Positions 1 to 64,000 of a DNA stretch of 64,000 bases are shown here, one piece after another. A program made the translations under genes and the position numbers. Below the pieces are notes generated by a model. That model did no database searches. It was given only the letters and a program-made list of their open reading frames with translations, and was not told the origin of the DNA. How positions within the stretch are numbered: the first letter of the stretch is position 1; each line of letters opens with the position of its first letter. Source of the stretch: Balneolaceae bacterium (lineage in GTDB: Bacteria; Bacteroidota; Rhodothermia; Balneolales; Balneolaceae); the NCBI GenBank assembly GCA_040882525.1, contig JBBEBD010000056.1, positions 7,451 through 71,450 of the forward strand, in the 5' to 3' direction.

Positions 1-1157
1 TGCTGTTCATCCAGTGCATCAGGCAGATATTGGTCAGCTACACTTCCCATTATAGAGTTGGAGAATCCGGCTGCCCCGAAACCAAAACCAATCAATAAAA
101 TTATTCCGAGAGATCCGGCTTTCGGAAAACGTTCACTCATCATTCCCGTCATATTTGGAAAGAAAAAGGCAACTCCTCCGGCAAAAAATGTAGCCGCTAT
201 CATTAATGGAATCATTCCATCTTCTATGAAAGCAAACATTAATAATCCTATTCCAACTAAAAAAGACCCTCCTAAAAGCATTCCTGTAGGTGCAAATCTA
301 TTCACGAACGTACGGGCATTCACCCTCAAAACCAGCATAACCAGACTAATCCATACAAAGATCAGCATTCCATGAACACCGGCAGCCTGAAGTACTTCGG
401 GAATCCATCTGAGCGGACCCATTTCCATCGAAAGAGTGATCATTTTAAAAATAATTAATGCCCAGACCAGCGGATGAGTAAATACATACCGGAACATCTC
501 TTTCATTGGTATTCCAGCTTCTGCAGTCTCCGTTTTTGGAAATTTTTCAGGAAAAATCATGATTCCGTAAACCACAATAGGTATATAGATAATGGCTATC
601 TGCCATGTCCAGTGGCCAATGGCAAATGTACCCAGTGCACCTGTCTGCGCCATTATAAAACCAAGAAGCCCGCCCACGATATTTCCTAATGGAAAAAACG
701 CATGAAAATGATTGAGTTTTGTAACTTTGTCATCAGGATAAAGAGCAGCTGTCATCGGATTTCCCGCCACTTCGATTAACCCGTTACCTGCCCCAAATCC
801 TATCGCCCCGGCAAACAGAATCCAGAACGCTTCAGGTATCCCTGCAAATGGATATGCCAGCAAGAAAAGTGTCACACCACTGATATGCCCGATAAAAGCT
901 CCGATAGTCGCTTTTTTTAACCCAATCCGTTCCAGGAACGGGCCTACTGTAAGCAGGGAAATAGCCATCCCCCAAAGAGCCGCTCCGCCAATCATTCCCA
1001 CCTGCGAGTTTGTCAGAATAAATTCTGTTTTAAGCTGATAAAGAATGTTACTTACCAGCACAAATGAGAAGGCTGTTGGCAAAAGAGCAATACAGATACC
1101 CTTAAATAATTTATCGCGGTTGATATCACCACCGGACGCACTTTTTTTATTTTGCAT
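1..1157 (-). CDS. MFS sugar transporter, FucP/glucose-galactose-permease-like (partial; 3' end beyond window edge)
   Basis: Absent from the ORF track because it has no in-window stop. Reverse-strand ATG at 1155-1157 opens a frame that stays open to base 1 (about 385 codons): MQNKKSASGGDINRDKLFKGICIALLPTAFSFVLVSN...FGAGNGLIEVAGNPMTAALYPDDKVTKLNHFHAFFPLGNIVGG... The protein is multi-TM and hydrophobic, with a FucP-like E..(A)NP segment. Track ORFs 58..375 and 474..689 are antisense to it. Confidence 0.75.
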   Translation of the reverse strand, partial: MQNKKSASGGDINRDKLFKGICIALLPTAFSFVLVSNILYQLKTEFILTNSQVGMIGGAALWGMAISLLTVGPFLERIGLKKATIGAFIGHISGVTLFLLAYPFAGIPEAFWILFAGAIGFGAGNGLIEVAGNPMTAALYPDDKVTKLNHFHAFFPLGNIVGGLLGFIMAQTGALGTFAIGHWTWQIAIIYIPIVVYGIMIFPEKFPKTETAEAGIPMKEMFRYVFTHPLVWALIIFKMITLSMEMGPLRWIPEVLQAAGVHGMLIFVWISLVMLVLRVNARTFVNRFAPTGMLLGGSFLVGIGLLMFAFIEDGMIPLMIAATFFAGGVAFFFPNMTGMMSERFPKAGSLGIILLIGFGFGAAGFSNSIMGSVADQYLPDALDEQ

Positions 1158-1211
1158 GTTTAGTTCTGTTAAAAATTGTTTTTGTTAACTTCAGAAATAG
1201 AAAAGCCAGTG

Positions 1212-3269
1212 TTAATGAAAATTGATGCTTAGCCCTCCGTGAAAACTTCGATGGCTTCCCGGTTCAAAGTATCTCCCCCCAAACGCGTTGACAGATACAG
1301 ATGTAGTGTAATTTTCATTAAAAATATTATGGACAGAAACAAAAGGCTGAATGCTCCATCCTTCCCATGAAAGGCCGTTAAATAACCACCTGCCATTAAG
1401 AAGTGCATACCGTTCACTTGAACTGGTGTTACTACTGTTCAGGAAGTAATCTCCCACCCACTCCAGGTCCAGGCTTAATCTGTGGTTTCCTGCATATAGA
1501 GTTGAGGTTGTTGAAAAGCGGTGAGGAGCTACACCGGGTATATTATTCCCTTCATAATCACCATCTAAAAATTTTACATGTAAGTAGGTGTACATCCATT
1601 CAAAAGACAATGCATCAATGGGTTGTAACCTGAACCAGCTTTCTAAACCGGTATGTATTGTGTTCCCTTCATTGCGATAGTACACTCTTCCTTCTTCGTC
1701 TTCATCAAACGGGATGATTAGATCCTGGACACGCATTCCAAATAAAGTTACGTCGTACTCCAAATCCAGGCTTCTTATTACGCCGCGGTTTCCGGCTTCA
1801 ATGCCAATGGTTCGTTCAGGGTTTAAATCTTTATTAAATCCTGTAGCACCACCGGGCCGGTTTTTAAATTCGGTAGTCGTGGGAGACTCAAATGAAGTGC
1901 TTACATTCACAAACAAACGAGACTGGTTTAATTTGTAGATAAGACCAAAACTTGGATTCAGCGTAAGAAAGTCACGATCACCGTTTTCCATATTAATGTG
2001 GTCATCCGCACTGAAGTTCATTCTGTCAGCCCTCAATCCGAGACTAAAAGACAATTTTCCTGTGGGAATCACAGCCTGTGCAAATAGTGCCTGATTAGAT
2101 ACTTTTTCAAGCTGATCAAATTGCACTGTATCTCCCGGTTGTCCGGGGTCTTCTTCATTAAAATTGGTTTCCCACCTATTATCTCTTTGCCATTTAACCT
2201 CACTGCCTATTTGAAAATCAAACGGCAGTTTTTCAACATCGAATGTAGCGCGTGCGCCTCCTGCCAATCGTCCAACTGTAATATAGCTGAAGGGAAGAGG
2301 GTTTTTCAGGTCACGATAGGTGGCATGAGTGGTAACGGTCAGAAGCCCGCTGTCAAAATCCTGGTACAGCAAAGCAGCGCCCATAAGCTGATCAAAGCTT
2401 TTACCGGCATTTGCATCCGCAAAATTCTGACGTGCTGTTCTGGGATTTTCATCAGCTTCTTCACGCAAGAGAGACCCTGGATGCTGGGCATATGGCATGC
2501 CTGAATAAGCGGCTTTTGCCTCGATACGTGTATCTGGTGAAAGGTTTATATCAGCAGAGAGTCCGCCACGAATTAATTCCGATTGATTATGAGCGCGAAA
2601 ACCATCCGATTTATGATAGGTTCCATAGGCATTCCACTGGATGCCATTTATTTGCTTTGAGAACTGTGCCTCTTGCTTGAGTGTATTATAAGAGCCATAA
2701 CCGGATTTATAACGAAATACAGGAGCATCGCTGCCGGGACGGGTTCTCAGGAACAGTACCCCGCCGCTGCTGTTGCCCCAAAAAGTTGCCGAGGGCCCCC
2801 GGAGCAGTTCCACCGACCGGATCATAGCCGGATCCACAATATTCAGAATGGACTGGCCGTCAGCTACAGTGAGGGGGATATCATCCATTACTACCTGGAT
2901 ACCCCGCACACCAAACTGCGACCGCCACCCCATTCCCCTAATTGTCATCCGTTCACCTAAAGCATGATTTTCCCGGTTATTGATCCAAATTCCGGGCAAC
3001 GTCCAGGTAATTTCGTTCATACTTGAAGCACGCTGGGATGCCATCTCTTCCACACTTCTCAGCGAACGGCTTACAGCCATCGCAGCCTCCTCCATCGTTA
3101 CCGCGGAGTGGGCTGCTTCCACACGGATTGCTTCAAGGATCACCGAGAGGGTGTCCTGGGTTGAATTATCTTGTGCCAGGACATTCTTAGAACCCGGGTA
3201 GGCAATCAGTATACTTATAACAATCCATAATGCAGATCGCCTGCATCCGTATTCTTTCAATAAAACCAT
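1212..3269 (-). CDS. TonB-dependent outer-membrane receptor
   Basis: 685-aa ORF with a signal peptide. Plug-domain motifs are present (TIRGMGWRSQFGVRGIQVVMDDIPL...VELLRGPSATFWGNSSGGVLFL), followed by a long beta-barrel region ending ...HGGLSINFH. It lies 39 nt downstream of the dehydrogenase gene and 54 nt upstream of the MFS gene. Confidence 0.85.
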   Translation of the reverse strand: MVLLKEYGCRRSALWIVISILIAYPGSKNVLAQDNSTQDTLSVILEAIRVEAAHSAVTMEEAAMAVSRSLRSVEEMASQRASSMNEITWTLPGIWINNRENHALGERMTIRGMGWRSQFGVRGIQVVMDDIPLTVADGQSILNIVDPAMIRSVELLRGPSATFWGNSSGGVLFLRTRPGSDAPVFRYKSGYGSYNTLKQEAQFSKQINGIQWNAYGTYHKSDGFRAHNQSELIRGGLSADINLSPDTRIEAKAAYSGMPYAQHPGSLLREEADENPRTARQNFADANAGKSFDQLMGAALLYQDFDSGLLTVTTHATYRDLKNPLPFSYITVGRLAGGARATFDVEKLPFDFQIGSEVKWQRDNRWETNFNEEDPGQPGDTVQFDQLEKVSNQALFAQAVIPTGKLSFSLGLRADRMNFSADDHINMENGDRDFLTLNPSFGLIYKLNQSRLFVNVSTSFESPTTTEFKNRPGGATGFNKDLNPERTIGIEAGNRGVIRSLDLEYDVTLFGMRVQDLIIPFDEDEEGRVYYRNEGNTIHTGLESWFRLQPIDALSFEWMYTYLHVKFLDGDYEGNNIPGVAPHRFSTTSTLYAGNHRLSLDLEWVGDYFLNSSNTSSSERYALLNGRWLFNGLSWEGWSIQPFVSVHNIFNENYTTSVSVNAFGGRYFEPGSHRSFHGGLSINFH

Positions 3270-3308
3270 CTATAACTTATTTAAACTTTTTTATTTGACT
3301 TATCTAAA

Positions 3309-5588
3309 TTATTCATCAGGTAAAGTAAACGCATAGACAGTTCTGCCAATCCCAGGGGATATCGGTGATCGATATCTTCTGCCTCCGCCCCCGGCTACCT
3401 GTACTATATATTGTTTTCCATCTATTTCATATGTAGCCGGTGCCGAGTGTCCGGATGTTTCCATTTTAAAGTTCCATAGCAAATCACCAGTTTTTGCATC
3501 AAAAGCTCTGAACATAGCATCTTCAGTGGCAGCTATAAATACTACACCACCAGATGTTACTGCAGGCCCGCCAAAATTTTCAGCACCTGTATTCTGTTCA
3601 ATTCCCAGACTATCGAGTATTTCATATCGGCCTAACGGCACTTTCCAGGCAATTTCTGCTTTTTCAATATCTACAGCGACCAGCTCACCCCATGGCGGCG
3701 CAATAGCCGGCAAGCCATACTGGTCTGTAAAATGACGGAGCCTGTTTATATACTGAGGTGTTGTTGTCGACCAGGTATGATCGCCACTTCCTCCACTCCA
3801 TGTCGGTTCCCCTTCTCCCTCAACGATTTCAGTAACTTCGGATGATACGGCTTCTTCTCCACTCTGCAGATACTCTACAAGATTATCCAGTTCCTGACCA
3901 GTGATCCCTGCAAAAGCCGGCATGGCTCCCACACCAGAATTAATAATGGATTTTATTTCGTCCTCAGTTTTTTGAAGGTTATCAAGTGCGGGTATACCAT
4001 GATTTCCTTCACGACTCGCACCATGACACTGAGCACAATATGAATTAAAGGTTTGTTTACCTCTGCTAATTGGAGTCAATTCTTCAAATCCATCTGGTTG
4101 AATGGGAACGAGTGTTAAGACAAAAGGAATGTTATTGACATTGATATAATACATATTGTTCTCCGGGTCATAAGCGCCACCTCCCCACTCTGTGGCTCCA
4201 TGGATGCCTGGAACCGTTACCGTTCCCTCAATACTCGGTGGTGTATATGTCGGTCCTGTCCGAAAATTTTTCATTTCATTTTTTACGTATTCAAATGATT
4301 CGGGAGTAATTTGAGTTATATCAGACTCGTACATGGAAGTCCGTACAAGTGGCTCAGGCATCAATGGCCATTTTTGCGTTTCACAGGGCTGCTCACCCGG
4401 AGCACCATCTGTAGGGACGGATTTGTTCACGACCGGAAACAGCGGTTCTCCTGTGTCCCGGTCCAGAATATCCATAGTAGGATGCTTGCCAGTTTGTACA
4501 ACCACATCTCTTTCACTGCCATCTTCGTGAGTTACTGTTGCCAATACCGGTGCTGGTGGAAGATCATAATCCCAAATATCATGGCATAAAACCTGATAGT
4601 GCCAGATACGCTCACCTGTTGTGGCATCCAACGCAAGTACTGAATTTGCAAAAAGATTTTCGCCTTTTCTTGAACCGCCATAGAAAAATTCACCGGCCGC
4701 AGAGCCCGTGGCTGCAAATACCCATCCTCTTTCCTCGTCCACTGAGAGCCCGCCCCAGGGATTGGCTCCGCCATAAATCATACCATCTTCCCATTCCCAG
4801 GTATCATAGCCGTACTGTCCTTCTAAAGGTACGGTATGAAATGTCCACTGGTATTCACCGGTTATCGTATCCCACGCCCTGATATTCCCGGGAGCAATGG
4901 TATTACCTTCGCCTACCTTAGAACCAACGACCAGATAGTTACCATAGGTTACTCCCGGCGTTGTTACTTCTATCTGCCCGTCCAGATCTTCGTAATCCCA
5001 AACATGGTTATATTTTTGATCGATATAACCATTCTCGCCAAATGATTCGATCACTTCACCTGTTTTAGGGTGTACTGCCCAAATCAAATCTCTTGTAAAA
5101 TGGAAAATTCTCTCGTTTTCTCCGTTCTCATCCTCCCAATAGACGACTCCTTTCAGCAACTGACCACTAACCGGATAATCATCTCCATAAACTTCAGCAG
5201 CATTAAAAACCCATATTTCTTCACCTGTAGCAGCATTCAATGCGATAAGGTTCAGGTCATTATCCGCGAAATACATCAGGCCATCTATTACAATTGGATT
5301 GGATTGCATGCCCGGACCACTTAAACTTCTGGCTTCGTAGGTCCATGCCAACTCAAGCTGATCTACATTTTCATTGGTAATCTGATTTAAAGCTGAATAG
5401 TGGGTTGCCGATTTATCACCACGATAGGTAGCCCAATCTGTACTATTATTTAGTCTGTCTATCCAGCCAGTACCACCTCTGTCATGCCCCTCAGATTGGC
5501 AGCCGTAACCAATGGTAACAAACAGAATTGCTATTATATAAAAGTAAAGAGAACCAGGAGATTGAATAAGTTTCATAAAATTTACCAT
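3309..5588 (-). CDS. PQQ-dependent (glucose/quinate-type) dehydrogenase with an internal class I cytochrome c module
   Basis: 759 aa with a lipoprotein-like N-terminus (...TIGYGC). The propeller start is typical of PQQ dehydrogenases (DWATYRGDKSATHYSALNQITNENVDQLELAW). An internal heme-binding module is present (YCAQCHGASREG...GVGAMPAF), followed by further propeller blades (...AFDAKTGDLLWNFKM...). An alternative ATG lies at 5576. Confidence 0.85.
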   Translation of the reverse strand: MVNFMKLIQSPGSLYFYIIAILFVTIGYGCQSEGHDRGGTGWIDRLNNSTDWATYRGDKSATHYSALNQITNENVDQLELAWTYEARSLSGPGMQSNPIVIDGLMYFADNDLNLIALNAATGEEIWVFNAAEVYGDDYPVSGQLLKGVVYWEDENGENERIFHFTRDLIWAVHPKTGEVIESFGENGYIDQKYNHVWDYEDLDGQIEVTTPGVTYGNYLVVGSKVGEGNTIAPGNIRAWDTITGEYQWTFHTVPLEGQYGYDTWEWEDGMIYGGANPWGGLSVDEERGWVFAATGSAAGEFFYGGSRKGENLFANSVLALDATTGERIWHYQVLCHDIWDYDLPPAPVLATVTHEDGSERDVVVQTGKHPTMDILDRDTGEPLFPVVNKSVPTDGAPGEQPCETQKWPLMPEPLVRTSMYESDITQITPESFEYVKNEMKNFRTGPTYTPPSIEGTVTVPGIHGATEWGGGAYDPENNMYYINVNNIPFVLTLVPIQPDGFEELTPISRGKQTFNSYCAQCHGASREGNHGIPALDNLQKTEDEIKSIINSGVGAMPAFAGITGQELDNLVEYLQSGEEAVSSEVTEIVEGEGEPTWSGGSGDHTWSTTTPQYINRLRHFTDQYGLPAIAPPWGELVAVDIEKAEIAWKVPLGRYEILDSLGIEQNTGAENFGGPAVTSGGVVFIAATEDAMFRAFDAKTGDLLWNFKMETSGHSAPATYEIDGKQYIVQVAGGGGRRYRSPISPGIGRTVYAFTLPDE

Positions 5589-5622
5589 CTATATGTTATT
5601 AACTATTATTTTCAGCATTAAA

Positions 5623-7122
5623 TTAATCGGGCAGGATTCGTATCAAAGGATTTCTGAGGTGTACGCGTCCGTCGGATCCACTGGACTGAAAAGCGATTGT
5701 ACCCCATTCGAGGCGGGCTGTATCTTTATCATTAGAATCTTCTGTGAATTCATTCACAACTTCACCATTTACCTCTACAGTAACTGTGTTGTCGTTAACT
5801 TTAATGTAGTAGTTAAACCATTCATTATTCATGTGTAGTGTATTGTCTAACTCTGCCACACCCACTATACTTCCGGTTTTACTTCCTTCTTCACCACTGG
5901 CATTTATCTGTGCTTCAAATCCATATGTTGGATCGCCGTTTTCTTTATAGCGTGTATGAAAATATATACCTGAAGAGGATTCCGGTTCAGTATATACGTC
6001 AACCTGAAATTCAAAATTTTTAAAATATCCACCTGCTAAACGACCGTCATAAAAAAGGTTTCTTGCATCTCCCTCAATAATCAGATCCCCATTTTCCAGG
6101 CGAAAAGATTCACCGGTTGACGTGCTATCCAGTGTTGGCCAGCCGGTCTGGCCACTATACCATGGTGAGGAGGTCCAATCAACGACCCCTCCACTTTCGA
6201 CCCAGCCATTTAATGTGCCTTCATCATCCCATAGTGTTGTCCATCCGAGCCCTCGCTCACCTTCATATTCAGATACAGGTGTTCCATCATCCTGCAGTTT
6301 TCCGGTTGCCCAAAGCACGCCTGATGCTATCAGGTTTAAATTTACATCAGCACCCATTGATACATCATGATGCCCTAATGTACTGCTAAATACTTTGACC
6401 CCTTCATATTCATTAATCCAGGCTGTTTCATGGTATGCATGTGTTTCCACAGAGAAGGCATGAGTCAGTGGCTTAGCATTGTCATTTAATTCAACAATCA
6501 GATACAGTTCGCCCTTAGGAGTTCTCCAAGATCGAGGATAATTCTTAAGAATCGGATGATATGGGGCAAGAGTTTCGATTGTATAAGGGGGGGTATTGGG
6601 ATGATTTTCTTTCTCATGGTAGTAAGAAACAGCCCCGGTAAAATCCCACCAAATATTAGGAGCATCCCCTTCGGCATACTGATAAAGATGCATGGGACAA
6701 TGTAACATCATTGCCGGGACCTGGTGTTTTACATGCTGCTCCACAATTCCTTTTACATAGTCTTCATCCTTAACCTGAAGATTACAGTGATTATAAATCA
6801 CAAGATCAAAATCAGCCGCCCAGTCCTCCTGTAAATGCCTGGAAAAAAAGAAGTCTGTTGATGCCATTGTATTGGTATCCCCTCCCTCATAATCAATAGT
6901 AATATCTATATTCGATAATCGCTCCATTAAGCCATCATAAATCTGGTCTTTTTGTACATCATAATTGTGCCATGGGCCGCCTCCTGTAATCATTAATATA
7001 TTCAGCACCTCCGAATCGTTTTCATCTAAATGATTACTTAACACCGGCTCATTTATCCAGCATGTTATTAAAAAAGTTAATAAAGCATAGGACGTTAATT
7101 TATACATATTTTTTATGTTCAT
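5623..7122 (-). CDS. secreted ThuA-like domain fused to DUF1080 (3-keto-disaccharide-hydrolase-like) domain
   Basis: 499 aa with a signal peptide. The N-terminal part is ThuA-like (ILMITGGGPWHNYDVQKDQI...MMLHCPMH...STLGHHD). The C-terminal part is DUF1080-like (LGWTTLWDDEGTLNGW...SSGIYFHTRY...GTIAFQSSG...LRNPLIRIL). It is a close paralogue of 23320..24717. Confidence 0.8.
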   Translation of the reverse strand: MNIKNMYKLTSYALLTFLITCWINEPVLSNHLDENDSEVLNILMITGGGPWHNYDVQKDQIYDGLMERLSNIDITIDYEGGDTNTMASTDFFFSRHLQEDWAADFDLVIYNHCNLQVKDEDYVKGIVEQHVKHQVPAMMLHCPMHLYQYAEGDAPNIWWDFTGAVSYYHEKENHPNTPPYTIETLAPYHPILKNYPRSWRTPKGELYLIVELNDNAKPLTHAFSVETHAYHETAWINEYEGVKVFSSTLGHHDVSMGADVNLNLIASGVLWATGKLQDDGTPVSEYEGERGLGWTTLWDDEGTLNGWVESGGVVDWTSSPWYSGQTGWPTLDSTSTGESFRLENGDLIIEGDARNLFYDGRLAGGYFKNFEFQVDVYTEPESSSGIYFHTRYKENGDPTYGFEAQINASGEEGSKTGSIVGVAELDNTLHMNNEWFNYYIKVNDNTVTVEVNGEVVNEFTEDSNDKDTARLEWGTIAFQSSGSDGRVHLRNPLIRILPD

Positions 7123-7497
7123 TAGGAAAAGAATTAAGACTTAATCACTACTTAAGAGGATATAAACAGGTTCATTAATCAGAAAAGATTCAGACTTATG
7201 ATCGCTACAATAAGCAAGCATCTGCAATCTGTAAAAATCATATTCAAAGTTTTAGCATCTCTTACTATGGAACAATTGAAATTCTACTTACCCCGTAACA
7301 TTTTTGAAATTTAATTATGAACTCAATAAAAAAATTATTTCGAATTTTAATTAGATAAATTCAAAATACAGTGGTAGCCATAAATTAAAATTAGGGGTCG
7401 GTCTTTAGTTAATTGTTAATTCATATCAGAATCAGGCGGTATTAAAGAGTTTTAATATTGTACTGGATTGGAAGATTACACTAAAGACCTTTTAAAA

Positions 7498-9708
7498 ATG
7501 ACTTTTGCCTGTATCTTTTTGTTTGCTGTAATGCTTCAAGTACCCTTTCAAAATCAAAATAACATTCAGGAACCTTTGGCACTTCCCCTTATAAGTGACG
7601 AGATTGTTATTGATGGACATATCAACGAAAATATTTGGGATAAAATTGAACCTTTACCCCTGGCAGCCTATACTCCGGTTGCCGGTCTCTCGCCTTCAGA
7701 AAAAACAGAAATACGCTTCGCATATGATGCTAACTATCTTTATGCGTCAATAAGAGCTTTTGATTCGGAACCTTCTGCTGTACGGGCCAATACTTTGTAT
7801 AGGGATCGGTATAGTGGCGATGATCATATCCATATTTTACTTGACACATTCAATGATAATGAATCGGGTATGGTGTTTGTAGTCACTCCTACAGGGGCAA
7901 AAAGAGACCAACTGGTGTCGAATGATGGCGAAGGCAGCAACGCTATTAATACAGATTTTAATACCTACTGGGAGGCGGCAGCACAGGTTGACGAGAGGGG
8001 ATGGTATGCCGAAATTCGAATTCCATTTACAAGTCTTGGTTTTCAGGATGAAAATGGACGTGTTACCATGGGGTTATATGTGCAACGGGGGATTACAAGG
8101 AAAAATGAAAGGGTAACTTTCCCTGAAGTGCCTGATCATTTAACCCGCGCATATTACCGGCCTTCACTTGCTAAAAAAATTATTTTAGACAGTGTTTATA
8201 GTCAGCAGTCACTACATTTCACTCCTTATTTTACGGGTGGTTTGGAGCAAAAAAATGTACTCAATGACGCAGCAACAGATTTTTCAAGTCATAATAACCA
8301 CAAACTTGAACCCGGTTTCGATCTGAAATATGGAATTTCGAATAATATAAACCTTGATGTAACGGTTAACACAGATTTTGCACAAGTAGAAGCAGATGAT
8401 GAACAGGCAGATTTAACGCGCTTCAACATCTTTTTTCCCGAAAAACGGCAATTCTTCCTGGAAAAATCGGGTCTTTTCGAGTTTAATACCGAAGGATCCG
8501 GAAGACTTTTCCATAGCAGACGCATTGGTTTGACAGAAAAAGGAGAATCAGTTAGGATTCTGGGTGGTGGCAGGCTCTATGGGCGTATCGGATCATGGGA
8601 TGTTGGTTTATTAAATATGCAGACAGATAAACACCAGGAACTGCCCGGTACCAATTATGGAGTTGTTAGGTTCCGAAGAAGAATTGTGAATCCTTACTCA
8701 TATGCCGGTGCAATGTTTACTTCTAAAGTAACAGCTAATGGGTCTGATAACCTGAGTTTCGGTATGGACGGTTCAATACGATTAAAAGCAAATGACTATT
8801 TGGTTTGGACCTGGGCACAGACAATTGATGAAAATATCAATGACCTGTTATTTTGGGACGCTTCCCAGGTCAGGATTAATTGGGAACGGCGGACAAGAAG
8901 GGGGTTTTCATGGAAGTCAACCATTAACCGTACAGGTGATAAATATAATCCCGGAATAGGTTTTGTTCCCAGGTCAGACTATTTTCATATCGGACAGGAA
9001 ATCAATTATGGCTGGATGCCAGGAGAGAATTCACCTCTTCACTGGCATTCTCTCAAGCTGGATGGTTCCGTTTATTGGCGCACTACAGAGCCTGAAATTG
9101 AATCCGCAGAATATGGTGCTTTTTGGAACGGTGACACTAAAAATGGTGACCAAATAAGTACCGGGCTCACCTGGCATTACGAAGATATATTAACTGACTT
9201 TACAATTCTGGACAGGGCAAGAATTTTTCCGGGGGAATATTCTTTTTTCCGGGCCGAAGCGGGTTATCGAAGAGCCGCGGGTAGACTATTTCGCCCCGGG
9301 ATCGATGCAAATATTGGATCATTTTATGATGGTTGGAGATTGTTGCTCAATTTTTCTCCCAGGTGGAATCTTTCCAAACATTTTGAACTTGAAGCTTCCT
9401 GGTTGTATAATCTGGTTGATTTACCTTCGGAGCCCCGGAGATTTGATGCTCATATCGGTCAATTAAGAGTTCGAACAGCCTTGAATACACAACTGTCGAC
9501 TAACGCCCTTTTCCAGGTTAATTCATCGGCTAACCGGATTTTAACTAATATTCGATTTCGATATAATTTCCGGGATGGAAATGACTTATGGATTGTCTAT
9601 AACGAAGGTATACACACAAACCGACATCGCTCAGGCCTTGTGTGGCCGCGCATGGATACTCGTGTTCTAATGGCAAAATACACCCACACATTTCATGGCT
9701 CAAATTAA
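7498..9708 (+). CDS. CBM9-like / DUF5916-like outer-membrane-associated protein
   Basis: The track ORF starts at a TTG (7468). The ATG at 7498 gives a clean signal peptide (MTFACIFLFAVML...). The N-terminal motif IDGHINENIWDKIEPL is typical of carbohydrate-binding family 9-like domains, and a long beta-rich C-terminal region follows. Family assignment is by motif recall only. Confidence 0.6.
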   Translation: MTFACIFLFAVMLQVPFQNQNNIQEPLALPLISDEIVIDGHINENIWDKIEPLPLAAYTPVAGLSPSEKTEIRFAYDANYLYASIRAFDSEPSAVRANTLYRDRYSGDDHIHILLDTFNDNESGMVFVVTPTGAKRDQLVSNDGEGSNAINTDFNTYWEAAAQVDERGWYAEIRIPFTSLGFQDENGRVTMGLYVQRGITRKNERVTFPEVPDHLTRAYYRPSLAKKIILDSVYSQQSLHFTPYFTGGLEQKNVLNDAATDFSSHNNHKLEPGFDLKYGISNNINLDVTVNTDFAQVEADDEQADLTRFNIFFPEKRQFFLEKSGLFEFNTEGSGRLFHSRRIGLTEKGESVRILGGGRLYGRIGSWDVGLLNMQTDKHQELPGTNYGVVRFRRRIVNPYSYAGAMFTSKVTANGSDNLSFGMDGSIRLKANDYLVWTWAQTIDENINDLLFWDASQVRINWERRTRRGFSWKSTINRTGDKYNPGIGFVPRSDYFHIGQEINYGWMPGENSPLHWHSLKLDGSVYWRTTEPEIESAEYGAFWNGDTKNGDQISTGLTWHYEDILTDFTILDRARIFPGEYSFFRAEAGYRRAAGRLFRPGIDANIGSFYDGWRLLLNFSPRWNLSKHFELEASWLYNLVDLPSEPRRFDAHIGQLRVRTALNTQLSTNALFQVNSSANRILTNIRFRYNFRDGNDLWIVYNEGIHTNRHRSGLVWPRMDTRVLMAKYTHTFHGSN

Positions 9709-9785
9709 CCAAGGTTCAGCCTCATAATCTCATCATCTCCTGATCCCTACTTTTATTGATAAAATAAACCCAAACCGAGTTTAAA

Positions 9786-10862
9786 ATGAATATCATAAAA
9801 ATTACATGCATTTTTATTTCACTATTATTTCTGAACATATGGGGTTGCATGCAAAACCAGGAATCGAATCCTAGTGATGCTGAACCCGGTGATAATCTTG
9901 AAAAGATTTTAGAATCTTCCATTCATTTAATAAGTATCCTTGATGACGAGCAAAAAGCAACGATCCTGCTTCCATTTAACAGCGAAGAACGTTATCCTTT
10001 CAATTACATTCCTATGGAACGTAAGGGGTTGAATATAAAGGACATGACTTCGGAACAACGAATTGCCACACATAATGTATTACAAGCCTCTTTAAGTTCC
10101 CAGGGTTATCTAAAAGTAACGGGCATCATGCGTCTTGAAGATATTTTACACGAACTTGAAAACGGAGACCTCGGTTTTGAACGTGATCCTGAACTTTATT
10201 ACATGACATTTTTTGGTCAACCATCTAAACAGGAACCCTGGGGATGGCGCTTTGAAGGGCACCACATGTCGCTTAATTTCACTTCTGCTGCCAACAATGG
10301 TTTTTCATTTACACCTGCTTTTTTGGGATCTAATCCTGCTGAGGTACGAAGTGGCCCGTATACAGGGTTAAGAGTACTTGCCATGGAAGAAGATCTTGGA
10401 CGAACATTGGTCAATTCATTCAGTGCGTCCCAGCTTTCCAAAGCTGTAATTATGGATGAAGCACCACGGGATATAGTAACGGGAACAGACCGGGAAGTTT
10501 TACTCGAAGAAATCGCAGGGTTGCCTGCCTCCGATATGACAGAGCTACAGCGAAAATTACTTTGGCAAGTTGTTAAGGAGTATGCAAATAACCTGAAACC
10601 GGAAACAGCAAGTGTTCAGCTTCAGCGAATCAAGGCAGCAGGGATAGACAGTTTGCACTTCGGATGGGCTGGCGGACTGAATCGGGGAGAACCTCATTAT
10701 TACCGGATTCATGGCCCAACTGTTCTTTTTGAATATGATAATGTACAAAATGATGCCAATCATATTCATACTGTCTGGCGGGATATTGAGAATGATTTTG
10801 GCAAAGATTTATTGCGTCAGCATTACGACACAGCACCTCAGGAACATGGACACGAACACTGA
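9786..10862 (+). CDS. DUF3500-like lipoprotein
   Basis: 358 aa with a lipoprotein signal (...FLNIWGC). Motifs recalled from DUF3500 are present: WRFEGHHMSLNF and HYYRIHGPTVLFEYDN...ANHIHTVWRDIENDFG. Confidence 0.65.
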   Translation: MNIIKITCIFISLLFLNIWGCMQNQESNPSDAEPGDNLEKILESSIHLISILDDEQKATILLPFNSEERYPFNYIPMERKGLNIKDMTSEQRIATHNVLQASLSSQGYLKVTGIMRLEDILHELENGDLGFERDPELYYMTFFGQPSKQEPWGWRFEGHHMSLNFTSAANNGFSFTPAFLGSNPAEVRSGPYTGLRVLAMEEDLGRTLVNSFSASQLSKAVIMDEAPRDIVTGTDREVLLEEIAGLPASDMTELQRKLLWQVVKEYANNLKPETASVQLQRIKAAGIDSLHFGWAGGLNRGEPHYYRIHGPTVLFEYDNVQNDANHIHTVWRDIENDFGKDLLRQHYDTAPQEHGHEH

Positions 10863-10963
10863 TATTTCAAATTAACGAGAGTTCTCATAAGCGATGTATC
10901 CTGTCCTATTGGAAAGGCTTTGAGAAAAATCTTTTCTAATACTTATATGTCCTGTTCCGGTTT

Positions 10964-12361
10964 CTACTCCAACTCCTTAACAATTTCATTTACTTCGTCC
11001 TGCAGCATACGGATGTTTCGGGTTACTTCCTCTTCGTTCGTATGCAGAACCTTCCGGTTCTTAAGCAGAAGCCGGCCGTTAACCATTACTGTCTCCACAT
11101 TTGCAGCTGTTGCTGAATAAACCAATACAGAATATGGATCGTACATCGGGATCATATTTGTTGACTTTGTCTCTACAATTATAATATCAGCCAGCTTCCC
11201 GGTTTCGAGCGATCCGATTCTCTCCTCCATATGTAAAGCTCGTGCACCACCCATTGTTGCCATATCCACCACATCAACGGCCGGCATAAGACTTCGGTCA
11301 CCGTGAACATATTTTTGAAGGGTTGAAACGTATCCCATCTGACGAATAAGGTCCAGAGAGTTTGCGCTCATTGGCCCATCTGTACCCAGCCCGATTCTTA
11401 CTCCGCTATTGTACATTTCATATGCAGGTGCCACTCCTTTTGCTGATTTTATATTGGCAATCATGTTATGAGCAACTCCGGCATTGCGATCTTTTAGCCG
11501 TACAATATCTTCATCTGTGGCAAATATTGTATGAGCTGCGATAAATCGTTCATTTATAAGGCCGATTGAGTCGAGATATTCTATCGGTGTCATTCCGTAC
11601 GTTGACTGAATCTCTTCAAACTCATCTTCTGTTTCTGCAACGTGCATTGATACAGGAACATCGTATTTCTCCGCGAGGTCACGAATTCGAATTAAATCCT
11701 CCCGTGAAACGGTGTGGGTTCCGTGAGGAGCAAATCCCGGTGTAATTAATTCATCATCTTGATAGGTTTCAATTAATTTTACAGCCCGTTCAATTGTCTC
11801 ATCAGGGGAAGCTCCGTCTGCGGTAGGGAAACGGATTATGTTTTGTGTCATTATCCCCCTTAAGCCCACATCTTTAACAGCCTCAGCTGCACTCGCTTCA
11901 AAAAGATACATATCCACCAGCGTGGTCACTCCACCTTTCAATAATTCGATGGCACTATGTTTGGTGCCCTTATAGACCATTTCTTCACTCACCATCCGGT
12001 CTTCCAACGGAAAAATAAACCGCGTCAGCCGGTCAGGAACATCGTCCCCCAGAGACCTGAAAAGACTCATAGCCAGATGCGTGTGTGTATTGATCATACC
12101 TGGCATTATAATACCGCCGTCAGCATCTATAACCTCTGCTTCGTATTGATCAAGAAGTTCGGGTCCCCCGATGTCAGCAATTGTATCTCCCTGAATTACA
12201 ACAACTCCATCATCGATAATATCTTTATCCTGATTCATTGTCAAAATCAGTCCATTTACGATGATATAATCAGCTTTTGCCGGATCATAAATATCTACTG
12301 ATCTATATTCAGCAGCCGCCATTAAAAAAATTAAAATAAACGTACAAATTACTTTATACAT
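10964..12361 (-). CDS. secreted metal-dependent amidohydrolase (TRZ/ATZ / MtaD-like deaminase-chlorohydrolase superfamily)
   Basis: 465 aa with a signal peptide. It carries the metal-binding HxH motif (MPGMINTHTHLAMSLFRSLGDD), plus ...MHVAETEDE... and ...LGTDGPMSANSLDL... It is the last gene of the minus-strand run, 58 nt after the FG-GAP gene. Confidence 0.8.
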   Translation of the reverse strand: MYKVICTFILIFLMAAAEYRSVDIYDPAKADYIIVNGLILTMNQDKDIIDDGVVVIQGDTIADIGGPELLDQYEAEVIDADGGIIMPGMINTHTHLAMSLFRSLGDDVPDRLTRFIFPLEDRMVSEEMVYKGTKHSAIELLKGGVTTLVDMYLFEASAAEAVKDVGLRGIMTQNIIRFPTADGASPDETIERAVKLIETYQDDELITPGFAPHGTHTVSREDLIRIRDLAEKYDVPVSMHVAETEDEFEEIQSTYGMTPIEYLDSIGLINERFIAAHTIFATDEDIVRLKDRNAGVAHNMIANIKSAKGVAPAYEMYNSGVRIGLGTDGPMSANSLDLIRQMGYVSTLQKYVHGDRSLMPAVDVVDMATMGGARALHMEERIGSLETGKLADIIIVETKSTNMIPMYDPYSVLVYSATAANVETVMVNGRLLLKNRKVLHTNEEEVTRNIRMLQDEVNEIVKELE

Positions 12362-12419
12362 AACAGGTCAACAGGTTATATTTTGACGAAAACAGATGCC
12401 GCTGTGAATTTTCTTAACA

Positions 12420-15400
12420 TTAATCCTCCTGCCGTTGGCTGGATTGATCCAGATAATTAATACCAAAGACTGAAAGGGAGTCATTATTATTTGCCACAAT
12501 AACGGCATGTCCATTTACAGTTCTCAATAGTTCTAAATTTTTTACGTCCAATGGAGCATAAAAACCACTTTCCATTGTAGAAACTGCATCAAAATTTCCT
12601 TGTCCGTCTCCTTTTAACCAAAGGCCATTTCCTCCATCAGCTCTGGGTATTGTTGGTTCCGCATGAAATAAATTTCCGGCCATGATCAGATCAAGATTGC
12701 CATCCTTGTCAACATCATGTGTAACGATCCCGTTAACCGGTGAAATCTGAGCCATTGCAGGAAGATGAACTGGTTGAAAGCTCCCGTCCCCACCGTTTTT
12801 CAGAATAATGCTGGCAAAAATATCTGTCTGACGATGAAAGGCCGCATTCAATTGTTTAGAGCTAAACATTTGTTGTATTGGCGCACCCGAAAACTGTTCG
12901 AAGGTTTTAAATGGAATGGACAGATTCGATATTTCCCTTCCAAGTTTAGCAAATCCATAAAATGGAAATTCTTTGCCGTTAATTTCCTCAGTTAAGATGA
13001 TATCCGTGATGTAATTACCACTAAAATCAGCAGCATAAATTCCAAATCTGCGATCACCGGATGTCTTGTAAGAATAATTTTCCCCTAAATTTCCAACAAC
13101 CAGATCATCATAACCATTATTGGTTAAATCTCCTTTTTTAAGACTAAACCACCAACCGGTCAGAGGTGGTAAATTCATGGATTCCGTGATATTTCTCAGA
13201 GATGTCCCATCGTTTTCATAAAATTCTATCGACATCCATTCTCCTGCCGTTGCCAGGTCCATCTGACCATTCTGATCATAATCAATCCAGACTGCATCTG
13301 TAATCATACCCCGTTCAGACAGTTCAGGTGCTGCTTTCTCTGTTATATCTGTAAACCTGCCGCCATCATTACGAAGCAGATAGCTGCGGGGAGATTTCGG
13401 ATAGTTGTACGGGGTAACCCGTCCACCTACAAACAGGTCCGGAAATCCATCCCCTGTAAAATCACCTGCTGTAACTGTCGCTGTACTTGTTCTCATTTCA
13501 GGTAATGCTTCCGTATCCCTGATAAACCTGCCATCTCCCTGGTTTATATATAGCCGATCTTGTAATAAATCAGATGAAACCGGTACCCGGTAACCGCCAC
13601 TGTTTACGTAAAGATCCAGGTGTGCGTCTCCGTTCGCATCAAAAAAAAGAGCCCCCCAATCTTCATAAGCGCTGTCTGCTGACCAGGGCTGCATCTCTGA
13701 GAATTCCATAAAGGATCCATTCTCCTGCTGAACAAATAATTTCCCTGCAATACCAGAAATCCCGCCTATATATACATCATCCAGTCCATTACCTGTAACA
13801 TCACCCACCGCAACAGGCGGTCCCTGCCTTGATATCATATAAGGCAAAAGTGGCTGGGTGTTATAATCAACATTATTTTTTTCTTCATGTTTATATGTTA
13901 ATCCAATATCATCATGAATTGTTCTGAACGGTTTGTTTTCAGGTTGCTGTACAAACAAATTTGTTTGATCGACTGTCACCGAATTCTCCTGGTGGATAGT
14001 CAGAACCTGATTTGCGTCCAGATTTGTCAACAACTGGTACCTGCCATCGGGCCATAAAATCTCCAGGGAATCGATGTGTTCGGCTTCACCTAAACCAAAG
14101 TGAACCCGGTCGTCCATTGTAGACATATACCCTCTGTAAGGTGTGTGATATATAAACTGTTTTTGATCCTTACTACTTAGAATAAATTTACTGCCAATCC
14201 CCCTCATATTGGGATGATCCCCTTGTAACCTTACCTGAAGATAATTAGATGTATCATCTTCACTATCCCTATTTTCATAAATTTGAGCCGGAGCATTTAT
14301 ATTATTAATAATCAGATCGAGCCTGCCGTTGTTATTCAGATCTGCATAAGCCGCCCCATAGGAGTATCCGGGATCGTCTAAAATCCATTCATCGGTTTTA
14401 TCAGTGAATTTCAAAGTGTGATTTCCTGCAGAAGTATTCCCGTTATTCCGGAATATATAATTGGGAACTTTGTAATCATGTAAATTATTAAGACGCTCGT
14501 ATTCTCTTTCCTTAATAGTCTGTTGATCCACGTTATCCAGGTTTTCCTGAATATTGTAAATATCCATAAGATAATCGTAGTCGTTAACAGCCTTTGGATA
14601 CCCATTTGTAATAAAAATATCTTTAAATCCATCATTGTCATAATCGCCGAAAAGAGCACTCCAGCTCCAGTCCGTATAAGATACACCGGCTAACTGTGCT
14701 ATTTCACTGAATATGAGATCCCCATCTTGATTAACCCCATGATTAAATTGCAGTGTATTGAGGTTATAATGCGGATAAAATCCTTGCTGCCTCAGCTGTT
14801 GAAATCCATCATAAGTTACAGAACCGCTCATTCTCTTGCGGCCACTTAACTCTTCAGGCATCATATCCGTCTGTAGAATGTCCGGCCAGCCATTATTCGT
14901 AAAATCAGCTATATCGATACCCATTCCTGAAAAACTCGTGTGCTTCAGATATTCTGCAGCTTTATCAGAAAAAGTACCATCCCTGTTATTTATATATAGC
15001 ACATCGTTCGGAGTAACATCGTTTGATACATAAATATCAGGCCAGTCATCTCCATTTAAATCCGTAGCTACTACTCCAAGTCCATATCCAATTTTCTTCA
15101 GAATTCCTGCTTCTTCAGATACATTTGTAAATGTTCCGTCCCCGTTGTTGCGATATAACTGATCAAATCCATAAGGATCGGGCTCTTCAACTCTGCCCAT
15201 AGACCGCCCCATCACACCTTGTTCATGATCTTCCTGAGTTGGGCTTACATGAATAAGATCAGAATTGTTTAAAACAAAAAGGTCCAGATACCCATCGTCA
15301 TTGTAATCAAAAAAAACAGAATGGATACCAAAACCGGGATCATCAATATTAAGATCATGTGCAGTTTCAGTAAATGTATTATCACCATTATTTAGAAAAA

Positions 15401-15875
15401 GCACGTTCGATCTTTCATCAGGTGCAGAATCCGGTGCACCAGATATGGTTACATAGATATCCAGGTAGCCGTCACTATTAATATCAACCATAGAGACTCC
15501 CGTTGCCCGCTTTTCCAAGGTTATGCCAGCTGATTCAGTGATATCCTCAAATTTCATATCCCCTTTATTAAGATAAAGGCGACTCTGCACTTCGTTACCT
15601 GAAAGAAAAACATCCGGAAGTCCGTCATTATTTATATCACCGGTAGCTACACCGGCACCATGATAAATAAAAGCGTCCGTTTGATAGTTTTTTGTTTCGT
15701 TCGTTGTAATTGAATTGACAAACGTAATCCCGGTTTGTTGAGGTGTTAACAGGTGAAAAAGATCTGGTTTCTTCGTTTCACTTCGACAGGAAAAAAGAAA
15801 GATCAAACATACACATGATATATAGTGCCGTTTCTGGAGTATCGACATAATTACATTAAGTTGAACATTCATCAT
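12420..15875 (-). CDS. FG-GAP/VCBS-repeat protein with ASPIC/UnbV-like domain (CRTAC1-type)
   Basis: Many FG-GAP/VCBS calcium-binding-type repeats are present (DINNDGLPDVFL, DINSDGYLDIYV, DYNDDGYLDLFV, DLNGDDWPDIYV, ...). There is a central ASPIC/UnbV-like segment (YLQVRLQGDHPNMRGIGSKFIL...ILWPDGRYQ). The track ORF runs to 15938 and would overlap the upstream gene by 50 nt. ATGs at 15875 and 15848 are more plausible; 15848 gives MSILQKRHYISCVCLIFLFSC, which is lipoprotein-like. Confidence 0.8.
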   Translation of the reverse strand: MMNVQLNVIMSILQKRHYISCVCLIFLFSCRSETKKPDLFHLLTPQQTGITFVNSITTNETKNYQTDAFIYHGAGVATGDINNDGLPDVFLSGNEVQSRLYLNKGDMKFEDITESAGITLEKRATGVSMVDINSDGYLDIYVTISGAPDSAPDERSNVLFLNNGDNTFTETAHDLNIDDPGFGIHSVFFDYNDDGYLDLFVLNNSDLIHVSPTQEDHEQGVMGRSMGRVEEPDPYGFDQLYRNNGDGTFTNVSEEAGILKKIGYGLGVVATDLNGDDWPDIYVSNDVTPNDVLYINNRDGTFSDKAAEYLKHTSFSGMGIDIADFTNNGWPDILQTDMMPEELSGRKRMSGSVTYDGFQQLRQQGFYPHYNLNTLQFNHGVNQDGDLIFSEIAQLAGVSYTDWSWSALFGDYDNDGFKDIFITNGYPKAVNDYDYLMDIYNIQENLDNVDQQTIKEREYERLNNLHDYKVPNYIFRNNGNTSAGNHTLKFTDKTDEWILDDPGYSYGAAYADLNNNGRLDLIINNINAPAQIYENRDSEDDTSNYLQVRLQGDHPNMRGIGSKFILSSKDQKQFIYHTPYRGYMSTMDDRVHFGLGEAEHIDSLEILWPDGRYQLLTNLDANQVLTIHQENSVTVDQTNLFVQQPENKPFRTIHDDIGLTYKHEEKNNVDYNTQPLLPYMISRQGPPVAVGDVTGNGLDDVYIGGISGIAGKLFVQQENGSFMEFSEMQPWSADSAYEDWGALFFDANGDAHLDLYVNSGGYRVPVSSDLLQDRLYINQGDGRFIRDTEALPEMRTSTATVTAGDFTGDGFPDLFVGGRVTPYNYPKSPRSYLLRNDGGRFTDITEKAAPELSERGMITDAVWIDYDQNGQMDLATAGEWMSIEFYENDGTSLRNITESMNLPPLTGWWFSLKKGDLTNNGYDDLVVGNLGENYSYKTSGDRRFGIYAADFSGNYITDIILTEEINGKEFPFYGFAKLGREISNLSIPFKTFEQFSGAPIQQMFSSKQLNAAFHRQTDIFASIILKNGGDGSFQPVHLPAMAQISPVNGIVTHDVDKDGNLDLIMAGNLFHAEPTIPRADGGNGLWLKGDGQGNFDAVSTMESGFYAPLDVKNLELLRTVNGHAVIVANNNDSLSVFGINYLDQSSQRQED

Positions 15876-15888
15876 ATACCTACATTTT

Positions 15889-18800
15889 TCAAAAAGAGAT
15901 CTTATTCTGTATCGGATGAATGATGGTATAAGCCTCATTTTCGTTTACTTCAATCGTCTGAATGGTGCCGTCAAACCATTTAATTTCTATTGCTTTTACT
16001 AAACCCTTGTTTTCATCAGCTCCCATAATTTGAGTGGCACTATTTTGTGACCAGTATCCCGCCCCGCTTTGAATCTCCCGAATGGGGCCCTTGTCACCAT
16101 TTTCATATACCAATCGTATTTCGGAACCCACAGCCTGTTCATTTGAAAGAGGACCCACTAATGAAATGCGATATCCCTTATTTTCAGTTTGGTTTAAAAA
16201 AAGACGGGTTTCTGCTCCATTCTGACTGACAACCAAATCAACTTTTCCGTTTCCATCAACATCACTAAAGGCTGCACCTCTTTGTTCCCCATATACTTTA
16301 ATGCCACTTTCTGTTCCATTCATGGGCTTGAATCCGCCACTTCCATCTCCCAGTAACACCTGGCCTCTGCCGGCATCCAGACGTGGAGTGAGCTGAGGAA
16401 AAGCGAAAAGATTCTGACTTATAAATATATCCTCATGGCCATCATTATTTACATCAGCTGTTGCTGCGCTAAATCCTGGCGAGAACTGTGCCTCAACCGG
16501 TAAAGCATGTGCTTCAAATCCGGTCTCAGTATTCAGGAATATCATATGCTCGATCGTATTAATTTCTTTATATGGCATTTGATCATATTGTTGGCTGCCT
16601 AATATTTCTTTTAAGGTAGAATTGGCGAACTCGCTATGATTTGACATTCGGTTTAGTCTTATCTGTTGTTGCTGAAATCCGTGAAGTTTTCGACGGGGTA
16701 CATAAGTACCATCCCCAATGGAGTAAGCTTCAATAATATCGGTACTGCCAAATCCATCGATATCATCGTAATACATCCGTATAGGATCTCCATGGTGGAG
16801 TTGGTATTGAGAATTACGACCTATATTTAAAGCGATGATATCGGGGCGGCCATTTCCTGTAAAATCACCGGTTGCCACGCCATGCCACCATCCTTTATAT
16901 TTATCAAGCCCAGCTTCACTGGTAATTTCACGAAGGATACCGTTAGTATTTTCAAATAAGCGCAGAGATCCCCAACTGGTGCTCACCAGTAAATCTTGCC
17001 GGTCATTACGAGTCAGGTCAGAAAAAACAGCTCCATTTACCATACCCAGTTCAGAAAACAACTGAGACACTGACCGATCTTCTATAAATCTGTTACCATT
17101 GTTTCGAAATAAACGGGAGTCTGCATCTTTCGGGTACTGTCCCGGTTTAAAACTTCCACCTGCAAACAGATCCAGGTATCCGTTTCCTGTTACATCGGCT
17201 GCAGCAAGCGGACCGGTGGTTGAATGCACCCCTGAAAGGCTATCCATAGATGCGATATTTCCGGACCTGTCAATTTTATAGGTATATGCTGAACCTACCC
17301 CGGAACGCCCCTGCTCATAATTGGCTGAGCCTATTACAACCCTGGTGTTGCCATCTTCTTTCCATCCAAGAAGGGTAGTTTGATCACCTGAAACAACTTC
17401 GCTAATGATATCCAGATTCCATGGCTCAAATTCTCCATTGCCCAGATTCCGATAAACACCTGGCTTCCCCCCTTTTCCTGATCCAATGAGCAAATCATCA
17501 TACCCATTGCCGGTAATATCTATCCATGAAACACCCGGCCCCATTTGACTCAGTCGGACCGGGAGAAATGCCTGGAGTTCAAAATCTTCAAATGGATCCT
17601 CATGGTGTGTATGATTCAAATCACTGGTAATATCCCGAAACAACGGGTTGGAACGGTTCTTACCTGATTCTTCAGCTGCTTCTTTTGAATTTTTTTGATC
17701 TATTTCAATCATTGTATTGGCTTTAATTCCCTTTATATGGCTTTCTCTGCCATCCGGCCATATTACCAATATATCATGGTTCGAATTGATCTCATCAGCA
17801 GCAAACATCAATCCGGTATCCGACCCGGATGCATATCCCCCCCCTGCTGTTATCTGCTTACTTTGCAAACCTCCTGGTCCGCCATAAACCTCAACATAAG
17901 CACCAATGGCAAATGTATTCGGTCGCTGGCCTTTTAGCCTTATGCCAATCCTTGGTGCTTTGGTAGTATTTTTGAAAACTCCGGCATGTTTATTCATCCG
18001 GTTAATTACAAAATCTAAAGCCCCATCATTATTCAGGTCAGCAACTGCCATTCCATGGGAAATATCCAGATCATTCATACCCCAATTCTGGCTTATATCT
18101 GAAAAAGTTAAGTTGCCATTATTCCTGAATATCATATTCCTCAAATTCATTTTTGGAGACTCCAGCATAAATCCAAGAAAATTTTCGTCCAGACTCCCAT
18201 ATCTTTGAATAGTTTTAATTTGAGAATCTATATCCAGATGGTCATATAAAAATCCGGTGTTAATTATTAAATCATCAAAACCATCTAAATTAATATCCAT
18301 AAAATTAGTAGCCCACGACCAACCTGATGCCTGAGTGCCTGTGAGATTTGTTATTTCAGCCCAGGTATTATCTTCACGCTTCAGATGCATGGAGTTGCGA
18401 TTATACATGGGTCGAGAGTCTGTTTCTCCGATTTTAACAGGTACAGGCGGATCCTCAGATGCCGCATGACGGAGACGATCCTCGTGATATGGACTTAACA
18501 TTTCGGTTGTAAAAATATCAATTTCACCATCCCGGTTGATATCCGAGAAATCCACACCCATACATGAAAAACTTATATTACGAATGGCTGTACGTTCAAC
18601 AGCCTGAAAATGTCCGTTCCCCTGGTTTATCCAGATACGGTCTGGGGTGAAAAAATCATTGCATACATACAGATCCTGTAAACCGTTTCCAGTCAGATCC
18701 TGAAATTTTGCAGTCAGACCCCAATCCGGCTGCAAACCAAAAGGGTTGCCATCCTCGTCTAAAAATCTCTCTTTTGTATCCTCAACCTTTTTAAAAGTCC

Positions 18801-19599
18801 CTCCCTCGTTCAGATATAACTCATCAACTTCACCAATTTCCAGTAAGCCGGTAAGTTGGCCATTACTGTATAGCAATTCGTAGTGCTGATCAAAAGGAGA
18901 TGCTAAGGTATACGTGTCGCCTGGATCTCTTAGCGGCTCGTTTAATACATTTTCCCACTCTAACTCTTCAGAGGTAAACTGATCGTTAACTGGTTTTTCT
19001 TTATAATTTGTTACATAAAGGTCCAAATAGCCATTACCGGTAATATCTGCAAGTGCCATTGTTGTACTACCACGGGATGGCCCAAGGCCACTATCTTCTT
19101 TTTTTGTAAAGTTCCCTTGTCCATCATTTATATACAGAACATTTTCTTTGTGCAATGCTGTTACCAACAAATCTAAATGTCCATTACCATTAACATCTGC
19201 AAACACCACACCTGTAGAATAGAAGTCTTCATGAGCTACCCCTGCCCGTTCTGTGATGTCTTCAAATTTCATCCCGCCCAAATTTTTATAAAGTCTGTTT
19301 GATTCAGCCAGACCTGCAAAATAGATGTCTTTAAGTCCGTCTCCATCGATATCTCCTGCAGCCACTCCTGATCCAATTAAATAGTTTCGATTTTTCCCAT
19401 ACTCGTTTTGTGAAAGTTGATTATTGAACCGGATATTGGTTTGTCCTGCAGTGAGCTGATCAAATCCTGTAGAACCAAAAAAACCTGGGGAAACTTCCGC
19501 CCAGCGATAATCAACCTCTTCATTCCATGATAATTCCGGGGATTCTGAACAACTGGCTATAAACGTGGAAAGGATTACACTTAAAAAAAACTTATACAT
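15889..19599 (-). CDS. FG-GAP/VCBS-repeat protein with two ASPIC/UnbV-like domains (CRTAC1-type)
   Basis: 1236 aa with a lipoprotein signal (...TFIASC). FG-GAP repeats are present (DIDGDGLKDIYF, DVNGNGHLDLLV, DITGNGYLDLYV, ...). Two ASPIC/UnbV-like segments are present (IGIRLKGQRPNTFAIGAYVEVY...VIWPDGRES and GYRISLVGPLSNEQAVGSEIRLVY...IKWFDGTIQ). Confidence 0.85.
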   Translation of the reverse strand: MYKFFLSVILSTFIASCSESPELSWNEEVDYRWAEVSPGFFGSTGFDQLTAGQTNIRFNNQLSQNEYGKNRNYLIGSGVAAGDIDGDGLKDIYFAGLAESNRLYKNLGGMKFEDITERAGVAHEDFYSTGVVFADVNGNGHLDLLVTALHKENVLYINDGQGNFTKKEDSGLGPSRGSTTMALADITGNGYLDLYVTNYKEKPVNDQFTSEELEWENVLNEPLRDPGDTYTLASPFDQHYELLYSNGQLTGLLEIGEVDELYLNEGGTFKKVEDTKERFLDEDGNPFGLQPDWGLTAKFQDLTGNGLQDLYVCNDFFTPDRIWINQGNGHFQAVERTAIRNISFSCMGVDFSDINRDGEIDIFTTEMLSPYHEDRLRHAASEDPPVPVKIGETDSRPMYNRNSMHLKREDNTWAEITNLTGTQASGWSWATNFMDINLDGFDDLIINTGFLYDHLDIDSQIKTIQRYGSLDENFLGFMLESPKMNLRNMIFRNNGNLTFSDISQNWGMNDLDISHGMAVADLNNDGALDFVINRMNKHAGVFKNTTKAPRIGIRLKGQRPNTFAIGAYVEVYGGPGGLQSKQITAGGGYASGSDTGLMFAADEINSNHDILVIWPDGRESHIKGIKANTMIEIDQKNSKEAAEESGKNRSNPLFRDITSDLNHTHHEDPFEDFELQAFLPVRLSQMGPGVSWIDITGNGYDDLLIGSGKGGKPGVYRNLGNGEFEPWNLDIISEVVSGDQTTLLGWKEDGNTRVVIGSANYEQGRSGVGSAYTYKIDRSGNIASMDSLSGVHSTTGPLAAADVTGNGYLDLFAGGSFKPGQYPKDADSRLFRNNGNRFIEDRSVSQLFSELGMVNGAVFSDLTRNDRQDLLVSTSWGSLRLFENTNGILREITSEAGLDKYKGWWHGVATGDFTGNGRPDIIALNIGRNSQYQLHHGDPIRMYYDDIDGFGSTDIIEAYSIGDGTYVPRRKLHGFQQQQIRLNRMSNHSEFANSTLKEILGSQQYDQMPYKEINTIEHMIFLNTETGFEAHALPVEAQFSPGFSAATADVNNDGHEDIFISQNLFAFPQLTPRLDAGRGQVLLGDGSGGFKPMNGTESGIKVYGEQRGAAFSDVDGNGKVDLVVSQNGAETRLFLNQTENKGYRISLVGPLSNEQAVGSEIRLVYENGDKGPIREIQSGAGYWSQNSATQIMGADENKGLVKAIEIKWFDGTIQTIEVNENEAYTIIHPIQNKISF

Positions 19600-20250
19600 A
19601 CCAATTAGAAAATAAATCTATATTACGGGCTTAATTCTGCTTCGACCTTTTGATGATCCACTCATCGCCGGATGTTCATCCAAAAAGAACGGAGGCGCAG
19701 CGGTGATTTTTACGACGCTGGCTCTGAGTTTGTTTTTTCAGATAGAAATGCCAAAACAGGCATCCAAAAATTCTTTTCGCTAACCCCTAAGCAGCTAAGC
19801 GAAAATACGAGAGCACTGTTGAATACCTTGTTACCTCCAAACAGGGATTTTCTAAATAACTTATCACACTTCAATACTGGTGACCCGCCGGAGGCAAAAC
19901 TTAGTTTGCTGTGACTTTGAACTGCAATCTAAAATAATTGAAAGTTATTACAAAATTATCTGTACCACCTTTTCTGGTGAATTTATTTATTAACAGTTTT
20001 ATTCAAATAAAACCGTTTGTTAATCAAAACCGGGTCTGGAAACAAAAGCCCAGGTAAAGTGATGCAGCAGCGAATTGTTACATCTTTCAGCCCGATCCCG
20101 GGATACTACTTCAGCAAAACCTGGCCACCGGAGACCGGTGGTACTACCCTGCTTCTTTCTTGCTTTACCACACCATTCCAGATCAAGGGAGATAATATCC
20201 GTTACCTTGCGAGATACCGGGCCCAGAAATATTCTTACAAATGATTTATA

Positions 20251-21024
20251 CTATTCAAAAGATTTTCCGCCGGTTGCAGCCCACCACACCGCACCCAAAA
20301 TATGCTGTCTGTACCATGGTTCATCATAAATACCTTCCGGATGACCAAGTCCTGTATGAAATGATCTTCCCCCTTCAAAATCTTCCTGATACCAGGCAAT
20401 CGGATGATCATCAGGCATCTTTCCACCAGGAAAGGTACTTTCATCGACTGCCAGTACTACTTCAATGTTATCAGAGACTTCCAGATAATTATACCACTCT
20501 TCAGTAACAATCCATTTAGAAGGTAAGTGAGAAGCAGAAGGATGATCCGGATTAACATTATTTACAGCTGCTGTCCAAATCCCAGGGTTGGGATGACGAT
20601 TCCATACACCGCCCACCAAATCCACATACCATGGCCATTCCATCATTGTAAAAGATGCAGAGTGTATTGCTACAAAATTTCCTCCCTGTCGCATATATTC
20701 CTGTAAAGCAATTCTTTGTTCATCATTAAGAATATCACCTGAAGTATTCATGAATACAATTACATCCATGCTGTTCAATTGCTCTTGATTATCAAAAAAA
20801 TCAGATTGTTCGGTCCATGTAAGTCCAAAGTGATGATCCTGACTTAGTTCTTTAAACATACTCACACCATTCTGAATCGATAAATGGTGAAAATCCAAAG
20901 ATTTTGTAAACAAAAGAACCTGAAATTGTTCCTGGTTACCTTCCATACGCTGAGCCTCTGATCTGGAACTAAACAGAATGAAGAAACCAATAAACAGAAG
21001 AATGATTTTTTTTAACATTTTCAT
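20251..21024 (-). CDS. secreted ThuA-like domain protein
   Basis: 257 aa with a signal peptide (..SSRSEAQ). It has a class-I-glutamine-amidotransferase-like ThuA pattern (VLLFTKSLDFHH...DVIVFMNTSGDILNDEQRIALQEYMRQGGNFVAIHSA...HPIAWYQ...GRSFHTGLGH). Confidence 0.75.
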   Translation of the reverse strand: MKMLKKIILLFIGFFILFSSRSEAQRMEGNQEQFQVLLFTKSLDFHHLSIQNGVSMFKELSQDHHFGLTWTEQSDFFDNQEQLNSMDVIVFMNTSGDILNDEQRIALQEYMRQGGNFVAIHSASFTMMEWPWYVDLVGGVWNRHPNPGIWTAAVNNVNPDHPSASHLPSKWIVTEEWYNYLEVSDNIEVVLAVDESTFPGGKMPDDHPIAWYQEDFEGGRSFHTGLGHPEGIYDEPWYRQHILGAVWWAATGGKSFE

Positions 21025-21053
21025 TTTAAATTTTATGATTCAGAAATTATTAT

Positions 21054-22238
21054 TTAGCGTAAGACCAGTTTTGCAGGAGTTAGCTGGTCCTCTGTTGAAC
21101 GGGTACCAAGTTTTCCGGATTCGCCATCTCCCCAGCAGTAACCTTCGTGGTTTGTTGTAATTCCGCATGCATGTTTACTGCCAACAGTAATATCCGTAAA
21201 GGTTAAATCACCAGAAACCGGCACAGGCTCTGTACGCATGGTTGTTGTTCCATCACCCAGCTGGCCTGATCCATTGCGACCCCAACAATAGGCTTTACCT
21301 TCTTCTGTAAGCCCACAGGTTTGAAAAACTCCGGTAGTTATGAAGGAAAATGTTATTCCTCCGTATACCTTTCTTGGAACCCGGAGATTTTCGATTACAC
21401 CCAGATCCCCGGTTGTACCTATCCCCAGCTTGCCATATCTGCCGCGTCCCCAGCATACTGCTTCGCCGTCAGGAGTAAGTGCACAAGTATGATCCAAGCC
21501 CACACTAATAGATGAGGGTTCAAATGTAAAGCCCCCTGCAACCGCTCCCGGAACCTTTTTACCACCTCTGTTTTCTTCTCCCTGCCCTAATAAATTACCA
21601 AAATCTCCCGATCCCCAGCAGTAAGCATTTCCATCTGTGTCAATCCCGCAACTTGTAGCTGAAGCCGCGTTTATGGAACTCCATTTGAGATCACCGGCCA
21701 CCTTTACCGGCACCAAAGAACTTTCAGTTAAATCATTTCCAAGTTTTCCATCTGCACCACGTCCCCAACAGTAAGCATCAGCTTCTGTGGTTATTCCACA
21801 CGTATGGTTTAAACCCGGATTCACAGAAACGAACGATAAATCACCTGTAACTGCAACCGGCTCAGGCTGGTTTTCTGCAGATCCACTACCTAACCGGCCA
21901 TATCTGCCCCGCCCCCAGCAATAGGCTTCACCATCTGTAGTAACACCACACGTATGATCCCAGCCCACATTGATCGAATCAAATCTTAAATTGCCAGAAA
22001 CGGCTACAGGACCTGAACTGTTCACAGTTGACCCGTTACCTAACTGGCCTGCAGAACCTTCACCCCAGCAAAAGGCCTCACCGTTTGCGGTTAAACCACA
22101 AGTATGATTCTCTCCGGCACTAATTGAAACGAAGTTATTACTATTATTCTGCAAAGCTTCCGAATTGATAGGTGCACAAGCAATAAAAATCAACACTATT
22201 AATGCTGAAGATGAAAATAATTTATTCATGTAATTCAT
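21054..22238 (-). CDS. secreted RCC1-repeat (7-bladed beta-propeller) protein
   Basis: 394 aa with a signal peptide. A unit of about 50 aa repeats seven times: HTCG(L/V/I)T..G.A(F/Y)CWG.G..G(Q/K/R)LG. Confidence 0.85.
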   Translation of the reverse strand: MNYMNKLFSSSALIVLIFIACAPINSEALQNNSNNFVSISAGENHTCGLTANGEAFCWGEGSAGQLGNGSTVNSSGPVAVSGNLRFDSINVGWDHTCGVTTDGEAYCWGRGRYGRLGSGSAENQPEPVAVTGDLSFVSVNPGLNHTCGITTEADAYCWGRGADGKLGNDLTESSLVPVKVAGDLKWSSINAASATSCGIDTDGNAYCWGSGDFGNLLGQGEENRGGKKVPGAVAGGFTFEPSSISVGLDHTCALTPDGEAVCWGRGRYGKLGIGTTGDLGVIENLRVPRKVYGGITFSFITTGVFQTCGLTEEGKAYCWGRNGSGQLGDGTTTMRTEPVPVSGDLTFTDITVGSKHACGITTNHEGYCWGDGESGKLGTRSTEDQLTPAKLVLR

Positions 22239-22302
22239 ATTTAATCTTATTTATAAATTTTTTTAGAAATATGTAGAAAACATATATTGATTCATTATAG
22301 AC

Positions 22303-23268
22303 TCAAATATTTTCATTTATACCAGAGTACTCTTCAAAAGCAGTCATTACTTCATCATGATTAAATTCACCTGTAAAAATTACTAATCTGTACCGAATAA
22401 CTTCAGTGTCACCATTGGCTATTTCCCAATCTCCAAAGCGAGCTGTTGCAGGATTAATACCTAATTGATTATCAACACGCCAGGCATTCGGGTGACCTCT
22501 GTTCTCCGGATGGTCAAAAATTGCGATATTACCATCGTCATCACGTCCTTCTATATCCATACCCAAACTTACCCATTTAGCTCTTTCGCCTTCTGCTTCA
22601 CCATTCCTTTGTCCCTCCGAATTAATTGCTTCAGCATGAATATCATCCCGCCAGGGCATTCGTAAGAAGAGTCCGCCATATTCCCATCTGTTAATTGTAA
22701 TATCTCTTTTTGCTTCACCACTCCATTCCAAATCAAGAAGATATTTTCCGTTATCTCTTTGTAATGACCAAATCTGTGTTTCAGTCATCATTACCTCTCC
22801 ATAAATATCAAGCATATCATAAACGGTTTTCCACCTGACTACTCCATCCTCACTTCCTTCATTAATAACCTCTGCAGAAACTTTACTCCAGAATTGATCC
22901 CCCCTCCAGGGGCCGCCTCCTGTTGGATTGTGATAAAAATCACGGCCATTAACCTGGGGAAATCCAAAAAACAGTGCGGTTTGATGAGGATGGTGCGAAG
23001 GCCTGAATTCAGTAAATTCACCTCTCCCATCGGGTGCTATTATTGGATGAATATAGGGTCTGAAATATTCCCCGGCATGTTGTGATAGTATTACATGATC
23101 GATCCCGACAGGAGATATATTTATGACTCCCTCTTCTTCATTATGCTCGATTTCAAATCCGTTTGAATTTAAATATTCCTCCTGTGGCACCAGAGAGTTT
23201 TGTGTGCCACAGCCATGCATGTATCCTAATGTTACTATAAGTATTCCGATGGAAGCTAACTTTTTCAT
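22303..23268 (-). CDS. PmoA-like / DUF6807 family lipoprotein
   Basis: 321 aa with a lipoprotein signal (...LGYMHGC). The core YFRPYIHPIIAPDG...FRPSHHPHQTALFFGFPQVNGRDFYH matches my recollection of the DUF6807 (formerly PmoA-like) family. Confidence 0.7.
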   Translation of the reverse strand: MKKLASIGILIVTLGYMHGCGTQNSLVPQEEYLNSNGFEIEHNEEEGVINISPVGIDHVILSQHAGEYFRPYIHPIIAPDGRGEFTEFRPSHHPHQTALFFGFPQVNGRDFYHNPTGGGPWRGDQFWSKVSAEVINEGSEDGVVRWKTVYDMLDIYGEVMMTETQIWSLQRDNGKYLLDLEWSGEAKRDITINRWEYGGLFLRMPWRDDIHAEAINSEGQRNGEAEGERAKWVSLGMDIEGRDDDGNIAIFDHPENRGHPNAWRVDNQLGINPATARFGDWEIANGDTEVIRYRLVIFTGEFNHDEVMTAFEEYSGINENI

Positions 23269-23319
23269 ACTATTTTTTAAGCTGTTTTTTTGACGTGAAA
23301 AGAATAGAATTCTTAGAAA

Positions 23320-24717
23320 TCAATCCGGCCATAACCTTATCAATATATTTCTAAAATCGGTGCGGCTTTCAGGACTGCTAGAATGCAATGCAATTGTTCC
23401 CCTGTTTAAAGTATGTTCTAAAGCCGAAATATCAGAAAGTAGAGAACTATTCACCAAGGGTTCCAACTCTCCATTTTTCATTTTTACATAAAAAGTTGAC
23501 CAATCCTGCTGACCTTGTAAATCATTCCCAATGCCTACTAATTGAGCAAATTGCCCATATTTGGGAGTTCCTTTATCCTGAAATCTGGTATGGAAAAGGA
23601 TACCTGAAGATGAGTTATTATTTGGATAAATATCCGCTTTAAGCTCAAAGTTAATAAAATCACCCCCTGCAATCGGCCCGTCATAGAACAAATTACTGTG
23701 GGGTCCGCTAGCCACTATATTATTATCTTGAACCGCAAATGATTCTGTTCCATTATTATCAGCAGGTGGCCAATTGGCACGCCTTGCCTGACTCCAATCC
23801 GTAGTTTCACTTGCCCGCCAGCCATTAAGGGTTTCCCCATCAAATAGTGAAATCCAACCAAGGCCACGTTCACCCTCATAACCCGGTGCCGGTGATCCAT
23901 CATCCTGTAATTTACCGGCTGCCCAAAGTACTCCCGAAGCGATGAGATTCAGATTAACATCATGACCCATAGTTTCATCATGGTGGCCCAATGTACTGCT
24001 GAAAACCGGAACTCCTTTATAGTTGTAAGTCCATGCTACAGGATGGTACGTTGTTGTTTCTACACCGTAACCATAAGCCAGTGGATGTGCACCTTCTTTT
24101 AACTCCACAATCATATACAGTTCACCGTTTGGCATTCTCCACGAACTTGGAAAATTTACCATAATTGGATGGGTTGGCTCCAGTACTTCAACTGTAAATG
24201 GTCGACGATCTTCATGTACGTAAGAAACAGCTCCTGTAAAATCAAACCACTCCGATGTTACATATTGATAAACATGCATGGGGCAATGGATCATCACGGC
24301 AGGAACTTGATATTCAACGTGAGCTGCTATAATTCTCTCAACATGGGCCCTATCCGCAATGGCATCATCACCATCGTAAAAATTACATTGATTGTAAATG
24401 ACCAAATCGAATTCTCTGGCCCAGTCAGTGTTAGCATGACGAGTAAAGGCGAAATTTCTTTCTTGTCCACCTTCATGGTCAATGGTCAGTTCAAAATTTG
24501 AAAGTCGTTCCTTAAGGCCATCTTCAATTTGTTTTTTTTGAACCTCGTAATTATGCCACGGACCACCTCCGGTGATCATCAGAATTTTTAAAGGGTCAAC
24601 CTTTTGATAAGCAGTTTCTTCTGAATTTTGTAACGGCTCAGAAAGTGCCGGTGTACAGGTAAGAAAAACCAACAACATCAAAACAGATCCTGATATCCAG
24701 CTGATAAAAATTTTCAT
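23320..24717 (-). CDS. secreted ThuA-like domain fused to DUF1080 domain (paralogue of 5623..7122)
   Basis: 465 aa. Long blocks are nearly identical to the other fusion: ILMITGGGPWHNYEVQKKQIEDGLKERLSN, MIHCPMHVYQY, VFSSTLGHHDETMGHDVNLNLIASGVLWAAGKLQDDGSPAPGYEGERGLGW. The C-terminal DUF1080-like part includes SSGILFHTRF and GTIALHSS. Confidence 0.8.
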   Translation of the reverse strand: MKIFISWISGSVLMLLVFLTCTPALSEPLQNSEETAYQKVDPLKILMITGGGPWHNYEVQKKQIEDGLKERLSNFELTIDHEGGQERNFAFTRHANTDWAREFDLVIYNQCNFYDGDDAIADRAHVERIIAAHVEYQVPAVMIHCPMHVYQYVTSEWFDFTGAVSYVHEDRRPFTVEVLEPTHPIMVNFPSSWRMPNGELYMIVELKEGAHPLAYGYGVETTTYHPVAWTYNYKGVPVFSSTLGHHDETMGHDVNLNLIASGVLWAAGKLQDDGSPAPGYEGERGLGWISLFDGETLNGWRASETTDWSQARRANWPPADNNGTESFAVQDNNIVASGPHSNLFYDGPIAGGDFINFELKADIYPNNNSSSGILFHTRFQDKGTPKYGQFAQLVGIGNDLQGQQDWSTFYVKMKNGELEPLVNSSLLSDISALEHTLNRGTIALHSSSPESRTDFRNILIRLWPD

Positions 24718-24830
24718 AGATGTGAATCTAAATTAGAATTGATAACTACATAAATTTAAGCTCCCTGTGGACTTAGGTATCAAATAACAAGCTTAAACTT
24801 GTCCGATCTTCCAGAAAGGATTCAATGATA

Positions 24831-24858
24831 GAAGCCCCTCTTTTATAAGAGGGGCTTC
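24831..24858 (-). terminator. perfect 12-bp GC-rich stem-loop between susD-like and ThuA-DUF1080 genes (attenuating terminator or RNA-stabilising hairpin)
   Basis: GAAGCCCCTCTT-TTAT-AAGAGGGGCTTC, located 26 nt downstream of the SusD-like stop. There is no clean U-tract on the minus strand, so this may be a processing or stability element rather than a full terminator. Confidence 0.4.
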
Positions 24859-24883
24859 TGGGGTTCTTTAGCAGAATTAACTA

Positions 24884-26548
24884 TTAATTATATCCCGGAT
24901 TCTGTGGAAAATCAGTAGAGGTTCGGTCAATTTGATCCTGCGGAATGGGTCGCAGTATATGAAAGTCCCGGATGTTTTCGACGCGGTTTTGGCCGGGTGA
25001 GTATTGCAGAACCCTATCAATCAATGTTCCGGTACGAGCTAAATCATGCCATCTGTGCATCTCAGCATTTAACTCTCTGCCTCTTTCATCAAGAATAAAA
25101 TCCAGGTCGATCTGATCGGGAGTAATTTCCATTTCTGATGGATCCACACCCGGTGCAGCAGCCCTGCGTCTTACTATATTAATGTGCTCAGCTGCTTCAG
25201 CAAGATCACCCCCCGACATGAAGATTGCTTCGGCTGCTATAAGATGTGTTTCTGCAAGTCTTGCTACATTCCAGTCGCGTTGGCTGTAGGAATCAAAGGG
25301 GTCTGGCCGGGTAGGATCCGGATGCTTGAGCTGCTCTCTCGGGTATAATCTTCCTGTCCATAAACCATCCTGATCAACGCCGGGGTTCAACACACTATAT
25401 CCCGCGTCGGCAATTTGCACGTCAGTCCATGGCTCAAGAGGAAAATATAGTGCCGTATCTCCTTCCTGAAAATTCACCTCATACCCGTTAAGAGTTGTAG
25501 CTTCACCGGGATCGTTCACGTAAAACGTTCTTTGGAACATGGCTTCCGCCCGGCCGTCTACTTCACGGTCATAAAGATCAAAGAACATCCACTGAGTAGG
25601 CCGGAAACGGGACCATGCTCTCCCTAACTCAGTTGTTCGAACAATAGCAGGTGCCGTTTCATATCGGGGTAAAAACCAGTTATTCATCCTGTTACCCCCA
25701 AAACTTCGGGTTTGAGGATTGGAACTGTTTTGAATTGACCACACGATCTCATCATTTCTCTGGTTACTAATGTCAAACAGCTCTTCCCATGAACCCATTA
25801 ACTGGAAATGGTAGTTTTCGATAACGTTTTTTGCGTAGTCAGCTGCCAGTTCATAGTCATCCGGTTGAGCCGCTTCATCATGTCCTGCCCGTGTCAGGTG
25901 AACAATGGCAAGCATATGTTCAGTGGCAGGTTTAGTTGCCCGGCCGTAATCGGATTGAACATCCGGGAGAGTATTTAAAGCAAACGTCAGGTCGTTTATA
26001 ATCACATCATAAACATCAGAAACCGATGCCCGGGTTGCTTCTGTTTGAAGGCCTGTTGTCTCTTCAAGTGTAATATGCACACCACCATATTGCCGAACGA
26101 GAAAGAAGTAATTAACAGCCCGCACAAATCTTGCTTCCGCAAGTCTTACTTCGTCTACCTCTACCTCCTCCGCTCTTGAAATGACGGCATTACAGGTATT
26201 AATACCTTCGTAGACCCAGTTCCATACATTCGTTATATCAGACTGCCTTGGATTCAGGTTGAGATCATAGGCTCCAAGGGCACCAAAATCCCCCCCGAAA
26301 CCATACTCCCATAGATCTGTACCATAGGTTGTCATAAATGCAGCCGGTTGTTCGGCTCCATAAATACGTCGCAAATGCGAGTAACAGGCAGTCACTCCAT
26401 CTTCAAACCCTTCTTCAGTACTTAAGTAAGATCCAGGGGCTTCATCTACTAATTCCTGCGAGAGAAAATCATCACACGAAGCAATAAACAGGGCCCCAAA
26501 ACTGAAGGTAAAACTCAACAATAGAAGTTTTTTTATTCTGTTATTCAT
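24884..26548 (-). CDS. SusD/RagB-family outer-membrane lipoprotein
   Basis: It lies immediately downstream of the SusC-like gene. The ATG at 26548 gives a canonical lipoprotein signal (MNNRIKKLLLLSFTFSFGALFIASCDD). SusD-like helical motifs are present (LAEARFVRAVNYFFLVRQYGGV...). The track start at 26587 is only 5 nt after the SusC stop and adds an atypical 13-aa extension. Confidence 0.85.
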   Translation of the reverse strand: MNNRIKKLLLLSFTFSFGALFIASCDDFLSQELVDEAPGSYLSTEEGFEDGVTACYSHLRRIYGAEQPAAFMTTYGTDLWEYGFGGDFGALGAYDLNLNPRQSDITNVWNWVYEGINTCNAVISRAEEVEVDEVRLAEARFVRAVNYFFLVRQYGGVHITLEETTGLQTEATRASVSDVYDVIINDLTFALNTLPDVQSDYGRATKPATEHMLAIVHLTRAGHDEAAQPDDYELAADYAKNVIENYHFQLMGSWEELFDISNQRNDEIVWSIQNSSNPQTRSFGGNRMNNWFLPRYETAPAIVRTTELGRAWSRFRPTQWMFFDLYDREVDGRAEAMFQRTFYVNDPGEATTLNGYEVNFQEGDTALYFPLEPWTDVQIADAGYSVLNPGVDQDGLWTGRLYPREQLKHPDPTRPDPFDSYSQRDWNVARLAETHLIAAEAIFMSGGDLAEAAEHINIVRRRAAAPGVDPSEMEITPDQIDLDFILDERGRELNAEMHRWHDLARTGTLIDRVLQYSPGQNRVENIRDFHILRPIPQDQIDRTSTDFPQNPGYN

Positions 26549-26592
26549 GATTAATATCGTTTTTAAATTCAAATTTTGATGGCTCATTTTTA

Positions 26593-29500
26593 TTAGAAGC
26601 TAATATTCCAACCGCCCATAATAGTTGTCGCTTGCGGTATTGGGTCCATTGATGTTTCGGGGTCTGTTCCATGATATTTTTGGACATATTCCGAAAATAC
26701 AAAGGGGTTGGTCGCATTCACGAATAACCTCAACGATCTTACACCCAGTCGTTCTGTAATTTCCGTTCCAAAATTGTAACCGAAATTAATTGCCCGGATT
26801 TTTATGAATGAACCGTCAAAATATCGAAGAGTGGTATAGTAATATGGTTGTTGCAATCCGCCATGTGGACGAGGAAACTCAGCGTCTGGGTTATCTTCTG
26901 TCCAGTAATCCGTAACCAGATGATTTCCACGGCCTGAATGAAAAATGCCACCTCCATGAAATGCACTTTGAATGGTATGGCCAAATCTTGCATTTGCCAC
27001 AATAGACAGATCAAATCCTCTGTATGCAAATCGGTTTGTCATACCGGTAATAATACTTGGAACGTCTGTCCCCACAATTACCCTGTCTTCAGGATCCGGA
27101 CTGGCCACCCGAACACCGCCCACCATGGAATTATTAGCTGCGGCTTCTTCTTCCTGACCTACCTGCCAAATTCCAACTTTCTCAAAATCGTAGAATACGT
27201 TTGCAGGCTGCCCGATAAATCTTCTATTTCCTATGTCATCTACTTTACCCTGAGCAAGTTCAACAATCTTTTCTTTGTTTGTGAAAATATTAAAGTCTGT
27301 TGTCCAGCTAATACCTCCTGGTGAATCCGGAGCAATTGTATGGGCTGATACAGAAAATTCAAAACCCTGGTTGGTTTTTACACCCACATTCGTCATGATA
27401 GATCCGTATCCAGAGGTCCATGGAATTTGCCTCAGCAGAAGTAAATCTGAAGTTCTTGAGTGATAAAGTTCCAGAGAACCAGTTACTCTTCCCGAAAGTA
27501 TTTCATAATCAACACCAGCATTAAAGGTCGAAGTAGTTTCCCACGACAAGTCTTCGTTTGGCATTCTTACAGGCCTGAAACCAAAAGCATCTGTGTCTCC
27601 GCTATTCCAGTTATATCCTACACGGTTTAAAACGCTTTCTGTCTGAAATGGGGCAATACCTTCATTACCGGTCTCACCATAACTAACTCTAAGGCTCAGG
27701 TTTGAGAAGATCTCCTGATCACTTAAGAATTCTTCATTTGTTAGATTCCAGGAGACTGCCGCCGAAGGGAAAAATCCCCATCGGTTTCCTTCTGCGAATT
27801 TTGATGATCCATCTGCCCTGGCATTTACAGTTAACAGGTAACGGCCATCATAGTTATAGTTTACCCGGCCCATATAAGACATCAGGGTTCTGTCTCTTAA
27901 ACCGCTGTCCATACCGGTCATCCGTGAGGCCGACCCCAAATTATTCATTTGAAATAATTCAATGGGTATCCCTTCGGCTGCAGCATATGAAAACTCATTT
28001 CTGTTGGCCTGTATACTGAAAAGACCCGTAAAATCAATAGCATGCTCAGCAATATCCGTTTGATAATTTAGAATGTTTTCCCATGTCAAACCATAATTTA
28101 TAGATCTTCTCTGATTTCCTCTTGGATCCCCTTCAACTGCTGCAGTTGTAAACCGTCCTCTGAAATTTCCAAGACGATCAACCCGTATATCGGGTCCAAA
28201 AATAGATCTTATACTAAGATTCTCCTTTAGGTCAAATTCAGCATATACAGATCCTAATAAACGGCTGATTTGCCGATTTTCAACATACTTTCCATCAACC
28301 ATATCCGCCAATGGATTGATAGCATCGGGCTCCTGGCTGGTACGCAATTTCAGATTTCCTTCATCATCGTATGGGCTTGCCAGCGGCGGTTCATTGTATG
28401 CACCGTTGGGTATTCCATTCTGCATATTTCCATATGGATTGTAGCTTTCACCATTACGGTCTGTTAAAGAATTCAGCAACCCCATTCCAATCCGGAATCT
28501 GTCAGAAATATTTTGATCCAGATTCAACCGAATTGAAAATCGTTGAAAATCCTGCATCGGCGTGATGGCTTCATCTTCTTTATAACCAAGAGCCACATTA
28601 AACCTGGTATCTTCTGACCCTCCGGAAACAGAAACATTATGCTCCTGTACCATGCCGTCACGAACAATCATATCAAGCCAGTCGTATTCAACGCCATTTT
28701 CCAAATTTCTTGTGAATTGTTCTTCAAAAATATTTGATTCAGAAAATATTCCATTAGCATTGAAAGCTTCTTGCTTATAGGCATAATATCCTTCGGCATC
28801 ATAAAGCTTAGGCAGGTTTCTGGCTGTGTTTATTCCAAGCTGGCTGTCCACATTTATAACTACATCTCCCGGTGCACCCCGTTTTGTTTGGATAATAATA
28901 ACCCCGTTTGCACCTCTTGAACCATAAATTGCGGTTGCAGAAGCATCCTTAAGCACCGTCATCGATTCTATATCTTTCGGGTTAATTTCGTTTAACCCCC
29001 CTTCAATAGGAATCCCGTCAATTACAAACAACGGATCATTTCCGGCTTCAAAGGATCTCCGGCCACGAATTCTTATAGACACACCGTCACCAGGCCTGTT
29101 TCCTGAAGGTGTAACATCCACACCCGAAGCTCTACCCATTAGTGCTTGCCCTGCATCGGAGATATTGGGATTTTCCCGCATCGTTCTTGGTGATACTGTA
29201 GATACAGCACCTGTAATATCCCCTCTTCTCTGTACACCGTAACCAACAACAACCACATCATCAAATTGCTGCACATCCTGTTGCAAATTGATATTGATTT
29301 CAGATCGTCCATTTATAGAAATTGTCATAGGCTCATAACCAATGAATGAAAAAACAAGTGTCTCATTCAACGAAGGAACTGATAATTCAAATTGGCCATC
29401 AAGATTAGTGGTAGTGCCTTGACTGGTACCCTGAATTACAATATTCACACCAGGCAATGGTTCCCCAGATTGAGCATCGACAACAGTTCCACTGACGGTT

Positions 29501-29928
29501 TCCTGAACAGCTATTTCTTCGACAATTTCTTCAGCCTGATTAATGAGAAGGTATCCATCTGAAGAGACTAAATAAGTAAGGTCGGTACCATCCAAAATAA
29601 AGTCCAGAGCTTCACTTACACTAATATTGTTATCTTTAAGAGTCACTTTCTTCTCAAAGACTTTATCCCATCTGTATGTAAGTTTCAACCCTGTTTGATT
29701 TGCTACTTCTCTTAATGCTTCTTCTACAGCATAATCAGTTATATCCAGTTTAATTTCATGAACTATATTGGTTCGATAAAATTTTTCCTGCAATTCAGAA
29801 CTCGTCATCCTGTATGCAACCTGATCCTGAACCGCCTGAAGCTTTTCCGGAGGAAAAATAAAGAGAGCAATTAATAAGAACATTGCCCCCGTTATTAGTG
29901 TTTTCTGTAGCCATATTTTAATTTTCAT
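26593..29928 (-). CDS. SusC/RagA-family TonB-dependent transporter with N-terminal STN signalling domain
   Basis: 1111 aa. After the signal peptide comes an STN-like domain (ALREVANQTGLKLTYRWDKV...ALDFILDGTDLTYLVSSDGYLLI). Next is a carboxypeptidase-regulatory-like domain (VSGTVVDAQSGEPLPGVNIVIQGTSQGTTTNLDGQFEL). Then a plug (VVVVGYGVQRRGDITGAVSTV...IRIRGRRS...DPLFVIDGIP) and a barrel ending GGWNISF. Confidence 0.9.
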   Translation of the reverse strand: MKIKIWLQKTLITGAMFLLIALFIFPPEKLQAVQDQVAYRMTSSELQEKFYRTNIVHEIKLDITDYAVEEALREVANQTGLKLTYRWDKVFEKKVTLKDNNISVSEALDFILDGTDLTYLVSSDGYLLINQAEEIVEEIAVQETVSGTVVDAQSGEPLPGVNIVIQGTSQGTTTNLDGQFELSVPSLNETLVFSFIGYEPMTISINGRSEININLQQDVQQFDDVVVVGYGVQRRGDITGAVSTVSPRTMRENPNISDAGQALMGRASGVDVTPSGNRPGDGVSIRIRGRRSFEAGNDPLFVIDGIPIEGGLNEINPKDIESMTVLKDASATAIYGSRGANGVIIIQTKRGAPGDVVINVDSQLGINTARNLPKLYDAEGYYAYKQEAFNANGIFSESNIFEEQFTRNLENGVEYDWLDMIVRDGMVQEHNVSVSGGSEDTRFNVALGYKEDEAITPMQDFQRFSIRLNLDQNISDRFRIGMGLLNSLTDRNGESYNPYGNMQNGIPNGAYNEPPLASPYDDEGNLKLRTSQEPDAINPLADMVDGKYVENRQISRLLGSVYAEFDLKENLSIRSIFGPDIRVDRLGNFRGRFTTAAVEGDPRGNQRRSINYGLTWENILNYQTDIAEHAIDFTGLFSIQANRNEFSYAAAEGIPIELFQMNNLGSASRMTGMDSGLRDRTLMSYMGRVNYNYDGRYLLTVNARADGSSKFAEGNRWGFFPSAAVSWNLTNEEFLSDQEIFSNLSLRVSYGETGNEGIAPFQTESVLNRVGYNWNSGDTDAFGFRPVRMPNEDLSWETTSTFNAGVDYEILSGRVTGSLELYHSRTSDLLLLRQIPWTSGYGSIMTNVGVKTNQGFEFSVSAHTIAPDSPGGISWTTDFNIFTNKEKIVELAQGKVDDIGNRRFIGQPANVFYDFEKVGIWQVGQEEEAAANNSMVGGVRVASPDPEDRVIVGTDVPSIITGMTNRFAYRGFDLSIVANARFGHTIQSAFHGGGIFHSGRGNHLVTDYWTEDNPDAEFPRPHGGLQQPYYYTTLRYFDGSFIKIRAINFGYNFGTEITERLGVRSLRLFVNATNPFVFSEYVQKYHGTDPETSMDPIPQATTIMGGWNISF

Positions 29929-30051
29929 ATTACACCTGCTTGTTTTGATTTACCGATGGTTTAGAGAGCCACACCATCATTCTTCTTATTAGTCAAAGTT
30001 ATTGTTTATAATTTCCGAAGCGCTTCCAGCTTTTTGTTTTATAAAATCGGT

Positions 30052-31074
30052 TTAATAAAACCTGACCTCCGAGCCACTTCGCTTAAATTCTATCTCCATA
30101 GCCATCGCAACCACAGCCAGAACTTCATCCAGTTCGGCGTACTGGAAAGTTCCGGTATATGGAATTTCCATCAGATCTGCATTGGCTCCTTCAATATTCA
30201 CATTAAATCTTCGTTCAATATCACGTATCACCTGACGGAAAGGAGCATTTTCGAAATGTAATCCGCCCAGAGTCCATCTCAGATGATTCGTTACATTCGT
30301 GCTTTGGGCTGGAGAAGGCCCTGCCCCTTTTTTAACACTCGTGTATAACCCTTTGGTGAGAATAACTTGTGAAAGATCACTACTCTGTTCAGCTAAAGAT
30401 CCCACAGCTACTTTACCCTGCCGTACAGCCACTTCCACAGCAGAGTCTTCATTCCAGCCCCTCACGTTAAATTCCGTCCCCAAAACCTCAACTTCCGCAT
30501 CCTGGGCATAGACGATAAATGGATGATCTTCATCATGGGCAACTTCAAAATAAGCTTCACCTTCAAGGTACACTTCCCGTTTGGGACCGTGAAATTCCTG
30601 GGGGAAACGTATGGAGCTGGCTGAATTCAATGTTACTTTTGTTCCATCAGAAAATGTTACCCGTGCTTTTTCTCCTCTTTCCGTTTCAAACGTCTGCATC
30701 ACATAGAAATCGGAAATTTTTTCAGTATCGTCACTATTTGTCAATGTGTATTGCATAAAAACCCCTGCAAAAACCGATACTAAAATAACGGCCGCTGTTC
30801 GTAACATATAAAGCGGAGCCTTTGACACCTTTCGGGAAACAATTTTGGCTTTCTGCTTGCCATAGCGGTACTGAAATTCTTCCCAAGCCTGCTGTGCATC
30901 AACTTCAAAATTCTCGGGTGGGGTTAAATTCCAAATCTCCTGAATTTCCTGAATAAGCTTTTTGTTTTCAGGATCTTCATCTATCCATTTTTTCAGCAGC
31001 CGTCTCTCCTCCGGCCCGGCGTTACCCGTTACATATCGCTGAATTGCTATCCAATGTTTGCGATCTATATTCAA
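30052..31074 (-). CDS. FecR-family anti-sigma factor
   Basis: 340 aa. It has an N-terminal anti-sigma helix region (IQRYVTGNAGPEERRLLKKWIDEDPENKKL), a single TM segment and a periplasmic FecR domain (LEGEAYFEVAHDEDHPFIVYAQDAEVEVLGTEFNVR). The start codon at 31072-31074 is TTG; no in-frame ATG occurs before the TM segment. Confidence 0.85.
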   Translation of the reverse strand: MNIDRKHWIAIQRYVTGNAGPEERRLLKKWIDEDPENKKLIQEIQEIWNLTPPENFEVDAQQAWEEFQYRYGKQKAKIVSRKVSKAPLYMLRTAAVILVSVFAGVFMQYTLTNSDDTEKISDFYVMQTFETERGEKARVTFSDGTKVTLNSASSIRFPQEFHGPKREVYLEGEAYFEVAHDEDHPFIVYAQDAEVEVLGTEFNVRGWNEDSAVEVAVRQGKVAVGSLAEQSSDLSQVILTKGLYTSVKKGAGPSPAQSTNVTNHLRWTLGGLHFENAPFRQVIRDIERRFNVNIEGANADLMEIPYTGTFQYAELDEVLAVVAMAMEIEFKRSGSEVRFY

Positions 31075-31155
31075 ACCTTTCTGATTTAGTTTAATTTCAT
31101 TTCATTGATTTGGTACTTCTTACTATTCATAACAACCGAAAAAAGAAACACCCTT

Positions 31156-31201
31156 AAAAAAAAATTAAAATCCCGGACAAGTAACTTTTCGTCCGGGATT
31201 T
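31156..31201 (-). terminator. strong Rho-independent terminator between sigma and anti-sigma genes
   Basis: The minus strand reads AAATCCCGGAC-gaaaagttactt-GTCCGGGATTT followed by TAATTTTTTTTT. This is an 11-bp stem plus a U-tract. Confidence 0.6.
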
Positions 31202-31340
31202 ACTATATGAATGAATTCGTCGGCTTAGACGAGTTACACATTAAATACAATCCAAAAATGCGCTCCCCTGTAATTTTTTTGAAAGGCTGTTAAGAAATGG
31301 TTCAGTAATGTATATACCTCCGAACCACAATTGCACTTCC

Positions 31341-31467
31341 TGTTACACCGCAGGAATGGCTTTTGGCGGGTAAGCCGAAACGTGGGTATTACCCGCCATC
31401 TTAACCCGGCGATCCTATCATGTCGAGCGAAGCCGGGACATCTCCCGGTTATCGGATGGAGTTTTTT
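31341..31467 (+). repeat. copy 1 of a GC-rich structured intergenic repeat
   Basis: TGTTACACCGCAGGAATGG...GGCGGGTAA-(15 nt)-TTACCCGCC...CTCCCGGTTATCGGATGGAGTTTTTT. It shares its 5' box, internal hairpin and 3' hairpin plus T-run with copy 2. Confidence 0.6.
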
Positions 31468-31652
31468 AACGTAATTCCTTCCCAGCACAAAGAGATATCG
31501 CTAACGCGGGGAAAAGATGAGCTCACTCCGGCCTGCCGGAAAAGCACCGTCAGTCCTGCGTTTCCCCTGTTACTACACCGGGGGCAGGCGAGATGACAGG
31601 GCGCTGGTGTACTACCGCGGCGTATGCGTCTCCCTGCCATAACCACGTCCCG

Positions 31653-31821
31653 TGTAACGCCGCAGGAATGGTTTGGCGGGTGAATTGGAACAGGGTTTTG
31701 GGGAAAGATTTTATTACCCGCCGCTGTCAAACAATGCCCTGTCTTCCCGACCGGAATGGAACCGAACGCATGTGAGGTAAAATGGAGCGGAGGGATCTCC
31801 CGGTTATCGGACGGAGTTTTT
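31653..31821 (+). repeat. copy 2 of the GC-rich structured intergenic repeat
   Basis: TGTAACGCCGCAGGAATGG...GGCGGGT-(33 nt)-ACCCGCC...CTCCCGGTTATCGGACGGAGTTTTT. A third partial 5' box (TGTTACTACACCG) lies at about 31568. Confidence 0.6.
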
Positions 31822-31873
31822 AAAACATATGCCCGGAACAGGAAAAGCCTTCCTCTTTTTTAAGAACAATCTT

Positions 31874-32470
31874 CTACCCTGCCAGAGAAACAATCATCAG
31901 AATAGGCAGCAAATAGGATAATTTTTTCCGCAGTATCTTTAAGGTACGGGTCATTTGCGATTCTACGGTTTTAACAGAGACTTCCATTACATCAGCAATC
32001 TCTTCATATGTTAATCCGTCATAACGGTGAAGTTTATAAGTCATTTTGCTGCGTTCAGGCAGCTCTTCAATAGCTGTTGTAATAGCTTTCCTGATTTTCT
32101 GCTCCCTGTACCTCTCCTGAATTTCAATTTCAGGATTTTCTTTCTGATCCATCCACTGTCTGTCATATTTATCTTTTACTTCCTGGTGTTTAATGTGGTT
32201 TAAAGACAAATTTCTCATGGATTTATATAAATAAGAACGGATAGAGCCTTCTGTATCCCACGATTCACGTTTTTCCCACAAAATGGCAAACAGTTCCTGA
32301 GCCAGTTCTTCTGCAATGGCTTTTGATCTAACATAACGCCAGGCAAAACGCGTTAAAGGCTGGTAGTATTTTTTGAACAAAATTTCGAACGCTCTCTCGT
32401 CTCCCTTTTGGATATTTTCTATCCAAAACTCATCATCATGGTTGTTACTATTGTTGTTAAATACTGACAT
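31874..32470 (-). CDS. ECF-type RNA polymerase sigma-70 factor
   Basis: 198 aa. Region 2 (ERAFEILFKKYYQPLTRFAWRYVRSKAIAEELAQELFAILW) and region 4 (LPERSKMTYKLHRYDGLTYEEIADVMEVSVKTVESQMTRTL) are both recognisable. Confidence 0.9.
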   Translation of the reverse strand: MSVFNNNSNNHDDEFWIENIQKGDERAFEILFKKYYQPLTRFAWRYVRSKAIAEELAQELFAILWEKRESWDTEGSIRSYLYKSMRNLSLNHIKHQEVKDKYDRQWMDQKENPEIEIQERYREQKIRKAITTAIEELPERSKMTYKLHRYDGLTYEEIADVMEVSVKTVESQMTRTLKILRKKLSYLLPILMIVSLAG

Positions 32471-32945
32471 TTCTATTAAAGGAAGTTGAGCACGAGAGTT
32501 GCTGACACCAAAAATTTTTTACAAAAAATGAAAGGAATTGAAAGTTTTCAAATTAATAATTAACCTAAGCAGGTCTCAACCTACAAAAAAATTAGTATTA
32601 ATTAACAATAATTATCTCTTTTATTTTTTTTCAAATGCTTGCTCCCATTCAATATATCATCGAAAAATGATGAAAAACATTACAATGTTTTGATATAACC
32701 TGCTGTAATTATTCAAGGTTCTAAACCGGGAATCAGCTCCAATTATTTATTCCGTTTGACAGGTACTCCCCTTATGGCGTGATATTATTCACAGGCACTT
32801 TGATTTCGAATTATAACTACCTGCCCTTACCTCACAGACCCAAAATCAGCTTGTAGTGCAAGGACCGGACCTTCGCATTTTCGGCTGTTCATGATCATCA
32901 GCCGGAAGTGTTGAACACTTACAAATTTCAATAACCGAAACTGGT

Positions 32946-33590
32946 TTATTTCATCGGGTTCTGAATGAACTCCCCCGCAAATTGGCTGTCAGAGCTTCGC
33001 TTTCGATCCATGGATTGAACACAGGAATAAACGTAAATAACCTCATTCCGGAACTCATCGGGAATTTTAAGAACGGCTTCTTCATCCATTCGGGCGGCGG
33101 CATTAAATCGATAGTCAATCTTATTCAGTGCTGGTGATATCGCAAGCAGAAGCACCTGGTCATCGCGTTTGGCTCTGTCTGTATATTCATATTTCCATGA
33201 AAAGGATAGATGCCCCTGCTCCGTGCGTTCAGCTTTTAGTTCCTGCAGCGGTTCCAGAACTCCGGCAGAGAGGATCAGCTTACGGTAGTCTGCTTCAAAA
33301 CCATTTTCAGTCTCCTTCATCGCTTCCTTAATATTCAGTGAAATAAATCGATTATAGGACGTACGCCCCGGCTCTGTCAGCAGCGAATGCCGGTGAAAAT
33401 CCAACAGCAAAGAACTCAATGTTGAAGTGACACCAAAACGGCTTTTCGCCGCTTTTTGCTTTGGCGTATTTGGATGTTTCACTGTTGCCGGCCTCGATTT
33501 TATATAAATCGTACTGCCTCGCCGGGATGCAACCACCGGCCCGATTTTTCCCAAAAAAGCACCCAGTATCCCATCTTTTAATTTTGCCAT
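32946..33590 (-). CDS. hypothetical protein, DUF6266-like
   Basis: 214-aa ORF with no signal peptide. The N-terminus MAKLKDGILGAFLGKIGPVVASRRGSTIYIKSRP resembles my recollection of the Bacteroidota-restricted DUF6266 family. The gene is isolated by 475-bp and 600-bp non-coding flanks. Confidence 0.55.
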   Translation of the reverse strand: MAKLKDGILGAFLGKIGPVVASRRGSTIYIKSRPATVKHPNTPKQKAAKSRFGVTSTLSSLLLDFHRHSLLTEPGRTSYNRFISLNIKEAMKETENGFEADYRKLILSAGVLEPLQELKAERTEQGHLSFSWKYEYTDRAKRDDQVLLLAISPALNKIDYRFNAAARMDEEAVLKIPDEFRNEVIYVYSCVQSMDRKRSSDSQFAGEFIQNPMK

Positions 33591-33723
33591 TTTACATCCT
33601 CGTATGTGTTAAAGGTTTTTCCACTCTGCACCCATCCTTGCCCCTTGAATATGAGCACTTTTTCTGCTCATGATTAGTTCAATTTAGATAAGTATCAATT
33701 ACAGATCAAATAGTTATCTATTA

Positions 33724-33769
33724 CGTATAGAAACGGTTTTTATACGTAGCTTATACGGAGACTATACGT
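33724..33769. promoter_or_regulatory. cluster of TATACG repeats (putative protein-binding iterons) upstream of the DUF6266-like gene
   Basis: Direct TATACG copies occur at 33741, 33753 and 33764, spaced 12 and 11 bp apart. One inverted copy (CGTATA) lies at 33724-33729. The cluster is about 135-180 bp upstream of the ATG at 33590. Confidence 0.35.
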
Positions 33770-33859
33770 AATTGATATGGAGTATATTTCATGTATTTAT
33801 GAGGAAATTGCAAGGAATTTGACAACGGTTTATGGGTTATTCACAGCCGAATTATTGAT

Positions 33860-33892
33860 AAAAAAACCTCCAGGTTCCCGCAGACCTGAAGG
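33860..33892 (-). terminator. Rho-independent terminator downstream of the propeller/cytochrome c gene
   Basis: The minus strand reads CCTTCAGGT-ctgcggga-ACCTGGAGG followed by TTTTTTT. This is a 9-bp stem with one G-U pair. Confidence 0.55.
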
Positions 33893-34190
33893 TCGCTCCT
33901 TAAAGGGTTATTGACTAATGACCGGCAATTGCATCTTTTCCTTTTTACCCACACAAATCAAACATAGAGCCTTATTCAAATAACTCTCTTGACAAAAGCT
34001 GGGCGATTGGTATTCGACCGCTTGCTGGGCGACGCCATCAGGCTGGCGGAGGAGGGATATTTATAGCAAGCCTTATCCCAATCATATACTGAACACCAGT
34101 AAACATCAGGTCATCACTTTTTCAGTCAATGATGTTCACCACATCCCAGGGTTTCACCTTAATTGTCTGTATGGTAAAACCGGACAAAGA

Positions 34191-36116
34191 CTAATCATTC
34201 AGGGAATTAATCCATTCGGCAATTTTTAGAGCCTCTTCTTCGGGAACAAAGGTCATTGGCGGCATTGGTGTAGAATAATCCGGCCAGTTCGAAAGGTCCG
34301 GATTATACATCAGCTCGACCATCTCTTCGTTGGAATAATTTCGTTCAGCTATCTCCGTAAACGCCGGACCCACCTGGCGCTGTTCTGTATTGTGGCAGGA
34401 TGTGCAGGTGTACCGGGTCAGGAGCGGCCTTATGGTTTCGTAGTCGGGTGCTTCTTCATCCGCAGTTCTTTCATCTGCGGTTTCAGACGGAGTATCCCCT
34501 TCATCTCCTTCCGCCGAGTTAAAGGTACTTACATCACTCAAGGCCAGTTTTTCACCGGCGGGTATTTTATTCAGCGTATAGTAGGCGGAACTGTGCAGCA
34601 GCGGCAGGCTTTCGTCCTCCGACCTTATTCCATCCAGCTCTATGTGATGGATATAATTTTTGCGCGTATTTTCGACAACGATCCGTACTTCCAGCCCGTC
34701 ATCGGATACCTGCACTCCGCTGACCTCCGCTGTGCCTAAATCAACCGGCGGACTGCCATAGACCGGATTATACTTATAAATATATGTGGATACAGCGTAT
34801 GAGGCCAGGTCTTCGGCAGATTCGCGGTCAACCGGTTGGGTAAAGGTTACTTTGAAGCCATCAGGCGCAGCACGTACATTCTTCATTTCAAATGGTACCG
34901 GCCCGTTCCACACGAGTCTTTGAAGGCCTTCATCAGCATCTCCGGCTGATCCCCATCCGCGGTTGGTTTCTCCCACGAAAATAGATCCGTCATCGGCCCA
35001 TGCCATCCGCAACACTCCCGACTGAAAGCCACTGCGGAAATCGAAGGCGGCTCCCTGGTACGTTCCATCCACCTTTTCTAAATCGATGCGCATGATTTTA
35101 CTTTGTCCCTGGTCTCCTACCAGTACCTGTCCTTCAAATGGACCGAAATATCCTTCCGGAATTTTCTGTATATCCGAATTTGAGATACCGAGGATTCCAT
35201 GCGGAAGCCACACAGCGGGGGTTTTCAGTTCAGGAAGTGACTCCTGAACGCCAAACATCGTAGTGTAATCCTCCTCATCCCGGATGTCTTCCGGCTTGAT
35301 GTACCTTCCCTCCTCATTTTTCTCTATGCGAGGATCAACATACTCGTAGAACTGTTCAGCCGTAAGATCCAGTGGTGATCCCGGTTCGCCCGTCCACCGC
35401 AGGCCCGCTGGATGCCCGGTAAAATCTCCTTCCTCAACATGCCATATACCGCCGGAACCGATGTAGTCGCCCTGATTTTCTGCATAAAAAAGATCCCCGT
35501 CGATCATACCAAGCCCCGCCGGAGAACGCATTCCCGTGGCCCACGGTGTCATTTCTCCGTCTTCAGTAATCCGCATCATCCATCCTCTCCAGGGTACCCG
35601 GCTTTCTCCGCGCCACCATTCCTCATCGCCAAAGGCAACGTTTCCGGATACAAAAAAGGATCCGTCAGGCGCGATAACCGGTCCAAAACTATATTCGTGA
35701 TAGTGTCCCGACAAAGGCCAGGAATATACTGTTTCCATCAGGTCGGCCCTGCCGTCTGAATTTGTATCCTGAAGGCGGGTCAGTTCACCGCGCTGCGCAC
35801 AATAAAGCGCACCGTCTTTCCAGGCCAACCCCAGTACTTCGTGTAAACCGCTGGCAAACCTCCGGAAATAGGGATTGCTGCTCGTCGGATTCTCAACAAT
35901 AAAGATATCCCCTCTCCGTGTGGCTACAGCTAAGTCACCACCGGGCAACACCGCCAGGCCTCCCACCTCCAGCAGGTAATCCTCAGGACTGACAACATCC
36001 ATAATTTGATAATAATCATCTTCCTGCGGATCATTCTGGGCACCAACCGGTATGCTGATCAAAAGAATAAGGACAGACAGAATATAAAAACGCGTATAAC
36101 GGATAGTCGGGTTCAT
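34191..36116 (-). CDS. secreted beta-propeller (glucose/sorbosone-dehydrogenase-like) protein with C-terminal class I cytochrome c domain
   Basis: 641 aa with a signal peptide. A propeller-type region is present (GGLAVLPGGDLAVATRRGDIFIVEN...GLHEVLGLAWKDGALYCAQRGELTRLQDTNSDGRAD...). The C-terminal heme motif CTSCHNTEQRQVGPAFTEIAERNY...PMPPM is cytochrome c551/c552-like. Confidence 0.8.
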   Translation of the reverse strand: MNPTIRYTRFYILSVLILLISIPVGAQNDPQEDDYYQIMDVVSPEDYLLEVGGLAVLPGGDLAVATRRGDIFIVENPTSSNPYFRRFASGLHEVLGLAWKDGALYCAQRGELTRLQDTNSDGRADLMETVYSWPLSGHYHEYSFGPVIAPDGSFFVSGNVAFGDEEWWRGESRVPWRGWMMRITEDGEMTPWATGMRSPAGLGMIDGDLFYAENQGDYIGSGGIWHVEEGDFTGHPAGLRWTGEPGSPLDLTAEQFYEYVDPRIEKNEEGRYIKPEDIRDEEDYTTMFGVQESLPELKTPAVWLPHGILGISNSDIQKIPEGYFGPFEGQVLVGDQGQSKIMRIDLEKVDGTYQGAAFDFRSGFQSGVLRMAWADDGSIFVGETNRGWGSAGDADEGLQRLVWNGPVPFEMKNVRAAPDGFKVTFTQPVDRESAEDLASYAVSTYIYKYNPVYGSPPVDLGTAEVSGVQVSDDGLEVRIVVENTRKNYIHHIELDGIRSEDESLPLLHSSAYYTLNKIPAGEKLALSDVSTFNSAEGDEGDTPSETADERTADEEAPDYETIRPLLTRYTCTSCHNTEQRQVGPAFTEIAERNYSNEEMVELMYNPDLSNWPDYSTPMPPMTFVPEEEALKIAEWINSLND

Positions 36117-36128
36117 ATAGCCTAATAT

Positions 36129-37949
36129 TTAAAAAAGAATTGTATAGTTTAAAGCAGACTGTACCGGAACCAGAAGCTCCTGGTGGTCCTCCACAGTTCG
36201 AACGACCGGTTCAGAATCAACCGGATCATCCAGCCGGAGATAATAGGAATGATCGTCAATCAGGTATTGGTTGTTTTCATCCTTTTCAATAGTACTTCCC
36301 GTCGCCAGCCGGATGTACAGACCATCGGGTGGATTCTCCACTGTTATGGATCTGCGAAGTCCCTTTCCGTCATCCACCACCCGGATTTCATCGTTGACAA
36401 CTGCCCCGTAAATCTCATATATAAACACCGGTTTATCATTTTGGTCAATCCGGTAACCCCGCGACCTGAAACCCGTACCTGCCGTATCGGCTGCCCAGGA
36501 CGCCTGTCCCTTTTCAAGTTTACTAATGGCCAGTGAGGGTTTTGGAATCAGGTGTTCGACCGTACCTTCCGGCCGGGAGGAACCATCACCCCTGTTGTAC
36601 CACATTGGAGTTGTGTTCAGGAAATCACCCCGCCATACCTGGACCAGGCTGCCATGATTCAGATCGTAGGTATAGTGCAATTTTTCCATACTGCTGATAG
36701 ATACGGCATGGGTAACCCTGCTGCCATCCGGCAGATCCATAAAACTGCGCAGCAGTGGTTTATCAGCCGCTCTGGCGTAGATGGCCCTTCCTCCTCTCCG
36801 GCCCGTAACCCTCTCGTCACTCAGCACGTGTCTGCGAAGCCCCTCACCCGAGACGGCAAATTCCAGGTAAAGACTTCCACCGCGGGACTGCCTGGCATAT
36901 AAAAGCTCGAATGGTATTGCGCCTTCAGGCAGATTTACCGATCCCTCATTATCATCGATATCTACTATCTCATCACCGTCAACCCGCAGCAAAGCGGCCC
37001 CGCCTGCACCATTCAGGCTGAACAGGTAATCCCCCGCAGCGGAGGTATGAATCGTGCCCCGGTAACGAATCAGAAATTGTTCTGGCATAAGCTCCGGAGC
37101 GGATATAAGTCGTTCGGTTTCGCCGGATTTTACAGCCATCAGCGTATCCAGGTCTGGTTCTTCTGAAAAGGCTCCTTCATAAATTTCGTATTCCAGATCT
37201 GACAGCACCGGGACAGGCCAGTCGTAATTCGTAATATTTATGTTTCGAAAAGCTACCGCACCATGATCCCCCTGAATACGCAAAGGCCCCTGTGCCACTT
37301 CATCATCGCCTGCAGCACCCCGGGTCGGCCCGGATAGTTCAACATCTTCGTGTATCGTAACTCCGTTTAATTTCGCACTGATAATTCTGGCATTCTCTGT
37401 TTTATTTCCCGTTTCATCAAATCGGGGGGCCTGGAAAGAAACCTTCAGATTCTGCCATACACCCGGTGCCCGGCTTGCGTTTTGACGGGGAGGATAACCC
37501 TCATACCCTTTTTGGCCTTCCGGGCGGCTTTCATCCCAGCGTTCATAAATACCTCCGTTATCACCGGCTCCCGGTACTTTAACGGCCCAGCTGTCCAGCA
37601 GCTGTATCTCATATCGACCCTGCAGATAAATGCCGGAGTTTGAATCTTTCGCCATCATAAAATCCAGCTCCAGGTCGATATCACCATGTTCAGAAGCGGT
37701 ATACAGATCCTGGCCCCGGTTCTCTCCCGGATGGTTTACCAGTACACCGGTACCATCCCCTGTCCGGAATACATTGGCCTCCTCCAGCGATGCCCTCACC
37801 TCTCCTGCTATTTGCCAGCTCTGCCCGGGATTATCGAAAGCGGACAGGTCAGTCAGTTCTAAGTTCTGAGCCTGAATTCCAAAACTAAACAGAAACAGAA
37901 CAGCAATACTATTTAACGTACAGAACAAAAAATTCTGGAAAGATTTCAT
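36129..37949 (-). CDS. secreted DUF1080 (3-keto-disaccharide-hydrolase-like) + PA14-like domain protein
   Basis: 606 aa with a signal peptide. The N-terminal part is DUF1080-like (DLELDFMMAKDSNSGIYLQGRYEIQLLDSW...GGIYERWD...GPLRIQGDHGAVAFRNINI). A PA14-like region follows (YEIYEGAFSEEPDLDTL...FLIRYRGTIHTSAAGDYLF). Its stop is 13 nt upstream of the propeller/cytochrome c gene. Confidence 0.75.
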   Translation of the reverse strand: MKSFQNFLFCTLNSIAVLFLFSFGIQAQNLELTDLSAFDNPGQSWQIAGEVRASLEEANVFRTGDGTGVLVNHPGENRGQDLYTASEHGDIDLELDFMMAKDSNSGIYLQGRYEIQLLDSWAVKVPGAGDNGGIYERWDESRPEGQKGYEGYPPRQNASRAPGVWQNLKVSFQAPRFDETGNKTENARIISAKLNGVTIHEDVELSGPTRGAAGDDEVAQGPLRIQGDHGAVAFRNINITNYDWPVPVLSDLEYEIYEGAFSEEPDLDTLMAVKSGETERLISAPELMPEQFLIRYRGTIHTSAAGDYLFSLNGAGGAALLRVDGDEIVDIDDNEGSVNLPEGAIPFELLYARQSRGGSLYLEFAVSGEGLRRHVLSDERVTGRRGGRAIYARAADKPLLRSFMDLPDGSRVTHAVSISSMEKLHYTYDLNHGSLVQVWRGDFLNTTPMWYNRGDGSSRPEGTVEHLIPKPSLAISKLEKGQASWAADTAGTGFRSRGYRIDQNDKPVFIYEIYGAVVNDEIRVVDDGKGLRRSITVENPPDGLYIRLATGSTIEKDENNQYLIDDHSYYLRLDDPVDSEPVVRTVEDHQELLVPVQSALNYTILF

Positions 37950-38147
37950 TTATTATCAACCGGTTAAAATTTTAGTTGTACTAATCTATTGCTGGATATT
38001 AAAAAAGGCAATCGATCTTTGCCGGAAAAAGTTGACAGCCGGTTTTCTCAGACTGCTTATGATTTGCACGGATCTATCTTTAATAAATCAGATTATTTGA
38101 TGAAAAAAGTAAACTGCCTGTGCGTCACTTTACGGATTCACTCTCTT

Positions 38148-38303
38148 TTAATCTGTTTCACCATCCGACTCACTTCTTATCTTTCGGAATTCTCTGATCC
38201 CTTCTCCGATTCCACGAGCCAGTCCCGGAAGACGTTTTGCGCCAAATAGTAAAACTATTGCAAAAATAATCAGAACCCATTCAAAACCGCCTAATGCTCC
38301 CAT
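38148..38303 (-). CDS. tatA: twin-arginine translocase subunit TatA/E
   Basis: 51-aa ORF below the track cutoff: MGALGGFEWVLIIFAIVLLFGAKRLPGLARGIGEGIREFRKIRSESDGETD. It has the canonical TatA TM helix, FG hinge and amphipathic helix. AGGAG lies 6 nt upstream of the ATG. Confidence 0.85.
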   Translation of the reverse strand: MGALGGFEWVLIIFAIVLLFGAKRLPGLARGIGEGIREFRKIRSESDGETD

Positions 38304-38340
38304 ACAAACTCCTGTTTAGCTGCTATTTTTATGTTGATTG

Positions 38341-38422
38341 CTTGTAGTGAGTATATGACTTTTCCCGCAAAAGTTCTGCTGCATTCTCGGCTGTTATATC
38401 CCTTGAGGATTTGCAAGCATTT
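38341..38422 (-). pseudogene. orphan duplicate of the last ~80 nt of galT
   Basis: By hand alignment, about 70 of 83 columns are identical to 39758..39840, the true galT 3' end. No upstream galT sequence is attached. Confidence 0.7.
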
Positions 38423-38627
38423 TGTGTCTTTTTGGAGCCAAAAAGCAGCACAGGCAGGCCCAGCCCCTTTTTACACAAGAAGGGACCGTTTTTCGCACTG
38501 ATTTAGAATCGAACTCAGGTTTACAGGTGTATGGCAGATAACGAACCAAAATCTACCTACCATTGAATTCCTTATCGATGTACCGATCACCTGATAGTGC
38601 CAGGTTAAACTAATGAATAAAATTTCT

Positions 38628-39623
38628 CTACGGCTGATATGGGCCTGTTACGACTATTCTGTCCCGGGAATCATCCACTTCAAAAAGATGAGGTATTCGG
38701 ATGTAGCGTCCGTCTATACTTTTATGGCTGTGAACCGACATAAGCAGCTTTCCATCAAACGTTCGGAATAGCATGCCATGCCCGAAGTTTGGTGGAGTGA
38801 TTGGCTCTTCTTGCTGTACCCATGGGCCATCTATTGTACCACTCTCTGAATAAGCCACACCTTGCACATAGTCACTGAAAACCCAGCTTGTCCATAACAT
38901 GCCCAATTTCCCTGTTTGTGTTTCGAACAACCAGGGGCCATCGGTAACTTTGTTTGGGATAATATTTCCATCATCATCCCGCTCCTTACTCCAGGGAGAA
39001 TCAAGCGCCCGAAACAAAATTTTTCCTTCACCCAAAGGTCCTGACAAATCAGGTTTTAATTCAATTTTTTCCATGGTTCCGTTCCAGTTAATCAACCATT
39101 CTTCACAGTAAATCATGTAAGGTTTGCCATCCTTACCTAGCCAAAAAGTACCATCCAAAGTGGGGACGTCCGGTGGCAAATAAACATCGTCTTCCATGGG
39201 TATGTAAGGCCCGTCAGGCTTGTCACTAACCAATACATGACTGGCCCGTCGATTAATAGTATTGCCCTTTACCGTATCGATAACCACATCATTATTGGTG
39301 AATGTAGCAAAGTAATAATACTTGCCCTTGTATTGATGCAATTCAGCAGCCCATATCATTGGCCGGGGCCCCATCCATGATTCAGGATCGGTTTTTGTAA
39401 CCCTGAAAGGCCCCGTCCACGTTCGAAGATTCTTGCTTTTCCAAAGCAAGCCACCCGTTCCGGTCATGTAATAAGTTTTTGTTTTTTCATCCGCAAGAAT
39501 GGCGGGATCGCTGAGCCTGATAGAGTCTAAAGGAACGTCTTCTCTTACTTCGGGTATCTCACGTTGAGCAAAGGCGGTAGAAACATTCAGGATTAATATC
39601 AGTGCGACAAAAAGTATTCTCAT
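38628..39623 (-). CDS. secreted GH43-like five-bladed beta-propeller glycoside hydrolase
   Basis: The track start at 39644 is a TTG. The ATG at 39623 gives a signal peptide (MRILFVALILILNVSTAFAQ). GH43-style motifs are present: LSDPAILADEKTKTYYMTGT, IWAAELHQYKGKYYYFAT, TLDGTFW, VTDGPWLFE. Confidence 0.7.
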   Translation of the reverse strand: MRILFVALILILNVSTAFAQREIPEVREDVPLDSIRLSDPAILADEKTKTYYMTGTGGLLWKSKNLRTWTGPFRVTKTDPESWMGPRPMIWAAELHQYKGKYYYFATFTNNDVVIDTVKGNTINRRASHVLVSDKPDGPYIPMEDDVYLPPDVPTLDGTFWLGKDGKPYMIYCEEWLINWNGTMEKIELKPDLSGPLGEGKILFRALDSPWSKERDDDGNIIPNKVTDGPWLFETQTGKLGMLWTSWVFSDYVQGVAYSESGTIDGPWVQQEEPITPPNFGHGMLFRTFDGKLLMSVHSHKSIDGRYIRIPHLFEVDDSRDRIVVTGPYQP

Positions 39624-39742
39624 GTTATCAAAAGGTATGTTCAAGTGTGAAATCTAACAAAAATCTGGCGGAAAAATTATTCGAAAAGTGATCGCTTTAC
39701 TCCCAAATGTAGTTGAGCTGCCATACAAACTCCCATCAGATA

Positions 39743-40795
39743 CTAACGTCGTGTCAACTTGTAGTGAGTATCTGATTTTTCCCGCAAAAGCTCCGCAGCA
39801 GCCTCCGCAGTGATATCCCGCTGAGGGTTTGCAAGCATTTCATACCCAACACGGAATTTTTTGACTGTCGCTGATCTTAGCAGCGGAGGATAAAAATGCA
39901 TATGAAAATGCCATTCGGGGTGATCCGCACCATCGGTGGGTGATGGATGAAATCCCCCTGAATAGGGAAATGAAATGTGAAAAAGATTATCATATTTCAC
40001 TGTAATTTTTTTGATGATATCGGCCAGAGAAAATTTTTCGTTTTCAGTCATATCTGTAAACCCGCCAAACGGCCGGCGGCTGATGAGAAGCGTTTCAAAC
40101 GGCCAGAAAGCCCAGAATGGAACCAGAATAATAAAATCATCATTTTCCGCTACTATCCTTTCCTTCTCTTTCAGCTCGGTTTCAAGATAATCCCCAAGAA
40201 GAGTTCTGCGATGGGTTTTGAAATATTTTTGCTGCTGTTCCAGTTCTTTTTTCGGCTCTTCAGGTATGGTTTCCTGCGCCCAAATCTGCCCGTGCGGATG
40301 AGGATTACTGCATCCCATAATCTCTCCTTTATTTTCAAAAATCTGTACGTAATTGATAAAGTCCCGGGAACCAAGTTCTTTATACTGATCCGTCCACAGG
40401 TTCACCACGTTAACGATTTGATCTGTACTCATTTCAGGCAGCGTCAGGTTGTGCCGGGGCGAAAAACACACTACCCTGCAGATTCCTTTTTCGGTTTCTG
40501 CTAATAGAAGATCTTCTTTGGAAAAATTTTCTTTTTCAGTTTCGGGGAGTAGTGCACTGAAATCATTATCAAATACAAATGTGGATGTATACTCCGGATT
40601 CCGGGCTCCGCCTGTTCGTTTATTTCCGGGACAGAGATAACAATTTTCATCATATTCCGGCTTTTGAATGACAGATTGCTCTTCCAGTTGTCCCTGCCAC
40701 GGCCTTTTATTCCGGTGAGCAGAAACCTGAACCCATTCACCCGTTAACTTGTTCAGGCGCCGGTGTGGCTTATTATTGAATAATATATTCATCAT
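39743..40795 (-). CDS. galT: galactose-1-phosphate uridylyltransferase
   Basis: [26 protein letters not shown] aligns with the E. coli GalT N-terminus. The Zn-site CYLCPGN and the HPH active site ([12 protein letters not shown]) are present. The ATG at 40795 (MMNILFNNK...) fits better than the track start at 40858. Confidence 0.9.
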
Positions 40796-40884
40796 TTTCT
40801 TTGTAAAAAAGACTCCATTGGAGAACCATAGCCTTAACGGCGAAGGTATAATGTACATAACCTTGCGTGCTATTTGAAATCACC

Positions 40885-41111
40885 CACTCCGGAGGAGTGA
40901 TATGTTTGTAATACATGAACAAGGACATCACCATCTCCCAGAGGCGATCTTTGCGAAAGAGCTTTTGATATATACGAGAGGGAATCCAACAGCCCATACA
41001 AAACCTGGTGCAAAAACCCCCGTTCCTGTTCTGAGGTTTTAACAAGTTCCGGATTGGGGGTTTGGGTATTACCATTTCATTATTTTACAAACATACGGCT
41101 CCGCCGGAGCC
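40885..41111. mobile_element. MITE-like element, copy 1 (about 227 bp, hairpin-containing terminal inverted repeats)
   Basis: The left end is CACTCCGGAGGAGTGATATGTTTGTAAT. The reverse complement of the right end is GGCTCCGGCGGAGCCGTATGTTTGTAAA. No ORF of its own is credible. Confidence 0.5.
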
Positions 41112-41176
41112 GGTAAAAATATAGCCTTAAACCAACAGATCGAGAAAGGCCAAAAATTCTTGTCTTCAAAAAAAAC

Positions 41177-41387
41177 CACTCCGGAGGAGTGGTATGTTTG
41201 TAGATATATGAACAAGGATATTACCATCTTCCCGAGACGATCGTTACGAAAGAGCTTTTGATTTATACGAGGAGGAAGCCAACAGCCCATACAAAACCCG
41301 GTACAAAAATCCCTGGATTATTTCCTGATTTTACCTGCATCTGAACCATTTTCTCATTTCTATAACCATAAGGCTCCCCCCGGAGCC
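41177..41387. mobile_element. MITE-like element, copy 2 (about 211 bp, more decayed right end)
   Basis: It is a direct repeat of copy 1 at a 292-bp offset. The left 140 bp is roughly 85% identical by eye. The right end is GGCTCCCCCCGGAGCC. Confidence 0.5.
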
Positions 41388-41427
41388 GATAATTTGAACC
41401 TGCAAACATTTCTCCTGAACATTGATA

Positions 41428-42588
41428 TTAACTTATAACCCCGGCCCCGTCACTGATCCGCGCCTGGTAAAACTCAACCGGCGGCCGGGCGTTTCCATTA
41501 TACCTGGTTTTGATGATATCCATCACACCTTCCACTTCATTTTCCAGAACCAGGTTAATGGTACAGCCGCCAAAACCTCCTCCCATCATACGCGAACCCA
41601 ATACAGCATCCAGATTTTCCGTTGCCTCCACCAGCAGATCCAGCTCGCGGCAGCTTACTTCATATTCATCTCTCAGTCCGTAATGAGACCGGTACATCCG
41701 GCGGCCGAATGATTGAATATTCCCTTTCGAAAGGTCATTACATGCTTCCAAAACCCGCCGGTTCTCATCCAGCACATACCGGCACCGTTTATAGACTACA
41801 TCAGACAATTCACTTTTATGCTCTTCCAGGAGCTGATAAGATACATCCCGCAGGCTGTTCAGTGAATCATCAAACTTACGCAAAACAGAAACCCCTTCTT
41901 CACACTGCCTGCGCCGGATATTATATTCTGATCCGGCCAGTTCACGCCGGACGTTTGTATCGCAAAGCAGAATTGCAAGATCACTGCGATCAAAAGAATG
42001 ATGTGAATATTCCAGGGACCGGCAATCCAGTTTGATTACACTTCCGGCTTTTCCGTGAAGGTTGGCAAACTGATCCATAATACCACATTGTACCCCCACA
42101 AATTCGTTCTCCGCCTGCTGCCCGATTTTTGCCATTTCTGCCCGGGACAGGTTCAGTTCAAACAATTCAGACAAACCCAGCAGTACACCCCCTTCCAGAG
42201 CGGCTGAGGAAGAAAGTCCGGCTCCGATTGGAATATCTCCTCCAAATAAACAGTCAAATCCTCCGATCTCAAATCCCCGCTTTTGGAGCTGATCTGTAAC
42301 ACCCATGATATAGTCAGGCCAATTCCCTGTTTTTTGAAACTCACCCGTCAAATCCGTTTCAAATTCCGATTGATCCATATCCCTGGCAACCAGACGAATC
42401 CTTCTGAGTTTATTAGGAGCTAATGCTAAAACAATCTTCTTATCGATGGCAGCAGGCAGTACAAAGCCATCATTATAATCCGTATGCTCTCCAATCAAGT
42501 TAACACGGGCTGGTGATTCTACTACGACCGGTGCAGATTCGAACCGATTCCGGAACTCAGGCAATATATTGTTGGAGTTTAAAGTCAC
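41428..42588 (-). CDS. galK: galactokinase
   Basis: The GalK signature RVNLIGEHTDYNDGFVLP and the GHMP ATP-binding loop PIGAGLSSSAALEG are present. The start is GTG at 42586-42588, and the N-terminal length matches E. coli GalK. Confidence 0.92.
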   Translation of the reverse strand: MTLNSNNILPEFRNRFESAPVVVESPARVNLIGEHTDYNDGFVLPAAIDKKIVLALAPNKLRRIRLVARDMDQSEFETDLTGEFQKTGNWPDYIMGVTDQLQKRGFEIGGFDCLFGGDIPIGAGLSSSAALEGGVLLGLSELFELNLSRAEMAKIGQQAENEFVGVQCGIMDQFANLHGKAGSVIKLDCRSLEYSHHSFDRSDLAILLCDTNVRRELAGSEYNIRRRQCEEGVSVLRKFDDSLNSLRDVSYQLLEEHKSELSDVVYKRCRYVLDENRRVLEACNDLSKGNIQSFGRRMYRSHYGLRDEYEVSCRELDLLVEATENLDAVLGSRMMGGGFGGCTINLVLENEVEGVMDIIKTRYNGNARPPVEFYQARISDGAGVIS

Positions 42589-42630
42589 TGCTTATTCTAT
42601 AAATTTGAGGTGGTTCTGGCGATTGTTGGG

Positions 42631-44250
42631 TCAGGCTTCAAAAAGAATGGAAAAATCCGCAAAGTAAGCATAAATCATCAGTACGATAATGACCAAAAAC
42701 ACACTGGCGTGCATAGAATATTTCCATGGTGTCATATCCACATCTTTGGTATACTCTTGCTCCCATGCATCATCCAGTGGCTTGAAATAACCGAAACCCA
42801 TCATTAAGCCGACCAACAGAACAAAGGATAGCCCAAGGAAATGAAATTCGGTGATTTGAGCTACCCACCCGTTAAACGGTGGAACAAAATATCCTGTGGC
42901 AATAGAGAGGCAGCCAGCTACAAGAGCCCATTTTGCAGCGACGGGTGGTATTTTCGGGCCTATCAACCCTACAAGAACTACAGCCAGAATGGGAATAAAA
43001 TAAATGCCGTTCATCTGCTGCAGGTATTGAAATATACTTTCCTGGCCGATAAGCAGCGGCGCAATAATCATGGAAGCAAACGCCACAATCCAGCCAAATC
43101 CCTTTCCTGCTTTTACAATCTGATCATCAGTAGCATCCTTATTCCAGACAGCTTTATAAAAGCCATATCCAAAAAGTGTAGAACTTGCGTTGAGGGCAGA
43201 GTTAAACGAGCTTAGAATCGCTCCAACCATTACACCCGCAAATAACCCTGTCATGGGTGACGGCAATACATCCCGAACGAGCACCCCATAGGCACTGTCT
43301 GCTTCAATTCCAGTGTCCGCATAAAGGTAAAATGCAATAATACCGGGAAGCACAAGATACATCGGCCCCATCAGTTTCAGCAATCCGGTCAGAAGTACGC
43401 CCTTCTGGCCCTCTTCAAGGCTGCTGGCTCCAAACGTTCGCTGGATAATCTGCTGATTGGTGCACCAGTAAAAAACATTTAACAGTAATACGCCTGTAAA
43501 CAGCGTTGAAAAAGGAACCTGTTGATCCGGGCCGCCAATGGAGTTAAACCGCTCCGGGTTCGCTTCGTTCAGGGTTTGCCATCCCTCAAGTAAACCTTCA
43601 CCCCCGCTTACAGCCTGTAAGCCGAAATAGGTAATGGCCAGGCCGCCAATTAATAATCCAATTCCATTGAGCAGATCAGATACAGCGATGGAGCTGAGTC
43701 CGCCAAAAAGGGCGTAACTGGCTCCGATAATGCCGACTACCCAAACAGTAAGCCAGATAACTCCCGCATACGATTCAATTCCCGTTAATAACTGGATATC
43801 GAGCATCCCCACAAGTGCCGTCGCTCCTGTGTACAAAATGATAGGCAATAAAATAGCTACATAAGCTGCAAGAAAAATCAGGTTCGAAATTACCTGAGTA
43901 CCATGATCAAATCGAATTCCGAGAAATTGGGGTACTGTAGCAATTCCGCTTTTCAAAAACCGCGGCAGAAAATAAAGAGCCATTAATACAAGAGCCAAAA
44001 CGGCGAGCACTTCCCAGGCCATCACACTCAAACCATCAATAAAGGCAGACCCGTTTAAGCCCACCATCTGCTCTGTTGACAGATTTGTTAACAACAAAGA
44101 GCCGGCAATAAATGGGAAACTAAGTCTCCTGCCCGCAAGATAATACCCGTCAAGGCTGGAAATATCCTGCTCGCGTACCCACCACCAGGTGAAAACGGCC
44201 ACAAAAGTGATAAAAAACAGGAAACTGCTAATTATAATGAAATTCTCCAT
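42631..44250 (-). CDS. sodium:solute symporter (SSF/SGLT family), probable sugar (galactose/glucose) transporter
   Basis: 539 aa with about 13-14 TM segments. It has an SSF N-terminal pattern (YYLAGRRLSFPFIAGSLLLTNLSTEQMVGLNGSAF). It lies 42 nt upstream of galK. Confidence 0.88.
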   Translation of the reverse strand: MENFIIISSFLFFITFVAVFTWWWVREQDISSLDGYYLAGRRLSFPFIAGSLLLTNLSTEQMVGLNGSAFIDGLSVMAWEVLAVLALVLMALYFLPRFLKSGIATVPQFLGIRFDHGTQVISNLIFLAAYVAILLPIILYTGATALVGMLDIQLLTGIESYAGVIWLTVWVVGIIGASYALFGGLSSIAVSDLLNGIGLLIGGLAITYFGLQAVSGGEGLLEGWQTLNEANPERFNSIGGPDQQVPFSTLFTGVLLLNVFYWCTNQQIIQRTFGASSLEEGQKGVLLTGLLKLMGPMYLVLPGIIAFYLYADTGIEADSAYGVLVRDVLPSPMTGLFAGVMVGAILSSFNSALNASSTLFGYGFYKAVWNKDATDDQIVKAGKGFGWIVAFASMIIAPLLIGQESIFQYLQQMNGIYFIPILAVVLVGLIGPKIPPVAAKWALVAGCLSIATGYFVPPFNGWVAQITEFHFLGLSFVLLVGLMMGFGYFKPLDDAWEQEYTKDVDMTPWKYSMHASVFLVIIVLMIYAYFADFSILFEA

Positions 44251-44477
44251 GTTGTAATCGAATAAAGAATGTAGCTGAGTTTAATTCAGTTTTGGTTCAT
44301 TACAGCCAGGATTATCATCTGTTTAACCTAAAAGCAGGCAACCTCTTCCTGGTCACGATCAAAATCAGGAATGTTGTTACCTTCAGTTAAATGATAATAT
44401 CAGGCGTAGATAGGTTCATGTATTTTTATCTGATTGTAAATAGGTAATCAGCTCTTAAAAAAAGCAGCTACTGCAAA

Positions 44478-45584
44478 TCAATCCTCAATTGCTTTCCCCC
44501 AAAGAGAAAAAAGATTTCGCCCGATATCTGTATTATCCAGAGTTCCTGTAAACATTTCCGAAGATGGGCCATAACTATATACAGGAACCTGCAAGGCTGT
44601 ATGGCCGCCTGTTGAGAACTCGTAACGTACATCATTCTCCTCGCCTGCCGGAAGAGTCAGGCCACCTGTTTCATGATCTGCTGTAACAATTACCAGTGTA
44701 TTGCCGTCGTTTCTTGCAAATTCCAGTACACTTCCAATAACATTATCAAAATCAATGGTTTCCTGGATCATCTGTCCGGCATTGTTATCATGCGCCGCCC
44801 AGTCAATCATGGATCCTTCAATCATCATAAAAAATCCTTCCTGATGCCGGGATAATTCATCCAGCGCAGCCATTGTAATGCGGGCTGCCTGATCCCCCCG
44901 GTCGGGATACGTCTGTAAATCTCCTCCTTCCAGGAATACGATTACTTTTTCCTGTCCCGCCATTTGATCCAGCTCATTTTCATCATCAATAAACAGGTAT
45001 CCCAGTTCCTGCATTTCGGCAATCAGGTTCCGTTCATCAGGGCGTGCGCCCCCTTCAACTTCAGGAAGAAAATAATCTGTGCCCGCGCCAAGTATCATAT
45101 CAATTCCTGAGTTCACAAACTTTTCAGCAATAATAAATTCATCCGACCGGCTTTCATGATGTACAGCAAAACTTGCAGGAGTTGCGTGCGTGATCCGTGA
45201 GGTTGCCATAAGCGCTGTTCGTTTACCGATTTCTGAAGCATAATGAGCAATACTTTCCAGTGGCGTTCCATCCGGAGCCATTCCAATCATTCCGTTATTT
45301 GTTTTATAACCGGAAGCATAGGTTGTGGCACTCGATGCAGAATCGGTTACCCGGTGATCATTCGCATGTGTAAATACCGACCCGGCATAGGGCATACCTG
45401 TCATATTGAGACTGCCATGGACATATTCCGTTGCGGTTACCTGCGGGTATCCCATACCATCTCCTATCAGGAGAATGATATTTTTAGGTATTTCTGTTTG
45501 TTGTTCAGATGTATTGCATGAAACAACTGACGCTATGAACGAAAAAATAAGAAGCGATTGAATAATAAATCTTGTAGAAGTCAT
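44478..45584 (-). CDS. alkaline phosphatase (PhoA family), lipoprotein
   Basis: PhoA-family motifs are present: LLIGDGMG, DSASSATTYASGYKT (nucleophile Ser region), DWAAHDN, VTADHETGG. The lipoprotein signal ends ...ASVVSC. Confidence 0.85.
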   Translation of the reverse strand: MTSTRFIIQSLLIFSFIASVVSCNTSEQQTEIPKNIILLIGDGMGYPQVTATEYVHGSLNMTGMPYAGSVFTHANDHRVTDSASSATTYASGYKTNNGMIGMAPDGTPLESIAHYASEIGKRTALMATSRITHATPASFAVHHESRSDEFIIAEKFVNSGIDMILGAGTDYFLPEVEGGARPDERNLIAEMQELGYLFIDDENELDQMAGQEKVIVFLEGGDLQTYPDRGDQAARITMAALDELSRHQEGFFMMIEGSMIDWAAHDNNAGQMIQETIDFDNVIGSVLEFARNDGNTLVIVTADHETGGLTLPAGEENDVRYEFSTGGHTALQVPVYSYGPSSEMFTGTLDNTDIGRNLFSLWGKAIED

Positions 45585-45706
45585 AAGAGAATTTGAGATG
45601 ATCCGTTTCAGGTAACCTGTATAATTATTGCCAGAACTAAGATAAAATTATTTCGCACATCTCTGAATGGTTTTTTAAATGCGAAAGGTTCTGCAAAAAA
45701 ATCAGA

Positions 45707-46627
45707 TTAATTCCGAAATGCTTCACCAATAACCACCATAGCATTTTCCAGGGATGTACGCCAGTATTCCCAGGTATGCCCGCCATCTCTGACCCTGAAT
45801 TCGAAAGGAATATTTTTACTGTTCATGATATGAACCAGGTTGGTATTTTCCTCAAGCAGGAAATCATCATCCCCGCAATCGATGAATATCTGAGGAAGAG
45901 GAGCTTCCCCATCCGCACCGGGTGAGAAGCCTCCGCCATTTTCCACAGGGTCCATTTTCATGAACATTTCCTGTACCGAATGCTCTTTGAAATTTTCGGG
46001 AAGTCCTTCTTCATTATCCGGCCCCCATGTTTTCAAATGAAATCTCTGATTCCACTCGCTTTTCTCTTCTCCCTCCCTCAGAGGCTCAACTTCAAGGAAA
46101 GCTGCACTCATAGCATATACAGCTTTGAACATCTCTCTATGCTTTACCCCGTGATACATCGCACCATACCCACCCATCGACAGGCCTGAAATTGCACGGC
46201 TGTTTCTATTGGCCTGAATCCGGTATTTTTCTTCAATTTCAGGAATAAATTCTTCATAAAAGAAATCTTCCCAGCGGATGGATTTATCATAGTTATTAAT
46301 ATAAAAAGCGTCGTAAAGCCCATCAGGCATAATTATAATCATCTCCGGAGCTGCTCCGTTTTCCATAGCTTTACCTGCAATCCGCCGGACTTCCCCTGTA
46401 TTTATCCAGCCATTATAGTTATCCGTCATTCCATGCAGCAGGTAAAGTACCGGGTACGACCGTGTGGAACTTTCATAACTATCCGGCAGATATACAGAAT
46501 ATGGCATTTCACGGTCCAGTATTTGACTCTCTACTGTTTGAGAATTGTCTACGATACCAAGCTGTGCATGCACATTGGTCACTGCCAGGAAGAAAAGCAG
46601 ACAAAATATGGATAAAGATCTTTTCAT
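45707..46627 (-). CDS. secreted alpha/beta-hydrolase esterase (esterase D / CE1-like)
   Basis: A signal peptide is present, along with YPVLYLLHGMTDNYNGW, the nucleophile elbow GLSMGGYGA and the C-terminal segment DGGHTW. Confidence 0.75.
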   Translation of the reverse strand: MKRSLSIFCLLFFLAVTNVHAQLGIVDNSQTVESQILDREMPYSVYLPDSYESSTRSYPVLYLLHGMTDNYNGWINTGEVRRIAGKAMENGAAPEMIIIMPDGLYDAFYINNYDKSIRWEDFFYEEFIPEIEEKYRIQANRNSRAISGLSMGGYGAMYHGVKHREMFKAVYAMSAAFLEVEPLREGEEKSEWNQRFHLKTWGPDNEEGLPENFKEHSVQEMFMKMDPVENGGGFSPGADGEAPLPQIFIDCGDDDFLLEENTNLVHIMNSKNIPFEFRVRDGGHTWEYWRTSLENAMVVIGEAFRN

Positions 46628-46735
46628 ATCAGAGGTAATTTTGAGAAGTTATTGTCGCAGTTGGTAACAATAGTATAGAATTCAGTATTATGAAACAAAC
46701 CCTCTGCATAAATAGTGGAATTGAAAAAGTCATTA

Positions 46736-47458
46736 ATGAAAAATTATTCAAAGTACCCGGATTGGGATCATTTTTTAAATGGTATATCTATAGATTGTGT
46801 GATTTTCGGATACCATCAAAAAGAGCTGAAAATTCTGATCCTCGAATACAAACAGATCAACACATATGCTTTGCCAGGTGGATTTATTAAGAATGATGAA
46901 AATCTTAACGAAGCGGCAAAACGTGTATTGGCGGAGCGAACAGGGTTAAAAGATATTTACCTGAATCAGTTCCATACATTTGGCGATCTGTCGCGTCATG
47001 ACCCGGAGCCAATGAAAAACCTGATCAAAAAATCGGGAATGAATTTTCCTGATGACCACTGGTTATTTCAGCGATTTATTACAGTTGGATATTACGCTTT
47101 GGTTGATTTTAACAAAGCCACCCCCGTACCTGGTCCGTTTTCAGACCGCTGTGAATGGTACGATGTAAATGATTTGCCTGAACTGATGCAGGATCACCGG
47201 TTAATAGTTGAAAAAGCGCTCGGTGAATTGCGGGATAATATTGATCATAAAGCGGTAGGACTTAATTTACTGGATAACGTTTTTACAATGGGAGAGCTGA
47301 AAGATCTGTATGAAACTATTTCGGGCAAAAAACTGAACCGAACCAGTTTTCACAGGAAAATGATGAAGTCGGGCAGGTTAAAAAGACTTGGGAAAAAAAG
47401 TACCGGAAAAGCTCACCGTTCGCCATACCTTTACAGGTTTGCGGGTTCTGAGGAGTAA
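46736..47458 (+). CDS. Nudix-domain protein with C-terminal winged-helix tail (NrtR/AraR-type regulator candidate)
   Basis: The Nudix box LPGGFIKNDENLNEAAKRVLAERTGL is present, followed by a basic C-terminal tail (FHRKMMKSGRLKRLGKKSTGKAHRSPYLYRF). The track start at 46715 is a GTG; the ATG lies at 46736. Confidence 0.7.
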   Translation: MKNYSKYPDWDHFLNGISIDCVIFGYHQKELKILILEYKQINTYALPGGFIKNDENLNEAAKRVLAERTGLKDIYLNQFHTFGDLSRHDPEPMKNLIKKSGMNFPDDHWLFQRFITVGYYALVDFNKATPVPGPFSDRCEWYDVNDLPELMQDHRLIVEKALGELRDNIDHKAVGLNLLDNVFTMGELKDLYETISGKKLNRTSFHRKMMKSGRLKRLGKKSTGKAHRSPYLYRFAGSEE

Positions 47459-47545
47459 AGTCATCGGATGAGTTTTAATCAATGCCCGGCCAGTTTAAAA
47501 AATCACAACCACTCCCGCCACTACTCATCCGATGAATCTCTCTGA

Positions 47546-47956
47546 TCAGGATTCAACCAGCCCGTTATCCAGTCCGTATTTCTGGCCATGGGTAACTTCA
47601 TTCAGGATATCTTTCGGTTCGTTGTTTTCATCAACCACAACTACCGTCGGCTTGAATGTTTTGGCTTCTTCAGGCTCCATTTCGGCGAATGCCATCACAA
47701 TCACACGGTCATTCACCTGTGTGAGCCGGGCGGCGGCGCCATTCATGCAACAAATCCGGCTCCCCTTTTCGCCGGGAATAATATAGGTTTCCAAACGCGA
47801 TCCATTAGTGATATTTACTACCTGAACTTTTTCATAAGGCAGCAGATTTGCCATTTCAAGCAATTCTTCATCAATGGTGATACTGCCCTCATACATGAGG
47901 TTCGCTTCTGTCACCCTCATCTGGTGCAGTTTGGATTTAAACATCGAAAGTTTCAT
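47546..47956 (-). CDS. panD: aspartate 1-decarboxylase
   Basis: [29 protein letters not shown] aligns with E. coli PanD, including the Gly-Ser self-processing site (YEGS). Confidence 0.9.
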
Positions 47957-47957
47957 A

Positions 47958-48815
47958 CTAAACCTGCTTCAATTCTATCAGTATATTGTCTATTAACCGG
48001 GTTTTCCCGAGCCACACCGCACCGGCCAGTATATATTCGGTTTCTTTTTTTAACACATCCACCGGTTGCAGCGTTTTTAACGAAAACATATTAAGATAAT
48101 CAATTTTAAAACGTTTTGCCTCCAGTTCACTTTTCTGATGTTCTAACAACAAAGAAGGATTGGTAACACCCCCCTCGATCTGTTTTTTTATGTACTGAAG
48201 TGAGCGATAAAGTCCCGGAGCAGCTTTTCTTTCTTCATCATCCAGATATGCATTCCGGCTGCTTAATGCAAGGCCGTCATTTGCCCGCGTTATCGGCTGC
48301 ATAACCAGTTCTACATCATGATTAAATTCATGTACCATCCGGCTGATAATCCGGAACTGCTGAATGTCTTTCTGGCCGAATACAGCCACATCCGGCTGTA
48401 TGATGTTGAATAACTTATTTACAATCAGCAGAATTCCTTCAAAAAAACCGGGCCGGCTTTTCCCGCACATATGGCTGTTCAATTCATCTATCTCTATGCG
48501 CAGGTATTTTTTTTCGTTATAAATTCCGCTGCGATCAGGTGTAAAAACCACGGAAACATTTTCCTGTTTACATTTTTCCAGATCTTCAGTTAACTCTCTT
48601 GGATAACTGTCGTAATCTTCATTGGGGCCAAACTGCTCGGGATTCACAAAAACAGAAACAATAACAACATCAGAATGCTCATGAGCCCGCCGGATGAGAG
48701 ATATATGTCCTTCATGAAGTGCTCCCATTGTAGGTACAAAACCAATGCGCTTTCCATCCATTTTCAGAGAATGGATTTCAGAGCGCACTTCCTGAATTGT
48801 TCTGCAATGTTTCAT
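47958..48815 (-). CDS. panC: pantoate--beta-alanine ligase
   Basis: [20 protein letters not shown] and other PanC blocks are present. The stop is 1 nt from the panD start. The ATG at 48815 (MKHCRTIQE...) is favoured over the track start at 48848. Confidence 0.9.
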
Positions 48816-48893
48816 AGAAAGGTTTTCCCAACGTGCTAAAGAGGTCACTCAAAGAAAAAGCAGATTAACCAGCTCTGCCACTCTAATAAAAAG

Positions 48894-50609
48894 TTAAATA
48901 GCTCTTTCCGGATCAAATTCTTCAAGAAGTTGTTTGATACGGCCGATAAATGCGCCGCCGTGTGCACCGTCTATAATGCGGTGATCGTAGCTCATAGAGA
49001 GATACATTTTATGACGGATGGCAATAACATCTCCTTCTTTTGTTTCAATCACTACCGGCCGTTTTTCAATCACACCTGTACCCAGAATAGCGACCTGCGG
49101 CTGGTTGATAATAGGAGTTCCCATCAGATTGCCAACACTACCGTAATTGGTAAGAGTAATGGTACCTCCCACCAGGTCATCCGGATTCAGATCTTTATCC
49201 CGGGCCTTCAGGGCCAGATCATTCACCGCCTTGGCTATACCGGCAAGGTTTTTATCCTGTGCATGCTTAATCACCGGGACAATCAATCCGCCTTTGCCGC
49301 CTTCTCCAAGCGCAACCGCCAGACCGAAATTAATGTCTTTTTTAATGTGGATTTCATCTCCGTCCACAGAGCTGTTAATCAGCGGATATTCCCGGATGGC
49401 CTGGATAAATGCTTCAATAAAAATTGGTGTGAAAGTGAGTTTAATACCTGTCTGTTCCAGGAATTTTTTCTTATTGGCATTTCTCCATTTTACAATATTG
49501 GAAACGTCCACATCACTAAAAGTCGTTACGTGAGCGGATGTTTGTTTTGATCGTACCATATGGTCGGCTATCATCTTGCGCATACGGTCCATCTTCACAA
49601 TTTCCACATTCTCATGCGGCCGGGTTACATTCAGCTCACCGGCTGAAATTTTGCCGGATTCTCCGCCTGATGGCTGTTTTTGTGGCTGAGTGGCAGGCCG
49701 TGAAGGAGCTTTTACTTTCCCGGCTTTTTTATCTTCCACATAACCTAAAATATCTTTTTTGGACACCCGGCCGTCTTTGCCGCTTCCTTCAATGGTATCC
49801 AGTTCTTCCTGGCTGATTCCTTCTTCTTTGGCAATCGACCGCACAAGCGGGGAGAAAAACCGGCCGTCACTTCCTATTCTCTGAGGTGCAGTACCCCCCT
49901 CAGCCGGAACCGATTCTGCCTGTTGCGAACCGTTTGTTGGTGACGCAGAAGCTGTTTTTTCTTTTTCAGCTTTAGCGGATGTACTTTTGGCTGCACCTGA
50001 AGCCGCTGCTTTTCCGGTTGCAATAATAGCAATCGGCTGGCCCACTTCAATGGTATCACCGGCTTCAACTAAAATCTGAGCCAGTATGCCGCTTTCAGGG
50101 GACGGTACTTCGGTGTCTACTTTATCCGTAGCGATTTCGAGAAGAGTTTCATCAACTTCAACTTTATCCCCAACTTTCTTAGCCCACTCAATAACCGTTC
50201 CCTCCATTACAGATTCACCCATCTGGGGCATCACAACTTCAATCTGCTCCCCGTTATCACCGGAAGGGGCAGGTGCTTCCTGCTTTTTTTCCGGCTGCGC
50301 TTTCTGTTCAGCCGGTTCTTCTTTTTCTGCTTTCGGGGAGGAATCATCAGAGGCAACCGAAGCATCTCCTTCAGTATCAATAATGGCAATAGGCTGTCCT
50401 ACTTCAATCGTTTCATCAGCTTCTACTAAAATTTCCACAAGTACGCCCGCTTCAGGTGAGGGTACTTCCGTATCTACTTTATCAGTAGCGATTTCCAGAA
50501 GTGTTTCATCAACCTCAACTTTATCCCCTACTTTTTTTGCCCACTCAATAACAGTTCCCTCCATTACAGATTCGCCCATCTGGGGCATCACAACTTCAAC
50601 CTTTGCCAT
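48894..50609 (-). CDS. 2-oxoacid dehydrogenase E2 component (dihydrolipoamide acyltransferase) with two lipoyl domains
   Basis: It has two lipoyl domains with the motif EIATDKV, Ala/Pro/Glu-rich linkers, a subunit-binding domain (SPLVRSIAKEEGI) and a catalytic domain with SYDHRIIDG. Confidence 0.88.
   Translation of the reverse strand: MAKVEVVMPQMGESVMEGTVIEWAKKVGDKVEVDETLLEIATDKVDTEVPSPEAGVLVEILVEADETIEVGQPIAIIDTEGDASVASDDSSPKAEKEEPAEQKAQPEKKQEAPAPSGDNGEQIEVVMPQMGESVMEGTVIEWAKKVGDKVEVDETLLEIATDKVDTEVPSPESGILAQILVEAGDTIEVGQPIAIIATGKAAASGAAKSTSAKAEKEKTASASPTNGSQQAESVPAEGGTAPQRIGSDGRFFSPLVRSIAKEEGISQEELDTIEGSGKDGRVSKKDILGYVEDKKAGKVKAPSRPATQPQKQPSGGESGKISAGELNVTRPHENVEIVKMDRMRKMIADHMVRSKQTSAHVTTFSDVDVSNIVKWRNANKKKFLEQTGIKLTFTPIFIEAFIQAIREYPLINSSVDGDEIHIKKDINFGLAVALGEGGKGGLIVPVIKHAQDKNLAGIAKAVNDLALKARDKDLNPDDLVGGTITLTNYGSVGNLMGTPIINQPQVAILGTGVIEKRPVVIETKEGDVIAIRHKMYLSMSYDHRIIDGAHGGAFIGRIKQLLEEFDPERAI
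50019..50600 (-). repeat. internal tandem duplication encoding the two lipoyl domains (357-nt offset)
   Basis: Amino acids 4-52 and 123-171 are identical at 49 of 50 positions. The underlying 140-nt stretches 50461-50600 and 50104-50243 differ at roughly a dozen positions by eye. Confidence 0.85.
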
Positions 50610-50838
50610 GTTGTTTTTTTCTTTTTAAACCGATTGTGAATACATTTTTTGTGTAACAAAAATAATGTTCATAAAGATCAGAATAAACAGTATCAGATCA
50701 AAATGAAGGAGCGACGTTTAACAAGGTTTCACCCACAGAAAAACGCTTTCATCTTTTCATAACTCCGGCATCTGATATTTCGCTTTAAGCCACAAACTGC
50801 TATACTCTCAGGTTAGGAGTTAATCAAATATGTAAAAC

Positions 50839-51213
50839 ATGCGTTCTTTTTTTATCATCCTGGTTTCCACGTGGTTTCTGAATCTAATATTACCCTGGTG
50901 GTCTGTTGTGATCCCGGCTCTTTTAACCGGGGCATGGTTTTTTGATCGCGGGCTCCGGGCATTTTGTGTTGGTTTCACCGCGGCGGGGTTCGCCTGGCTG
51001 CTGCCGGCTCTTTACATTCATTTTGCAAATGATGCCATTTTGTCTACACGTATAGCTGAAATGATGCAGGTTGGCTCCCCCTGGATTCTGTTAATCATAA
51101 CATTTTTAATCGGCGGCCTGGCAGGTGGTTTAAGCGCACTGCTCGGCTTCATGATAAAAGTTGTTTTCCGGCCGGAATCAACCCCGCCCATATCTGATGA
51201 TACCACTGCTTAA
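50839..51213 (+). CDS. small hypothetical membrane protein (about 4 TM)
   Basis: 124-aa hydrophobic ORF (MRSFFIILVSTWFLNLILPWWSVVIPALLTGAWFF...). I recognise no family. It lies 62 nt upstream of the AbgT gene on the same strand. Confidence 0.45.
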   Translation: MRSFFIILVSTWFLNLILPWWSVVIPALLTGAWFFDRGLRAFCVGFTAAGFAWLLPALYIHFANDAILSTRIAEMMQVGSPWILLIITFLIGGLAGGLSALLGFMIKVVFRPESTPPISDDTTA

Positions 51214-51275
51214 ATCTGACAATAGCCATCAGGGAATTTTTAACACCTCTATTTTCCATTTAATCTGTCTGATCC

Positions 51276-52958
51276 ATGAGTGAATATCCGAAAACAGATG
51301 ACCCGAATGTTCCTGAAGAAGGGACACAGAAAAAAACATTATTTACCCGTTTTCTTGACTTGATTGAATGGCTTGGCAACCTGCTGCCCCACCCGGTCAC
51401 ACTTTTTGCTCTTTTTGCAATAGGAGTGGTTTTACTCAGCGGGGTTGCTGAATGGCTGGACTGGTCTGCCCCCGATCCGAGACCCGAAGGAGCTGCCGGG
51501 CGGGCACCGGATGGGGTAATTGAACCTGTCAGCCTGCTAAATGGAGAGGGTTTCAGGAGAATCGTGGTTAACATGGTTTCCAATTTTACAAATTTTGCTC
51601 CTCTTGGGGTGGTTTTAGTTGCTCTCCTGGGTGTTGGCGTAGCCGAACATTCCGGGCTGATCAGCGCCTGTATCCGAGGGATTGTTCTGAAAGCCGCTTC
51701 TTTCAAACCTTCGGCAGGGTCAGCTTCCATCCTGAAAAGAACGTTCAATTTTATACTGAATCCAAAAAACCTGGTCACCATTGCCATCTGTTTTGCCGCT
51801 GTGATATCGAATACGGCATCAGAAATGGGTTATGTGGTCCTGGTGCCTCTTGCTGCTGTTATTTTTCACTCAATGGGACGACACCCGCTTGCCGGACTTG
51901 CCTGCGCCTTCGCCTGTGTTTCAGGCGGATACAGTGCTAATCTTTTAATCGGAACCATTGACCCTCTTTTAGCCGGCCTTACACAGGAAGCCGCCATGCT
52001 GATCGATCCTGGTTATACAGTTCACGCTGCGGTGAATTACTACTTCATGTTCATCAGCACGTTTCTGATCACAGCCACCGGAACATTTGTCACACTCCGG
52101 ATTGTAGAACCTAAACTTGGAACTTATGATGAAAGCATGGCGATGGAGGATGTATCTGACGAAGTTTCCATGGAGCCGCTCACATCAAAAGAGAAAAGAG
52201 CACTTGCCTGGACCGGGGTTTCCGTTCTGGTGATGGCAGGCCTGCTCGCGCTGACAATTATTCCTGAAAACGGAGTACTTCGTAACCCGGAAACGGGAGA
52301 AATGCTGAACTCTCCTTTTCTGAATGGAATTGTAACTTTTATTTTTATCGGGTTTCTCATTCCCGGCTTTGTTTACGGCCGCCTGGCCGGAACGATGAAA
52401 GACGACCGCGATGTCATCAAAGGCATGTCGAATGCCATGGCAACGCTTGGTCTTTATATTGTGATTGTCTTTTTTGCAGCACAATTTGTGGCTTATTTCG
52501 GGTGGAGTAATCTCGGGCAGATTTTTGCCGTAAAGGGAGCGCAACTTTTACAGGACATGGGAATGACCGGCCCGATTATTTTTATAGGATTTATTCTTGT
52601 TTCGGGCTCTGTAAACCTGATGCTGGGATCAGCGTCTGCCCAGTGGGCGGTTACAGCTCCTATCTTTGTACCCATGCTGATGCTGATCGGCTACAGCCCG
52701 GAAGTCATCCAGGCTGCATATCGAATCGGAGATTCCGTAACCAATATCATCACACCTATGATGAGTTACTTCGGATTGATTCTCGCGTTCGCTAATAAAT
52801 ATGATAAAGATCTTGGTATCGGAACGATTATCGCCATGATGCTTCCTTACAGCATCTTCTTTTTAATCGGCTGGATAGCCATTTTCTACATCTGGGTGTT
52901 TGGCTTTGGCCTTCCGGTCGGGCCGGAGGCGCCTACGTATTACCTGATGGGGCAGTAA
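51276..52958 (+). CDS. AbgT-family transporter (p-aminobenzoyl-glutamate / antimetabolite efflux family)
   Basis: 560 aa, polytopic. The N-terminus is typical of AbgT (FTRFLDLIEWLGNLLPHPVTLFALFAIGVVLLSG), as are later blocks (GDSVTNIITPMMSYFGLILAF). Confidence 0.82.
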   Translation: MSEYPKTDDPNVPEEGTQKKTLFTRFLDLIEWLGNLLPHPVTLFALFAIGVVLLSGVAEWLDWSAPDPRPEGAAGRAPDGVIEPVSLLNGEGFRRIVVNMVSNFTNFAPLGVVLVALLGVGVAEHSGLISACIRGIVLKAASFKPSAGSASILKRTFNFILNPKNLVTIAICFAAVISNTASEMGYVVLVPLAAVIFHSMGRHPLAGLACAFACVSGGYSANLLIGTIDPLLAGLTQEAAMLIDPGYTVHAAVNYYFMFISTFLITATGTFVTLRIVEPKLGTYDESMAMEDVSDEVSMEPLTSKEKRALAWTGVSVLVMAGLLALTIIPENGVLRNPETGEMLNSPFLNGIVTFIFIGFLIPGFVYGRLAGTMKDDRDVIKGMSNAMATLGLYIVIVFFAAQFVAYFGWSNLGQIFAVKGAQLLQDMGMTGPIIFIGFILVSGSVNLMLGSASAQWAVTAPIFVPMLMLIGYSPEVIQAAYRIGDSVTNIITPMMSYFGLILAFANKYDKDLGIGTIIAMMLPYSIFFLIGWIAIFYIWVFGFGLPVGPEAPTYYLMGQ

Positions 52959-53225
52959 GATGTATCAAACGGAAGAACTGACGAACAAAAAAAATGTTTA
53001 ACTGACGAAGTTTTTCCTAACCCATTCCGGGGATGTTTCTTTCTCCGTTCTTCTGTTCTTTTGTTTTTAGCTATTTCGGGCTGATTCCCGCGTTCGTGAA
53101 CTAAAGGAGATTCTTATAATCTTATCCATTAAAAGAACCTGAGTTCGAGATAAAATGTCGAACTGGAGTCTCCCCTCCTGTGTAAGTGTTTTGTTTTGGG
53201 ACATAGGTAACACCCATTCGGGGAC

Positions 53226-53257
53226 ATGGGTAACACTTTCATGAAAGTGTTACCCAT
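53226..53257. terminator. perfect 32-bp palindrome between convergent abgT-family and gltD genes (bidirectional terminator candidate)
   Basis: ATGGGTAACACTTTC-AT-GAAAGTGTTACCCAT followed by AAAAATTTTT. The left arm is also directly repeated at 53198-53213 (GGGACATAGGTAACAC versus GGGACATGGGTAACAC). Confidence 0.6.
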
Positions 53258-53388
53258 AAAAATTTTTCATAGACTAACCAGAAAAATGGAGGTGTCTGTG
53301 CCCTGGAAAAAGGAGGAGACTTTTTCGTACCACATATAATGATTTGATACCGAACTCACATTAATTAAAAAAGAGAATATCAGAATTC

Positions 53389-54873
53389 TCAGGGAAGTTC
53401 AGTACTTCCCGTCAGCCAGCGATCGCATTCCCGTGCGGCTCCCCTGCCTTCGTTGATGGCCCAAACGATCAGACTTTGGCCCCTGCGCATATCACCTGCA
53501 GCAAAAACACCTTCCACATTTGTATTAAAAGAACCATGTTCCGCTTTGGCATTGGATCGATTATCTTTTTCAACTTCAAGCTGATCTAAAACGGGGTTTT
53601 CAGGCCCGAGAAAACCCATTGCCAGAAGTACAAGATCGGCTTCCCAGACCTTTTCAGTCTCTTTGATTTCTTTGGGCATCATACGTCCGTTATCACCGGA
53701 TACCCACTCGATCTGTACAGTATGAAGCTCCTTTACATTACCGTTACCATCACCGACAAACTTTTTGGTCATCACCTGGTACTGCCGGGGATCGTCACCA
53801 AATACCGATTTCGCTTCTTCCTGGCCATAGTCCACCTTGTAGATATTCGGCCATTGTGGCCATGGGTTTTCATCAGCCCGCTGATCGGGTGGTTTGGGCA
53901 AAATTTCGAACTGAGTAAGATTTTTGCAGTTGTGGCGCATGGAAGTGCTCACACAGTCGGTACCGGTGTCTCCCCCGCCAATCACAATAACGTTCTTATC
54001 TTTAGCTGAGATATACTCACCATCTTCATGGTTTGAATCCAGCAGGCTTTTGGTGTCAGCATGAAGAAATTCCATGGCAAAATGAATCCCATTCAATTCC
54101 CGTCCCTCAATGGGCAGATCCCGGGGTTTTGTTGCTCCTCCGGCAAGAATGAGTGCATCATGTTTCTTTTTCAGTTCAGGAGCCGGGATATCTGTTCCGA
54201 TTTCAGTACTGGTAACAAATTCCACTCCTTCTTCTGCCAGCAGATCCACCCGGCGTTTTACAATTGATTTATCGAGTTTCATATTCGGAATTCCGTAAGT
54301 CAGCAGCCCCCCGATACGATCAGCCCGTTCATAAACCGTTACTTTGTGGCCTGCTTTATTTAATTGTGCAGCGGCCGCCAGGCCAGCCGGTCCGGAACCG
54401 ACAATGCCGACGGTTTTGCCGGTTCTCTTTTCCGGGGGATCAGCAACAACCCAGCCTTCTTCAAAACCTTTGTCAATGATTGCCTGTTCAATACTTTTTA
54501 TAGCTACCGGCGGATCGGTAATACCGAGCACACAGGATCCTTCACACGGAGCGGGACATACACGCCCGGTAAATTCCGGAAAATTATTTGTTTTGTGGAG
54601 TCGCTGAAGGGCTTCTTTCCACTTACCCTGGTAAACCAGGTCGTTCCATTCCGGTATCAGGTTATATACCGGACAGCCCAGTGATTTGCCTCCTATTTCA
54701 GAACCTGTCTGGCAAAAAGGAATACCACAGTCCATACAGCGGGCTCCCTGTTTTTGCAGCTCTTCTTCAGACAGCGGTTCGTAAAATTCATCCCAGCTTT
54801 TAACCCTTTCTTCTGGTTTGCGGTAAGGAGTAGACTTCCGCTGATACTCCATGAAACCGGTTAGCTTACCCAT
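53389..54873 (-). CDS. gltD: glutamate synthase (NADPH) small subunit
   Basis: Two Cys clusters are present ([18 protein letters not shown]), along with the dinucleotide fold [17 protein letters not shown] and a second GGGDTG fold. Confidence 0.93.
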
Positions 54874-54948
54874 AATCTATATTTTGCTTTATTATAAAAT
54901 ATATTGAATACTATTCTGTCGGCTTCTTGCCGATAGCTCAAACACCAC

Positions 54949-57900
54949 TTAAGCATCCTCTGTGGCTGGAACCTTGTCTTCTTTGCTCTTTTGGAAAGCT
55001 TCCATAAGAGCATCCTCTTCATTGAAACCTCGTTTTTTAGCTTCATCGATAGATTCCAGTATTTTCTTAAAGTCTTTCGGCATTACCTTCACGAATTTAG
55101 GAATCATCTCTTCCCACTTTGCCAGGACTTTCCAGCCCATGTTGCTATCGGTATAGTCACAGTGTTTCCGAATCATCTGCTTCACTTCCAGGACTTCCTC
55201 TTCATCCTCAAGGCGTTCCAGGTGCACCATATCCGTATTACAGGAATGTTCAAAAATATCTTCCTGATCCAGAACATAGGCGATACCTCCTGACATACCG
55301 GCAGCAAAGTTACGTCCGGTTGATCCCAGTACAACGACGCGGCCGCCTGTCATATATTCACAGGCGTGATCGCCCACTGCCTCCACAACAGCCTTTACAC
55401 CACTGTTACGTACGCAAAACCGTTCACCGGCCATTCCCCGAATATAAGCTTCTCCGCTGGTAGCCCCATAGAAAGAGACATTCCCAACTATAATATTTTC
55501 CTCTGGTTTGAAATTTGACCGGTCATCGGGGTAGAGGATCAGTTTCCCGCCAGATAATCCTTTGCCGAAATAATCATTGGCATCACCCTTTAACTCAAGG
55601 GTCATCCCACGGGGTATAAAGGCGCCAAAGCTCTGACCGGCCGATCCTTTAAACCTCAGGTGTATTGTATCTTCAGGGAGGCCTTCACGTCCATAACGCC
55701 GGGTTACTTCACTTCCCACGATTGTACCGACTACCCTGTTAATATTTCTCACAGGAAGTTTTGCTTTTACCGGCTCCTTATTGGCAAGCGCAGGCTCACA
55801 AATATCCATCAAAGTCTGAATATCGAGTGAGTTCTCCAGTCCGTGGTTCTGTTGAATACTAAACCGGGTTCCAACCTCATCGCCTGCTTCAGGTTTATGA
55901 AGAATAGGGGAAAGATCGAGGTACTTGCCTTTCCAGTGGTCAGTCTTGCGCTGTTTCAGTTTATCAGAACGGCCGATCATTTCGTCGATGGTACGGAAAC
56001 CAAGTTTTGCCATATACTCCCGCAAATCCTGAGCTACAAATTTCAGGAAGTTCACAATGTATTGGGGATCACCTTTAAATTTATGGCGGAGTTCGGGATT
56101 TTGTGTTGCAATCCCTACCGGACATGTATCAAGATGGCATACCCGCATCATGATGCACCCAAGTGTAATTAACGCACTGGTTCCAAATCCATATTCCTCT
56201 GCTCCAAGCAGGGCTGCAATGGCAACATCACGGCCGGTTTTAATCTGTCCGTCTGCCTCAAGTGTCACACGGCTTCGGAGATCATTAAGAACCAGGGTCT
56301 GGTGAGTTTCGGCAAGACCAAGTTCCCATGGCAATCCTGCATGCTTAATGCTGGTTTGGGGGGATGCACCGGTCCCCCCGTCATGGCCGCTGATCAGAAT
56401 AACATCTGCATGGCCTTTGGAAACACCGGCTGCGATTGTACCCACCCCTACCAGAGACACCAGCTTTACATTGATTCGGGCATCTTTATTAGAGTTTTTC
56501 AGATCGTGAATCAGTTGAGCAAGATCCTCAATTGAATAAATATCATGATGCGGAGGAGGAGATATTAAACCCACACCGGGAGTTGACAGGCGTACTTTTG
56601 CAATCCACGGATAAACTTTAATTCCCGGTAATTCTCCGCCTTCACCCGGCTTGGCACCCTGTGCCATTTTAATCTGTATTTCATCCGCCTGGGTAAGATA
56701 TTCGCTTGTTACTCCAAAACGCCCTGAAGCTACCTGTTTTGTGGCACTACTACGTGAGTCCCCATTCGGGTCTAATGTATATCGCCTTGGATCTTCACCT
56801 CCCTCTCCCGAATTACTTTTTCCGCCCAGCCGGTTCATTGCAATGGCGATGGCTTCATGCGTCTCCTGGCCTATCGATCCAAAAGACATTGCTCCGGTCT
56901 TGAACCGTTTGCAGATTGACTCTACAGACTCCACCTCCTCAATAGGAATAGGTTCCTCCTCAAAGTTAAAATCCAGCAAATGCCTTAGTGTTGGCGGCGG
57001 ATCCAACTGATCATCGATAAGCCTGGCATACTCTTTATATAGTTTATAATCGCCGGTTTTACTTGCAAACTGAAGTGTATGCACCGTTTCAGGGTTATAC
57101 ATATGGTACTCCCCTTGCCGGCGCCATTTGTATTGTCCGCCTTCACTCAGTACCTGCCCGTTCAGACGGGTATCCGGAAAAGCCTCTTTGTGTCGCATCT
57201 GCGCTTCTTCAGCGATGCTATTTAGCCCGATACCGCCAATCCTGGAGTCAGTCCACGAAAAGTATTTATCAATCACTTCCTTCCCGACTCCCAGGGCTTC
57301 AAAAATTTGGGCACCGCGGTATGATTTGATCGTTGAGATACCCATCTTCGACATCACCTTGACAATACCTTTGACAACGGCTTTATTATATCCCTTCACA
57401 GCACGCTCATAATTGATATCCTTAATCATGCCTTCCCGGATTAAGTCGTACAGGCTTTCGTATGCCATGTATGGATTCACCGCATCCACTCCATAGCCAA
57501 GCAGCGTGCAGAAGTGATGGGTTTCACGGGGTTCCCCGGATTCAAGTACGATACCGACTTTTGTTCGGTTACCAGTCCGGATCAGGTGATGATGCAGCCC
57601 TGCTACTGCAAGCAACGCTGGGATCGGCACCTGGTTACGATTAAAATCTTTGTCCGATAATATCAGGATATTGATATCTTTTTTGATTGCTTTATCGGCA
57701 GCTTTGAACATTTCATCGAGAGCCTTCTCGAGTCCCTTCCCTCCGGAACCGGCTTTAAAAACGATCGGAAGTTTCTGGCTGTTGAAACCCTTAAGTTTCA
57801 GATTACGCAACTGTTCCATCTCCTCGTTTGTCAGTATTGGAGATGACAATTCAATCTGGCGGCAGCTTTCAGGAGTAGGATTTAAAATATTACCCTGGCT

Positions 57901-59553
57901 TCCGAGAATCGTTTCGGTTGAAGTAATCAATTCTTCACGTATCGGGTCAATAGGAGGATTGGTAACCTGTGCAAACAACTGTTTAAAATAGTTGAACAGT
58001 AACTGGGGTTGATTCGACAAGACCGCTATCGGCGCATCATTTCCCATTGCACCTACAGGCTGAAGCATATTTTCTGCCATGGGCCCAACATTCACCCGAA
58101 GGTCTTCATAGGTATAACCGAATACTTTTTGCCGGTGGATCACTTCCTCGTGACTGATATCCGGCTCCCTGTATGTCAGCTTTTCCGTAACCTTATTAAA
58201 GTTTATTAGATTTTCTTTAAGCCATTCGCCATAGGGATGTTCAGTGGCAATCTCTTTTTTGATCTCTTCATCACTGATGATCCGGCCTTTTTCTGTATCG
58301 ATCAACAGCATACGGCCCGGCTGAAGACGTTCTTTTTGAACTACATCGTCCACATGAATGTCCAGTACTCCGACTTCAGACGCCAGTACAACGGTATCAT
58401 CCCGGGTTACATAATAGCGCGAAGGACGCAACCCATTACGGTCCAGTGTGGCACCAACAACTTTGCCGTCGGTAAATGCAATAGAGGCCGGCCCATCCCA
58501 CGGTTCCATCAGGCAGCTATGATATTCATAAAATGCCCGCTTATCTTTATCCATGCTCTTATGTTTTTCCCAGGGTTCCGGGATCATCATCATCATCACA
58601 TGTGGAAGGGAGCGTCCACTCAATGCAAGAAATTCCAGGCAGTTGTCAAACTTGCCAGAGTCACTTCCTTCATCCTGAATGATGGGGAAAACTTTTTCAA
58701 TGTCATCGCCAAACAATTCAGAGGCAAACTGACTTTCACGTGCACGCATCCAGTTTTGATTACCTTTCAAAGTATTGATCTCACCATTGTGGATCATATA
58801 TCGGTATGGATGTGCCAGCTTCCAGCTGGGGAATGTATTAGTACTAAACCGTGAGTGAACCAAAGCTAATGCAGATTCCATCCCCGGATCTTCAAGATCC
58901 GGAAAGAATGTCTCCAGTTGTTTCGGCGTTAACATACCCTTATAAATGATGGTCCGGCATGAAAGACTTGAAATGTAAAAAAGATCTTTTTCTTTGATAT
59001 TCAGTTCCGCCTCTTCAATAGCCCGGGTAGCACGCCGGCGAATTATAAACAGTTTTCGCTCAAAATCGAGATCCGTTTTCAGATCATCATTCCGTCTGAT
59101 AAACAGTTGACGGAAGGAGGGCTCGGATGCCCTGGCAGTTTTTCCCAGATGAAAGTTATCGGTGGGAACTTTTCTCCAGCCAAGAACTTCCATGCCTTCA
59201 TCCCCGACAATTTTTTCGACAATTTTTTCACAAGGGCGCCTGTCTTCCCTGTCACCGGGAAATGAAATCATCCCGACACCATATTGGCCGGGCTCCGGAA
59301 GGTCGATACTTATACCTTCACAGGATTGCTCTAAGAATTTGTGGGGGATCTGCATCAAAATACCAGCCCCATCTCCGGAATTCGCCTCGCTACCGGTTGC
59401 CCCGCGGTGATCAAGATTCCTTAAAACCGTAATTGCCTGTTTTACGATTTTGTTAGATTGTTTGCCTTTTAAATTTACAACAAACCCAATACCACATGCA
59501 TCGTGTTCATGATCCGGATTATATAATCCTTGCTTGTTCGGGACATTATTCAT
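54949..59553 (-). CDS. gltB: glutamate synthase large subunit
   Basis: 1534 aa. It has the Ntn amidotransferase Cys (HDACGIGFV), the FMN/3Fe-4S region ([13 protein letters not shown]) and the C-terminal GXGXG beta-helix region. Confidence 0.95.
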
Positions 59554-60226
59554 ACTTCCATCTCCTCTTATCTTTAAGCATTTCTTCTGATTTCAACTGC
59601 TGAAATTCATTTAATAATAAAAAAAATCAGGCCCAATTATGCTCTTAAACATCACACGGAGCTTTTTTTGAGCACTTTGCAGAGGAGAAAAGCTATTTTG
59701 GAAGCGATTACAACTGGCTTATTGTTTCATAAAGGCACTTTTAAAAAAAACCAGATTTTTTTAAAAAATTTGCTTTAGAAAATAAAATTTTACGTTTACG
59801 TTGCTTTTTTGTGATTCCAGAAAGCGTTACCTGCGCATATTAATGGTTGCATCCGTTCTGCATCTTCTTTTACTCGGCTTAATAATCCTATGTCTATTCT
59901 GAAGATTTCGTAGCCTGCAGGTTTGACTTAAAGCATTCTGCATATTTATTTGATTTCATACAATCAGAATATAAGATTCATTTTTTTATATGCCTAAGAT
60001 CTTTAAGTATTCGATACATATGTTGATACAATCACCTTATTTCTTCTCTTTTTACTGCCTTCCCCAAACCATAAAAATTCTCTGATAGCGCTGTACTAAC
60101 AGGAAATATGATCTGTTTTGAAATTTAAACTTTTATCTCAGTTCATCAGTCCGTAACTTTCCTAAACTTCAAAATCGGCAAACTGGTGCAAACCACATTA
60201 TACGTTTCTACATATCAAAGTTTTTC

Positions 60227-60264
60227 AAAAATCCGACGCGGTTTTCCGTTGTCGGATTTTTTTT
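60227..60264 (+). terminator. terminator-like hairpin 53 nt upstream of the carA start (leader attenuator or sRNA terminator candidate)
   Basis: AAAAATCCGAC-gcggttttccgtt-GTCGGATTTTTTTT. This is an 11-bp stem including A-U pairs, with an 8-T tract. Confidence 0.5.
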
Positions 60265-60316
60265 GGTCCCTGCCCGACTCTCATTCCCTGAAATTCAATG
60301 TAATATCGTTTTATAG

Positions 60317-61438
60317 ATGATACCCAATCAACATTCTCCCTGCATCATTGCACTTTCCGACGGAACTGTGGCCCGCGGAAAATCAATCGGAAAAACCGGC
60401 ACCACAGGCGGTGAACTCTGCTTTAATACAAGTATGACCGGGTACCAGGAGATCTTTACCGATCCCAGTTACTACGGCCAGCTAATGATGATGACCTACC
60501 CGCATATCGGGAACTACGGAACCATGAGCCGCGATGATGAAGCCCGGAGAGTGATGATTGCCGGGTTGATTGTCCGCTCTTTTTCTGAAGAATATAGTAA
60601 TCCCATTGCTGATGGCAGCCTTCAGGAATACCTCGAAAGAAATGAAGTTGTAGGTATTACCGGCGTGGATACACGTAAGCTGGTTCGCCATATCCGCCAG
60701 GACGGTGTGATGAACGCCGTCATCAGCTCGGAAATCACCGATGAAAAGAAGTTAATTCAGATGGCAAAAGAGTGGGATTCGATGGAAGGCCTGGAGCTGG
60801 CTACCAGGATCACACGGAAAGAAGCACAAACCATCCCATCCGACGGGCCTTTTAAAATTGCCGCGTTTGATTACGGCATCAAACAGAATATCATCAATAA
60901 TTTTGTGGAGCGGGGGTGTACCCTCAGGATTTTTCCGGCTGAAGCCGACCTTAAAGATGTTAAAAAATGGAATGCTGACGGATATTTCTTCAGCAACGGA
61001 CCGGGAGACCCGAATGCATCTTCCCATTATGGACTTCCCATGATAGAACATGCAAAAGCAGAACAGAAACCCATTTTCGGTATCTGCCTGGGACATCAGC
61101 TGATGGCTTTGTCGGAAGGAATATCGGTTCGGAAAATGTTTGTAGGGCATCGCGGGGCTAATCAGCCGGTAAAGAATCTATCGAATGGTTTAGTGGAGAT
61201 TACCACACAAAATCATGGTTTTGCAGTGGATGAAAAATCTATTGATGAATCGGTTGTGGAGATTACTCATATCAACCTGAATGACCAGACAATTGAAGGT
61301 TTGAAATTCAAAAACTTCCCGGGAATGTCGGTGCAGTATCATCCTGAAGCATCCCCCGGCCCGCACGATTCTGCTTACTTATTCGACCAGTTCCTGGATA
61401 TGGTGAAGGAATCGAAAGGGGAAAAAGTCCCCCTTTGA
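60317..61438 (+). CDS. carA: carbamoyl-phosphate synthase small (glutaminase) subunit
   Basis: N-terminal CarA blocks are present (LSDGTVARGKSIG...GELCFNTSMTGYQEIFTDPSY), plus the GATase triad region (PIFGICLGHQL...QNHGF...HPE). Confidence 0.93.
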   Translation: MIPNQHSPCIIALSDGTVARGKSIGKTGTTGGELCFNTSMTGYQEIFTDPSYYGQLMMMTYPHIGNYGTMSRDDEARRVMIAGLIVRSFSEEYSNPIADGSLQEYLERNEVVGITGVDTRKLVRHIRQDGVMNAVISSEITDEKKLIQMAKEWDSMEGLELATRITRKEAQTIPSDGPFKIAAFDYGIKQNIINNFVERGCTLRIFPAEADLKDVKKWNADGYFFSNGPGDPNASSHYGLPMIEHAKAEQKPIFGICLGHQLMALSEGISVRKMFVGHRGANQPVKNLSNGLVEITTQNHGFAVDEKSIDESVVEITHINLNDQTIEGLKFKNFPGMSVQYHPEASPGPHDSAYLFDQFLDMVKESKGEKVPL

Positions 61439-61560
61439 AGGGGGAATGTGCAAGCGCGTTCAGCGTTTGCACCAGGGGGATGTTCTGTCGAAGTATAAAT
61501 CCGGAATCGAACACCCCTCCCTCCCGGAAAAACACCGGGAGTACTTCCGCCAGCTGGCGG
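61428..61560 (+). other. three GC-rich stem-loops in the carA-carB spacer
   Basis: TCCCCCTTTGAAGGGGGA (61428-61445) spans the carA TGA stop. CTCCCGG-aaaaaca-CCGGGAG lies at 61521-61541. The palindrome CCGCCAGCTGGCGG lies at 61547-61560. Confidence 0.5.
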
Positions 61561-61603
61561 AGAGACTATTAACATCCAACAATTTTAATTCAAAACTCAA
61601 AGA

Positions 61604-64000
61604 ATGCCACGTCGCGACGACATCCATAAAATTCTGATTATCGGCTCGGGCCCTATTGTTATTGGCCAGGCCTGCGAATTTGATTACTCCGGAACACAGG
61701 CCTGCCGCTCGTTAAAAGAGGAAGGTTATGAAGTAGTGCTGATTAATTCGAATCCGGCTACCATCATGACCGATCCTATGATGGCTGACGCTATTTACCT
61801 GAAGCCGCTGACAACCGAATCCGTCAAAGAAATTGTAGAGAAGGAAAAACCGGATGCTGTTCTGCCAACCATGGGCGGGCAAACCGCGCTTAACCTGGCA
61901 CGGGATCTTCAGCATGAAAGCTACTGGAAGAAAAATGGTATTCAGATTATTGGTGTGAATATGGATGCGGTGGATATCACCGAAGACCGCCAGCTGTTTC
62001 GGGACCTGATGGAAAAAATAGGTATAGAACAGTGCCGCAGCCGGACCGCGAATTCCCTGCTGGATGCAAAGGAAATAGTGGAAGAACTGGGCGGCCTGCC
62101 GATTGTGATCCGGCCTTCGTTTACACTGGGAGGAACCGGCGGCGGAATTGTTTGGAATGAAGATGAATTTGAACGAAAAATCCTGCGCGGACTTGAAATG
62201 AGCCCTGTTCACCAGATACTGATTGAAGAGAGCATTTTCGGCTGGAAAGAGTTCGAGCTGGAGCTTCTTCGTGATAAAAATGATAACGTTGTAATTGTCT
62301 GCCCGATCGAAAACCTCGACCCGATGGGCGTTCATACCGGCGACTCCGTAACCGTAGCCCCGACACAAACACTCACCGACAAACAGTACCAGCTGCTGCG
62401 TGATGCCGCCATCAAAATGATGCGTTCCATCGGCGATTTTGCCGGCGGTTGTAACGTACAGTTTGCCATGGAACCCGGAAGTGACCGGCTGGTAGCGATT
62501 GAAATCAACCCCCGGGTAAGCCGTTCATCCGCACTGGCCTCCAAAGCTACAGGATATCCCATTGCGAAAGTCGCCACTAAACTGGCTGTGGGTTATACCC
62601 TGGATGAGCTTCCGAATCCTATCACACAGGTTTCTTCCGCCTGTTTTGAACCGTCAATTGATTACGTGGTTGTAAAAATTCCACGGTTCAATTTTGATAA
62701 ATTCTCCGGTGTGGATGAAGAATTGACCACACAGATGAAAGCGGTGGGTGAAGTGATGTCCATCGGCCGGAATTTCCCGGAGGCCCTGAATAAAGCGTGG
62801 CAGTCACTCGAAATCGGACGAGCGGGGCTTGGTGCTGATGGGTATAAAAACCCCGACCGGAAAGAGGTTCGGGAGCGCCTGCTAAAGCCCTACTGGGACC
62901 GGACGCTCCAAATCCGAAATGCTTTCAAGATGGGAGCTTCGGTTGAAGAAATTGCCGATATTACGAAAGTTGATCCCTGGTTTCTGCAGCAGATCCGCTA
63001 CATGGTAACCCTCGAAAACCGAACCGAAGGACAGTCTCTTGATTCCATACCTGAGGAAGATCTTTTTGAACTGAAACAGGCAGGTTTTTCGGATGTACAG
63101 ATTGCCTGGCTGTTAAGCCGGAGCGGCAAAGAGGTGGCAGAAAATGATGTACGGCAGCACCGGCAATCACTGGATATGAAACCAAGCTTCAAACTCGTTG
63201 ATACCTGCGCTGCTGAATTTCCCGCACAAACTCCCTACTACTACTCTTCCTACGAATTCGAAAATGAAAGCGAGGTTACGGACCGGAAGAAAGTAATGAT
63301 TCTTGGAAGCGGGCCGAACCGCATCGGACAGGGGATTGAGTTTGACTACTCCTGCGTGCATGCAGTGATGGCCGTACAGGAAATGGGGTACGAAGCCATT
63401 ATGGTAAATTGTAACCCGGAAACCGTCTCCACAGATTTTGACATTGCCGATAAACTCTACTTTGAACCGGTTTTCTGGGAACGTGTTCTTGATATTTATG
63501 AACATGAAAAACCGGAAGGGGTGATCCTTCAGGTAGGCGGCCAAACCGCACTTAAACTCGGCAAGCGTTTTGTTGAAGCAGGAATTAATATCTATGGAAC
63601 AGATTTTGAAATGATCGATTTTGCGGAAGATCGCGGTGAATTTTCAAAATTCCTTGAAAAACTGAAAATTCCTTTTCCGGCTTACGGAACCGCACGGAAT
63701 GCCGAGGATGCCCTGGCCATAGCCCGGAGAATCGGGTACCCGGTGCTGATCAGGCCCAGTTATGTACTGGGCGGACAAGGTATGAGAATTGCCGTAAAAG
63801 AAGAGGAGCTCCGGAAGTATGTACAGCGAATCTTGGAAACCCATCCTGAAAATGATTTCCTCATCGATAAATACCTGGACAAAGCAGTAGAAGTAGATGT
63901 GGACTCGGTTTACGATGGCGAACAGCTCCACATTTCAGGTATTATGCAGCATATTGAACCGGCAGGGGTTCATTCAGGAGATTCAACAGCTGTACTGCCT
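61604..64000 (+). CDS. carB: carbamoyl-phosphate synthase large subunit (partial; continues past window end)
   Basis: Absent from the track because it has no in-window stop. The ATG at 61604 gives [58 protein letters not shown]..., and the frame is open for all 799 codons to base 64000. The second ATP-grasp half ([20 protein letters not shown]) is visible near 63290. Confidence 0.93.

Follow-up and report, generated by a model that had tools for sequence, protein, structure and literature searches.

A GH43 gene between two diverged copies of a galT-tatA junction in a Balneolaceae bacterium: a possible scar of recombination between lineages

How did a gene for a glycoside hydrolase come to lie between galT and tatA with a copy of the galT-tatA junction on either side of it? 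A reading made from the sequence alone had described a two-block direct repeat around this gene and had taken it for the scar of a Campbell-type integration. The host is a salt-lake bacterium, and the GH43 gene encodes a sugar-degrading enzyme. The window, that is, the whole stretch of 64,000 nucleotides that was analysed, contains the following features at the locus, given in the order of transcription.

39743..40795, minus strand: galT, galactose-1-phosphate uridylyltransferase, intact, 350 aa (Pfam PF01087, E 3.6e-66, and PF02744, E 4.1e-60)
39717..39841, minus strand: junction copy J1, consisting of the last ~83 nt of the intact galT (39758-39840), a 24-nt spacer with the stop codon, and a tatA-type SD with ATGGCAGC (39717-39733)
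39677..39724, minus strand: dead tatA start, a 15-codon ORF (MAAQLHLGVKRSLFE followed by a stop, as read from the sequence) opened by the SD and ATG of J1
38423..39716, minus strand: inserted segment X of 1,294 nt; read in the direction of the genes, it comprises 71 nt, then ~25 nt of the 5' flank native to GH43, its CDS, 75 nt or more of the native 3' flank, and a final ~125 nt
38628..39623, minus strand: GH43 glycoside hydrolase gene, arabinanase-like, 331 aa (PF04616, 91.3 bits against a cut-off of 32.2)
38296..38422, minus strand: junction copy J2, consisting of an orphan, frameshifted galT tail (38341-38422), a 28-nt spacer, and the SD with ATGGGAGC that starts the real tatA
38148..38303, minus strand: tatA, intact, 51 aa (PF02416, E 1.9e-14)
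38007..38023, minus strand: terminator-like hairpin with a T-run after tatA, from a consensus scan only

The repeat was confirmed by BLASTN of 38250-38520 against 39660-39930, which aligned 38341-38422 with 39758-39840 at 70 of 83 identities with one gap (E=4e-20) and 38296-38312 with 39717-39733 at 16 of 17 identities (E=5e-4), on the same strand and in the same order. Local alignment of both blocks gave a score of 102, while 500 shuffles gave a mean of 17.3 (sd 2.2) and a maximum of 28, and an independent repeat search of the window returned the same block pairs. The blocks are colinear, and the 1,294 nt between them hold the GH43 gene only. As had been described, the right copy joins an intact galT to a dead tatA start of 15 codons, and the left copy joins an orphan galT tail to the intact tatA. 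The orphan tail in the window reads MLANPQ, then has a 1-nt deletion followed by 24 further residues, and leads into tatA; in the sister MAG L081 it is an unbroken 30-codon ORF. Beyond nt 8 the dead start showed no significant similarity to tatA (local alignment against shuffles, P=0.5), and a resemblance of its LHLGVKR to the TatA motif FGAKRLP, considered as a degenerate continuation of tatA, was rejected on the same result. The galT-GH43-tatA arrangement recurs in two independent MAGs and in Logan contigs of four sediment runs, so that an assembly artefact is excluded. The repeats consist of pieces of genes and are not regulatory motifs. Annotators should treat as relics, not genes, the 15-codon tatA stub and the ORFs of 49 and 51 aa that cover the orphan tail.

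The GH43 protein matches the endo-arabinase of PDB 5c0p (E 2.5e-48). The protein is 87-89% identical in amino acids to proteins of Rhodohalobacter sp. SW132 and of metagenomes, and its N-terminus looks, by eye, like a signal peptide. Within segment X, 39645-38591 is 88.5% identical in DNA to loci L174/L175, and a MAFFT alignment extends the homology ~75 nt beyond the GH43 stop. These native flanks are also present at unrelated GH43 loci, which supports the view that the gene came in with flanks of its own. It is single-copy by contig depth, with no second copy within the window. For the two ends of X (71 nt and ~125 nt), neither the window nor 177 fetched loci gave a match. Towards tatA, segment X contains two further stretches.

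38423..38625, minus strand: 203-nt stretch bounded by AAAT on both sides, present in the window lineage and missing in L081/L082 and in R-type contigs of runs X2-X4
38471..38520, no strand assigned: 50-nt piece with further occurrences in these genomes, at 2-3x extra depth

The first ~75 nt of the 203-nt stretch are native GH43 3' flank, shared with L174/L175/L176; the difference is therefore a deletion in the sister lineage and no insertion here, and alignment indicates that one lineage lost the 203 nt downstream of GH43 between the AAAT microhomologies. The stretch was also considered as a MITE inserted in the window lineage, as an att site and as a piece of a tRNA; these identities were rejected on the grounds of this native flank, the absence of any tRNA by ARAGORN and the absence of any Rfam match. 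The 50-nt piece, by which a hairpin lies at 38465-38484, is neither a tRNA nor a known RNA.

No integrase and no transposase or IS was found in the 12-kb neighbourhood, which bears out the earlier claim; its genes encode Alk_phosphatase, SSF, GalK, GalT, GH43, TatA, 3keto-disac_hyd, an unknown protein and PQQ. ARAGORN found no tRNA in the window, the ends of X carry no inverted repeats, and no Rfam family matched. We concluded that no recombinase or mobile element is involved. The GC content (42-48% in the galactose-gene module, 50-54% downstream and 37-46% upstream) is not diagnostic.

The ancestral galT-tatA arrangement that had been postulated does exist. In run X1, a contig of 321 nt and depth 5.5, assigned to a co-occurring lineage, E, places tatA directly behind galT: a galT tail with 36 differences in 251 nt from the window, a 32-nt unique spacer, and then the tatA SD and ATG. 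This low-depth contig was reconstructed from difference tables; lineage E occurs at about 5x in X1 and about 3x in X4. The spacer of the contig shares motifs with J1, among them TTAGTATCTnAT, and with J2, which makes each copy an authentic native junction. The native state in this Balneolaceae clade is galT, ~14-25 nt, and then the SD and ATG of tatA. A galT difference of ~14% led to the rejection of lineage E as a product of excision from the window lineage. An empty site was absent from 25 Balneolaceae galT loci, from 80 loci in which homologues of the downstream 606-aa gene lie, and from the next-closest galT contigs (P0002 to P0005, P0241), and none was returned by two degenerate junction patterns, each scanned across genome contigs and metagenome contigs; galT-tatA adjacency was found only in reads of this clade.

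Over 27 codons, J1 and J2 differ by 7 synonymous and 3 non-synonymous changes (pS 0.38, pN 0.05, ratio 0.13). This synonymous bias speaks against neutrality of both copies (P=0.002) and against duplication in situ with one of the copies neutral (P=0.035), and the pS of 0.38 equals the divergence level of the backbone (tatA 0.378; 606-aa gene 0.27). Of the 10 sites that distinguish J1 from J2, lineage E matches J2 at 7 and J1 at 2. From E, J2 differs at 5 of 83 positions (~6%) and the galT body with J1 at 36 of 251 (~14%), a contrast with Fisher P=0.053 that comes from few sites and one low-depth contig. The orphan 83-nt tail carries a signature of purifying selection, and its affinity to lineage E exceeds that of the intact gene. 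Judged from this divergence and this affinity, the copies are homeologous and not the product of a fresh in-situ duplication. The SD-ATG block is identical in J1 and J2 apart from 1 of 17 positions, and E differs there at 2 sites; this agreement may point to a crossover within the junction, or to gene conversion there, of the sort expected from a Campbell event.

The later history of the locus involves a larger unit.

38290..44257, minus strand: exchanged module SSS-galK-galT-J1-GH43-J2, 98.8% identical to the sister lineage, with flanks at 89-91%

The sister lineage (two MAGs) has the same architecture minus the 203 nt, and the window galT is 99% identical to P0001 of these MAGs. The block from SSS through galK, galT and GH43 to the orphan tail is ~99% identical between the two lineages, but the flanks only ~89%. 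Against L081, identity is 98.8% over 44257-38622, stays high through J2 with zero differences at 38290-38356, and drops to ~89% from 38289 onward, the switch falling in the first codons of tatA. The TatA protein is 100% identical in L081, with a tatA DNA identity of 90% and pS of 0.38. A second breakpoint variant (R'), from run X1, lies between 38247 and 38286. The left edge of this recent exchange is the intergenic region upstream of SSS, where no remnants of displaced genes were found. The identity profile indicates that ordinary homologous recombination has carried the 6-kb module as a whole from one co-occurring lineage to another, with right-hand crossovers placed within the conserved first ~50 nt of tatA.

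For the founding event, which we infer from the arrangement of the junctions, we tentatively prefer, at somewhat less than even confidence, a scar of recombination between lineages in which incoming gal-GH43 DNA displaced the resident galT and the module exchange followed. DNA of a related lineage D would have recombined into a chromosome with the native galT-tatA order. The incoming DNA would have carried galT, the galT-tatA junction of D cut after tatA nt 8, and a piece of ~1.3 kb with GH43 and its native flanks. Its upstream end would have recombined by homology in or beyond the gal genes, and its downstream end would have been joined illegitimately inside the resident galT, 83 nt ahead of the stop, a route that may be named homology-facilitated illegitimate recombination (HFIR) or in-situ orthologous displacement. 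Of the resident galT only the last 83 nt would then be left; together with the spacer, SD and tatA of the resident they would form J2, and the incoming junction would be J1. In such an event tatA would have retained its own translation signals, so that nothing essential was broken, and GH43 would have become the last gene of the SSS-galK-galT cluster. The left crossover of such a founding event is not visible, and at the joint between X and J2 AAAT alone can be seen. Lineage D, either as a native galT(D)-tatA(D) or as the joint of tatA nt 8 with X alone, was not found in runs X1-X4 or by the contig pattern scans, and no J1 followed by a full tatA was present in runs X1-X4; this counts against the displacement reading, which does not account for the attachment of X to tatA nt 8.

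The Campbell-type scar of the sequence-only reading stood in part. It holds that a circle with one homeologous 125-bp junction and the GH43 segment entered a native galT-tatA site by a single crossover, which duplicated the junction; the crossover would have lain either in a 28-nt identical run at the junction's left end or in a 13-nt identical run at the SD. Such an event gives exactly the topology seen here, in which galT, J, X, J and tatA follow one another and galT and tatA are both full length with Pfam matches. The insert lies between two direct copies of a segment that is single in the empty site of lineage E, and the lack of a recombinase gene in the 12-kb neighbourhood agrees with it. 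The copies in L081 share the identical 28-nt run at the left end, AAATGCTTGCAAACCCTCAGCGGGATAT, and the near identity of the SD-ATG block, where lineage E differs, is compatible with a crossover inside J. However, a single crossover predicts that the galT body and J2 belong to one lineage, while J2 is 6% from E and the body with J1 14% (P about 0.05). The circle of J and X would itself require two illegitimate joints, because both boundaries between J and X lie inside ORFs. No circle or excision joints occur in the contigs of the four runs, contigs being prone to drop rare variants, and the recent spread between lineages concerned the whole 6-kb module, not J and X alone. The gene-fragment repeats, the empty site and the missing integrase thus survive from that claim, but the single crossover of a circle is not specifically supported, and we regard it as unlikely, though it deserves serious weight. 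Replacement of the resident galT with one homologous and one illegitimate end fits at least as well.

Under another reading, a single genome would have copied GH43 from elsewhere and duplicated 125 bp of the target, by replication template switching or by duplication and deletion, or would have acquired a long target-site duplication at a staggered break, and the copies would have diverged in place. Template-switch repair is known to give insertions flanked by duplications of target sequence, and that no donor lineage was found also speaks for an event in situ. Against it, the synonymous-biased divergence is unlikely if the orphan copy was neutral from the start (P=0.035), the pS of 0.38 is that of inter-lineage backbones yet only 3 substitutions and 1 indel separate the J2 of the window lineage from that of the sister, J2 is nearer to lineage E than to J1, and no second GH43 copy exists in the window or by depth; we consider such an origin improbable. 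It is likewise improbable that J-X-J acts as a recombinase-free, homology-driven cassette, in which recombination between the two junction copies would loop out a circle of junction and GH43, to be taken up and re-integrated by single crossover into any co-occurring lineage with the native junction; if this were so, a conserved gene junction would serve as a portable attachment site within the population. Explanations of the repeats by chance similarity, by a chimeric assembly or by conserved elements of a regulatory or structural kind have almost no probability and are effectively refuted: J2 does hold the tatA SD and possibly the tatA promoter, but the alignment score far exceeds the shuffle maximum, the similarity tracks the codon structure of galT with the window copy frameshifted, and the architecture recurs across MAGs and runs with no Rfam match.

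On the preferred reading of displacement between lineages, the locus offers a clean, datable case of an accessory glycoside hydrolase joining a sugar-utilisation cluster without mobile-element genes, with both parental junctions preserved and the empty site persisting in the same sediment community. The gal-GH43 module passes between lineages at ~11% divergence, and its crossovers are confined to the conserved 5' end of tatA. For environmental Balneolaceae, the locus may be used as a worked case of operon remodelling through recombination. It exemplifies a known process, clearly but in an ordinary way, and reveals no new mechanism.

Comparison with known systems places it as follows. An IS or transposon insertion leaves a short identical target-site duplication, whereas the duplication here is 125 bp and diverged. 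Integrase-borne islands and integrative elements resemble the locus in having an accessory gene between direct repeats at a conserved-gene junction, with an empty site in a relative; unlike them, it has no integrase, tRNA target or identical short att core, and its repeats are 84% identical over 83 nt. The Campbell integration of suicide plasmids and episomes likewise flanks an insert with a duplicated homologous segment, leaves the neighbours intact and uses no site-specific recombinase, but here the two copies have diverged by 16%, the galT body mismatches the distal copy in its lineage signal, and no circular form was detected. HFIR is similar in that foreign DNA (here GH43) enters beside a homologous anchor (here the gal genes) with its far joint inside a resident ORF and without a recombinase, and in that the resident DNA between anchor and joint is replaced, leaving a truncated remnant; it differs in that the anchor and the microhomology of the founding joint are only presumed here, and in that the incoming DNA would already have carried a truncated tatA start, beyond what HFIR alone explains. 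In-situ displacement of genes in operons by xenologous or orthologous copies has reportedly been described by Omelchenko et al. (2003, Genome Biology); as in such cases, galT would have been swapped in place for a homeologous copy from another lineage with the operon context kept, but here the displaced gene and the downstream gene of the donor would each have left a remnant, which gives a direct repeat, and a cargo gene would have come along as well.

The genes around the two junctions are as follows:

42631-44250, minus strand, SSS-family transporter
41428-42588, minus strand, galK
39743-40795, minus strand, galT
38628-39623, minus strand, GH43 hydrolase
38148-38303, minus strand, tatA
36129-37949, minus strand, 606-aa 3-keto-disaccharide-hydrolase-domain protein

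A BLASTN comparison of the two junction regions, as proposed in the sequence-only reading, gave a significant similarity, and the repeats proved to have been described there correctly to the base: 38341-38422 and 39758-39840 are identical at 70 of 83 positions with one gap (E=4e-20), and 38296-38312 and 39717-39733, colinear with this galT-tail block and in direct orientation, at 16 of 17. A local alignment spanning both blocks scored 102; none of 500 shuffles exceeded 28. In the right copy (J1, 39717-39841), the genuine galT end is followed by a tatA-type SD and ATG that opens a 15-codon ORF only, which agrees with the proposed intact galT carrying a dead tatA start. The left copy (J2, 38296-38422) translates as MLANPQ, a 1-nt deletion and a further 24 residues running into the real tatA, and was likewise rightly taken for an orphan galT tail on intact tatA. 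At 39735-39776, the galT stop codon of J1 is spanned by an inverted repeat of 13 nt (12/13 complementary, with a loop of 16 nt), which J2 lacks.

The 1,294-nt segment between the copies contains a single gene, GH43, as had been stated. The encoded protein matches PF04616 (Pfam, 91 bits), and its closest solved structure is the endo-arabinase 5c0p (E 2.5e-48). The search for this gene elsewhere that the sequence-only reading had suggested revealed its nearest homologues in Rhodohalobacter sp. SW132 and metagenome contigs (87-89% protein identity), at loci unrelated to this one, where its neighbour is a PETase-like gene, DUF2256 or a methyltransferase. The DNA homology with these loci (88.5%) covers the gene together with about 25 nt before its ATG and about 75 nt after its stop, so GH43 came in with short native flanks of its own. 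Beyond these flanks, the segment has 71 nt at its 5' end and about 125 nt at its 3' end, for which neither the window nor 177 retrieved loci gave a match. Judged from the window and contig depth, GH43 is single-copy. Whereas its protein shares 87-89% identity with Rhodohalobacter proteins, galT reaches only about 75% in that genus; the GH43 protein also keeps 77-79% identity to proteins of Draconibacterium, Ignavibacteria and KSB1, an unusual conservation across phyla that suggests either very slow evolution or frequent transfer. A 50-nt piece in the GH43 3' region (38471-38520), adjoined by a hairpin at 38465-38484, has 2-3 times the local depth and recurs with 5 differences in a 16.9-kb contig whose depth is that of the sister lineage; thus, these genomes contain it at other places as well.

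To find galT directly before tatA, several sets of loci were inspected. There was no case in 25 Balneolaceae galT loci, at loci around homologues of the downstream 606-aa gene, or in the next-closest galT contigs (77-82% aa identity), where an SDR, a PQQ dehydrogenase or a small 3-keto-disaccharide hydrolase comes after galT, and two degenerate pattern scans in each large genome or metagenome contig collection returned none. The empty site does occur in the sediment runs in which the window sequence is found, in a 321-nt contig of run X1 (depth 5.5) from a co-occurring lineage, E. This contig matches 38275-38312 apart from two substitutions, both in the SD-ATG spacer, continues with 32 unique letters and then matches 39758-40008 apart from 36 differences; read in the direction of the genes, it is ...TACAAG CAA ATC AAT CAA AAA TAA ATTAGTATCTAATT GGAGTATTTATGGGAGC..., with the tatA SD 14 nt after galT. 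Hence the situation in which all relatives share galT-GH43-tatA, which would have spoken against an insertion, does not hold. Since every 31-mer across the junction carries E-specific bases, the adjacency is real even at this depth, and because the E galT is about 14% diverged, we rejected E as an excision product of the window lineage. The ancestral state, specific to this clade, is galT adjacent to tatA. The E spacer has CAA.TCAA..AAAATA in common with J2 and TTAGTATCTnAT in common with J1, so both copies derive from authentic native junctions.

Two MAG contigs of a sister lineage, R (L081 and L082, mutually 99.97% identical), have the order SSS-galK-galT-GH43-tail-tatA, as in the window. 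They lack 203 nt present in the window (38423-38625), with AAAT at both borders, and their orphan tail begins 3 nt after the GH43 stop as an unbroken 30-codon ORF. The missing piece starts with 75 nt of native GH43 flank, which makes the difference a microhomology deletion in R. Identity between the two lineages is mosaic: about 91% upstream of the module, 98.8% from 44257, just upstream of SSS, through GH43, still high through J2 (the tail has 3 substitutions and one indel, and 38290-38356 is free of differences), and about 89% from 38289 onward. The pS values are 0.001 for galT, 0.011 for galK, 0.021 for SSS and 0.074 for GH43, and 0.27 for the 606-aa gene and 0.378 for tatA. A variant in run X1 (R', 24.5x) has an R-type tatA, yet window-type bases at 38286 and 38289; its breakpoint differs from that between window and R, so crossovers cluster within the first ~50 nt of tatA. 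From the mosaic identity, the pS pattern and the R' variant we concluded that the whole 6-kb module, including the orphan tail, was recently transferred by homologous recombination between lineages about 11% diverged.

Within the module, at 39318-39717 compared with L081, GH43 is about four times as diverged as the gal genes (pS 0.074 vs 0.001-0.021), which hints at nested recombination tracts of differing age with a boundary near J1. In galT (39743-40795 vs L081 3711-4763), about 7 non-synonymous and about 0 synonymous differences were counted (pN 0.008, pS 0.001), unlike SSS and galK with their usual synonymous excess; relaxed selection, positive selection or MAG consensus noise are possible reasons. 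The left edge of the module lies at an indel-rich intergenic region upstream of SSS (44258-44427), about 102 nt longer in the window than in L081. The unusually long galK-galT spacer is filled by two direct copies of a ~140-nt element (40877-41020 and 41169-41313; 86-88% identical, 292-293 nt apart), each opening with the perfect hairpin CACTCCGGAGGAGTG, after which comes TATGTTTGT; both are kept in L081, and the element has no Rfam match and no further copies in the window. About 28.7 kb of the window (5469-34190) is absent from the sister lineage: in L081 the homologue of the 641-aa gene (window 34191-36116) is followed almost directly by the PQQ dehydrogenase gene (window 3581-5468). This segment is PUL-like, with a SusC/SusD pair, a FecR anti-sigma, two FG-GAP/ASPIC proteins, a ThuA-3-keto-disaccharide hydrolase, an amidohydrolase and an RCC1-repeat protein; the ten ORFs scanned included no integrase.

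J1 and J2 can be aligned over 27 codons, in which 7 synonymous and 3 non-synonymous substitutions separate them (pS 0.38, pN 0.05). This synonymous distance equals that of the window-R backbone, yet the window and R copies of J2 are set apart by no more than the 3 substitutions and one indel given above. The binomial probability of the J1-J2 pattern is 0.002 if both copies were neutral and 0.035 if one had drifted since an in-situ duplication. The copies, compared in this way, represent a homeologous rather than a fresh duplication. Of the 10 differences between them within the first 62 nt, E has the J2 base in 7 cases and the J1 base in 2, and the distance from E is 5/83 for J2 and 36/251 for J1 plus the adjacent galT body (P=0.053). 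The orphan tail therefore seems to be what is left of a resident galT of E-like type, and the intact galT with J1 looks to be from a different lineage, D.

The locus and its relatives thus show a native junction, its homeologous duplication, foreign cargo with native flanks, a later exchange of the module by homologous recombination and, in R, a 203-nt deletion, with no integrase or IS in the neighbourhood, as already noted from the sequence, and no tRNA in the window. For the founding event we tentatively favour, with slightly less than even confidence, an in-situ displacement of the resident galT by homology-facilitated illegitimate recombination (HFIR), as defined in a passage of PMC3240628. 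Incoming D-type DNA carrying gal genes, J1 and GH43 would have recombined homologously at its upstream end and been joined illegitimately at the other, to a point within the resident galT that lies 83 nt ahead of the stop codon. Such displacement accounts for the grouping of the galT body with J1, for the module acting as one unit and for tatA retaining its own SD. A weakness is that the donor must already have had tatA nt 8 joined to the GH43 segment, and no donor of this kind was found in the four sediment runs (X1-X4). The Campbell-type insertion first proposed, in which a circle integrates by a single crossover, gives the same topology without loss of function at any step; the topology, the empty site and the lack of integrase and IS are in its favour, as is, to a small extent, the SD-ATG block that is the same in J1 and J2 where E differs. 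We consider it somewhat less likely: it predicts a resident galT body, its circle already needs two illegitimate joints, and no joints of a circle were seen among the contigs of the four runs. An in-situ template-switch or duplication route is improbable, because the J1-J2 substitution pattern, the affinity of J2 to E and the single-copy GH43 all disagree with it. A regulatory element, chance or artefact was excluded by the alignment score (102 vs 28), the galT-tail reading, the two MAGs and the run contigs.

The locus is notable chiefly in that both parental junction remnants, the empty site and ongoing module exchange are visible in one community. The galT-GH43-tatA structure is a fresh instance of an already known kind of event. 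It is neither an integrase-borne island nor a transposon, as the defining features of both were tested and found absent here; it works like HFIR or in-situ orthologous displacement, or possibly like Campbell integration.
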